Source of the DNA: Octopus sinensis
Taxonomy: Eukaryota
Reading direction: 5' to 3'
Assembly: GCF_006345805.1 (NCBI RefSeq)
Contig: NC_042998.1
Coordinates: forward strand, 89,962,001 to 90,026,000
DNA length: 64,000 bases
The position numbers and the translations under genes were made by a program. The notes beneath the pieces were generated by a model that did no database searches, was not told where the DNA came from, and was given only the letters and a program-made list of their open reading frames with translations. This document shows, one piece after another, positions 1 through 64,000 of this stretch (within the stretch, counting starts at the first letter, position 1; every line of letters begins with the position of its first letter).

Positions 1-149
1 TCAGTAAACTTTTATGGTCCTAATCGACGAACTGGGCATCCCTGTCCTTAGGTTGGTTCCAGTCCGCAATTATGTTTTATAGTCCTAATCAACAAACAGG
101 GAATCCCACGCCTGCAGCAGGTAGCGTTTAAAATACGGACAAGAGCTAT

Positions 150-985
150 AGATCTCATTACTGGAGTTTAAAAGGGCTGTTAAGAGAGTCTTGAAGGATC
201 CTCGCTCGTTTTGCTATGCAAACATACAATTTTCGACACCGCAGCCCCCTATTACAACGAAGCTCTGGCGTCCAGTGGGTTTAAGGACCGTATCTCCTAT
301 ATGCCGGGCCCTAGTCACCACAAAAGGAAGCCCCACCGGAAAATCATTTGGCTTGCCCACCCATCTCTCTCAACATAAAAACCTGTGTGAGAAGGAACCG
401 GCCATACACCTCACAGAACTTTCTGATTAGTGTAAATTGGTAAATATCCCTTAGCTAAACAGTCAATAAAGCCAGAACACAAATGCAATTTTTGCCTGAA
501 GAAGCGAACATATGTAATAATGGCTCCCCTTAAAATCTATGGATATTGCAAATCATGTGCTTTGTGGAAACGTACGTAACAATGCAGTAAAGTATTGATG
601 AATTTCATTCAAAAGTTTTCGTTATTACTATATTTATACTACGCTATAACTGCACCAGACTAATAACCATCCTATAAAATTATTCTGGAAGATGAGAATG
701 AGAAATACATAGCCGGAAAAAATAGCATAGGGGCTTTTTACGAGCACACTCAAAAGAGTTTCCCATAAACGAAGTTAAAGGATATATATATAATTATAAT
801 AAGGGTTCAGCAAAAATTGCTTCACCACATACCGAAATTTAGAAATAGCAGTTAAATACTACCCCACTACCATAAGATATCTCCCAGACAGTAATACTCT
901 CAACTCACTCAGGTAAAGAGAAAAAATAACGAATCTACCCGACTTTGATTAACTATAGACGCGTTTCTGGGTTAAAGAGATGTAA
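150..985 (+). mobile_element. Degenerate Penelope-like element (PLE) 3' fragment
   Basis: A frame not in the ORF track reads IFDTAAPYYNEALASSGFKDRISYMP...RKPHRKIIWL (~228-370), resembling the PLE post-RT thumb/linker (AAPYYNEAL...RKIIWFNPP type). The downstream part is decayed. Confidence 0.5.
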
Positions 986-1261
986 ATAGATGTAAAGTCA
1001 TATTTCTACTCACTTATTCCCGTCGTCAGTATAGTATTTCAATTTTAAATTTGAGACCACTGATAATTAATATACGTATTCGACCAAGCGACATCGAACA
1101 GCTTATATCCAAAAACCAGTACTTCCGAATGCAAACAGACGAGTGAGATCTCGCATTCTTCCCCAATCACCCATGTGTACCACGAGTAATTCCGCAGAAA
1201 CTGCAGTTTACTATCAAGGAGTGAATTATATTATCAATTATAATGAGGGTAAAATTAATTA

Positions 1262-1264
1262 ATT

Positions 1265-1297
<33 letters not shown>

Positions 1298-1313
1298 TCA
1301 CACACACACGCAT

Positions 1314-1356
<43 letters not shown>

Positions 1357-1371
1357 ATATATATATATATT

Positions 1372-1404
<33 letters not shown>
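1262..1404. repeat. Compound (TA)n/(CA)n microsatellite
   Basis: Directly visible. Confidence 0.95.
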
Positions 1405-1405
<1 letters not shown>

Positions 1406-1659
1406 CTTACTCCCTAAAAACGGAGATGACCATGGTTAATATGCCTCGCCTCATAGGCTTGCTCGATCAGGGTTGACCAATAGATGTATATGTGTATGTT
1501 TATAAATATCAAGATTAATCAGCCGAAATTGCGAGGATGATCCGGTTCTTGACTGAAGATTAAAGGCTTTGAATGACCCGTCCGTGTTTTTTGTATCGTC
1601 TATTTGGATGTTTTGCGTTCTTGTCCCATTTTGTATTTTATATATTTATAAATAGATGG

Positions 1660-1800
<141 letters not shown>

Positions 1801-1857
1801 AGCCTTTCATATAGACATAGTATATCTAGAAAGAATTTCATTTTCCATAGATATATA

Positions 1858-2758
1858 CGAGAAGGTACCCAAAAGTAACCGGAAACGTTCTCTGTAGGAC
1901 AAGCCCGTTGTAGTTCATGCTACCACTACTACAGGCCACTTGATGCGACCCTCAAATATGAGTATGTCGATGAGCGTCGTCCGGTGAGATCGTAGAGCTA
2001 CGTGGTGCATCTTTGGTTTGCAGTGCTTCTCCCTTGTTCGTTGATTCTTGCGTTGGATGAAAAGAAGGAACAGCGTACTTCCGTGAAATTCTGTTTTCTG
2101 CTGGGAAAAACAGCGGCTGAAACAGTTGTCATGCTTCAAATAGCTGACAAGGATGCTGTCATGAGCAATACGCAAGCTTATGGGCGGTTTTCACGCTTTG
2201 GGAATGGTCACTTGTCAATTGAAGACTAACCTCGTTCAGAGTAGCCGTCGACCTCCCAAACGAATGAAAGCATTATGAAAATTTATGAACTGATCTTGGA
2301 GGACCATCAACGAACAATTGACGAATGTGTTGATGTGGCTAGTGTGACCTGGGGCTCCTGTCAACGATTCTTGAGCGAGGAATCGCGAATGAAAAAAATT
2401 GCAGCAAGATTTGTACCTCGTCTGCTTACGGAAGATCAAAAACAGTCATGGCGTGTTATGAACTGAAAGAATAATTGGAAGTTGATCCGGGCCTTTTTTT
2501 GAAGGTCATCACCGGTGACGAAAGCTAGGGCTACGGAATTTGCAGATGTGGAAGAGGTGAATAAAAAAAATCGACGAAAGCGTTAAAAGGCATCACTTCG
2601 CAGGAGTTCCAGCACTGCTTCGAATAGAGGCAAACGCGCCTGGACTGATGCATTTCTTCAAATGAAGGACGCTTTGAAGGCAATAAAAATGTAAACGTGT
2701 AAAACTAAGTTAATAAAGTAATATTGCAAAATTCCGGTTTTGTTTGGATACCCCCTCG
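1858..2758 (+). mobile_element. Defective mariner-like DNA transposon
   Basis: Imperfect TIRs CGAGAAGGTACCCAAAAGTAACCGGAA / TTCCGGTTTTGTTTGGATACCCCCTCG in TA context. Transposase remnants include KKIAARFVPRLLTEDQK (mariner WVP-type motif; ORFs 2002-2229 and 2275-2466). Confidence 0.85.
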
Positions 2759-2778
2759 ATATATACATATATATTATA

Positions 2779-2937
2779 CGACGGGCTTCTTTCAGTTTCC
2801 ATCTACCAAATCCACTCACAAGGCTTTGGTCGGCCCGAGGTTACAGTAAAAAACACTTGCTTAAGGTGCCGCGCAGTGAGACTGAACCCGGAACCAGGTG
2901 GTAAGGAAGTAAGCTTCTTACCACACAGTCACGCCTG
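2779..2937 (-). mobile_element. tRNA-derived SINE, 5' half (family of 15177-15670)
   Basis: Matches the head region of the full copies at 15177-15670 and 32349-32810. Confidence 0.85.
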
Positions 2938-3065
2938 TTGAGCACAAATTTGTTATTCTTTAACATGAATAGTACCGGCAATGTCTTCGAGGTTTCGGCT
3001 AGCTAAGCCATCATCGGACAGTCCAAACACTGATGTACTGTCAATGTGATTCTTGGTAAAGGATA

Positions 3066-3267
<202 letters not shown>

Positions 3268-3488
3268 TGGGTAGAAAGGAAAACAAATCACTTCTTTTCA
3301 AAACCTCTTTAATGGTAAGTTTAAAGACCCTTTAACAACTTCATTCAGTTTTAATTGAATGAAGTCAGTGATTTTATAGTGTGAGGCCTCTTTAACACTG
3401 TTTATCGCGAAAAAATACTTAGATTCTCATTTATTTTCAGTTTGGAGTTTGGCAAGCCATTTATTTCCTCGGTATAATAGCGGCTGAG

Positions 3489-3564
<76 letters not shown>

Positions 3565-4320
3565 CGTCTGTCTGGCCACTAATAAATAGACACTATTGTT
3601 GGTTGATGAATTAGTCAATTTACAACTACAACAACAACTACTACTACTACTACTACTACTAGAAAACAACAGCAACAACAATAATAACGACAGTAACAAC
3701 AACAAAGATCAGAATAACAATGAAAACAACAACAACAGCAGCAGCATCAGGAACACCCAGTTAGGAAAACAGACACTACAAGGTCTACTACTGTGATAAC
3801 AAATAGATGCAACAAGAATAACTACTACAACTACTAATACTGCTGCTGCTGCTGCTACTACTACTACTACTACTACCACCGCTGCTGCTACTACTACTAC
3901 TACTACCACCGCTGCTGCTACTACTACTACTGTCACTGCAACAACTACGAGCATCACCACCAGCGACGGCATCAACACCACCACCACCACCATCACCAAC
4001 GCCATTACTACTGCTATGCTACTACTACTACTACTACTACAATTACTACTACTTTTCTTCTTCTTCTTCATCTTTTTCTACTCCCACTTCTTTCTCCGCT
4101 AATGCAACGGCCACTACAATGAAAACAAGGACGACATTAACAGGACTTCACGATTATTATCAGTAGCAACGACAAGATCAACAGCAAGAACAATACGACC
4201 CAGTCAGGAAAGTCACAACAACAACAGTTGTATCGATAAACAAGAGCAAGATAGACGAAACATCATCATCATCTTCATCATCATTTGATAAAAATACAAA
4301 TAACAACAAAAATATTATGG
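3489..4320. repeat. Trinucleotide low-complexity tract ((TAG)n, (CTA)n, (CAA)n, (CTG)n, (CAT)n)
   Basis: Directly visible. Confidence 0.9.
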
Positions 4321-5892
4321 AAAAGAAAGCAAAAATAAAAGGAGTGGAACACCAGCAATAACAGAGCCATCGAGGAAGCCTCAATGTAGTCGTCCGACTA
4401 GCTAGGAATAACAACCACATCTCCCTCAAATTACACACCACCATCTTAAGAAAGAAATGGCACTTATAAATACACACTGTTTTAAATAAATAAATAAATA
4501 AATAAATAAAAATGAGGCAGTCACAGCAAGATTGTTTTTGATCATAAATCTGCTGGGCCAAATCTACCTAGGGCTAAACAATAGCAGCTATAACAACAGG
4601 CCAATGACTGAGCAGTGGAACCTACGTGATCGCTTAACCTGCTGTGAATAACAGTCGAATATCTTTAGCATATATATGCTACAGTCATAAAAATGATCAC
4701 CTTGGATTATATATTCCAATATACACTATTCCTGAATATTAGATTGGATAGTCGTTGTTTGAATGCCTTTCACTGTATGTTCAATCAAAGCTTATTTGGG
4801 GTTAAACAATAATAAATAACTATAACGACTCCACAAGAAAGCTCGCATGAGAGCAAACAACTATCTCAAATGTCATTTCACTGTCTCTGAAAAAAAATGG
4901 GTATGTTCATATTGTTCGATACGTTATATAATGTTTTAATAAAAGACAAAATTGTCATGGCTGGAACACTTTTCTTTAAAGAGCAGCTCGATTGGTGTAG
5001 CCTTGGCTTAAAAAGAAACACCAATAATAGAGGAATTCCCCACAAAAAGAATTAAAACTGAAAGGAGAGAAAAACGAAAAGAATATACATATATATTTAT
5101 ATATATATATATATATATAAAAGACAAAAAGTGAAAAAACTACAGAAGGCTTGTGTTATATGGTTAAAGAATATATTTAAATCGTTATGTTAGAAAAATG
5201 TTATAAAATTTTTCGTATAGTAACATAGTTTTTGGAGAAATAACTGGTTTCGTATTTTCTTTTCAAATTTCTCAAATTTCTTTACCTCTATTGTGTCATG
5301 TCTTCGCTATGTTGTGAAATATGGAGTTCCAGGCAGGGGAAGGTAATCAGGGATTTTTTCCGGTATAAGGGAGATAATCAAAAATGTTGGGAATGACTAG
5401 GCTTGATCAATTTAACAAGATTTGGTTTAGAAGGAATAAAATATTACAAGTGGTTAGGTTTTGCTTCATATTTTTTACAATGAGGTGAGTTTCCTTATTT
5501 AGAAATGTTAGAAATGGTTATGGTTTGGCCTATATTTTTCAATGAAGAATTTCCTTATTTAATTTAACTTATGTTGGCGTTCCATTGGCACATTGATAGA
5601 ATGGAAAGATTACAAATTGTGGTAGCAGTTGCTTTGCGCATTTCTCAATATGTTCACTAAAAGGTATCATTCTGTATTCTGGGAATGCAATCTGCTGTCA
5701 ATACATAGTGCATCTGCGTCTGAGCGATAATCCCGTGAACCCTATGTGGTTTTGGTGGCAGCCTGAGCATCTTATGACATAAATCAGGTGTGTATATGTA
5801 TGTGCCCCGGCATGACCGCAGCTTTAAAGCTGAAACAAGTTAAAGAGCTTTCTATATATTTATATATATATATAAAGAGCTTTCTATATATT

Positions 5893-5938
<46 letters not shown>

Positions 5939-5940
<2 letters not shown>

Positions 5941-6335
5941 CAAAATAAGCAACAGGATATCGTTTCAAGCGACTCCATTTAATTGAACAATGCAATCATA
6001 ACATCAATTTAAATGGAGAGTAATCCTCAGCTGCATAATTACATAGAATTAAATTAAATTAAAACAGATGGACACATTAGTATAATTTTACCTAAAACTT
6101 CCAAGAAGGTAAGGAGATTGACAAAGAACATGCTGTCTTCACTTCAGTTTGGAGGTTTTAGGTAAAATCATACTTATGTGTCCATCTGTTTTAATTTAAT
6201 TCAATTCTATATAATTATGCAGCCATGGATTGCTCTGCATTTAAATTGATGTAACGGTTGCATTGTTCAATTAAATGGAGTCGCTTGAAACGATTGTACT
6301 GCATTACCACTGGATATCATGTTGCTTATTTTGAT
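5939..6335. mobile_element. Foldback/MITE-like element with ~160-bp imperfect inverted arms
   Basis: ATCAAAATAAGCAACAGGATATC...TTTTACCTAAAAC is mirrored by GTTTTAGGTAAAATC...GATATCATGTTGCTTATTTTGAT around a ~50-bp spacer. Confidence 0.75.
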
Positions 6336-6416
6336 TTTAATCACCTTATTTTGAAACTGTATTAAATTCTGGTGCCTCTACTTAAGTACCTAATTCATCT
6401 GAATCTAAAGTTTGGC

Positions 6417-6511
<95 letters not shown>

Positions 6512-7871
6512 GTTGAAAAGGAAAACATGAGTTGATATGTATAAGGAAAATAAGACAAGGTAGAAAATGCTAAAATAATTTTATCATGAAGAACATTTTA
6601 GTACTGGTTTCAGTCCTTGTGACTTTTCAACTTAGTGTAAAGCATGAAGAACAATTAAATTGTTGGAAATTTAAATGAAATTTTTTTTTTTTAATATTTA
6701 CATGGTTTTTTCAAATACCAGATCATAATACAGAAAAATAGAATTCAGCGAACACATCACTTTTTATGTATTACGCTTCACAGAAAGAACTTAGTATTTA
6801 ACGAAGTCCTTTTTGGGAAAATGTTTCATTTTATTAACTAAAAAAACTATTCTGAAGATAAAAAAAACATATTTACTAAGCTATTGTTATGTTCAACATG
6901 CATATGTTATTGAGATATGTAAACTGCGGTTCGAAATTCGAGGGGAAGCCGGCGATATTTACATTCACACAATCGATGAAATGTGTTGTTGTACACATTC
7001 CGTATGTATCAGTTATGCTGCTAATTTTTTTGTGTATGTTTATTATTGCTGGGATTTTTAAAGACGGTTGAGTGTGATTTGAAAATTTTGGCTCCTATTT
7101 CTTGATAAGTGATAACGTTGATGGCTCATTAATTTCACGTAAGAAACAAAAATATGTTAGTAAATGGATCTTCGTTGGTTGAGAGTATTCCACTATTCAA
7201 TCAACTGAGTTATCTCCACATTGAAATAGACTGTAAGTAATTGAGCATTCCATAGACATGTAAACAATTAACGTAATTCATTAAAAGAATCAGTATGATA
7301 CTGTGTATCAAGGTTGGACTTTTGAATTACAAGTAGACTCCAACCCTCGTTCTTCTGTAGAGTTTCTGCCTATCCAGCTTCACTAACAAACCTTGGACAC
7401 TTGCCTAAGATGCACTATAATGAGTACGAGGCCGGGACTTCATGTAATGAGACTGGGTCTTTGAAATAATAAATAATGCACCCGTCACAGTTTCCGCTCA
7501 ATTTTTTACTCACAAGACCAAGGTTGAAGTAAAAGTCACTTGCTCAAGATGCCACGCAGTGAGATCGAAACCTGTCTCTCATGACTGCGAAGCAAATTGT
7601 TTAACCATTCGGCCACGCTGCGTAGAATAGAGTTGTGTACACCAAAGATATATATGCATAACAAGGGTTCTCAAGAGTATCAACACGTAGACGAATGTCC
7701 ATCTTGCGCATATCGTTGTTAACTAAGTAGCCATTAAGTCAAGCAAGTGCATGTATGTATACGATATACGTACACGTGTATACGGAGCAGTTTTGCGCAT
7801 TTATATACTTCCTGTACGCAAGAATACAAAAGCAGATGTGCGCACATAAACGCTTAGATAGAAACACACAT

Positions 7872-7972
7872 GTTAGTTAGTTAGTTAGTTAATTTGGCTC
7901 AAAAGCAAATAGCAAGGCCATGTAGGGGGACATGGAGTTAAGTACAGGGTGGTGCTCATGTAAAGAGTTCAT
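7872..7972 (-). mobile_element. Short LINE-type 3' end with (CTAA)n tail
   Basis: About 80 bp of GC-richer sequence ending, on the minus strand, in a (CTAA)n tandem tail typical of CR1/L2-group 3' ends. Confidence 0.4.
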
Positions 7973-8377
7973 ACTCGTATGTACACATATATCCAAACAT
8001 ACATACATATATATGCATACATGCATGCATACATACGAGATATTTATACATTAATCACTTTATGTCTGTATTTCTTAACTTGCTTAAATCAGTGAAATTA
8101 CGCCACTGTTATCAAATAAGAGATGTGTGTGTGTGTGTGGTGTGTGTGTGTGTGTGTGTGTGTTGTGTGTGTGTGTGTGTGTATGTACCCTACGGACCTA
8201 ACAGACTCAGCTGAAGCTTACGGTAATCTAATCAAAAAATGATTAGAAGTCGGCTTTTTCAATTGAGGAAGAGTGGGGCAAGATTGGATGAGGTCTGTGG
8301 AAGAGAGAGATATGTGGCAGTAATAGATAAAATGTCGAGTGCAGGAGATAATTTTTTGTAAGTGGACGTAATTGTTT

Positions 8378-8651
<274 letters not shown>

Positions 8652-8655
8652 CTGA

Positions 8656-8735
<80 letters not shown>

Positions 8736-10584
8736 CATAAATATACACATATGCACATATACAGACATAAAACTGACTTCTACCAGGACGAATGTAAAAT
8801 AAGTAAATATGCCTGCTTTTTTGTAATAAATTTAGAAGTTAAAGGCTTTTATTGTTTCTAGCCCCAAAGTCAGCCCTGATCAAAGGTACTGCAGCCATGA
8901 TTATCTCATTTTTAATAGAACAGTATTCTATATTGAGCTAGCCTGAATAACATTCAATAACAGTTCGGTAATAAATTACTTCTCTGAGCCAAGACATAGC
9001 ATCAAGAAAGGAAGAAAACATTGGGTAATGTCTTAAATACACCGTGCCTAAAATAACCAAATGACAGGCTAGTCAAGGCTGGAATGTCTTTGGCCAAAGA
9101 TTTTCTCGGCCAAAATTTACCCGGGGCTAAACAACAACAAAATATTTCTTTGTCATTGCAATAAGAGAGGGAATGTTAGAGAAGAGACGAATAACCTTTG
9201 CCCTCGACTTATATACAGTGCTTGAAGTTATTACTAAGCACTAAAGAGTTGTGTGTCAGTCAACCTCACCACTAAAAATGTGAGCGGCGTAGCTGCATAC
9301 CATATGTATTTACACACACACACACACACACGCTCGTACATACACACTCAATCACACACACAGATATTCGTGTGGGTGGCTGAATGCGTACTTGTGGGTG
9401 TAGAACTATGTGAATATAAACGAGTGTTTTTGCCTTTATATTTATGAATGTTTACGCGTGTATGTGTCTGTGTATGTGTTAATTTGCGTATGTGCATATA
9501 CATATGTGTCCATGCAACTGACGTTCTTCTCTGAAGTGAAACCGCCGACGACTTCCTACTTTAGATGAAGGTCAAGCCACATACATAGCTGTGACACAAC
9601 TGACCTCACACAGATCACAAGACCTTGAAGGCATTTAAGAAATTGTTGCATTTGTTCTTGTTGTTGCTGTCCTTTAATTATTCTATCGATGTTGTTGTCG
9701 TCGCCGTTGCTGTTGTTCTTGTTAGTACTTGTAGCTTCTTTTTCTTACTTTGTTTTCTTATTGTCAACATGTACATCATGAATTCTTCGTCACTCAACAA
9801 GGAACAACACTACTGACACGTTTTCTCTGCCAGAGACTTCCTGATGATAAGCAATCTTCAAGCAAACAGTCTCTTAGCTTCGACACGAAATTTTTGTTTG
9901 TCCACCACATGAAATCTTGTCGTACAGATGAATGGATTTCAGGAAAGTATCGTTTTTGTCATCTTTGTGCTTTTGGGACATATAGAAGCATAAACTAGAT
10001 CACGTGGGTCAGATAGGGACAAGTACTCCTAAAATCCTTATTCATAAAGTAGTAAGTGAATTGAGTTTAAGGTACATTATAATATCTTTGCTAACAATAA
10101 AACAATGCAAGTATAGTTTGTGTGCAGGAATGTGAGGGGACATCTCGTCAATATGGTATATATTCAGACCAATTAAGTAAATGTCATTAGAGTAAGAACA
10201 GGGAAAGAAATTATCCGAATGAATGCTTAGAATTCTTGAGAAGATCAATGCTTTGCAGAAGGCTTACACTGTTTCAACAGCAAAGTCTTTTAACTTCGTT
10301 CATATCACAAGAATCCATTTGGACAGATAGCTGCGTAGATCTGCAAATAAACAAATAAATTAATTAATTAATGAAAGGAAATATTTAAAAAAATGAAATG
10401 AAATATAAAAAGAAAATGTCGTTTGGCTCAGCGTGTATCGACAAGAGGAAGGGGTAATAGATAGATATTCTAGTATTTGAATTCATAAACTTTTTTTTGG
10501 TGGGGATAAGATTTGGTAAAGCACACTAATATTACTAAATAAAATAAGGCGATGAGCTGGCAGAATCGTTAGCAGGCCGGTTAA

Positions 10585-10765
10585 AATGCTTAGCAACATT
10601 TCGTCCGTCTTTACGTTCTCAGTTCAAACACCACCAGGGTCAACTTTTCCTTTCATCCTTTCGAATTCGATAAAATAAGTACCAGTCAAGTACTGAGGCC
10701 GATGTAATCGATTTACGCTTCCCCCGAAACTCATGGCTTTGTACCAAAATTTGAAATCGATATTA
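10585..10765 (+). mobile_element. tRNA-derived SINE (AAGGCGGCGAGCTGGCAGAA family)
   Basis: Head AAGGCGATGAGCTGGCAGAATCGTTAGC, B-box-like GTTCAAA, shared body TCATCCTTTCG...TAAGTACCAG. Confidence 0.85.
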
Positions 10766-12260
10766 CGAATTGAAACGACTCTTAAGTGGCTCTGACTCTG
10801 AACGCTCGCTGGCGATACATAGTTTACGGAATATTTTAAAATTAGATAACATTTTTTTTAAATGAGTCGGATGCCGTACTATACATTACTGTGGGCCCTA
10901 TTTTAACATTCCTGTTCTAGCAGATTGAGAGACTGCTTAGAGTCTCCTTCATTGGCTCTTAATAAAGCATTTTATCGATGCCATTCGCTTATGGATATTT
11001 TCAGACAGTATATACTCTGCCAATGAAGCTTCCAAGAGAAAGTTTACAATTCGGAGAAGACTACTTTGCATTAGGGACTTTCTCTGAATATTGATTTTTA
11101 AAATCCGTTTAGAACTTAAATTCTCAACATTTCTTTTCAATAAACTTAATCATGTAACACGAAATTTTCAAGTTGTAGTTATCCTTTCCTTGTGGGAAAT
11201 ATAATTATGATATAATATGGATAAAATATACAATTTTTGGTTCGTGATTATAAAAGAATAAACGAATATGATGGCTGATTTCTAAATATGACCATTAGTA
11301 AGCTTTTGTAAATATTCTGTTCTTTGTACATCAGAATGACAAGGCTTGAATCAATACTCAGACCTGCCAAATCAAGCCGAGTTTGAAACATGGTAGACAT
11401 GGTAGACTGGCAGACTTTAAAAAGATTTTTATATGAGTTTGCTAAAAGATCTTTCTAGTGCTACCGTAGCTGGAATTGCCAACATTATTCTCAAACTCAA
11501 ATATTCGGAAATATCTCAAAAATATTATAGGCAAATATTAAATTTAACAATTCTGAAGTTTTCAGGTCTGGTTTTTTAAAAGTTTGCTTGAAGTACCAAT
11601 GATAAATATTGCTATTCTAGTGCAAAAGTTTCTTCCTTAAGATCAACAGGATATTCGTGGGATTTGAACTTTTTCGTTTTCTTTTAGAAATATTTTCCAG
11701 GTGTGGGATATTTCCAAAAGAAATAATATTAAAATGTACCGTCAATCCTGCAATGAATCATCTTTATCAGGAATTCCACCAAGTGTTAATTTATCGACCC
11801 CGAAAGGGTGGAAGTTAAAGTCGACCTCGGCGGAATCTTAACTCAGAACGTGAAGACGAACGAAATGCCACTAAGCATTTTGCACTTTTCAATAAATATT
11901 ATACCCCAGGCAAAAGCCCTCTACATCTTTTTTCTGAACATTTAAGTAGCAAATTAAAAATGATGAAATCAATCTTATATCAAAATGTATGAAGAATAAT
12001 GTATGGAAAAAACAACAACTTCATATTACTGTACAGTAGAGTTTTTCCTTGATTTAGTAAGAAATAAAGAATAATAAATTCCTCTGTCTATATGAATAGC
12101 CCCCCCCCGCCCCTTCCCCCCAAAAAGTAAAGAAATTATATGATATACTCGGATAAATAAAGCCTCTCTAATTAATCCCTACTGTGCGACATTATCGAGA
12201 ACACGAAGTTTGTATATTTCGCAAATAAGCTGACTTTACCTAATCTATTGTAATGCTAGC

Positions 12261-12380
12261 TAAGGCGGCGACCTGGCAGAAACGTTAGCATGCCGGGCGA
12301 AATGCTTAGCGATATTTCGTCTGTCTTTATGTTCTGTGTTCAAATTCCTTTCGAGGTCGATAAATTAAGTACCAGTTCTG
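12261..12380 (+). mobile_element. tRNA-derived SINE (same family), 3'-truncated
   Basis: TAAGGCGGCGACCTGGCAGAAACGTTAGCATGCCGGGCG...AAGTACCAG. Confidence 0.85.
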
Positions 12381-13462
12381 CCCCCCCCCCCAAAAAAAAA
12401 AAATATCAGATATTTCCATCCAACGAAGGGACCTCTATATAGTCGCTCGAGCAGGATGAAAACCCAGCCTAATATCCCTCAAATGATGTCTTGTCTTAAA
12501 GCGAAAGGGACGCATTGAATAGTCCTGGATATATAATTTGCGAGAGAAAGACGGGACAGTCCTGGATAGAGCATCTTCGGTTATAAGTCTACTTGGTTAT
12601 TACTGGTCTGGGGCATTTAGTTATTTATTTTGAGAGCACCATAAATGGGATGTTGTGATGTATATCACTCTTAAAAGCCATTGGCAGCATTACTGAGAAG
12701 ATAGGCCTTTAACAGGAACTAACTTCTTGCTCTACATTTTTCGCAAAAGTTTCAGACATAAAATTGATATTGCTGTTGTTGTTGCTGCTGCTGCTGTTAC
12801 AGCTGCTGCTTTTATTGTTGCTGTAGTTCTTTAACACTACACCAGCATTGATGAAATTGATCTATCACTAAGCGTTCCAGCCATGGCATCCCCCCACCTT
12901 GTGTTCAGAAAATGTATTAAGGAGTATATTATCCAATGCTCTTCCACATTGTTTAAGACAGTAAAGTAAGATGTGATCTAAAGAGAATTTAGCTTTAGCT
13001 GCCATGTCTAGCAGTTTGAATGAATACATAAAAGCTGTTTCACTGACTTATAAATAACATTGATTTTTTGCATTTTTAAAACTTTTAACCAGGTGGTAAA
13101 GTGAGTGACCATGATTCTTTACATCCCATCCGACAGGCTTACCACATTTCATTCATAATCTTTGCGTCGGTCCGAGGTTATGGTAAAAGCCATTTTCACA
13201 TGTTATCATACTGTAGGACCGAACTCCAGTCCTTACAACTACAAAGGCACTCAGTTATACCTGCATCCACTCGCACACATGCACTTACAGAGACACACAA
13301 AAACTCTCATCTCTCGCACTCTCACTCTCACACTCTTACAAACAACATTCTTTTTTCTCTTTCTGTCTCTCTATCTCAACTTCTCTTACACTCATACATA
13401 GCAATACGCACACTATTTCTCTCTTTCGATATATCCATGTATATATATATATACACACACAC

Positions 13463-13499
<37 letters not shown>

Positions 13500-13686
13500 A
13501 CACAGAGAGAGAGAAGGGAGAGAGATGAATATGCCGTAAGGTGACACTTGATGCCCTTGTCAACAAGAATTTTACAATGAATTTCAATCTACTCTCAGTA
13601 TTCAGTCTCTCTCATCAGTAAAAATGTTCCTTCAATACTCTTACATTTCTTTCCTAAAATAAACACACTCACACATATATGCATAT

Positions 13687-13745
<59 letters not shown>

Positions 13746-14386
13746 ACACACACATTGTGACCTCCAGTTTATAACAATAAGACATCAAATCATAATAGCA
13801 ATGTCAGTCCTCAGTTGAGTTCCTGACAGAATTATTGTCATAACGTTTGTTTATAATTTGTAATCGCTCTTCACGGAATGCCAAGAATTCTGGGCGGTCT
13901 TTAAAAGCTTCTAAAAAAGTGTATGTGTTGGAGGCGGGATAGTGAAATTAACTCCCAGCATGTAGCTCCTTTCAACTCTGACACTTAAACTTAAATTCCA
14001 CAGCGGAACTTACAATACGAGATAGCAAAGGGTACATCTACGCAGCCGTTCAACAGGCTAGAATTAGTACGAAGTGGATAATATTATAAAGGATGCATTA
14101 GATCTGAATAATAGATGGGAGGGATACGGCTGGAGTGTCCTTGGATATAGTTTTTCTAATTTACACTTAACCTAAAGTAAAAAGTCCGGAAAGTATTTTT
14201 CGCTATTCCTGAAATAAAATTTATAAGATTTTACATTTATTCATGCATCTTAATCAATTCTTAATACTATATAAATAATCGTTATTGTAAGGTGCTACCT
14301 TGAGAATATTTCTACATCTGATGCACTATATGAAAGCGGTTGTGAAGGAAAATATCTTATAGAGAACTAACACTTATATTCTTTTC

Positions 14387-14973
14387 TACTCTAGGCACAA
14401 AGACTGGAATTTTTAGGGAGGAGGCCAGCCGATTAAATCGACCCCTGTACGCAACAGGTACTTATTTAATCGACCCCGAAAGGATGAAAGCAAAGTCGAA
14501 CTCGGTGGAATTTGAACTCAGAACGTATAGAGAGAGAGAGACGAAATACCTATTTCTATTTCTTTACTACCTACAAGGGGCTAAACACAGAGGGGACAAA
14601 CAAAGACAGACAAAGGGATTAAGTCGATTACATCGACCCCAGTGCGTAACTGGAACTTATTTAATCGACCCCGAAAGGATGAAAGGCAAAGTCGACCTCG
14701 GTGGAATTTGAACTCAGAACGTAACAGCAGACGAAATACCTATTTCTTTACTACCCACAAGGGGCTAAACACAGAGAGGACAAACAAAGACAGACAAACG
14801 GATTAAGTCGATTATATCGACCCAAGTGCGTAACTGGTACTTATTTAATCGACCCCAAAAGGATGAAAAGCAAAGTCGACCTCGGCGGAATTTGAACTCA
14901 GAACGTAACGGCAGGCGGAATACGGCTACGCATTTCGCCCGGCGTGCTAACGTTTCTACCAGCTCGCCACCTT
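14387..14973 (-). mobile_element. SINE with head-X-T-X-T-X-tail structure
   Basis: The ~124-bp body segment X occurs three times, separated by two copies of a ~60-66-bp segment T (14551-14616 and 14741-14800). Confidence 0.85.
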
Positions 14974-15176
14974 AACTAACATTTACATTGCAATAGTTAC
15001 GACTAAGAACTGGAGAAGAAATATTACGTAATTCATACCTCTGTACTTCGACAAACACTTTCTCACTTTACTTAGAAAACATTTACTTCATAATACATGT
15101 ACTATATAGACATCATTCACACACACACACACACACATACACACACACACACACATACACATGCATCCATATACGA

Positions 15177-15670
<494 letters not shown>

Positions 15671-16049
15671 TGTATATATATATATACACACACACATGCA
15701 CATTATATACACACGTTTACGTATGTATACATGTGTGCGTATGTGTGTGTGTGTGTAGGAAACATTGAAGTTGAAAATGCACTGAGAATAGTTAAAATAT
15801 TTTTTATATATTTTCAAAAACTTCAAATAGAAATACGTGGCTTATGTCGCAGCTGTCTTGCTTCTAAATTTCTTTATTTGCCTATAAGCGCATACATAGA
15901 AAGGACAGAACAGATGCGAGGACAAAACAAGGACAGTCATACACAGGGTTGGTGTTACAATCATGATAAATTGGAATAAATCGAGATGATAAACCGAACA
16001 TTAAATCGAGAAATGGAAATGCGAGTAAAAATATAATAGTTAAAAATAT

Positions 16050-16722
16050 AGTTCTTGGGTTTTTGTTTAACCCACCGGTTTTTTCCGTTTTTTTCTTTAT
16101 TTTTTCCTCCTTTTTCGCCTTGACCGGCTACACTAGCACGGCCCTATTCACTCTCAACTTTCTTACAACAGTTATCCATCGTTTTCCGAACACACTTTGA
16201 GGCAGACACCTTCTCTCCAGACGGATCTTAACAGGTGGAAGTTGAAGTAACTTATCAACCTTTGTCTGGAGATAAAGAGGCCTGTCTCAATTCTTTTTGT
16301 ACGTGTCATCCATACTGTATCTTTCAGTATGGCTACTACGCAGAAAAAAGATGCCTTCCTTTCCTTGTTAAAGGAGGAAGGCGGTGCGATCTTAATCATG
16401 GACTCAGTCGAGAGCCGTACTCTTTCTGCATCCGACATCAGTTGTTCGACATAGGTTATCAATTCCCTCAGCTCCTCACAATGTGCGAAGTCGTGCGCGA
16501 CAGTTTCACTCGGGCGTGTGGGGGCGATGTCAAACCCGTGTCTCGACAACCTCTCTCGAACCGGCAAAGCCGATCGATAGCACAACCAAGCCAAGGTTGT
16601 CTGGAAGTTATCCAGATACCTCGGCCCGAATGTCCTTCCGGACAGGTTGGTTGGCTGCTCCTCATCGAAGCCTAGAGCCTCCCCTAGGACGTCGTCGGAC
16701 TCAAACTCTACCAACCCTCTGG
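16050..16722 (-). mobile_element. 5'-truncated Tx1-clade L1 fragment (ORF2 C-terminus and 3' UTR)
   Basis: ORF 16172-16714 (DDVLGEALGFDE...YLDNFQTTLAWLCYRSALPVRERLSRHG) is clearly homologous to the C-terminus of ORF2 at 53.8-54.4 kb. The 3' limit is approximate. Confidence 0.85.
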
Positions 16723-17014
16723 ATGGTTGTACATTTACAGATTTTTATTAATATGCCACATGTTTTTATAAATCATATATAATAGCGCTTGCATCTACTC
16801 TAGTAGATTCTTCAGATTTAAATTTGTTTGAGAGGATTCGTCTCTTTTTATAGTATTATTGAGTGTGTAGGGGTGGAGAGAGATATAGGATAGTAAAACA
16901 GGGTGAGGAATGGGGAGAAAGTGAGAAAGAGTGTGTGTGTTTGCGTGTGTGTGTATGTGTGTTTGTCTGTGTATCTGAAAGGAGTGTCAATGGAAAAGAG
17001 AAGGAAAAAGGTAA

Positions 17015-17751
17015 GACAACACTTTTTATTCTTGGAGCTGATCAGTGGCTTCACTGCAGGTGCTCTTGCTTGTAGGTCATGTTCAACTAAACGACGAGAC
17101 ACAGTTTTTCGAGATAAAGTTTTCTTCAATACAATGCTCATTTTCCGAGAAACAGCAGCAGCAGTTTTAAATCTGTCCTTTTTAACCAACTTTACCATAG
17201 CACGATCTTCTCTTTTGGTCGTTTTTCTTGGCCTACCTGTAAACTTTCTTGCTTCACACGAACCACAATCATCGTAGACCTTAAGAATACCGTGTACAAC
17301 ACTTTTTGACTTGTTAACAATCTTTCTTTGCAATAGATCCAATACTTAAATTATCCTTCCTTCGAAGCTTAATAATCTGCTGACGAATTGGTAACGGAGT
17401 AAGTGGCATTATATTAACAAAGTACACTGCAAATATTCTTACTAATATTTAGTAAACGAACCGTCACGTAAACAAATTCAAAACATTAGAGTTCGCCGGT
17501 TAAATATACTAAAACACGAAGTAAATTCAACCGTTCTGATCATTTTGGCCGCCATGGGTTTTGCAGTAAATCACTAAATTATCCATAACTTTTGTATTAT
17601 CCTCTCAAATTACACCAAAATCTCAGGCAATAACAAATGATATCGTATTTATTGTCTGTGAAAATTATAGAATATAAAACAACTTTGATAAAAAATTATA
17701 TCTTCTTTTCTGACGAAAACAATGCCGTTCTGAACATTTTGACCGCAACTG
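17015..17751 (-). mobile_element. Tc1-like transposon, 5' half with IR/DR-type ~220-bp TIR
   Basis: TIR starts CAGTTGCGGTCAAAATGTTCAGAACGG at 17751 after TA, with an inner direct repeat at ~17529-17552. Transposase N-terminus (GRPRKTTKREDR...TVSRRL) is in ORF 16848-17342. Confidence 0.9.
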
Positions 17752-17769
17752 TATATATATACTATATAT

Positions 17770-17811
<42 letters not shown>

Positions 17812-17839
17812 ATATATATATATTAATTTATATATATTA

Positions 17840-18223
17840 ATTATATATAGAGGGCATTATACATACATGCCAGAGGGCATTATACATACATGCCACACGC
17901 TAAGAGGGACAATTAGTCATTTCTACCAAAAATATTACTAATCCCACCGAATGCAATTTTTCAAAGTAAGACATTTAGAAAATATAGACCTGTATCACAG
18001 TGATTTCATACTTACGTATTCATCAGCAGGCCTGGATGTATCATAAATAAACGACCCTGTCCCGCTTAAGCCGATCAGCTAACTGATCAACATCAACGAA
18101 GCACATGGGTGAGATTACATATATTACATCCTGTAAATGGCATACTTTTACGAATTGCATTTCGGGAAAGGAAAAGTTTTTTCGGAATAAAAGTTTAGCA
18201 AGTAGTTGTCCTTAATTGCTAAA
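17840..18223 (-). mobile_element. Monomeric copy of the hammerhead-bearing (retrozyme-like) repeat
   Basis: Reverse-complement homolog of the 48259-49369 units, flanked by (TA)n on both sides, with an empty LINE target site. Confidence 0.85.
17986..18033 (-). ncRNA. Type I hammerhead ribozyme motif
   Basis: Minus strand: AGGCCUG CUGAUGA AUAC-GUAA-GUAU GAAA UCACUGUGA UA|CAGGUCU. All core nucleotides are present, stem II is a perfect 4 bp, and stem I has one G.U pair. Confidence 0.85.
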
Positions 18224-18225
18224 TC

Positions 18226-18256
<31 letters not shown>

Positions 18257-18359
18257 ATATAAGAAATGGAAAACAAAACAATATATTGAACAATTATAAA
18301 TTCAATTGAAATATTTTATACGAACAAATGGAAATGTATGTATATATACGTATATTTTT

Positions 18360-19020
18360 TGATTTTTTGATTTTTGATTTTTTAGTTTCAGCTCATGAGC
18401 TGTGGCCATGCTGGGGCACCGCCATTTGGTGTTGCTACATGGTTTTACTTCACGAAAGCTTTTTAGCGACTGCCATTTGGTGCATGAGAGAGTTCGATGC
18501 AGCTGCCCTCATCTGCACCTCCTGCCGTGAAGTTGGTTCATCTGGGACACCTGACAGGAAGAGATCCAGTTTCATTTTAAAGACATCTGCATCCACTCCA
18601 TGCAGGTCTCTCAGGTTCTTCGGGAGGATATTGAAGAGCTGTGGGCCTCGGAAGCCCAGGCTATCACAGTATCTTGTCCTACATCTTGATGGTAAATTTG
18701 GAGTCCTAGGCACCACGCAGTGGCGCCCAGTTCTGGCATTTGTGTAACTCTCGATGCCAAAGTTCGGGACACGTCCCTCCAGGATCTTCCAGATGTATAT
18801 TATGGCATATCTTTCCCGCCTACGCTCCAAGGAATATAGTTTTAATCTCTTGAGTCTTTCCCAGTAGCTTACATTCTGCATAGAGGCTATCTTCTTCGTG
18901 TAGCTACGTTGGATCGCCTCGAGTTCTGTGATCAACTTGACACTGGATGGTGACCATAACTGAGAGCAATAGTCAAAGTGGCTTAGGACAAGTGTCCTCC
19001 AGAGGACCATCATGGTTTCT
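18360..19020 (-). mobile_element. 5'-truncated CR1-group LINE (ORF2 C-terminus and 3' tail)
   Basis: ORF 18450-19013 reads LVLSHFDYCSQLWSP...LEAIQRSYTK...YSLERRRERY, the typical CR1/L2-group post-RT region. The tail is (AAAAATC)n. Confidence 0.85.
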
Positions 19021-19041
19021 TGTATATGTGGATTATATATA

Positions 19042-19421
19042 CACTTGCGTCAGAAATTAATTAGCACTTCTCAAATTTCTACATTAAATAGGTTAAATCA
19101 ATTAACCTATGAGCTGTTCAAAACGTCTTACGCGATGAGAAAACTTAGTATGGTGTGATTTCGGTCCTTGCGAGGCGCTACCTATATCTATTAAACAAAG
19201 GAAGATTTGTCTGCATCCGCACTCCAAGTTGTTGTTGCACTGCTATGTCAACATCATAAGGCTGTAGACTCTCAAACTGCTCTGCAAACAAAGTTACGTC
19301 ATCGTTCTGCGCAACAGTGAACTCGCAACAAAGCAATAGTTCGAGATATGGCCACTAGGTGACAGCACATACCTTGAGTGAAGAGCAAATCAAGGGTGCT
19401 AATTAATTTCTGACGGTAGTG
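19042..19421. mobile_element. Tc1/mariner-type MITE (380 bp)
   Basis: TIRs CACTTGCGTCAGAAATTAATTAGCAC / GTGCTAATTAATTTCTGACGGTAGTG flanked by TA. Confidence 0.8.
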
Positions 19422-19518
19422 TATATATATGTGTGTGTGTGTGTGTTTGTGTCTGTATATATGCATATGTGTATATCTGTGTATAGATATTTACTTATTT
19501 ATTTATTTACATCGTGGT

Positions 19519-19875
19519 ACTCCGTCGGTTGCGACGACGAGGGTTCCAGTTGATCCGATCAACGGAACAGCCTGCTCGTGAAATTAACGTGCAAGTGGCT
19601 GAGCACTCCACAGACACGTATACTCTTAACGTAGTTCTCAGGAAGATTCAGTGTGGCACAGAGTGTGACAAGGCTGACCCTTTGAAATACAAGTACAACA
19701 GAAACAGAAAGAAAGAGTGAGAGAAAGGTGTGGTGAAAGTGTACAGATTCACCACCACCACCCCTGATGGAGGCTCGTGGAGCTTTAGGTGTTTTCGTTC
19801 AATAAGTACTCACAACGCCCAGTCTAGGAATCGATCGCGAGTCCGCTGCCCTGACCACTGGGCCATTGCACCTCC
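19519..19875 (-). mobile_element. tRNA-derived SINE
   Basis: Head GGAGGTGCAATGGCCCAGTGGTCAGGGCAGCGGAC...TCGATTCC; tail ...GAACCCTCGTCGTCGCAACCGACGGAGT. Confidence 0.85.
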
Positions 19876-19885
19876 ACTAATAGAA

Positions 19886-20207
19886 GCACTCCGTCGGTTA
19901 CGACGACGAGGGTCCCAGCTGATATGGTCAACGGAACAGCTTGCTCATGAAATTAACGTGCAAGTAACTGAACACTCCACAGACACGTGTAACCTTAATG
20001 CAGTTCTCGGGGAGATTCAGCGTGACACAGAATGTGACAAAGCTGGCCCTTTGAAATACAGGTAATAATCATTTTTGCCAGCTGAGTGAACTGGAGCAAC
20101 GTGAAATAAAGTGTCTTGTTCAAGGACATAACGTGTCGCTGGGAATTGAACTCACGATCTTACGATCGTGAGCCGAATGCCCTAACCACTAAGCCACGCA
20201 CCTTCAC
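19886..20207 (-). mobile_element. tRNA-derived SINE with a different head but the same 3' tail as its neighbour
   Basis: Head GTGAAGGTGCGTGGCTTAGTGGTTAGGGC...GTTCAATTCC. The ~150-bp tail is shared with 19519-19690. Confidence 0.85.
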
Positions 20208-20443
20208 GCTTATTCATATATGGGAAGTGGTATACATCTATATATATAAGAACGTCTTTGTGTAGATATTATGGTGTATATATCTAATATATATGTATCT
20301 AGGTATATATAGGGGGAGTATATATAAGTATAGATGGTTTGTTGAATGTATAATGTAGGCACATATGGGTAGCTGTGTGGATTTATAGCTGTGTAAGGAT
20401 ATGTATGTGTATATATGTAAAACCGTGTGTATGTATGTATATA

Positions 20444-20480
<37 letters not shown>

Positions 20481-20869
20481 TATACTGCAGTGTGCTTAAA
20501 CTTTCGCTTATGAATTATATATGTTTAGAGTATTGTGGTATAAGTAATAGCAGAAAGAATATCTGAGTAAATAGTTTTCATTGTTAGGGTTCGTTGCCCC
20601 ATCGTTTTTAAATCGAAGCATTATACAATGATGTAGTTCTAGAAATGATATATCTGAATATAAAATGTGGTGACTATGGCTGACCATTCATTGATCATAG
20701 TTCAGTGGGATCAGGTCGGACCTGAAGTTAAAATAAAAAACATTGTTGCTTTGCATTAAACTTAATGCGAGTAAACATTTTCTACAATGAACGTTGCTCT
20801 ATATTTTAGCTAATTATTTTCAGCTATATTTCTATTCATTTTTTTGCTTGTACTCGATTTTCACATTAG

Positions 20870-20946
<77 letters not shown>

Positions 20947-21189
20947 ATACACGCACACAGAAATACACACACAAATAAACACATACATACACACACACAA
21001 ACACACACAGATATATATGTATATATACACATATATATATATGTTTATATGTGTGTGTGCATATATATATATACATATATATATATACATACATATATAT
21101 ATATACACAAACACACACACGCACATACATACATATATATAATATATATATATAATTAATTTTATTGTATCGCATTTATCTTTGTTTAC

Positions 21190-21233
<44 letters not shown>

Positions 21234-21487
21234 ATATGTATATAAAACATTATATTCCAAACATCGTGTTTCTAGTAATATACATATATATCTCAGACTA
21301 AAAATACCTATCGTAAATAATATGTAATACATAGATCCTTTTGTCTGTATAATTTGATTTTCTGACTGCCTAAATAAATCTTCTTTCAATGAAAATGTGT
21401 GCGTATATACATACATACATACATACATACATACATGCATGCATGCATACATACATACATACATACATACATGCACATATATATATA

Positions 21488-21543
<56 letters not shown>

Positions 21544-22030
21544 TGCGTGTATATGTGTATGTGCGTATGTATGCATATCTATATATACATACATCTATGT
21601 ATGTCTCTGTGTGGGCAACAGAAAGAAAAGGAAAGCTAGAAGTGATAGCTAGATAGTTTATTTAGGTATATATATATATATACACACACAGACACGCACA
21701 CACACATACACATATACACATATACATGTACACACATAAACACACAGAGAAAGAGATAGAGATAGACCACACCCATTGAAACGTTTGCATATAGTAGAAC
21801 AGTATTTATGAGTTTCATGTATGTATGCATGTCTACACACACACATACACTTATCTACATATACATTTATATATGTGTGTGAGCATACATACGTACACGC
21901 GCACACATGCACACACACACATATATATATATTATATATATACTTATATATGTGTATATACAAGCATATATGCATACATATCTTATTGTATATGCAAGTA
22001 GACACACATGAGTACATACAATACACGCAT
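20870..22030. repeat. Extended CA/TA/TACA low-complexity region
   Basis: Directly visible. Confidence 0.9.
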
Positions 22031-22648
22031 ACATAAGGTATACGTGCGTAAAAGTAAACGTGTTTGTAAATGAAGAGATCATACCCAATTTTACCGTTGC
22101 GTTTGTTGTTTTTTTTTTCTAAGAATTTTGAAATGTGACGCTAAACTCAACGCACGCCTGTTGTGTTTCCCGTTTCTGTCTAGTGAAGATGTTTAACGAA
22201 CAAATGTTGTCAAGAAGCGGGTGTAGAATTTGAACTGCTAAATCGTTATCACACAGTAGATTGATTATATGAGAAAGTGATTAGATATAGGATTTCGCGT
22301 GTCACTCAAGAATCCTAGAATATATTCTTATGAGTTAGACAAGTTTATCTAATATCTACGTGGCGTGTATTGCAGAGAAATAGATAAAGGTTCCGACAAA
22401 ACGAACCTCGTCGAAAACGTTTCCATTCTAGCTCTCATCCAATTTACTTTCATATCATTTTCTTGAAGACCAAGGGTAAGCATTCAAGGTTCTTAATAGT
22501 AACTTCCTTAATAACAGTTGTAAGTCATTTTCTTGCTCTGTTAAATTTAATCATCATCGCAAGCAACGTAGAGTAAGACATCATTGATCTGATCTGACAC
22601 TGCTATCTTAGGAAATGTATGAGACACCACTTAAAATTTTGTGCCCTT

Positions 22649-22710
<62 letters not shown>

Positions 22711-24098
22711 ATATGCATATGTGGACACAGACATCACGAACGTGTACAACAAAAAATACGAAATACGAGTACATGGAATATGGACTATTTTTCGAACGAA
22801 GACACAAATGGAAAACAAGGCAAGCAACATAAAGAACGACCCTCCATCAGTTGTTGGCTGTTTTTCTACTCTCGTATTTCGAGTATTTAGCAACAATATA
22901 CGTTTTGAATAAAACAGTTTCTTCCGCAAAGCAAATAAATAAAATTTGGGATTTTGCGGAGGGTCAAAACTGGTAACACAAGCAGGACAGTGAAAACAAA
23001 CAGGAAGGTCTATGGTGGTGAACGCGTAAATCAAGCTTGGACAGGAGACAGACAAGAACACGTCTTCCTTGTTCCAGCTACAACAGAGAGAAAGAAAGAA
23101 ACACAAGTTAGAAGAAGAAAGAAAGATGGCCGATAGTCACGTGGGAGCCAAGTGAGCAAGGGAGGTGGAGTGAGGGAGAGAGAGCGACAGAGTAATAGGA
23201 TAGAATGGTCAGAGAAGAGGAGGTAAAAGAATAAGAGAGAGAAAGATAGAAAAACCAAGTAAAAAGATCGTATAGAGTGAACATCAGAATTATTAAGATA
23301 TATATATACATGCGTGTTTGTATGTATGTATGTATATATATATGTGTTTGTGTGCATGTGTGTGTTTGTATAAGTAATGATCATAGCCACTTAAGTATGG
23401 CTGTTCCGTAGGAACCGACGCAACTGATATTTTTAACCCCAGGAGGACGCCTCCTCCAGCTGGTTATTTGATACAACCTGCACCTGATATATATTGCAAG
23501 TAGGATAGTGAACCCTTACCATTTTCCAGCCGCGAGACCCCGAGACCGAAGAGCTTCGACCACTTTAGGGTCATCTTCGGTAGTGGATACTCATCCGCTA
23601 GAGATAGCAGTAGTTGACTCCAGCTCGCAATATATATTTACTGCTTTCATCTCTTATAGAGATTTTCTAACACATTGTGTGTGAACAGCTAGCAACACGC
23701 CATAACACCACAAGCATCAAACGTGGAGCGAAATATGTAAATCTTATAACTTTTGAAGTATGTTACGTCACATGATGAGGCTCTCTGCGCTGTGCGATGC
23801 ATCTGATGGCATTACATCGTTCCCCGCCCACTAGGGCAGCCGAAACGATTGTTGTGCTACACAAAGCTTCTAGTTACACTCCATCTCCGTATCAATCAGT
23901 ATATATATATATATTGATTAATTTTAATCCTTCAGCTATTTAATGCCTTTTCGGACCTGCAATCGCCTATATTACTGATTTTGTTATTATCATTTTTAAA
24001 TTGTTACACTGGATAATAACAGCGTCAGTGATAACTTCGCGAATTATTTTTTCGTGAATTATTTGCTCCGTATTGAATATATATATATATATAATATA

Positions 24099-24197
<99 letters not shown>

Positions 24198-24784
24198 CAT
24201 ATATATATATATATATTATATAATATACATATGAATATATATGTGTGTACATAATTATTTACAACACGTTATTTATCCACATACATACGTACATCATACA
24301 CACGTACACAGGCATTCATATGTTTATATATAGAGAGAGATACCCTATTATATTTGAAGATTCAAAGAAAAGCTGTCCTTCATATTGTATATCAATATTT
24401 GCATAGATTGATATGGACAGGTTCGTTCCAACATTGGCCATTTTCTGTATCAGATTTGATTTGTTTACATATGTTATCTTGTATAATTTACTATGTGTTC
24501 TGAGATTGTAATTCTATTGGAGCAGGAGACATAGATATAATTGTTTGAAGGGTCTATATCCACATATGCTTATGTATTTATATCCTCGTTTTCGCATTTA
24601 TTGTCTGCATTTATCGTGTATAAGTATGTCTCACACTGCTTTCTCTCTCTTTCGTTACATACATTCATACATATATGTGTATGAATGTGCGTATGCATCT
24701 TCACACCATACACTCATACATACGTATGCATGTATGCATATATGTGTATCTACATCTATCTATCAATCTATCCATCTCTCTCTA

Positions 24785-24823
<39 letters not shown>

Positions 24824-24840
24824 GTATGTATATATATACA

Positions 24841-25092
24841 TGTGGAGGCACGTGGCTTAGTGGTTAGGGTGTCAGCATCATGATCGTAAGACTGTGGTTT
24901 CGATTCCTGGACCGGGTGACGCGTTGTGTTCTTGAGGAAAACACTTCATTTCACGTTGCTCCAGTCCACTCAGCTGGCAAAAATGAGTAACACTGCGATG
25001 GACTGGAGAACACATACGCTGGGGAACACATACGCCATTAAAATCGGGAAACCGGGCCCATGAGCCAGGCTAGGCTTTAAAAGGGCGCATTT
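24841..25092 (+). mobile_element. tRNA-derived SINE
   Basis: GGAGGCACGTGGCTTAGTGGTTAGGG...TTCGATTCCTGG head. The body is shared with 20050-20207. Confidence 0.8.
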
Positions 25093-25439
25093 ATATATAT
25101 ATTCACATGTGTGTGTGTGTGTGAGTGCATGGCCTAGTAGTTAGGGTGTTGTACCAACAATTGTGAGATCATAGTTTCAATTCCTGGACCGGGTAGTGTG
25201 TTGTGTACCTACGCAAAACAATTCAACCCACGTTGCTCTATGATCACTCCGACACCTAACGTGTGGATCACTGCGCACTACAGGCCACGTCGTTTTGATG
25301 TGGTGAGTGAGCTAATATACAACAGTAAAAAGAACTCATTTGGGCTGGTTGCTCAGCAAGAAATTGCAGAACCGGTTCCCTCGGACTACGAGAGACTACC
25401 ATCATTTATCTATCTATCTATCTCTCGTTCTCTCTTTCT

Positions 25440-25479
<40 letters not shown>

Positions 25480-25491
25480 CTCTCTCTTTCT

Positions 25492-25542
<51 letters not shown>

Positions 25543-25563
25543 GAGAGAGAGAGAGAGAGAGAT

Positions 25564-25615
<52 letters not shown>

Positions 25616-25616
25616 G

Positions 25617-26847
25617 CAGGTATATGACAGAAGTAAATAGACACCCTTATAATTATTAAGATTTCTTTAACTCTGAAATTATACATTCAAATTATTTAAT
25701 AATTGTTGTAATATGAATATTTAATATTTAGTAGATATGCCCTTTGTATTTTTCAATGCAAGGACCCTGTTAGGCATGTTTCTGATCCGATTATGAATAT
25801 TCTACAGAATTTCTTGCCAAGTTTCATGCAGTAATCTCAAAAGATCTGGCTTTGAAGATGCTTTCTTGTTCTTTTTAAGACGTGTCCCGTCCATTATGTC
25901 CCAGAGGTGTTCAATAAGGTTAATATCTGGTGATTGGCTTAGCCATGGAAGCTTTTTAATGCCATTCTCATTCAACAAATCTTGGGCCATTTTATCCATG
26001 TGACATGAGGCCCTATTTTCCATAAAAAGTCTTCTTTAATCATTTCACCACTAGAGAAGATTAGAAGGAGTCCTTTCTGCAATATGGACAGATATCTGAG
26101 TTTATGTTTCCCTCACTCTCCACCAGCTCTGATCAACCAATGATCCAAATTGCTCCCCAGACCATCATAGAATAACTGCTGTGTTTCATTGTTGGCTGCA
26201 AACTTTTCGCATCAAATTCTTGATCACAGTCTCCAGACCTACACACGACTACTGTCAGGAAATACAGCAAATCTGAACTCACCAGAGAATATGACAGTGT
26301 CCCAAATTGCTAGTGGCCTCTCCACCATCTCACTGGCTCAAACTTTTCTCCGTTTGATGTTGGCTGGTCGAAGAAGAGGCTTCCTTCTTGCTGCCCTGCC
26401 TCAGTAACCAAGTTTGTGGAGATACCTGACAGCTGTTCTGGGACTGACATCAACTTGTTCTGCTATGTCAGAGGCCTTGCAATGAGGATTATCCTCTACA
26501 CTTCTCTTAGCAAAGAGAAGGGTCCTGTCGGAGGGCCCTGGTTGATCTGGGCGAGGTGATGTGGACTCCTCCGCTCTGGTGAATTGCACAATCACTCTAT
26601 TAACTGTAGAAAGCGAGATCCCAAGGTTTTCTGCGATTTTACTCTGTGTTCACCTTAAGAATGACCCACAATACGGCCTCTTTGAAATTCAGACAGTTCT
26701 AAGGCTTCTTTTGCACATGTCGCGGTTAAACAGTTACATATAGAATCTGAAACAAAGATGTGAATTAATAAAAAATATAAACCTTTACAAATCAGAATAA
26801 CATAAAACGATGTTTTCTGAGGTGTCTAGTTACTTCTGCTATGCCTG
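25617..26847 (-). mobile_element. Defective Tc1-like transposon
   Basis: TIRs CAGGCATAGCAGAAGTAACTAGACACC / CAGGTATATGACAGAAGTAAATAGACACC. Transposase remnants include ...WLSQSPDINLIEHLWD (DDE C-terminus) and an HTH region (ORFs 25802-26023 and 26401-26595). Confidence 0.9.
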
Positions 26848-26881
26848 TATATATACATACATACATACATACATACATACA

Positions 26882-26969
<88 letters not shown>

Positions 26970-26973
<4 letters not shown>

Positions 26974-27422
26974 GTGATCCCATAAATAATATATACTGCT
27001 TTTATTTTTCAAAATTAAGATAAACAATGTTCATTTTTAATCTAAAATATCCTCTCCTTCATTTTCTACAATGCTCTTCCATGTATCTTGTAGACATGCA
27101 AGGCCACTCTTTCACTTGTCCGTGACGAAAAATACTCTTCCAGTACTGTTCTGACCTCGTCTACAGAATTCATATATTTTCTGTCCAAATGGTTTTGAAG
27201 ACTGCAGAATAAATGATAATCAGATGGGGCAATGTCCGGCGAATATGGCGAGTGGAGCATCGTTTCCCATTCAAACTGTTGCAGCCTTTGGAATGTCATC
27301 CTCGCTGTATGTGGCCGAGCATTATCCTGGTGGAAGAATACCTTTCGTCTTGAAACCAAAAATGTTCGGTGTTTTTGTTTTCCAGTGCAAGTGTTCATAA
27401 ATGGTTGAATGACCAAATCCAA
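26970..27422 (-). mobile_element. Mariner transposase 3' fragment with terminal repeat
   Basis: FHQDNARPHTAR...HSPYSPDIAPSDYHLF (mariner D,D34D / YSPDLAP motif). The terminus TTGGGTGATCCCATAA abuts (TA)n. Confidence 0.85.
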
Positions 27423-27525
27423 GCTTCTTTGCTAGCTCCTCAACAGTTACTCATTTACTTACTTACTTTTTCGTTGCGTCTTGCACCCTTTTCAATAGTC
27501 GACTATTGAAAAGGTTGCAACAGCT

Positions 27526-28075
27526 TATTTTTAAATCTAGTGTGGTATTTCGGTTAACTTCCCTTAATGTTTGTATGTCTATTTCCTTTACTCGTTTAAT
27601 CCCATCATCTCTTAATGATGTTGGGTAATGTCACCTGATTAGCGTTGATTTAAGTTCACGGAAAGTATGGTACAGATTATTTTCGCTAAATTATAAGGTA
27701 TATTCATTTTTATGTGTTTGGGATGGCATGAGTTGAATAATAGGTATGGTTTTGAATTTGTAGGTTTATAAAAGATGTCCGTTTCCATGTGGTTATTAAC
27801 TATTGCAATTAGGATGTCAAGAAAAGGAAGATGTTTATTGCTGTGTTACATGGTGAATTGCTATTGAGGTTGCTATTGATATTGTTGAGTATTATTTTGA
27901 AATCCAGGAGTTTGTCCATAATATCGTTCCAGAGTATAAAACAATCATCTAAGTACCCTTTCCAGTTCTCTAAATAGCAATGACATGAGACCATATTTTT
28001 GTTGTGATAAATGGTATATTTTAAGTTTTAGATAACTCATTACAAGGTTCGCAATCACTGGGGGAACTCGAGTTC
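27526..28075 (-). mobile_element. Penelope-like element RT/thumb segment (inverted)
   Basis: Minus strand reads GTRVPPVIANLVM, GYLDDCFILW, NKHLPFLDIL, DIFYKPTNSKPYLLFNSCHP (PLE RT motifs), with frameshifts. Confidence 0.85.
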
Positions 28076-28501
28076 CTATCTCTACACACGACACAAGAAA
28101 CAATGAGGCATTCAACATCATCATCCAAAATCTCCTCATTCTCACTGGAGAATGAACAAAATTTTGGGCTCATACAAAATTATCAAAAGCAAAATGCAAC
28201 CGAAATCATTGAAAAACAATATTAACCAGCGCCAGACTATATCAGAACCAAAGTGGGAAAATGCGGGCAGCCTAACTGTGCACACACCCCCGCCTTTTGG
28301 AAGGTACAGAATTTTACTACAAACAAGATAACATATTTAAGATAAAATCAAATTTCACTTGTACCTCTGAAAATTTAATCTATGTTATTACCTACTTAGG
28401 TTACAGAAACCACTACATAAGCCAAACACCAATGTCCCTCAGATGAAGAACGACACTTCACAAAGAACAAATCCGCTTCCTTCAATATAGACAGATATTG
28501 C
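28076..28501 (+). mobile_element. Penelope-like element linker and GIY-YIG endonuclease segment
   Basis: Plus strand reads FKIKSNFTCTSENLIYVIT...HYISQT...LR*RTTLHKEQI (GIY-YIG signature with R...H). Confidence 0.8.
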
Positions 28502-28604
28502 CTGTGCTATTTCCACCTATGATATCACAAGCAATAAAAAAAATCAAGATATATATATATTTGTGTGTGTGTATGTGTATGTTTGTGCGTGTATATGTGT
28601 ATGT

Positions 28605-28636
<32 letters not shown>

Positions 28637-29926
28637 TTGTGTGTGTGTGATTCCGACTGCTTGGAGAGGAGCACCATGCAGATTTATAATGACATGCATA
28701 AAGATTATGCAAAAACGTAAAGACTACGGCATTATGGCTGGTTAGTTACCATATTTACTCCACCTTTTCGCTTCTATCTCTGTTGAGGTTTTTAGATTGA
28801 AATAATATATAAGATTCAATTGAAAGCAGAAAGTATTTCAATGTTTGAGTTTTTTTTTTTAATTTCGGGTTTAATTTCCGTTTGATTTTTCAGTGAAATG
28901 TAACAAATGACACAAAATAATCAGAAAAAAACCTGGACATTACTCGATTTAGTTTTCTCTCATTTTATGCCTGAATTACTGAACTGTTTGAAGAGAGAGA
29001 TTATAAGTTAATTAGTGAAACGTTAAAAAAAATTGCACAGAAAGATTATCAGTTAATTAGCGAAATGTTAAAAAAATTTTGAACACTTTATCCTTTTAAC
29101 TAAGTAGAATCATAAGAACACGCAACTCAATGGAGTTAGGTGTACTATGATATATTATATTTCATAGACATTGATGTTAATACTTTAATATTCAGCTGTA
29201 TATGTTACAGCTTTGTACGTTTTTCAAACCAATCTCGGATTTCCATGGTTTAAATTTTGTCTAATGACATTCATTTTCACACTGAAAGAAAATCACGAGT
29301 TAGCTTTACTTTTTTTATATATATTTTAAGAATACCAAGCAGTAATAGCTTTTTGTATAATGCATAGCACTCATGTTGTGAGATTGTATCTCTTAAGACG
29401 TGTCAACAAATCCTTTTGATAAAGAGTCACACTGTACTAAGTACCGACAATCTAATAACACTTAACATCATCAAAACCGAAGAATTACTCAAGCACCACT
29501 ATGTTTTTCAGTAATTTCAATACATTTATAAATCCTAAATATCAACTTCTAATTATTTTTGTTATATTTTAATCGCATTTTCATATGACTAACATAGTAA
29601 TACTACAAAGTAGATTCTTTTTTTAATCAAACCCAGCTGAGTGTTATAATATTGTTTAATCTTGAAGATACACATCCCTTTCAAGAACCAGATGCGGTTC
29701 ATCATATGTATTGACGACTGTCAAAGATGCCAAACCATATAGAGTTGTCTTGACATAAAATCCACGTCCGCAAAATAAAGAAGATTTGTTTCACAGGGAT
29801 ATGGTTCAGGGTTCTAACACATAATGCGGCATTTTGGCTATATATTTTGTACTATAGTGAAATTTGAAATTTGTAAGTAAAATTTGATTGGTAGTAACTA
29901 TGTAGAAGCTCATGACATGTGTGTGA

Positions 29927-29961
<35 letters not shown>

Positions 29962-30144
29962 TTTTCTTGTTTGAGTCACGTTTACATTTTTGCATAATCT
30001 TTATGCATGTCATTATAAACATGCATGGTGCTTCTCCCCAAACAGTCGGAATCACACACACACACATACAAGCACACATACACACACACGAATATATATC
30101 TTGATTTTTTATTGCCTGTGATATCATAGGTGCAAATAGCACAG
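28502..30144. mobile_element. Probable non-autonomous element bounded by ~180-220-bp inverted repeats
   Basis: 28502-28725 is the reverse complement (~85-90% by eye) of 29965-30144, including an internal (TG)n/(CA)n tract. Confidence 0.6.
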
Positions 30145-30308
30145 AAGTCAAAAACATTTCAGTTTAAGAGAGAATTTAATAAAAATGATTTTAAAAGTTG
30201 TATAAAGAAAATATTTCCAGTTTCGATGTATCTCATCTTATCAAATATCAGTAAAAATCTTTGAAGTAAAAACTGTTTATCTTCTGTCTGGGAGTATATT
30301 TATAAATT

Positions 30309-30604
30309 GTGAAGGCGCATGGCTCAGTGGTTAGAGCGTCGAGGTTACGATTCCCGGACCGGGCTGCGTGTTATATTCTTAAGCAAGATATTTTATTTCA
30401 CTGTAGAAATTAGTTGCGATATCACTAGTGCCAAGCTGTATCGGCCTTTGCCTTCCCCTTGTATAACATCAGTGGTGTGGAGAGGGAAGACTGGTATGCA
30501 TGGGCAACTACTGGCCGTTCACAAAACAACCTTGCCCGGACTTGTGCCTCGGAGGGTAACTTTCTAGGTGCAATCCCATAGTCATTCATGACCGAAGGGG
30601 GTCT
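30309..30604 (+). mobile_element. tRNA-derived SINE (head partly deleted)
   Basis: GTGAAGGCGCATGGCTCAGTGGTTAGAGCG...CGATTCCCGG; distinct tail ending CATGACCGAAGGGGGTC. Confidence 0.75.
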
Positions 30605-30611
30605 CCTCCTC

Positions 30612-30960
30612 CTCCTGTTTGAGTCATGAGACTGCGGTCATGCCTTGAATTTTTAGTCGAATGAATCGACCCTCAGCCTGGTACATATTCTATCGGTCTC
30701 TTTTGCCGAACCACTAAGTTACGGGGACGCAAGCACACCAGCACCGGTTGTTAAGTAGTGGTGGTGGGACAAACACAAACCAAAAGACACACACACATAC
30801 ACACACACATTCACGCACACATGCGCGCGCGCACTTCTTTCAGTTTCTATCAGCCAAATCCACCCACAAGGCTTTGGTCGGCCCAAGGTATCACGCAGTG
30901 GGACTGAACCCAGAACCAGATGGTTTGGAAGCAAGTTTTTTACCACACAGCCATACCTGC
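30612..30960 (-). mobile_element. tRNA-derived SINE (15177 family, internally deleted)
   Basis: Shares head, mid-body and tail blocks with 15177-15670. Confidence 0.8.
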
Positions 30961-30978
30961 ATTTCTCATTCTCTCTCT

Positions 30979-31056
<78 letters not shown>

Positions 31057-31076
31057 ATATATGTATGTATGTATAT

Positions 31077-31206
<130 letters not shown>

Positions 31207-31395
31207 CAAAAGTAACAGACTACGAGAGTTTCGTGCGTTTGCTACTTCTGCTAAATATTAATAAAATATACATATACTCATATTTTGAGTTCTATTTTTC
31301 CTGTTTGTATCACCATTCATACACCCATCCATCCACCCACCCATCCATCCATACATACATACATACATACATACATACATACATACATACATACA

Positions 31396-31426
<31 letters not shown>

Positions 31427-31677
31427 TGCACAGGCACTCCTTTGTTGCGATTGGAAATGCAATAAAGTAGTCACAGACCAATTGGTGGGAAAAAATGGAA
31501 TAATGACGTCCTTATCATTTGAACATAAAACATTATTGTCATTCCAGCTTGATGAATTTTCACTAAATGTTTACTTACAACTTGATTGATGTTTTTTCTC
31601 AATCGCGAAATTTATATATCCATGTCAATCAAACTGAATAAAGGAGAGCATCATACAGATTGGCACATATATAACCC

Positions 31678-31835
31678 TTCTACTAGAGATTGGGAGTCCG
31701 AAATTATGAGGGAGGGAACAGTCGATTATATCGACATCAGTTCATAGACCCCAAAAGGATGAAAGCCGTAATCGGGGAAATTTGAACAGGCTCTAAGCAT
31801 TTTGGCCGTCGTGGTAACGTTCCTGCCAGCTCGCT
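31678..31835 (-). mobile_element. tRNA-derived SINE (10585 family), degenerate
   Basis: CCAAAAGGATGAAAG...CCTGCCAGCTCGC block. Confidence 0.7.
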
Positions 31836-32348
31836 GCTCTAAGTTAATACATGTATAATGAGATAACACGAAGATTATACAAAGCGAAGAAAAAAATAAC
31901 AGTGGATTTGAAATCAATCAACCTATCCATTTCTCACTCAGGTTGAATAATTTCAGTATTTCACAGAAGTAAAATTTTGCGTGAATAGTTGAGTAAGATT
32001 TGAGACAAAAAGCTAAAATGGAAACCAACCGAATTTAAACTTAGAGAGAAAATGTAGATGACATTAGGAATTCAGATGAAAACATACTTTTGTTCAAAAT
32101 TCACCAATCTAATTTGCAAGGAATATTATCCTACGCGAATATCATCCAGTTATCTCGTTTCAATAATCCATGAGTTTGCTCTTCTCACAATATATTTACA
32201 TAGCATTAAAGGGAATCTTGTAGCACCTATTGGTCTCAATCGAACAGGTTGTTCGCTTGAATCTTTATCGCCGAATAACGGAGGTTCAATATAATATATT
32301 TACATACGTATGACAATTAGTGTAGTATATGTAAACTCCTTTCTCGAT

Positions 32349-32596
32349 ACTCTCTTTTTACTCTTTACTCTTTTACTTGTTTCAGTCATTTTGACTGCGG
32401 CCATGCTGGAGCACCGCCTTTAGTCGAGCAAATCGACCCCGAGACTTATTCTTTGTAAGCCTAGTACTTGTTCTATCGGTCTCTTTTGCCGAACCGCTAA
32501 GTTACGGGGACGTAAACACAACAGCATCGGTTGTCAAGCAATTTTGGGAGGACAAACAGACACACAAACACACACACACACACACACACACACCAC

Positions 32597-32651
<55 letters not shown>

Positions 32652-32810
32652 CGACAGGCTTCTTTCAGTTTCCGTCTACCAAATCCACTCACAAGGCTTT
32701 GGTCAGCCCGAGGCTATAGTAGAAGACACTTGCCCAAGGTGCCACGCAGTGGGACTGAACCCGGAACCATGTGGTTGGTAAGCAAGCTACTTACCACACA
32801 GCCACTCCTG
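32349..32810 (-). mobile_element. Full-length tRNA-derived SINE (15177 family)
   Basis: Near-colinear reverse complement of 15177-15670. Confidence 0.9.
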
Positions 32811-33031
32811 CGTCTATAGCATATATTTTCGACTAACATACAAGAAGAATTAGTCTGTTTTTCTAGTAAGCTACTGAGAGAATGAAGAAAAACTGCAATT
32901 ATGTAAATATTTAAATAAAAAGAATTGCCTTTTGTTTAGGCACAAAGCCAGCAGCTTCGGCGGGAAGAGTTTGTACGATACATAAGACTCAGTATTTGTC
33001 TGGTATTTTATCAAACTCTAAGGATTGTTTA

Positions 33032-33257
33032 TCAAGCCTGACGCTCAAACGACTCTATATGCACGTTGCAAAGACGTCGATTTGTGTTGTTTATTATCAC
33101 ACAGTTAAACTGAGGATCTAAACTGGTATCTCTGTTCGAATCTGATAGCGGAACATTTGAATTTCCTTCACACATTCGGTGATTTATTTCCTCTGGGATG
33201 GTGTCAGTATTATTAAAGCCAGGCATGTTATGATCTTTGACACCAATAAAACTTCTT
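33032..33257 (-). CDS. Candidate terminal coding exon, unknown protein
   Basis: Acceptor-like TTGTATGTTTTAAG, then an open frame SFIGVKDHNMPGFNN...FERQA* in non-repetitive sequence. No family recognised. Confidence 0.2.
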
Positions 33258-34268
33258 AAAACATACAAATGGCAACATATGTCCAAGTAATTAGTTTACA
33301 ACATCCTTTCAAACATTCACGAAAATCGCATTACTAAGGTTCCAAAGGGCTCCTCGCTTTTTTTTTTATCTCGCAACTCGCTTTGTCTCACTGTATTCAC
33401 TCCACCCTTCTTTCGGTTTCTCTCTGTCCCTCTCAACTTACCCTCTTCCCTTATTCTTTTTGTTAACAATTCAGATTCTCGATCTTTCTTCTACTTCCGA
33501 ACACCTCCCAACACTCACAAAAACACACACAAATGCACATATACACACACACACTACACACACTCACACACACACTACACACACACACATATATGTGTGT
33601 ATATATATATATGTGTGTGTGAGTGTGCGTGCGTGTGCGTGAGAGCGAAACTCAAAAATGACCGCAAACTTTTGATGTTTCAAACATATCTATCCACTTA
33701 GCGTATCGAGTTCTATATTAGATAATGTTTCCACTATGTAAAATATATTTCTATAATACGCTTCACAACTCTTACATTAAGATATATATACATAAATAGA
33801 CAGACAGACAGATTGACAGACAGAGAAAGAGGGAAACTAGAAGTGCACCAGCAGTGTTGATTGAATTATAAGTGTGTATTATTATATTTCACTCATTCGT
33901 GTACACTTGGACGTAAAAAAACCTATACGTTGCTCTATAAGCATGATGTGCTTGGGGTTCTCGCTGAACACCTTACTTCCAAGACAATAATTTCCCCACT
34001 TTCTATGTTTAGGAAAGAATGGTGTCACCTAGCCTCTCCCAAAGTGGCAGATGGAAAAATACATCTACATTTCTCGCCACTCATCTATCAATCTATTTAG
34101 TTCACTAGCTGTCTATCTACATATACGAACATGCATACAAACATACATACACTTACATACATATAGCCAGATGAAGAGAGAGACGGAGAGAGATAAAGAT
34201 ACATATACATACATGTATGTATGTATACACACACATACACAAACACACACACACACACAAACACACAG

Positions 34269-34341
<73 letters not shown>

Positions 34342-34565
34342 TTAGAAGTGGTGTACAGATAGATACTGAATATTGAGAAAAGACGAGGTCGCCAGAATTT
34401 TAGTCATTATTAGTGCTTTCGATCGTTTTTCAAACTTGCCAAATAAAATTTTTTTGTGAATGTACAAACACGTTATTTCTTTATATAAAACAGATTTTTT
34501 TTTGTTTAGAAGAGAACATTATTTTTTTTTTGTTGGGTGGGGGGGGGATTTCAGGACAATGGAGC

Positions 34566-35915
<1,350 letters not shown>

Positions 35916-35930
35916 TTAGATAGATGGATG

Positions 35931-36005
<75 letters not shown>

Positions 36006-37334
36006 GAACAAATAGATAGGTAGAGAGAAGGGGTGGAAGTCCCTCCCACTTCAATTTTGACTTCCACTCATTTATTTATTTAGTCATTTACCATTCTATG
36101 GAAATAAGGTCAAGGATGGTGACCTCTCTAAGATATCAGTTCTAGGATGGGGTTGCTTTTCCTCTTTTTTTCTTTTTTCCGTGTTTTTTACCTTTTTCTT
36201 CGGGTGCCAGCGGTAAGATAAAAGGTTCAATGGAAATTTAAATATGTATGTGTGTGTGTATGTGTGTGTGTACGTGCGTGCGCGCTTACTTTTTTTCTGT
36301 TTACATCTGTTAACATGTTATAAGTAATTTTATGCATTTCCTAAATACCTTATTGGTTCCAAGAAATATTCAGGTAAATGGGTCTAAGAATGAGGTTAAT
36401 TGAATTAATGCCATTATGTTTATAGTTTCAGCCAAAAAGAAATGTATCTAACGGAGTAGCAATTTATGCTTGAAGTAACAAAAAATAATTTCCGGTCATC
36501 AAAGAAATCATGTTTTTCTCTGACATCTCGCTTCATTTAACAGAAAATTCATTGTAGAACTTAGCAATCTTCAACCTGCAGCTTTATTATCCTGCCTCAC
36601 ATCATTCAGTATGTGTTTGCATTAGTTGATAGGATAGGACTAGCTACCTTTTATCAACTGGGTACAGTAGAAAGGAAGAATACAAAAGAAAAGAAAACTT
36701 AGCTCGTGAAGTCCTCCCACTTAAAATATGTCCAGATACTTTCAATTAACATTGATTCTTAACATGGTTCTTCAATTTTTCAGGAAATAGTATTCACCGA
36801 TTATTTTGATCCCACTAGTATTTTGGAACTTCATTATATCGATACTAGAAGAATGAAAGGCAATGCTGACATCGACTGGATTTAAAATTCGAATATACTT
36901 ATACAACAGGATATTTCGTCCGACGCTCATACCATTTTGCTAACTGCTCCCCCCACCACCATACTGATTTCTAACAGGCCACAGGTTTTGTGTGAGGAGT
37001 ATCATTGATCATGAAAATTACAGAAGCTTTCTCTACAATTGATTTCTTGATTCAGTCACAATGTCACTTTTATATATTTAGGAGAAATGATATTATGTAA
37101 CGTTCACAACATCTTTAGCAGTTAAAGTGTGATGAAATGGCTTTAGCCAAATATTGAAACCGATAAAACTGCTTGAGGATTCGGCTCTGTTGAAGCTTAA
37201 TTCTTGTTGTGTAACATTCTCTATTACAGTTTCCTTATTTTGATATTTGATCAATTTTTCAGTTATCTCCAGCAAGTTCAAACTTGTATCAGTTAATGTT
37301 TGGTGTGAAATTGTATGCACAGAAGGAGTAAAAC

Positions 37335-37498
37335 TATTTTACGTCCGTCTTTACGTTCTGAGTTCAAATTCCACTGAAGTCAACTTTGCTTTTCATCCTT
37401 TCGGGATCGATAAAATAAGTACCAGTTGAACACTGGGGTCAATGAAATTGACTTACCCCATACTCTGAAATTTGAAACTTTGAAAAATTGAAACCAAT
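37335..37498 (+). mobile_element. SINE fragment (10585 family, headless)
   Basis: CGTCCGTCTTTACGTTCTGAGTTCAAATTCC...TCATCCTTTCGGGATCGATAAAATAAGTACCAG. Confidence 0.8.
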
Positions 37499-37596
37499 AT
37501 TTAATGCAAGATTTGAAGTGCACGAAACAAAAGAAATGTCATATCAATTACTTCACTTTTGTAATGTTGTATGCGTCGATGTATATTAAGATTAAC

Positions 37597-37684
37597 CTGA
37601 TAGACTAAAGTAGACAGAGGAATAGAAGTCTGCACATTCATGTCTATTTCAAAGGCATTGCCAACGTGAAGTGTTATGTAGCTT
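37597..37684 (-). CDS. Candidate internal exon, unknown protein
   Basis: TCTTCTGTAG acceptor and CAG|GTTAAT donor bound an open frame SYITLHVGNAFEIDMNVQTSIPLSTLVYQ. Confidence 0.2.
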
Positions 37685-38647
37685 CTACAGAAGATCAACT
37701 ATTATGAGCTTGGCTCACATCAGGAGCTCATAATTGATTTCAAGTTGTTCATCTTCGGTTTAAAAGAAAAAGTGAATAGTAGAAATCACTGGATATGGAA
37801 CACCTAATGAAAGTCAGTCTGGTGGAGACCGATGTTTATAAGTTATATGTGGAATGATGTGAACTTGGCTTTTCAAAGTAATCAAAAGCTTCTGTGTTAT
37901 AAAGTAATTCCGATGCTTAAAGCGCTATGCTTTACCTCTATCATACATTGCTAAACATGCAAGCGGGCTGCACCATTTTTGATTGTTGTGCTTTGGTCAT
38001 GAATACAACTCAACTCCGGGGGACGGGTAACAAATCACCGACTCTTAAATCAGTTCTGTCATATGTTATCTGCCTGGCTATCCACCAAGATAATATGATG
38101 TAGATTAGTGTTAGGTTGCATGTAGCTATATAGTATAGTTTGAAAGATCTTTAATATCGTTATGCATTAACTGTCCCAATATCTGCATACTTAATGTTTG
38201 AAGCATTTATTTTAAGTAGATGTAGAAACATTGAAGCTCTCTGGTCAATGTTGATTTTGTTGTCTTTGTCATTGTTGTTGTTGCTCGTAAAGATTACTCA
38301 TTTAAAATATGTTCAGATACTTTAGATTAACACTAATTCTTAACATTGATACAAGGTTTCAAATTTTATGAGCGCGGTATAACTGATCATACTGATATCA
38401 ACACTATATTATCGATCCATGAAGGTTGTGGGACAAAGTTGGCCCCGGTGGGAATAAATTCAGAAGATAAAAGGCTGTAAATGAATATAGCAAGACACTG
38501 TGTCTGACACTCTACCGATCAGGTCAATCCTTCGTAAAGTTTTAAATTAATAATTATTTTTAATAATTACTATGAATTTTTGTTATGTCTCTCCAGAAGT
38601 ATAATGTTAACGTGCTAATCATGTAGCCGAATGGATCATTTCACTTT

Positions 38648-39030
38648 ACTTATTGCAGTCATTGGACTTCGGCCGTGCTGGAACGCCTCCTTGATGGGTT
38701 TGCGTCGAATGAATCGACCCCAATACTTATTTTAAGTCTAATACCTAATCTATCGGTTTTTATGCTGAACCGCTAAGTTACGGGGTCGTTAACAAACCAA
38801 TACCGGTTGTCAAGCGCTAAGAGATAAACACGCACACAAGCACGCACACATACACACATTCTCACTTACGTACACATTCACACACATATACACACGACGG
38901 GCTTTCACACAGTTTCTATCGACTAGATTCTCTTACGAAGCATAAGCCGACCGGGGTCTATAGTAGAAGGCATTTGTCAAGAGTGCCGCGCAGGGGGTCT
39001 AAGCGTGAAACCATGTGTTGCAATGCATGC
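38648..39030 (-). mobile_element. tRNA-derived SINE (15177 family), diverged
   Basis: Recognisable tail, mid-body and head blocks with internal (CA)n. Confidence 0.75.
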
Positions 39031-42000
39031 TTCTCGACCATCGAATTAATTTTCGTTTTCTTCTATGGTGTATTCAGATATAATATACGTATTTTTTTAT
39101 ATTGGCAGTAAATAATGAAAATCTGTATTTAAATTATCTTATGTAAGACATTGATTCTCAAATTTTTTGTAGTCGTTACAAGGAATATCGTGAATAGTAT
39201 AGCGACCGAATGTAAAGCAATATTCAGCTTCTCTTGTCGAAAGCAAATGCAGCTTCTCAGCTTCGGCTGGCAAGGGTCTATGAAATACAAGTAATTAGAG
39301 AGAAACTGCTGCAGTAAACGGTTGCCCCGAGCCACACATGCAGCAGTGGGGTTGGGGAAATAACTGATTAATGCCTAAGCTTTGTTTTTACAAATGCCAG
39401 GCTGCGATCTGTTAGCTGTCAGATATTCTTGTAGATAAAAGCTTTCAGCAGTTGGCTACAAGTCTGGAACTGGTCTGCGTTGTGTAAAGTTAAAACATTT
39501 GCAATAGAAGAAAATAAGTTATTAAGACTTGTAAAAGGCATATAACACTGAATACTTTAAATATTACAATTTCGTTTATAAATATCGCATGCTACAGTTA
39601 TTTCAAATAAGAAGTAGAATGTCTCTCAATGTCTTTTTTTTTTTCTTTTCATATGTTCTTTCTTATCCCTGTGAATGAGCGTATTATATCCACGAAAATT
39701 AGTGTAGACTCACAGATAATTATCAATAATTATGAAAGATGCAGTTCTTCAAAATTTTCGCCATAATCAATGTCATGAATTCTTTGCATATTTGCAATAC
39801 TTGTATAGATAGGCAGTCAGATAAATATTTGTAAGATAAATACCAATCTGATATAAAGTTCGTAAAGAGATTTATAAAAGTTGCAACTAGGTGAGAATGT
39901 TTCGACTGAAAATGTCTTCATATGATTGCAGTCGCCTCTTCATAAAATACCATAGCATATTCTAAATTTCAATTTCACAGTGTAAACAATGGCTATTAAA
40001 AGCAATTCTTTCTTGCGTAATAGCAAATTCTTAAAATCTTTCAATTTTTCAAATTTTCTCAACATATAGTGTATGTTAATGCCAATTAGACTATTTGTAA
40101 AAATAGTGTTACACTCCAAGACGTTACAAAGAGAATGAAAAATATGTCTAGCAAACTTACGCAAATGACACAAGCACTTTGCAGTATAAAGTTATACGCA
40201 TAATACAATGACAGAAGCAAACATATAAACGATAGTTACGGTAACAAAGTATCAGAAATTTCGGAAAAAGTAGGAAGTAGCTGGTTTTTAACAACCAGTT
40301 GTTGTCTGTGTTTTCCAACGTTGAAGCTTACAGCAACATGTTAAATACTGCATATTAATAATGCGGAAAATATAGTGATCCCTTCGTTTGGTTCACTATT
40401 TACAGAACTTTTCAAATAAGCTCTGTTCAACAAGTAAACAATTTAACTGGAATCTGTATAAAAGATTTAGTTTATAAAGTATATCCTAAAATTACAAATA
40501 TACTTTTTACAAATTTATCATTGTTTCTCCGTGCTGCTATACTTTTTCATGATGCGGGGAGAGAAAAATGTGGGGAAAAAACCAATAAATTAAAAAGAAA
40601 CAGTAGGTAAATTCACTTCAATTTTATTTTTCTTTGGAAAAATACTTGAGTTTTTTCACTTAAGTTATGACTATACTGGTAATAAGTATCAGTGGCATAA
40701 TTTTTCAGTTGTTTTCCCACAATTTATATAGAAATCAGTATTTTAAGAGCGACGACTAAGCCGTGTTAACTGGATACTTTATGGTATCAAGTCGGTCGCT
40801 TTACTTTCTTCCATGTAACACATATAATTCAGTTTACCATACTACATTCTCAAAAGGATTATCATTGTATCTACTCAAAAGAAACATTTGGTGATATCAC
40901 AGAATATAGAGCAGCAGACATATTGCATTTGTATTGAAAATTTGTCCTCAAATATCCGAGTTCTAATTTATACTTGGTTGACCTTGTTTTAATTCTTCAA
41001 ATTTGATGAAATAATATCAGCAATTTACTAAGGAGACAATTCAATCGAATATTTACAAACTCTGCAAAACATAGGATTATAGCCTAGGCATACGAAATCA
41101 ATATTTTAAGAATTATTTTCTATTTCTTGACAATAAAATTATTTTGAGAGAATACGGCGTTATTGGTCTATTATATAAACGTTTAAAAACACCTATATGC
41201 AATTCAGATGAGAAGTTGGGCAAAAATATGCAAGTGGGCGTCCATAAATGAAAATAAAGGATAAAATATTGAATTTCCTTACATAGTTGGTTTAATAATA
41301 TAATATTTCTGAGGGATTGCTCATTTCAAATAAAAAATAATAATAATAATCAAAGAATTCAAAGAAATGTGTTGTTAGCCGCAGACCATTCTGGTGTGAC
41401 AAAGACCCTATTAATAAAAAAGAAAAAAATATGCGTGAAAGATGCAAATAAAACAGTTAATATGAAAACACAGAGACGCTGGAATTTCAGTTTTGAGGCA
41501 TAACTTATGATCTATTTAAAGCATAAGAACTTTGAAATCATTTCAGATACCGTATTATATTTACACTACACTCATCAAGTATAAATCTCTTGATAAAACA
41601 ATTGATAACTCTGTGAAAATTTCTTCGATTCTGAACGAAAATGTAACTTCCGTGGCTTTATTTATGTTTTCCTCTCTAAAGAACGATAAAAAGGATTCAG
41701 ATATATGGGGAAATAAACTATCATTCTAATTTCAGCGTCAATTTTGGCAGATAACATCAATGAGTTAAATGGTTACACCCACCATATTGTTTTCTTAAGT
41801 TAACCACTCAGATCATAATGTAAACAAAAACAAGGTATAAACATTTGAGCTGAAACGATTAATTATTGGGAAGCAGAGCGCATGTCTTGATATTCAATTT
41901 AGCTCTTTCCTTTTTATAAATTTTTCAACTGAAAGATTCTGCTGACTGTATCAAAGTCAATTTGATATCAAAATTCAGAAAAATACTTGAAACTTTGTTT

Positions 42001-42084
42001 TATATCTTTATTATGTTTTTTTGTTTCAAATTTATTTCCATCTACTCGGATGTTCTAGTGAGTACAGTAGGGATTCGTAGTTTG

Positions 42085-42138
<54 letters not shown>

Positions 42139-42221
42139 GGTTGAAAAGGATCACACGAGTTGATATATATGGAAAAACAAGTCAAGTTAAAAAATGCTGA
42201 TACACACACACACACACACAA

Positions 42222-42277
<56 letters not shown>

Positions 42278-42728
42278 TATATATATAACGGTCATCTTTG
42301 GAGGTAAAATAAACACTCCTTTCAAAAGTTTGGCGTAAGCTTCACTGATTGACTCGGAAGTATTATATTTTTGGTTCCTTTATTGACTGATGCTATCAAA
42401 GTTGTTAGCTTTTGAAAGAGTGAAACCTGATCATCTTGACTACATTACGATCAAGTTTATTGTTCTTATTATTTAAATGGGTAACTCAGCACGAATAAAA
42501 CAGTTTGTAACAGATCATGTGCCTTAATACTTCAACAAAACTCTCAGCAAACGAACCTAGTTTATAAATTTGATTATAGTGAACTTAGAATTGGATAATC
42601 CACATGCTCCAACATGAAAAATTATTTCATAAAAGTATAATTTTCAAATTTGTGGCAGTTTATCGCAATGCTATATCATAAGCAATCCTTTGGCATGCGC
42701 ACACACGCACACATACGTACGCCCAAGG

Positions 42729-42799
<71 letters not shown>

Positions 42800-43576
42800 A
42801 CACACACCCCACACACACACACATACACGCACACATATATGCGTACATGTGGTGTTCGGGTGGGCAGTGAGGGTGTTGATGAAGAAAGCTTCTCTTTTAA
42901 GCATGATGTATTAAAGACACAGCTATGTTCAGTTTAGAACATTAATATCCCTACTCCGTCAATCTTTTAAAGCTACTCATGTTATAACCTTAGAAGAAAA
43001 TCGCAGAATGTAGCATCGCAAAAGGGTCATGAAATATTGGGAATTTGATTGCTTTTTCTTCTTCAAAAACAGGATTTAAAACAAATTCAATAGTTAAATC
43101 CGATTGTTTTTGTAATCCATTTCTCGCGTGCTGTATTTGTGCATTGATATTTGGCTTATATCTTTCTATTAGCAAACCATGGAGTCTTGGACTTGATCCA
43201 GGACTTTATGGTCTTTGAGTAAGAGTTTTTCACCAAAATCTCAGATCAACTCTAACCTCGTGAATTTGGTTGAGTTGACAGTTATGCGGAAGTTTGAATT
43301 GTACATGCGAATTAGATGCCCCACCTTGTAACACCATTTCATGATTATTTTACTTAGGAGCAAAGCACTCAAATATACTGAGCAGGCAGCTTAGCTGATG
43401 AAGCAACTGGAATAGTCATCGTTGAAATCGACGGAAAATCTACTTAACTTATGTTTCTGGCACAATCTGGGACTAAGACAAGTGCATTTCGGTTCCTGAA
43501 ACTACTTAGTTTTAAATAAAACCCGTGAATTAGGTGACTTCTATAAGCTTTTTTTTTTTTTTTTTCGTTTAAACAG

Positions 43577-43746
43577 GATGAAAGGACAATGTCCCATGGC
43601 CTCAATTACGAAGCCTATGAGACGGCAAGTGAAAGATGGATACCCTCAAACCTGAGATCTGATCCGAATGATTGTATCAATATGAACATTGCTAAAGACA
43701 CCCAAGATGTTGTTACACTAGACCACGGATCAAGTCTACCACACAA
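43577..43746 (+). CDS. Candidate internal coding exon (170 bp), unknown protein
   Basis: Long polypyrimidine tract plus AAACAG acceptor, perfect GTAAGT donor, and a single open frame DERTMSHGLNYEAYETASERWIPSNLRSDPNDCINMNIAKDTQDVVTLDHGSSLPH. Confidence 0.45.
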
Positions 43747-44150
43747 GTAAGTTACAGCTACATTTGAACCCAGAATATATGGCGCCGGGAAAAATACTTC
43801 GCGGTGTTTTCTCTGTTATTCTACCAACTCTGCCATTCCGCTCCCTGAGTGTGAAGTAGGCAAGACTTTCTTAATGTTTGGTACGTAACAACTATCTCTG
43901 CTCTTATCCAAACTCCGATGATGGTGCTTTCCTTCGTTTGAAATCAGTTCCCTCATTTCAGAAAGAGTGCTATACATAAAATTGAGTAATACATACGCAC
44001 GCATACGTCTGTGTTTGCATGTGCGTGCGCACGTATGTGTGTGTGGTGTGTGTGTGTGTGTTCAAAATATGCTCAAACAACTACATACATAGCTAAATAA
44101 ATAGGTGGAAAGCATATATATATATAAATACATACATGTACACACATACT

Positions 44151-44184
<34 letters not shown>

Positions 44185-44564
44185 CATAAGCAGAAGCACA
44201 TATATACAGTGCCTATAATGTGTATGGGTGTGCGTGTATATGTAAGTATGTATGTATTCTCGAGTATATGCGTGTCAAGAGGGTGGACTGGTGCGGAGGA
44301 TGCGACGGCGTATGCACGTGCACACACGTTCACTTCCTGAGTGTAACACTTAGCGGCAAGAGAATGCAAATGAATTTCCTCAGTCAGTTTAAAGCTGCAT
44401 CCACTTAGACGAGAAAGAAAGAGAGAGCGTTCTTCACAATTTTACATTATTACATAAGCAATGTTTATCTTCTGGGTTCTTCAATTATGTTAATGTACGA
44501 GGACTCACACATACACACACACTCGTATATATAGGTATATATACACATATATACGTGTAGGTAT

Positions 44565-44607
<43 letters not shown>

Positions 44608-44763
44608 GACGGGCTTCTCCGTCTGTCAAATCCACTCACAAGGCTTTGGTCAGCCCGAGGCCATGTGGTGGGAAGCAAGCTTCTTACCACACATCCACTC
44701 ATATGAATTATTAAGGGGGCTTATTCGCAATTTATAACTAAAAGATACACATACATACATACA

Positions 44764-44825
<62 letters not shown>

Positions 44826-45219
44826 TATTATATATATATAATATATATATATATATATAGGCGCAGCATGCCCGAATGATTGAGAAGTTCGCTTCACAAT
44901 TACGGATTCCGGTTCCATCGTACAGCGTGGTATATTGTGCGAATGTCCTTTTCTGTAGCTTCGAATCAAGTCATATCTTATGATTAAATTTTTGTAGACA
45001 GAAACCGCACAGAAGAAGCCTGTTGCTGAATTGTACTTTTAATTCAAAGGACCAACCATGGCGCAGACGGTGTCGCTGATTCTGCATGGGAATTCGTATT
45101 CTACAGAATGTCTTCCCCCCCCCCCGCGCTTATTCAGGAGCAGATAATTCAGTTACTCGACTAACTGACTACTCCTCAATCAAACTGACGGAGAACTAAC
45201 AACAGGCAGACAGACAGAC

Positions 45220-45315
<96 letters not shown>

Positions 45316-45325
45316 ACATACCCAC

Positions 45326-45580
45326 GCAATGGCGCAAGTGAGGTCGTGTGGTAAGAAAGCATCAGTATCTATGTGTGAGTGTTTTCTTTTCTTAGTGTTT
45401 ATGTTTGTGCCTGCCCACCACTTGACAACTGATGTTGGTTTGTTTACGTCTCCATATATTAACGGTTTGGCAGAAGAAACCTATAGAACAAGTATTGAGA
45501 TCGATTTGTTCGATTAAACATTTAGAGGAGGTGCCCCAGCATGGCCGCCGTCCAAATACTGAAACTAGTAAAAGATAAAA
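45326..45580 (+). mobile_element. tRNA-derived SINE (15177 family, internally deleted)
   Basis: Tail GGAGGTGCCCCAGCATGGCCGCC...CTGAAAC. Confidence 0.7.
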
Positions 45581-46249
45581 GGAAAATATATACATATACA
45601 CATAGACAGACACACCCAACCACACGCATACACACACACATGCACACACGCAAACACACATACAGACAAACACACAGCCTACACACACGTGTGTATATAT
45701 AATGTGTGTGTGCATTTAAGAATGTGTATGTCAGTGCATACTTTCTCAGACACTTACAAACTTGCACTTCTCGTGTCTTATATCATATTTAGCTAATTTT
45801 AGATATGAATAATACCTCTTTGTCATCGCAAACCTAAGTATGTATATGTGTGTTTGTGTGTACGCATATATGTACATAATAATTACAAAGATAACTATAT
45901 ATATATAATTATTACAAGGAATTTTTGTTCGACACACCGATTTCATTCATTAAACGCCGATATATATTCCTGTTCTGTCAATCAAGACAATCTTGGAATC
46001 GCATGAATTCGCCGACAGACCTGCGGATCGCAATCTGCAAGAAAATCCCGTTTTGATAAAGTCATGAATAAGAAGCAGAAACAAAGAAAGTCATATTTTA
46101 TGTTCATATTTGTGATTGATTTCACTGTTTATTTATTTCTTTTTTTACAAATTTCTCATTTATATTTGTATTTTATGTACTGAGTGCTTTTTAGATGAAT
46201 TAGTTCACCCACAGAATTGTATGCATTTCCGTGTAAATATTGATTTCAA

Positions 46250-46445
46250 ATTTTGGCACAAGACCATCAATTTTAGGTCAGGATTAAGTCAATTGCATCA
46301 AACCCAGTGCTCAACTGATACTTATTTAATCGACCCTGAAAGGCAAAAAAGACCTCAGTGGACTTTGAACTCAGAGCGTAAAGACGGACGAAATGCTGCT
46401 AGGCATTTTGCCCGGCGTGCTAATGATTCTACCAGCTCACCGCCC
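46250..46445 (-). mobile_element. tRNA-derived SINE (10585 family)
   Basis: Head, a single X body and the normal tail; no T insert. Confidence 0.8.
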
Positions 46446-47322
46446 TTTTAGCTTTGTTCATCTTCAAATGTGATAGTTATTTTGTTAAAGAAGAGAAAAA
46501 TTAATCAAATATTTCCTAGAGATGCGCGACTTAGAAAAGATCAAGAATCATTGCTATTCGTTGTCGTTAAATTTATCAGAAATAGCAATCAAAGCAACCT
46601 CGAATTACTGTCTACTAAGTTAAATGAAGTCGTAGAGCAATCCAACAATATCAGCTAGATCTCTTTTGAATCACACTCTACAATCTTGAATAATAAGGTT
46701 ATATAGCAGAATGAAGTCCTTGATATAAAAAAGACAAAATGATCACGACCGGAACGATTTTAATCATAGGCAATTTGATCAAGAATTATTTGGGACTTAG
46801 CAGCAATAACAGCAACGACCGTTTACTTTAGTCGCTTGCCTTTTTGTTAGATAAAATTTCTATAAACAAAAGGTAAAAAAAAATGTTTACCTACTTTGTG
46901 TAGTTGACAAACTGAAGTGCAATAAATGAAAATCGAAAAGTTCCCAAAGTGAAACTGTAACTAGTCGTATGAAACTGAAATGGTGAAAATAATTATATCT
47001 AACTACCTTCGTAATGTATATCGAAGCAGTATTAGGAAATGTAAATGACTTGTGGACTAAGAGTAGGTTCCCATGCGCACGCTGTCTCATTTTATATATG
47101 CAAATATACAAGCACTCCGAAATACGGAAACATTCGGAATCCGAAACACTTCCAGTTGAAGCATATCGAATAAAGGATGATGTGTGTATGAAATATACGT
47201 GTGTTTGTGTGAGTTATATATACATGTATGTGTGTGTGCGTGTGTGTGCATATATAAGTATGTATGTATGTGTATGTGTGCTATGTATATGCATGTATGC
47301 ATGTATATAGATTTTGTATATA

Positions 47323-48223
47323 TGAGGTGGTATCAAAACCTTCGCTGACTATTCCTATAGCGCGCCAACAGATGGCATCATATAGTTGCATGCGGAGTGA
47401 GAGCTAGCAGTGACCTTCATGAAGCAGTATGTCGAGTGACGTCGCTGTGTTTATTTCGCAAGTTGTAAAAATCGTCATTTTGTGATCACGTGTATGCTGT
47501 GGTCTATGATTTTGTCGTGGACAGGAACAGAGAGCCAACGTGAAACTTTGGGAAGTTTGCTACAGAGACATTGAGCATGCTTTGGCAAGCTTACGGTGAC
47601 GAGGCAACGGGTTCTAAGCAAGGTTTCGAGTGGCACACGCGCTTTAAAAGCAGGAGAAAGTCCCTGAAAGATTATGAGCGATCTGAAAGACCTGCCACGA
47701 GCATCACACCCGGAAATGTGGTATTCTACATCGAAAATTCATCCCCCAGGGCCAGACCGTCAATCGAGAGTTCTACTGCGACGTTTTGAAGGGTTTGAGG
47801 GACGACATTCAGCAAAAGCGATCGGAGCTGTGGAGCATGAAGAATTGGATTCTTCATGAGATAGTGCACCGTCACCGACCTCTCCTCACTTGCGAGTTTC
47901 TCACCAAAAACAACATGGAATTGCTTCTGCACCCACCCTATTCGTCAGATTTAGCACCTGTGGTCTTCCATCTCCAAGATGAAAATGCAACTCAAAGGTT
48001 GCCGTTTTAACAACGTTGTCGAGACCCAGAACGAATCGCAGAAGATTCTCGACTCGCTTACGGGAAACGACTTCCAGGCCGGATTCCAAAAGTAGCAAAA
48101 ACACTGGGAGCAGTATTCTGCTGCACAAGGTGACTATTTGGAAGGAAATTATGTTAAAACTTAGGTAAATAAGTTATTTTTTATTAAACATAACTACTCC
48201 GGGAACCTTTTGACACCACCTCG
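47323..48223 (+). mobile_element. Defective mariner-like transposon
   Basis: TIRs TGAGGTGGTATCAAAACC / GGAACCTTTTGACACCACCTCG with TA flanks. Remnants QGFEWHTRFKSRR and HPPYSSDLAPVVF (ORFs 47571-47789 and 47786-48010). Confidence 0.9.
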
Positions 48224-48261
<38 letters not shown>

Positions 48262-48431
48262 CAAAATTTTTATTCCGAAAAAACTTTTCTCTCCCGAAAT
48301 GCAATTTTGTAAAAGTTTGCCATTCACCCGGATGATATATATAAACTCACCCATGTGCTTCGTTGTTGATGTTGATCAGTTAGATGTTCGGCTTAAGCGA
48401 GGCAGGGTCGTTGTTTATTTATAATACATTC

Positions 48432-48477
48432 AGGCCTGCTGATGATTACGTAAGTATGAAATCACTGTGATACAGGC
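48432..48477 (+). ncRNA. Type I hammerhead ribozyme motif (unit 1)
   Basis: AGGCCUG CUGAUGA UUAC-GUAA-GUAU GAAA UCACUGUGA UA|CAGGC; predicted cleavage after 48472. Confidence 0.8.
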
Positions 48478-48911
48478 TATAATTTTTAAATGTCTTACTT
48501 TGAAAAATTGCATCGGTGGGATTAGTAATATTTTTGGTGATAGAAATGACTGATTGTCCCTCTTAGCGTTTGGCAGGTATTATAATGCCTCCTGGCATGT
48601 ATGTATAATTATGCCCTCTATATATAATTATATGTTCAATAAGAAATAATTATTTTCGAAATTTTTTCTCTTATGAGGTTTTTACGCTATCTACCGACAA
48701 TTTTTGTTAAGTTTTCCTTATTAAGTAGTTGTCCTTAATTGCAAAATTTTTATTCCGAAAAAACTTTTCCTCTCCCGAAATGCAATTTTGTAAAAGTTTG
48801 CCATTCACCCGGATGTAATATATATAAACTCACCCATGTGCTTCGTTGATGTTGATCAGTTAGATGTTCGGCTTAAGCGAGGCAGGGTCGTTGTTTATTT
48901 ATAATACATTC

Positions 48912-48959
48912 AGGCCTGCTGATGATTACGTAAGTATGAAATCACTGTGATACAGGCCT
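48912..48959 (+). ncRNA. Type I hammerhead ribozyme motif (unit 2)
   Basis: Same motif with the full 7-bp stem I (AGGCCUG/CAGGCCU); predicted cleavage after 48952. Confidence 0.85.
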
Positions 48960-49558
48960 ATATATTTTTAAATGTCTTACTTTGAAAAATTGCATTTGGG
49001 TGGGATTAGTTAGTAATATTTTGTAGAAATGACTGATTGTCCCTCTTAGCGTTTGGCAGGTATATATAATGCCTCCTGGCATGTATGTATAATTATGCCC
49101 TCTATATATAAATTAATATGTTCAATAAGAAATAATTATTTTCGAAATTTTTTCTCTTATGAGGTTTTTACGCTATCTACCTGACAATTTCTTGTTAAGT
49201 TTTCCTTATTAAGTAGTTGTCCTTAATTGCAAAATTTTTATTCCGAAAAAACTTTTCCTCTCCCGAAATGCAATTTTGTAAAAGTTTGCCATTCACCCGG
49301 ATGTAATATATATAAACTCACCCATGTGCTTCGTTGATGTTGATCAGTTAGCCGTCATTTGCGGAGCAGTTTGTTGCGTTTTGCGTTGTGTGAGAAATTT
49401 GCTGCTGCTATTTAAGAGAATTCGAAGTTATAATATCATTGTTTGTGTAAACTGTTCTGAACAGTACCCGTCGTAAAACGATAATTTTCGCCCTACGGGG
49501 GGCAGAAAATTTTGTTGTTCTAACCATATTCTTGTTACTTTAAAGGTAACCTTCAGAG

Positions 49559-50989
49559 ATGGAGTTCGACCTAACGTCGAAGGAAGACTTTCCCGTGATG
49601 GGAAAAGGTGAAAAAAAGAGGAAAACCCAGTACCCAGGCAATCATTCTCGGCCGCGGTGGGCGGCGCCATGTTGGAGATAGAATTCAAGATTGAACAACT
49701 GTACGAATATAGGAATTTGGTAAAACTAGAAAGAAGGAGGAGAAATAAGGCTTGTGCCGCCGCAAGCGAAGGTGCAAGAAATTAGGAAAAGATCGTAATC
49801 TATAAAGTGTACAACTTTAAAGAAAAAAAGATCATGGAAGTAAAAAACGAAACCGTTGAGAAATGCTTGGCCCCGGTGTGGGATAAAATTCGCCATATAG
49901 TGAGAGGTGCACGGAAGTGCCACGATCGAAGCACACTTTGACACGGCAGAGGTGGCGAAGGAGGAGGTGTCGTCGTTGACCCTTAAAAACGACGACATCA
50001 TGCTGCTACCCTCGTATATGGGGAAGAGAACCGCAAAGGTAACGGTTGAAGACATACCCAGAGGATACGACACCATGTGGGTAGCAGCGGCGGTCTTCAT
50101 GATGTAGAACGCGAAATGAACATACTGCAAATGAGAAGGAAGGAAGCGGTACGTTGGAGGGGTCAGACTCTGGAGCTCCTCGTACAGGCAGAGAACAAGA
50201 TCTTGGAGAGCCTGCCTGACAGGATTTTTAACGAGGATGGCACGTCCATGAGAGTGTCGGTGGAAGGACGAAGACCCAGATGCTTCAAGTGTGGAGAAAA
50301 GGGTCACGTCCGTTCCAATTGCATCAGAAAAAAAAGAACAGAAGATGCGGCCCCTCCAAGTGTACCTAATGCGGAGGGAGAGGAAGCTAAGAAGAACAAC
50401 AAAACGACCAAGACAAATACGGAAGCAAAAATAGACCAAATAGAACCGATGGAATACACCCAAGTTACGCACAAAAGAAAAAAAGAAAATACCCTGGACT
50501 CCCCTCCCCAAACAAGGAAAAAAACAACTAGCACTACAGACACACACATTAAGCAAATCCCCCAACCCTACCCCCATGGCACTGTTTTCATTGGAAAACA
50601 GTTTGCCAAACCCCTCCCCGTAAAACAAGATCCAAAAAATGTTATTGAAAAACGAAAAAATAATTGCGTTTGATGAAAAAAACGAAAAAGTTTACAAATG
50701 CTGCAAACTGTCGAGGTTTATGCTGTATAGCAGAACCTCAGATGGAAAAGCAATTGCGCGCTTCGCCAAGGTAGGCGAGAACGAATGGAAGGAGGAGGTT
50801 CTTCAGGAACACCTGAAGAACCGCCTAATAAGAGATGTCACCAAAGAGGTGTTAGAAGGAAAACTAACAATAACCCCGGCAACCACACCAACCCAGAGCC
50901 CAGTGGCAACGCCGGTCAAAAGCCCTGCAGTAGCGGAAGAAAGGGAAGCAGGCAAAATTAGACCGCCGTGCTCCCTTTCACAAACGTGA
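49559..50989 (+). CDS. LINE ORF1 (gag-like, zinc knuckle), frameshifted in this sequence
   Basis: Starts MEFDLTSKEDFPVMG; contains CFKCGEKGHVRSNC (CX2CX4HX4C); pieces in ORFs 49907, 50077 and 50639. Confidence 0.8.
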
Positions 50990-51017
50990 GTATAGTTATT
51001 TCTCTCCCTCGCTCACA

Positions 51018-54000
51018 ATGGCCAAGCTGGGCTGCCTAAACATACGTGGAATGGGGTCGAAATGGAAACAAATTTGTTTCCTGAACGACCTCACGACACA
51101 AGGTATAGATGTTGCTATCGTAACCGAGTCCAAGATGAGCGAGACCCAAGCGTTCTCACCTCTTCTAAATGGTTTCGAGAAATTTATTTCTCCTAGCCGA
51201 GGAGGAGGAAGAGGCGTGGCAGTCTTCATCAGGAAGAGCTTGGACCTGCAGGTAAGTACTGTCTTTCTGGACCCAGAAGGCAGGCTGGTTGTCCTGGATG
51301 TGACTCACGCAAGTAAACAGTCCTTCAGGTTGGTAGCTGTCTACGCCCCGAACGAGGGTAGACAGTTGGGTTTCTTTCGAAGCCTGGAGCCCTTTCTGGC
51401 GACGTCGAAAACAGTAATACTAGTAGGGGACTTTAACACTGTCCTTGAAGCGCACATCGACAGTGTTGGCTCAACTAATAGGAAGGGGAATCCTAGCCTC
51501 AAGGGTCTACTGGAGAGAGCTTTGATCTAGTGGACCGTTACCGACTGGATGAGCCGAGCGTTCCACAGTGGACGTGGAGTAACTACGACGGCTCACACAG
51601 ATCGTACCTAGATAGGATAATTATAAAAAAAAGAGATAAGGATACGTTTAGTTGTCCACAATTTCATATTGTACCTTACTCGGATCACAAGTTTGTGACG
51701 TGTGAGGTGCAATTAGACAAGTGTCATAGACAGGGACCCGGGTACTGGAAGCTGAACAAGGCTATTTTGAATTGTGAAGACTTCCGTACCGGATTAAGGA
51801 GTTAGTTCAGAGGGCATTGTGCGGCACCGTCATTAACAATAGATGTGTGGCACGCCCTCAAAAGAGCCATTCGATTAGAGTCCGTTAGATTTAGCAATCA
51901 GATAAGGATAGATAGAGCTAGTCTAGAGGGCGATTTAGTTAAGAATCTAGACGAGGCAATGGAAGCTGGCTCTGCATCCGGAGTACTGGCGGCAAGGACG
52001 GTATTGTACCGACACCTTGACTCCAAACACGAAGGTTGCAGAGTCAGAGCTAAGCTGCGCGCCGGGAAACGAGAAGGTGTTAACGTAGCCGGATGGGCCC
52101 GTCGTGTCGGTGGAGAGTAAGAGAGGCAACAGAGCCTCAATAAAATCTTTGACTGGCGAACAGGGACAAAAGATCTATGGACAGGAGGAGATGCAAAAGT
52201 TTCTTCACCAGCATTTCGCGCGCGCGTTCGGGGTGGGTGGCCCGCTGGACCGGGGGAGTGCCTTAAGGGACTTCCTGGCCGGCGGGCCGCGGCTCGCGGG
52301 GCGTGAGGCGGAGTGCTGTGAAGGAGCGATCACTCCCGCGGAAATAAGGGAAGTGCTGGCCGAGTGCGCCGGGGAGAAATCGCCGGGGCTGGATGGTCTG
52401 CCCTACGAGTTTTACCAAAATATGCCGGATTTGTTCGGGGGAATACTGGCAGGCGTCTACACGAACTGGCAGCAGAACGGGAGAATTCCCAGTTCTGTAA
52501 GCGGGGGGGTGGACGCTAATCCAGAAAGACCCGAGCAAAGGGGATATGATTAGTAACTACAGGCCCATAACTCTACTTAATGTAGAGTTAAAGATTTTGG
52601 CCAAGGTGTTAGCAAAAAGGTTGACGGTTGTCGTGGAGAAACTTGTAGGGAGAGCACAGACATGTGCAATTCCAGGCAGGTCGATCCAGGACAACCTTCA
52701 CCTTATACGCTACACCTTAGATAGGGTGGGTAAAGTAACCGGCAAAGGTGGGGTAATGGTCCACTTGGACCAAAGTAAAGCCTTCGATAGGGTAGACCAT
52801 GGGTACCTGGCGGCGGTCCTCGAAGCGACCGGACTGGGTCCCGAATTCGCGGGTGGATCTCCGCTATGTACAGCGGCATCAAGTCCACCGTCCAGATAAA
52901 CGGTTACCTAACAGAACCGTTTTCGATCGAATGTTCAGTACGTCAGGGGTGCCCCTTGTCACCACTTTTGTACGTATTGGCTCTCGAGCCACTACTGCGA
53001 AGGTTGGAGAGGCTGGGGAGTAACTCAGATGGAATCGGAGGTGGGAGGTCGGTCACTGCCTATGCGGATGACATCACCCTCATCGTGTCCAAGGAGGCCC
53101 AACTACCTGGTGTAGAGGAGGCTATCAGAGGATACGAGGCGGTGGCAGGAGCAAAGGTTAACAGGGACAAATCGGTCGGCTTGCGCCTCGGCACCTGGAG
53201 GAACAAGCCGATATTGTCCAGTGTTGGGGACACTGGACGGATGGCCCTGTTAAGTTGCTGGGAGTCTGGTTTGGACCGGACTCCCAAACGGAGAAGAACT
53301 GGAGCGAGGTGACGGGCAAGGTGGAGGCCATAATACGGACCTGGTCCGGAAGGTCTCTGTCCTTGAAAGGAAGGGCGGAGGTGGCGCAGATGTTTATTGC
53401 ATCCGTAATCACCTACCGCCTGACCGTCGTCCCTTGCCCCGACTCATGGCTTAACAAGTTGGAACGAGCCTCTTCCGCTTTTTGTGGAAAGGAGGAAAGC
53501 CACTTGTGAGACGCTCCGTGTGCTGTCAAGAACCGTTAAAGGGTGGGTTAGGGATGCCTTGGTTAATGATGCGCAGACATGCGTTGAGACTAAGACATCT
53601 CTGGCACCACCTGGAAGGTGATAAGGTGTGGAGTCCGTTGGCAGAGGGATTTTTTCCGAGACCGGCCTCCTTAGTTAATTTTAAACCCGGTTACATCAGA
53701 AGATGCAATCTGACTCCATGGCAAAAGGAGTGCCGACAGGCACTCACGCTGATCCACAAGGCGGGCAAGGCCGGCTGCGGAAATACCACCTCGGTATTTT
53801 ATAGAGGGCTGGTAGAAGGTAAAAACGATGACGTCCTAGGAGGGGCTCTGGGGTTTGATGAAAACCAGCTTGCCAATCTGTTTAAGAAAACGTTCAGGTC
53901 GGGGTATTTGGATAATTTCCAAAGATCCCTGGCTTGGCAGTGCTACAGGAATGCTTTACCTGTTCGCGAAAAGTTATCACGGCACGGAGTTCCAGTGCCA

Positions 54001-54512
54001 CCGACGTGTCAAAGATGCGGGCTGGACGATGAAACCGTTCAGCACGCTTTTTTTCATTGTCGGAAGTTGAACGACTTGATAAGTTACGCAGAACACGTGT
54101 TATCGCATTGGGACGAGTACAGCTGTCGGCTGAGTCTATGATTAAGATGATACCGCCAACTGGACTCTCGAAGGAAGGTGAGGCATGTTTTCACTGCACG
54201 GTTGCAGTGGTAAAGGAATGCATGTGGAGAACGAGAATGGAAGGAACCGCGACAGGGTCATTTGTCTCCGGGCCCGGCTTGCTCACCTACTTCAGATATC
54301 ATCTGAGAAGCAAGAGGGACTGGAGAGGAGGACCCTGCCGCGGGGAGTGTATGCGAATAGATGGAAGAAGTGGAAGTGGAAAGAAAGGTGGGTACGAGAA
54401 GGCCAGCTTGACCATGGAGGAGAGAGAGGAAGTGGAAGCTGCAGGGCCTCAACAATTGCCGGGGTGTGAAAGCTCGAGTATAATCACAAAGGTCAGCTAC
54501 AAGTGTTTGTAA
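51018..54512 (+). CDS. LINE ORF2 (APE endonuclease, reverse transcriptase, C-terminal CCHC), frameshifted in this sequence
   Basis: LNIRG, VYAP, GDFN, SDHK (APE); SPGLDGLPYEFY, YRPITLLN, LDQSKAFDRVDH, RQGCPLSP, AYADD (RT); CQRC...ETVQHAFFHC. The exact stop is uncertain (54411 or 54512). Confidence 0.9.
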
Positions 54513-54653
54513 CACTAGTTACGAAAAAACTATTACTTATAACGAATACAAACGAAACTTTTTTTAATCGATTCTCTTAAATTTTCTTGTATGTATGTAT
54601 GTCCTGTATTCGTCCTTTCTATGTATTAATTTTTATAATTGTAATAAAGAAAT

Positions 54654-54689
54654 TGTTGATCAGTTAGCTGTTCGGCTTAAGCGAGGCAG
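54654..54689 (+). repeat. 36-bp target-site segment between the two LINE copies
   Basis: TGTTGATCAGTTAGCTGTTCGGCTTAAGCGAGGCAG. Also present at 60024-60059, in the empty units (~48850-48885) and degraded at 49339-49369. Confidence 0.9.
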
Positions 54690-54870
54690 TTTGTTGCGTT
54701 TTGCGTTGTGAGAAATTGCTGCTGCTATTTGAGAGAATTCGAAGTTATAATATCATTGTTTGTGTAAACTGTTCTGAACAGTACCCGTCGTAAAACGATA
54801 ATTTTCGCCCTACGGGGCAGAAAATTTTGTACTAACCATATTCTTGTTACCTTAAAGGTAACTTTCAGAG

Positions 54871-56313
54871 ATGGAGTTCGACCTGACGTCGAAGGAGGAC
54901 TTTCCCGTGATGGGAAAAGGTGAAAAAAGAAGAGGAAAATCAAGTACCCAGGCAATCATTCTCGGCCGCGGTGGGCGGCGCCATGTTGGAGATAGAATTC
55001 AAGATTGAACAACTGTACGATATAGGAATTTGGTAAAACTAGAAGGAGGAGAAATAAGGCTTGTGCCGCCGCAAGCGAAGGTGCAAGAAATTAAGGAAAA
55101 GATCGTAATCTATAAAGTGTACAACTTTAAAGAAAAAAAGATCATGGAAGTATAAAAACGAAACCGTTGAGAAATGCTTGGCCCCGGTGTGGGATAAAAT
55201 TCGCCATATAGTGAGAGGTGCACGAAGTGCCACGATCGAAGCACACTTTGACACGGCAGAGGTGGCGAAGGAGGTGTCGTCGTTGACCCTTAAAAACGAC
55301 GACATCATGCTGCTACCCTCGTATATGGGGAAGAGAACCGCAAAGGTAACGGTTGAAGACATACCCAGAGGATACGACACCATGTGTGGGTAGCAGCGGC
55401 GGTCTTACATGATGTGGAACGCGAAATGAACATACTGCAAATGAGAAGGAAGGAAGCGGTACGTTGGAGGGGTCAGACTCTGGAGCTCCTCGTACAGGCA
55501 GAGAACAAGATCTTGGAGAGCCTGCCTGACAGGATTTTTAACGAGGATGGCACGTCCATGAGAGTGTCGGTGGAAGGACGAAGACCCAGATGCTTCAAGT
55601 GGTGGAGAAAAGGGTCACGTCCGTTCCAATTGCATCAGGAAAAAAAGAACAGAAGATGCGGCCCCTCCAAGTGTACCCAATGCGGAGGGAGAGGAAGCGA
55701 GAGGAAGCTAAGAAGAACAACAAAACGACCAAGACAAATACGGAAGCAAAAATAGACCAAATAGAACCGATGGAATACACCCAAGTTACGCACAAAAGAA
55801 AAAAAGAAAATACCCTGGACTCCCCTCCCCAAACAAGGAAAAAAACAACTAACACTGCAGACACACACATAAAACAAATCCCCCAACCCTACCCCCACGG
55901 CACTGTTTTCATTGGAAAACAGTTTGCCAAGCCCCTCCCCGTAAAACAAGATCCTAAAAAATGTTTATTGAAAAATGAAAAAATAATTGCGTTTGATGAA
56001 AAAAACGAAAAAGTTTACAAATGCTGCAAACTGTCGAGGTTCATGCTGTTATAGCAGAACCTCAGATGGAAAAGCAATTGCGCGCTTCGCCAAGGTAGGC
56101 GAGAACGAATGGAAGGAGGAGGTTCTTCAGGAACACCTGAAGAACCGCCTAATAAGAGATGTCACCAAAGAGGTGGTTAGAAGGAAAACTAACAATAACC
56201 CCGGCAACCACACACCCCAGAGCCCAGTGGCAACGCCGGTCAAAGGCCCTGCAGTAGCGGAAGAAAGGGAAGCAGGCAAAATCAGACCGCCGTGCTCCCT
56301 TTCACAAACGTGA
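54871..56313 (+). CDS. LINE ORF1, copy 2 (frameshifted)
   Basis: Homologous to 49559-50989. Confidence 0.75.
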
Positions 56314-56342
56314 GTATAGTTATTTTTCCTCCCTCGCCCACA

Positions 56343-59300
56343 ATGGCCAAGCTGGGCTGAAACCTAAAAATACGTGGAATGGGGTCGAAATGGAAACAAA
56401 TTTGTTTCCTGAACGACCTCACGACACAAGGTATAGATGTTGCTATCGTAACCGAGTCCAAGATGAGCGAGACCCAAGCGTTCTCACCTCTTCTAAATGG
56501 TTTCGAGAAATTTTTTCTCCTAGCGGGAGGAGGAGAAGAGGCGTGGCAGTCTTCATCAGGAAGAGCTTGGACCTGCAGGTAAGTACTGTCTTTCTGGACC
56601 CAGAAGGCAGGCTGGTTGTCCTGGATGTGACTCACGCAGTAGTAACAGTCCTTCAGGTTGGTAGCTGTCTACGCCCCGAACGAGGGTAGGGTAGACAGAC
56701 GGGTTTCTTTCGAAGCCTGGAGCCCTTTCTGGCGACGTCGAAAACAGTAATACTAGTAGGGGACTTTAACACTGTCCTTGAAGCGCACATCGACAGTGTT
56801 GGCTCAACTAATAGGAAGGGGAATCCTAGCCTCAAGGGTCTACTGGAGAGCTTTGATCTAGTGGACCGTTACCGACTGGATGAGCCGAGCGTTCCACAGT
56901 GGACGTGGAGTAACTACGACGGCTCACACAGATCGTACCTAGATAGGATAATTAAAAAAAAAAGAGATAAGGATACGTTTAGTTGTCCACAATTTCATAT
57001 TGTACCTTACTCGGATCACAAGTTTGTGACGTGTGAGGTGCAATTAGACAAGTGTCATAGACAGGGACCGGGTACTGGAAGCTGAACAAGGCTATTTTGA
57101 ATTGTGAAGACTTCCGTACCCGGATTAAGGAGTTAGTTCAGAGGGCATTGTGCGGCACCGTCATTAACAATAGATGGTGGCACGCCCTCAAAAGAGCCAT
57201 TCGATTAGAGTCCGTTAGATTTAGCAATCAGATAAGGACAGATAGAGCTAGTCTAGAGGGCGATTAGTAAGAATCTAGACGAGGCAATGGAAGCTGGCTC
57301 TGCATCGGAGAAGGCGGAAGGTGGAGCTTTATCCGACCTTGGCGGCAAGGACGGTATGTACCGACACCTTGACTCCAAACACGAAGGTTGCAGAGTCAGA
57401 GCTAAGCTGGCGCCGGGAAACGAGAAGGTGTTAACGTAGCCGGATGGGCCCGTCGTGTGGAGAGTAAGAGAGGCAACAGAGCCTCAATAAAATCTTTGAC
57501 TGGCGAACAGGGACAAAAGATCTATGGACAGGAGGAGATGCAAAAGTTTCTTCACCAGCATTTCGCGCGCGCGTTCGGGGGGGGGGTGGTGGCCCGCTGG
57601 ACCGGGGGAGTGCCTTAAGGGACTTCCTGGCGGCGGGCCGCGGCTCGCGGGGCGTGAGGCGGAGTGCTGTGAAGGAGCGATCACTCCCGCGGAAATAAGG
57701 GAAGTGCTGGCCGAGTGCGCCGGGGAGAAATCGCCGGGGCTGGATGGTCTGCCCTACGAGTTTTACAAAATATGCCGGATTTGTTCGGGGGAATACTGGC
57801 AGGCGTCTACACGAACTGGCAGCAGAACGGGAGAATTCCCAGTTCTGTAAGCCGGGGAGTGGTGGACGCTAATCCAGAAAGACCCGAGCAAAGGGGATAT
57901 GATTAGTAACTACAGGCCATAACTCTACTTAATGTAGAGTTAAAGATTTTGGCCAAGGTGTTAGCAAAAAGGTTGACGGTTGTCGTGGAGAAACTTGTAG
58001 GGAGAGCACAGACATGTGCAATTCCAGGCAGGTCGATCCAGGACAACCTTCACCTTATACGCTACACCTTAGATAGGGTGGGTAAAGTAGTAACCGGCAA
58101 AGGTGGGGGGTAATGGTCCACTTGGACCAAAGTAAAGCCTTCGATAGGGTAGACCATGGGTACCTGGCGGCGGTCCTCGAAGCGACCGGACTGGGTCCCG
58201 AATTCCGCGGGTGGATCTCCGCTATGTACACGCGGCATCAAGTCCACCGTCCAGATAAACGGTTACCTAACAGAACCGTTTTCGATCGAATGTTCAGTAC
58301 GTCAGGGGTGCCCCTTGTCACACACTTTTGTACGTATTGGCTCTCGAGCCACTACTGCGAAGGTGGAGAGGCTGGGGAGTAACTCAGATGGAATCGGAGG
58401 TGGGAGGTCGGTCACTGCCTATGCGGATGACATCACCCTCATCGTGTCCAAGGAGGCCCAACTACCTGGTGTAGAGGAGGCTATCAGAGGATACGACGGT
58501 GGCAGGAGCAAAGGTTAACAGGGACACAATCGGTCGGCTTGCGCCTCGGCACTGGAGGAACAAGCCGATATTGTCCAGTGTTGTGGGACACTGGACGGAT
58601 GGCTGCCTGTTAAGTTGCTGGGAGTCTGGTTTGGACCGACTCCCCGGAGCCAACGGAGAAGAACTGGAGCGAGTGACGGGCAAGGTGGAGGCCATAATAC
58701 GGACCTGGTCCGGAAGGTCTCTGTCCTTGAAAGGAAGGGCGGAGGTGGCGCAGATGTTTATTGCATCCGTAATCACTACCGCCTGACCGTCGTCCCTTGC
58801 CCCGACTCATGGCTTAACAAGTTGGAACGAGCCCTCTTCCGCTTTTTGTGGAAAGGAGGAAAGCCACTTGTGAGACGCTCCGTGTGCTGTCAAGAACCGT
58901 TAAAGGGTGGGTTAGGATGCCTTGGTTAATGATGCGCAGACATGCGTTGAGACTAAGACATCTCTGGCACCACCTGGAAGGTGATAAGGTGTGGAGTCCG
59001 TTGGCAGAGGGATTTTTTCCGAGACCGGCCTCCTTAGTTATAATTTTAAACCCGGTTACATCAGAAGATGCAATCTGACTCCATGGCAAAAGAGAGTGCC
59101 GACAGGCACTCACGCTGATCCACAGGACGGGCAAGGCCGGCTGCGGAAATACACCTCGGTATTTTATAGAGGGCTGGTAGAAGGTTAAAAACGATGACGT
59201 CCTAGGAGGGGCTCTGGGGTTTGATGAAAACCAGCTTGCCAATCTGTTTAAGAAAGAAAACGTTCAGGTCGGGGTATTTGGATAATTTCCAAAGATCCCT

Positions 59301-59882
59301 GGCTTGGCAGTGCTACAGGAATGCTTTACCTGTTCGCGAAAAGTTATCACGGCACGGAGTTCCAGTGCCACCGACGTGTCAAAGATGCGGGCTGGACGAT
59401 GAAACCGTTCAGCACGCTTTTTTTCATTGTCGGAAGTTGAACGACTTGATAAGTTACGCAGAACACGTGTTATCGCATCTGGGACGAGTACAGCTGTCGG
59501 CTGAGTCTATGATTAAGATGATACCGCCAACTGGACTCTCGAAGGAAGGTGAGGCATGTTTTCACTGCACGGTTGCAGTGGTAAAGGAATGCATGTGGAG
59601 AACGAGAATGGAAGGAACCGCGACAGGGTCATTTGTCTCCGGGCCCGGCTTGCTCACCTACTTCAGATATCATCTGAGAAGCAAGATGGGACTGGAGAGG
59701 AGGACCCTGCCGCGGGGAGTGTATGCGAATAGAGAAGGAAGGGAAGTGGAAAGAAAGGTGGGTACGAGAAGGCCAGCTTGACCATGGAGGAGAGAGAGGA
59801 AGTGGAAGCTGCAGGGCCTCAACAATTGCCGGGGTGTGAAAGCTCCAGTATAATCACAAAGGTCAGCCACAAGTGTTTGTAA
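56343..59882 (+). CDS. LINE ORF2, copy 2 (frameshifted)
   Basis: Homologous to 51018-54512; same APE, RT and zinc finger motifs in ORF pieces 56379-59781. Confidence 0.85.
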
Positions 59883-60022
59883 CACTAGTTACGCAAAAAC
59901 TATTACTTATAACGAATACAAACGAAACTTTTTTTAATCGATTCTCTTAAATTTTCTTGTATGTATGTATGTCCTGTATTCGTCCTTTCTATGTATTAAT
60001 TTTTATAATTGTAATAAAGAAA

Positions 60023-60273
60023 GTGTTGATCAGTTAGATGTTCGGCTTAAGCGAGGCAGGGTCGTTGTTTATTTATAATACATTCAGGCCTGCTGATGAT
60101 TACGTAAGTATGAAATCACTGTGATACAGGCCTATATATTTTTAAATGTCTTACTTTGAAAAATTGCATTCGGTGGGATTAGTAATATTTTTGGTAGAAA
60201 TGACTGATTGTCCCTCTTAGCGTTTGGCAGGTATATATAATGCCTCCTGGCATGTATGTATAATTATGCCCTC

Positions 60274-60278
<5 letters not shown>
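60023..60278 (+). repeat. Remainder of array unit 3, ending in (TA)n
   Basis: Resumes at the target segment and continues exactly as units 1 and 2 to TGCCCTCTATATAT. Confidence 0.9.
60086..60133 (+). ncRNA. Type I hammerhead ribozyme motif (unit 3, downstream of the LINEs)
   Basis: AGGCCUG CUGAUGA UUAC-GUAA-GUAU GAAA UCACUGUGA UA|CAGGCCU; predicted cleavage after 60126. Confidence 0.85.
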
Positions 60279-60314
<36 letters not shown>

Positions 60315-61300
60315 TATATATACATATATACATACATACATACATACATATATATATATATACACACACACACAGAAAGAGAGAGAGACGTGCATGTATA
60401 TACATTTGCATACACACGGACAAAGACATACACAATCAACCGTTGAATCACACTCTACCATCTTAAATAATAAGGATCTACTTGACGATGAAAAAAAAAG
60501 AAAAAACAGATGCTAACAGCTAAAATGTTTTTTTTTTCTGATAGATTATTACAACCAAGAATGATCTGGAACTACAAATCATACGCAAACATTCATAAAA
60601 TATCTCACAAGTCCCATATCACGAAAAAAAAGTGTGGGAAAGTCATTTAAGTTTCTGAACTCTTGATTACAGTTTTTCAAATTAAATACAGTTTTAATGA
60701 ATAGATGAATATAATCAAGGACTTTTCTTTTTAATTTTTATTTAATATTTTTGAATCTTTCGAAATGCTAATTACAAAAAAAAAAAAAACAGATTTCTTT
60801 CGAATAATAAAAATATAATTTGCTGTTCGCGTCATCAACTTTGTTCCGAAATCCTTGTTTTCCACCATCACATTTCTTACCACCTCAGAGAAAAATCTCT
60901 TAATCTCTTTAACCTGGCATGCTTATTTGTGGAACAGAAGGTCACCTTGTCATGTATAGTTGCTATAATTGTCAGTAGACTAGAACACTTTAAGATTTCG
61001 CTGACGTTTATTCTTTATAAAGCACAATTTCGGGTTAATCTAATGACTGGGTGGTTTGTTCAGGCATTTTTTATTTAACACTAGTTTCCTGATAGTTGGC
61101 CACCGGGAAAAGGAGTTCATGCGTTGCTCTCTATTTCCCTGGGTTCAACAACGAAACATGTGCACTTTTGCAGAAGATTAAAAAGGAATAGAAGAATTAA
61201 AATTGAAAATAAGAACGACCCTGTAACCATTGGGGTGGATGTGGATAGGTTCAGACTAAACCCGATGTGTGTCTGCATGCTAATATAATTATTATCAAAG

Positions 61301-61520
61301 ACTAAGGCGGCAAGTTGGCAGAATCATTAGCACACCAGGTACAAAATGCCTAGCGGCATTTCATCCGTCTTTACGGTCTGGGTTCAAATGCGACCGGGGT
61401 CGATTTTGCATTTCATCCTTTCGAAGTCGAAAAAGTAAGTACCAGTTGAGCACTAGAATCGGTTTAATTGACTCAGTCCCTCCCTCCAAATTGCTAGCCT
61501 TGCGCCAAAATTTGAAACCA
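61301..61520 (+). mobile_element. tRNA-derived SINE (10585 family)
   Basis: TAAGGCGGCAAGTTGGCAGAATCATTAGC head, single X body and normal tail. Confidence 0.85.
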
Positions 61521-63004
61521 ACATAATTATTATCAAATACTTATTTAAATTTCGTGTTTTTGGTAAATGAGACGGTTAATGTTAGATCCATTTTAATAAT
61601 TTAGTACGCGTATCCCAATCCTCATTATGTGTACGGAGTGTGAGAGTTAATATTTGTTTTCTTACATATCACCAGATACTTAAGCTAAGGAAAGTTGACA
61701 TAAGGTTTATGATCAAAACAAATGAATTAATATAGCGTAAATAGACAGACGGATAAGTTAATTGTCACAATTAGCTGTTTCCATAAACGATTAACTCTTC
61801 TATTGGCTTAGGAGAGGACAGGGATTTGTGGTTTTCATGATTTTGCCATGAGTATCCTGTTAGAAACTTTCTAACAAGATATCGAAACTGGCTCGCAAAC
61901 TTGAGAATGACCAAACCATTCTGCTGTGCTTGCGGCTACACTTCGATCGATTGTAAAGTAAATATTTAGAGAAGGTTTCTTTCACACAAATTGTTTACAA
62001 GAAAAACAAAACAATATTTCTTCCTGCCAATTTTAGTTTCAGCTTAATTTTAGATTTCTGGATGTGTTTTAGCTTTGTTTTTGTTTTGTTTTTCTTTTTT
62101 AACTATTTCCTTTTTTCTGCTTTCTTTTATTTCTTACATTTTATATGTTCACGTTTTCAACATGATCCTATTTTACTGAATGAGAATTTTCCATTTTCTT
62201 AACTATTTGTTCTGCTTTTTTTCTTTTGCTTAATAAAAAAAATCTCTATATTATCCTACCAGTTCTCTCCACTTGCTTGCTTTCTTTCCCTCCTCTCATA
62301 CGCCCTTTTTCCCCTTGCTATTTCTCTATTTCCTTCGCTATCTATTTTAGTAACTTTAACATAAAAGTGTCAATGTAAAATAAGTAAATAAATTAAGGCA
62401 TGTAGACCTTTTTCCATGGCTCGTTTTATTTTTAAAGTCTATCTATTATATCTCACGCACATTTAAAATATCAAGACTGGGTGTTGTGTGAAACTTTGTT
62501 TAATCTTGTTTCATAAGATTTTTTTGTCTACAAGAGATATATGTTAAAAAAGTTAAAACCCTATCCTTTAGATGTAACCCCCGGCATTCCAGCTTTAATG
62601 CATTTGTTTCTAGATATAAACAAAACTATCCAGTTTAACTCTTAAGGGATATTTGATACGGAAGCAATGCTAACAACTAATCGAAGGGCAGTGAAAAGAA
62701 CAAACTGCAATCTCCACAGCTTTTGAAATTGTTAAATTTTTGACATGGAACACAACCTGCAGCAGTAACTTCTAACACAAAACCATATTGATAACAGCAA
62801 ATTAAGGAAAAAAAGAAAAAAATCAACTAGTAGAAATACGATTAAAGCAATATATTTTTTGAATGTTTTCTCATGTAAATTCCTTACAATTATGATTCTA
62901 TCAAAGTTTAAACATAGCTAATTCTGCATCTCAAAGAGTTTGCTTTCTCTTCGGGACTAGATAATGTATCAGGTTTCAACAACTACTAACTTGCTGCAAA
63001 TTTC

Positions 63005-63400
63005 AGGTGAGACACATGATAGAATACTGCTCCCTCATCTGGGGGCTACAAAACACACTGACATCCAGAGAAATGCCATACATCTGACTGGTATAGAGTC
63101 ACTAACAAACACACTCCGATCTCAGGCACACAAACATGCTGTATTCTATCTCTACCTTTTCTACCAGTATTTTAGTGGCCTCTGCTCCACGGAGTTTACT
63201 GGTGTTATGCCCCATCCGCTCAAGCAATCTCAGTTCATTTGCTTCTCTCGTCTCCATCACTCCACCCACTCACGTTCTCACTAACTACTACTCAGTTCTT
63301 TCTTCTCAGAATGCCGGCCCTCTAAAATTCTTTCTTTTCACATCCCTTTTCTGAAATCACCGATTTGAAACAACCTATGCAGAATGTTGATAACATTAAT
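63005..63400 (+). mobile_element. Degenerate CR1/Jockey-group LINE ORF2 C-terminal fragment
   Basis: ORF 62964-63284 reads DIQRNAIHLTG...LFYQYFSGLCSTE..MPHPL..SRLH, resembling the post-RT region of such LINEs. Confidence 0.55.
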
Positions 63401-63448
63401 CTAACTGTTCTTGAAGGGCATGGCCAAAAGGTCATCATCCAACCCAAT

Positions 63449-63541
<93 letters not shown>

Positions 63542-63544
<3 letters not shown>

Positions 63545-64000
63545 TTGCGGTCAAAATGTTCAGAACGGCATTGTTTTCGCCAGAAAAGTAGATATAAGTT
63601 TTTATCAAAGTTGTTTTATATTCTATAATTTTCACAGACAATAAATACAATATTAATTGTTATTGTCTGAGATTTTGGTGTAATTTAAGAGGATAATACA
63701 AAAGTTATGGATGATTTAGTGATTTACTGCAAAACCCATGGCGGCCAAAATGATCAGAACGGTTGAAAAAAATAACAAAATAATCAAAAATGACAGAGAA
63801 TACTGGAATTATTTAATATTTAGTGTGAAGCCCTTTAGCTTCAATCACACTTTGACATCTTCGACTGCATGAGGAAATTAAATTTTCAATTTCTTGCTAG
63901 GTGATCTTATTCCATTCTTCCTGAAGGGCATTCCATAATTGCTCGGTTGTTTTAGGATTTCTGGCTTTCGAACGTTCTCCTAGAATATTCCACACATTTT
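63542..64000 (-). mobile_element. Tc1-like transposon 3' end (same family as 17015-17751), runs off the window
   Basis: The ~220-bp TIR at 63542-63764 is nearly identical to 17529-17751. Minus strand reads NVWNILGERSKARNPKTTEQLWNALQEEW...VIEAKGLHTKY* (stop 63813-63815). Confidence 0.9.

What the first reader, a model, noticed from the sequence alone, without database searches (positions are those of the whole stretch)
48259..60278. A Tx1-clade LINE that appears to target a hammerhead-ribozyme (retrozyme) array
Seen: a 480-bp tandem repeat with type I hammerheads is interrupted in unit 3 by two full-length L1/Tx1 copies at one position. The same site is empty in units 1 and 2 and in the monomer at 18.05-18.09 kb. 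Known: Tx1-clade LINEs are often site-specific (Xenopus Tx1L/Tx2L in Tx1D/Tx2D, Keno in U2 snRNA, Dewa in tRNA arrays, Kibi/Koshi in microsatellites). Animal non-LTR retrozymes are non-autonomous hammerhead tandem repeats whose mobilising RT is not firmly assigned. Inference: a two-component system in which the LINE parasitises the ribozyme repeat and may also supply the RT that spreads it. I do not know of a described Tx1 family with this target, but I cannot search the literature.
Basis: partly seen in the sequence, partly recalled or inferred. Interest (0 to 1): 0.92.

Follow-up and report, generated by a model that had tools for sequence, protein, structure and literature searches.

The report
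LINE pair inside a hammerhead repeat
Two copies of an L1/Tx1-type jumping gene sit head to tail at exactly the same base of a hammerhead-ribozyme repeat in an octopus-like genome. This hints at, but does not prove, site-specific insertion, and nothing suggests the jumping gene spreads the repeat.

Summary
A 480/488-bp tandem repeat (48260-49351, resuming at 60024-60290) carries one minimal type I hammerhead motif per unit. My descriptor scan finds exactly four hits in the window, against 0.01 expected by chance; Rfam models find none. Unit 3 is split at unit position 110/111 by two head-to-tail ~5.3-kb LINEs (49352-54652 and 54690-60022). Each has an ORF1 CCHC knuckle, an AP endonuclease, an L1-like RT and a zf-RVT domain. 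The same site is empty in units 1 and 2 and in a solo monomer (17834-18200, minus strand).

Targeting rests on this one locus. Two insertions at the same nick fit the structure. So does one insertion followed by a microhomology (GCAG) tandem duplication. The differing junction base (T vs G) mildly favours two events. No other copy of this LINE family could be reached, so genome-wide flanks remain untested.

The idea that the LINE supplies the RT is not supported. The LINE and the repeat share no significant 3' tail. All three repeat loci lie inside (TA)n tracts, and the window array is a partial tandem while the solo copy carries an inverted terminal piece, as described for Penelope-like elements, which the literature names as the likely mobilisers.

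Tx1 families that target satellites and other transposons are already known. At best this is a new member of a known kind.

The parts
48224..48258 (.). (TA)n tract flanking the array on the left
   Evidence: TRF; sequence
48260..48739 (+). Repeat unit 1 (480 bp). The LINE site at 48369|48370 is empty.
   Evidence: blastn, nhmmer, sequence
48740..49227 (+). Repeat unit 2 (488 bp). The LINE site at 48849|48850 is empty.
49228..49351 (+). Repeat unit 3, positions 1-124. Its last 14 bp (49338-49351, TGTTGATCAGTTAG) form the upstream copy of the target-site duplication of LINE copy 1.
48433..48478 (+). Minimal type I hammerhead motif in unit 1. Predicted cleavage after A48472.
   Evidence: descriptor scan; pair counts
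48912..48959 (+). Minimal type I hammerhead motif in unit 2. Predicted cleavage at 48952|48953, 103 nt downstream of the LINE site.
49352..54652 (+). LINE copy 1 (5301 bp). 5' UTR to about 49558. ORF1 about 49559-50989, with a CCHC knuckle. ORF2 51018-54512 (APE, RT, zf-RVT), with at least 8 frame breaks. 3' UTR ends in AATAAAGAAA with no poly(A).
54653..54653 (+). Extra base T between the tail of LINE copy 1 and the target sequence
   Evidence: sequence
54654..54689 (+). 36-bp copy of unit positions 111-146, lying between the two LINEs. It has C instead of A at unit position 125.
54690..60022 (+). LINE copy 2 (5333 bp). It lacks the first 18 nt of copy 1 and is more heavily frameshifted.
60023..60023 (+). 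Extra base G between the tail of LINE copy 2 and the target sequence
   Evidence: sequence
60024..60290 (+). Repeat unit 3, positions 111-380. The first 36 bp repeat 54654-54689.
60086..60133 (+). Minimal type I hammerhead motif in unit 3, starting 64 nt after the 3' end of LINE copy 2
60274..60362 (.). (TA)n tract flanking the array on the right
   Evidence: TRF
17834..18200 (-). Solo monomer (unit positions 1-380, 89% identity to unit 2). The LINE site is empty (14-mer at 18079-18092). The monomer lies between (TA)n tracts at 17752-17849 and 18226-18261.
17986..18033 (-). Hammerhead motif of the solo monomer, with an A-U pair at 10.1/11.1 where the array copies have U.U

Best explanation
The host is an octopod cephalopod. 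The 480/488-bp repeat is a retrozyme-like, non-autonomous element. Each unit carries one minimal type I hammerhead, and the unit RNA is strongly self-paired on the hammerhead strand. Its genomic habit matches Penelope-like-element integration: it lies inside (TA)n microsatellites, forms a partial tandem, and has an inverted terminal piece next to the solo copy.

A ~5.3-kb L1-superfamily LINE of the Tx1 type is a parasite of this repeat. Its AP endonuclease nicks the bottom strand at 5'-GATCAACA|TCAACG-3', which is unit position 110/111 and 62 nt upstream of the hammerhead. Target-primed reverse transcription then places the LINE in the sense orientation of the ribozyme.

This most likely happened twice at the same nick. 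One copy is full length with a 14-bp duplication. The other is 5'-truncated by 18 nt, joined through GCAG microhomology, and has a 36-bp duplication. That pattern implies a sequence preference for this site.

Shown: the anatomy, the protein domains, the junctions and the empty sites. Inferred: two independent events, site preference, and Penelope-like-element mobilisation of the repeat. The LINE is not the repeat's mobiliser.
For: Anatomy and junctions.

Host: the closest proteins are from Octopus sinensis (73%), O. bimaculoides (71%) and Argonauta hians (53-59%). A copy of the unit (80-92% identity) lies in O. sinensis locus L005.

LINE class:
- zf-CCHC in ORF1; Exo_endo_phos, RVT_1 and zf-RVT in ORF2.
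- The best solved relatives are human L1 EN and L1 ORF2p. The first RT piece scores E 2e-10 against L1 and 2e-5 against R2.
- In O. vulgaris, L1-Tx1 is the only L1-type group annotated as recently active, at about 5.4 kb per insertion (PMC13282606).
- RRM/CCHC ORF1 variants fit the Tx1 clade (PMC5203782).

Same-nick junctions: the tail AATAAAGAAA, then one base (T or G), then TGTTGATCAG in both copies. The differing base sits exactly where independent insertions are expected to vary. Under duplication it would need one of only 66 substitutions in 5239 bases to fall on that base.

Site properties: the nick site is not the T-rich L1 consensus, and the LINE has no poly(A). A relative in Argonauta sits in a head-to-tail chain of SINEs and LINEs inside (ATT)n tails, so target-directed insertion occurs in this lineage.

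Repeat:
- Hammerhead descriptor hits occur only in the four unit copies.
- The monomer RNA folds with z = -5.8 on the plus strand against -2.8 on the minus strand.
- All repeat ends abut (TA)n, while only 4.6% of the window lies within 30 bp of such a tract.
- PLE traits are as described in PMC8557442.
Against: - There is only one occupied locus. Nothing else of this LINE family is in the window or in any reachable collection.
- A tandem duplication of the segment from LINE base 19 to unit base 146, with GCAG microhomology, reproduces the structure exactly.
- Two differences in the 37-bp junction block are only weakly more than expected (about 0.47 expected, P about 0.08).
- The assembly looks error-prone here, with an indel-to-substitution ratio near 1:1.
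- Tx1 placement was not tested by phylogeny.
- Rfam models do not recognise the hammerhead, the array copies have a U.U at 10.1/11.1, and there is no covariation.
- No octopus Penelope-like-element sequence was compared with the repeat.
Confidence: 0.55

Rival explanations
1. One chance LINE insertion (14-bp duplication) into the repeat was followed by a microhomology-mediated tandem duplication of about 5.37 kb. There is no target specificity.
For: Duplicating the segment from LINE base 19 to unit base 146 gives exactly the observed order, with GCAG at both breakpoints. It explains the identical 3' junction position without any specificity. The repeat covers only about 3% of the window, so one chance hit is not remarkable once a scan selects odd loci.
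Against: The junction base differs (T vs G) and unit base 125 differs (C vs A) between the two supposed duplicates, although the copies differ by only about 1.2% in substitutions. The nick site is unlike the L1 T-rich consensus in a 63% A+T genome. Relatives in Argonauta show target-directed head-to-tail insertion.
Confidence: 0.3
2. One reading: the LINE both parasitises the hammerhead repeat and supplies the RT that spreads it, as a LINE does for a partner SINE.
For: The LINE and the ribozyme share a strand, so co-transcription is possible. A relative in Argonauta does have a SINE partner with a shared tail. NAR 2020 left LINEs open as candidate mobilisers (PMC7229834).
Against: The LINE 3' tail has no significant match in the unit: 316 of 1000 shuffles score as well on the plus strand. 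The LINE's 5' leader match to the unit is weak. The repeat integrates into (TA)n at 3 of 3 loci whereas the LINE integrates into the repeat, so the two have different target choices. The partial tandem and the inverted terminal piece fit Penelope-like elements (PMC8557442). Current literature points to PLEs (10.64898/2026.07.22.740005).
Confidence: 0.07
3. Assembly artefact: a false tandem duplication or mis-join in a noisy long-read assembly created the second LINE copy or the LINE-array contiguity.
For: There are 63 indel events against 66 substitutions between the copies. 29 of 38 single-base indels lie in homopolymers, which is typical of unpolished long-read consensus.
Against: The junctions are clean. 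They carry a target-site duplication and 4-nt microhomology, which a spurious overlap would not produce. Copy 1 has 18 nt that copy 2 lacks. Flanking unit sequence is present on both sides in register.
Confidence: 0.08

Closest known systems
Tx1L in Tx1D (Xenopus laevis) and other target-specific Tx1-clade LINEs: Keno (U2 snRNA), Kibi/Koshi (microsatellites), Tx1-Mar (a Mariner family), and families listed with satellite, Harbinger and LTR targets (PMC4494074)
   Same: An L1-type LINE with an AP endonuclease and a CCHC-bearing ORF1. It is inserted at one defined position of another repeated element, in a fixed orientation, with no poly(A) tail. A head-to-tail second copy sits at the regenerated site.
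   Different: The target here is a hammerhead-bearing retrozyme-like repeat. I found no description of such a target. Specificity rests on one locus, and clade membership by RT phylogeny is untested.
Animal non-LTR retrozymes (Cervera and de la Pena 2020, PMC7229834) and the minimal type I hammerheads of Penelope-like elements
   Same: A low-GC tandem repeat with one type I hammerhead per unit and a strongly self-paired unit RNA. Helix III is short and nearly palindromic (AUCACUGUGAU), so it could pair as a dimer. The repeat lies in (TA)n, and the window array is a partial tandem while the solo copy carries an inverted terminal piece.
   Different: The unit (480-488 nt) is longer than the reported 170-400 nt. 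The array copies have U.U at 10.1/11.1. Rfam models do not score the motif. Expression, cleavage and circular RNA are untested. I found no report of such repeats in cephalopods.
R2 elements, which are co-transcribed with 28S rRNA and freed by their own HDV-like ribozyme (from my own knowledge)
   Same: A site-specific LINE in the sense orientation of a transcribed repeat, with a self-cleaving ribozyme near its ends.
   Different: Here the ribozyme belongs to the target, not to the LINE. It lies about 390 nt upstream and about 64 nt downstream of the LINE ends. No ribozyme was found at the LINE 5' end. Any role in processing is pure inference.

Membership tests
L1 superfamily, Tx1 clade LINE | ORF2 with an N-terminal AP endonuclease, an L1-like RT and a C-terminal Cys-rich (zf-RVT) domain | tested here: met
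   PF03372, PF00078 (two pieces) and PF13966. L1 EN and L1 ORF2p are the best solved relatives.
L1 superfamily, Tx1 clade LINE | ORF1 of the RRM/CCHC (Type I-like) kind rather than the mammalian coiled-coil Transposase_22 kind (PMC5203782) | tested here: met
   zf-CCHC at E 2e-4, above the Pfam cut-off. No RRM and no Transposase_22 were detected. ORF1 is frameshifted.
L1 superfamily, Tx1 clade LINE | The RT domain groups with Repbase Tx1 references in a phylogeny (RTclass1) | not testable with these tools
   No Tx1 reference sequences are at hand. The only indirect support is that L1-Tx1 is the only L1-type group annotated as active in O. vulgaris, at about 5.4 kb per copy (PMC13282606).
L1 superfamily, Tx1 clade LINE | Sequence-specific insertion: most copies share the same flanks | tested here: inconclusive
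   Two of two copies are at the same base, but duplication is not excluded. No other copy was found in the window, in related loci or in metagenome contigs.
Animal non-LTR retrozyme | Short tandem DNA repeats (reported 170-400 bp), low GC, no LTR/PBS/PPT | tested here: met
   2.3 units plus a split third unit. GC is about 0.37 for 48-50 kb. The unit is 480-488 bp, above the reported range.
Animal non-LTR retrozyme | A type I hammerhead in each unit | tested here: inconclusive
   The full conserved core and three helices are present in all four copies, against 0.01 expected by chance, with 93% of cells paired. However, Rfam models are silent, the array copies have U.U at 10.1/11.1, and there is no covariation.
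Animal non-LTR retrozyme | The unit RNA is highly self-paired | tested here: met
   The monomer between cleavage sites folds at -125 kcal/mol with z = -5.8. The opposite strand gives z = -2.8.
Animal non-LTR retrozyme | Expressed, self-cleaved and circularised RNA | not testable with these tools
   No transcriptome or bench data are available.
Non-autonomous derivative of a Penelope-like element | Insertion bias for microsatellites such as (TA)n, with partial tandem and inverted structures (PMC8557442) | tested here: met
   The array, the solo copy and the O. sinensis copy all lie within (TA)n. Only 4.6% of the window lies within 30 bp of such a tract. An inverted 18-nt terminal piece lies upstream of the solo copy.
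Non-autonomous derivative of a Penelope-like element | Sequence similarity to the terminal repeat of an autonomous Penelope-like element of the same genome | not tested
LINE/SINE-type partnership between this LINE and the repeat | A shared 3' tail between the non-autonomous element and the LINE | tested here: not met
   Local alignment of the last 80 nt of the LINE to the unit scores 22-23 against a shuffle mean of about 20. 316 and 133 of 1000 shuffles do as well.

The most novel reading that the evidence does not exclude
An L1-Tx1 family whose obligate home is one position of a hammerhead retrozyme, and which borrows that host. The LINE would be transcribed by read-through from the repeat. 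The flanking hammerheads (about 390 nt upstream and about 64 nt downstream) would trim the co-transcript. The retained downstream target sequence would then guide priming at the next empty unit. This would be an R2-like ribozyme dependence, but using the target's ribozyme.
Probability: 0.1. Interest if true: 0.75.

Novelty: new member of a known kind. Interest (0 to 1): 0.35.

Why it matters
If genome-wide flanks confirm it, this would add a hammerhead retrozyme to the list of Tx1 targets. It would give a clean nested-parasite case: a LINE living in a repeat that is itself probably a parasite of Penelope-like elements. It would also document retrozyme-like hammerhead repeats in cephalopods, which I did not find reported. 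It does not open the question of which RT moves animal retrozymes, because the evidence here points away from the LINE.

Tried and rejected
- Rfam at gathering and permissive thresholds, on the whole window, on 13.5 kb and on 131 nt: no hammerhead or other ribozyme. I therefore used my own descriptor with a random control.
- The three protein searches and ten contig look-ups reached only relatives at 73% identity or less. These were an internal 1-kb LINE fragment in O. sinensis, a truncated copy in O. bimaculoides, a full relative in Argonauta, and copies in an unnamed ENA assembly. None is informative on this family's flanks, and none lies next to a hammerhead.
- An exact scan of metagenome contigs with the LINE's last 23 nt gave three chance A+T-rich hits of 23-30 nt. 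A viral-contig scan with the hammerhead core gave none.
- The idea that the first 18 nt of LINE copy 1 are target-derived (similar to unit 125-146) gets weak support only: 152 of 5000 shuffles, and 81 of 5283 LINE 18-mers, score as well. nhmmer extends the unit alignment over these bases. I kept this as a lead, not a finding.
- The apparent resemblance of the unit stretch CAATAAGAAATAATTATT to LINE tails is not significant for the window's LINE.
- Pfam did not confirm a suspected mariner remnant at 47.6-48.2 kb.


Full report
**What is there**

The window is A+T-rich and crowded with microsatellites. The host is probably an octopod. The closest relatives of its LINE proteins come from Octopus sinensis (73% identity), O. 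bimaculoides (71%) and Argonauta hians (53-59%). A copy of the repeat unit at 80-92% identity lies in an O. sinensis chromosome, in locus L005. No near-identical protein exists in the searched collection, so the host species itself is not represented there.

TRF finds a 488-bp period at 48259-49351. blastn and nhmmer resolve the layout as follows:
- unit 1: 48260-48739
- unit 2: 48740-49227
- unit 3, positions 1-124: 49228-49351
- LINE copy 1: 49352-54652
- one extra T: 54653
- 36 bp of unit (positions 111-146): 54654-54689
- LINE copy 2: 54690-60022
- one extra G: 60023
- unit positions 111-380: 60024-60290

(TA)n tracts flank the whole structure on both sides. A solo monomer (unit positions 1-380, 89% identity) lies on the minus strand at 17834-18200. 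The 14-mer TGTTGATCAGTTAG that borders the LINEs is uninterrupted in unit 1, in unit 2 and in the solo copy.

**The hammerhead**

Rfam finds nothing, even at E up to 10 on a 131-nt slice. By hand, the unit reads:

GGCCUG / CUGAUGA / UUAC-GUAA-GUAU / GAA / AUCA-CUG-UGAU / A | CAGGCC

This contains every conserved core base of a type I hammerhead, with open helix I and short helices II and III. A descriptor scan finds this motif at exactly four places, which are the three array units and the solo copy. Random sequence of the same composition gives 0.01 hits per 64 kb.

The four copies give 93% paired cells, against 22-41% when the partners are slid, but they show no covariation. The array copies have U.U at the 10.1/11.1 pair, while the solo copy has A-U. 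Helix III (AUCACUGUGAU) is nearly palindromic. From my own knowledge, this is the dimer-prone, minimal look of hammerheads in Penelope-like elements and amphibian retrozymes.

The monomer RNA between predicted cleavage sites (48473-48952) folds with z = -5.8. The opposite strand gives z = -2.8. The repeat is therefore retrozyme-like, but ribozyme activity is untested.

**The LINE**

Both copies carry the following domains:
- an ORF1 with a CCHC knuckle
- an AP endonuclease (PF03372)
- an RT (PF00078)
- a zf-RVT domain (PF13966)

Human L1 EN and L1 ORF2p are the best solved relatives. The first RT piece scores E 2e-10 against L1 and 2e-5 against R2. The 3' end is AATAAAGAAA with no poly(A).

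In O. vulgaris, L1-Tx1 is the only L1-type group listed among recently active LINEs: 13 families and 421 insertions covering 2.29 Mb, or about 5.4 kb each (PMC13282606). CCHC-type ORF1 variants are described as consistent with the Tx1 clade (PMC5203782). I could not run an RT phylogeny, so Tx1 is likely but not demonstrated.

Both copies are broken by many frameshifts. They differ by 66 substitutions and 63 indel events, and 29 of the 38 single-base indels lie next to the same base. That ratio looks like long-read consensus error, so the elements may be intact in the animal.

**One site, two copies**

Both 3' junctions read tail, one base, then TGTTGATCAG. The bottom-strand nick is therefore at 5'-GATCAACA|TCAACG-3' in both cases. 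This is not the T-rich L1 consensus.

Copy 1 has a 14-bp duplication and 18 extra 5' bases (CCGTCATTTGCGGAGCAG). Copy 2 starts at TTTGTTGCG, directly after a 36-bp copy of the target that ends in GCAG. GCAG is also the sequence of bases 15-18 of copy 1. Two readings fit this structure:
- **(i) Two target-primed insertions at the same nick.** The second copy would be joined at its 5' end through GCAG microhomology.
- **(ii) One insertion followed by a tandem duplication.** The duplicated segment would run from LINE base 19 to unit base 146, again with GCAG microhomology.

Reading (ii) needs substitutions at the junction base (T vs G) and at unit base 125 (C vs A). About 0.47 differences are expected in that 37-bp block, giving P about 0.08 for two. 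The junction base is exactly where independent insertions are expected to vary. I therefore favour reading (i), but only moderately.

An assembly artefact is unlikely, given the clean duplications and the microhomology.

**Does the family target the repeat?**

I could not test this beyond the window.
- The window has no other copy of the family; the LINE fragments at 16.4 and 35.2-36.1 kb are only 67-69% identical.
- The O. sinensis and O. bimaculoides relatives are internal or truncated fragments.
- The metagenome scan gave only chance A+T-rich matches.

One supporting observation comes from the Argonauta relative. It sits in a head-to-tail chain: SINE, (ATT)3, a LINE 3'-UTR fragment, (ATT)17, 2.3 SINE units, a full LINE, then (ATT)4. 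There the SINE and the LINE share the tail GGCTAATA[A/G]AGAAAT. Target-directed, head-to-tail insertion therefore occurs in this lineage.

**Does the LINE move the repeat?**

The evidence says no.
- The LINE tail has no significant counterpart in the unit, and the 5' leader similarity is weak.
- All three loci of the repeat lie inside (TA)n tracts, whereas only 4.6% of the window lies within 30 bp of such a tract.
- The window array is a partial tandem of about 2.8 units.
- The solo copy has an 18-nt piece of the unit's other end in inverted orientation just upstream.

Microsatellite bias, including (TA)n, and tandem or inverted insertion structures are described for Penelope-like elements, which occur in Octopus (PMC8557442) and are recently active in O. 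vulgaris (PMC13282606). NAR 2020 calls Penelope-like elements a strong candidate for retrozyme mobilisation (PMC7229834). A 2026 preprint argues that animal retrozymes derive from their terminal repeats (10.64898/2026.07.22.740005).

**Comparison and novelty**

Tx1-clade families with preferred targets in satellites, piggyBac, Mariner and Harbinger transposons, LTR elements, snRNA genes and microsatellites are already catalogued (PMC4494074). A Tx1-type LINE nested in another repeat is therefore a known kind. The new element would be the target. A full-text search for Tx1 together with hammerhead found nothing relevant, and I found no report of hammerhead repeats in cephalopods.

The LINE lies on the ribozyme's strand, with hammerheads about 390 nt upstream and about 64 nt downstream. 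Co-transcription and ribozyme trimming are therefore conceivable, but nothing here tests them.

**Verdict**

Site preference is plausible at about 0.55. RT supply by the LINE is unlikely, at about 0.07. Interest is modest until genome-wide flanks are tabulated.

Noticed in passing
window 17834-18261: An 18-nt piece of the unit's far end (GTAGTTGTCCTTAATTGC, unit 468-488) lies inverted just upstream of position 1 of the solo monomer, at about 18203-18222. The other end of the monomer carries a 23-bp direct duplication (17849-17895). The inverted piece recalls the inverted 5'-truncated copies described next to Penelope-like-element insertions.
   Followed up: partly
window 48224-48258, 60274-60362, 17752-17849, 18226-18261; L005 12850-13300: Every end of every copy of the hammerhead unit (the array, the solo copy and the O. 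sinensis copy) abuts a (TA)n tract. The O. sinensis copy covers unit positions 220-488 and is itself split by a SINE.
   Followed up: partly
L001 4700-11210 (Argonauta hians): A head-to-tail chain of SINE, LINE 3'-UTR fragment, 2.3 tandem SINE units (157 bp) and a full-length LINE, all separated by (ATT)n. The SINE and the LINE share the tail GGCTAATA[A/G]AGAAAT, which points to a LINE/SINE partnership with insertion into (ATT)n tails.
   Followed up: partly
window 49352-60022: The two LINE copies differ by about as many indel events (63) as substitutions (66), and most single-base indels lie in homopolymers. This pattern suggests long-read consensus error, so the frameshifts may not be biological.
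   Followed up: partly
window 14430-14923: A 184-bp SINE-like unit occurs in 2.6 tandem copies at 88% identity. ARAGORN calls no tRNA anywhere in the window.
   Followed up: no
window 16848-17342 (-) and 47570-48222: A Tc1/mariner transposase HTH (PF01498) ORF lies next to the solo monomer. A possible decayed mariner remnant (PPYSSDLAP-like motif) ends right at the (TA)n that starts the array, but Pfam did not confirm it.
   Followed up: partly
window 35226-36067 (-) and 16380-16720 (-): Fragments of other LINE families, 67-69% identical to the LINE studied; RVT_1 is detected at 35627-36067. They are not associated with the hammerhead unit.
   Followed up: no
L005 10001-10453 (Octopus sinensis): The RefSeq protein named 'secreted RxLR effector protein 78-like' is a fragment of a LINE reverse transcriptase (PF00078, 73% identical to the window's RT piece). 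The name is misleading.
   Followed up: yes
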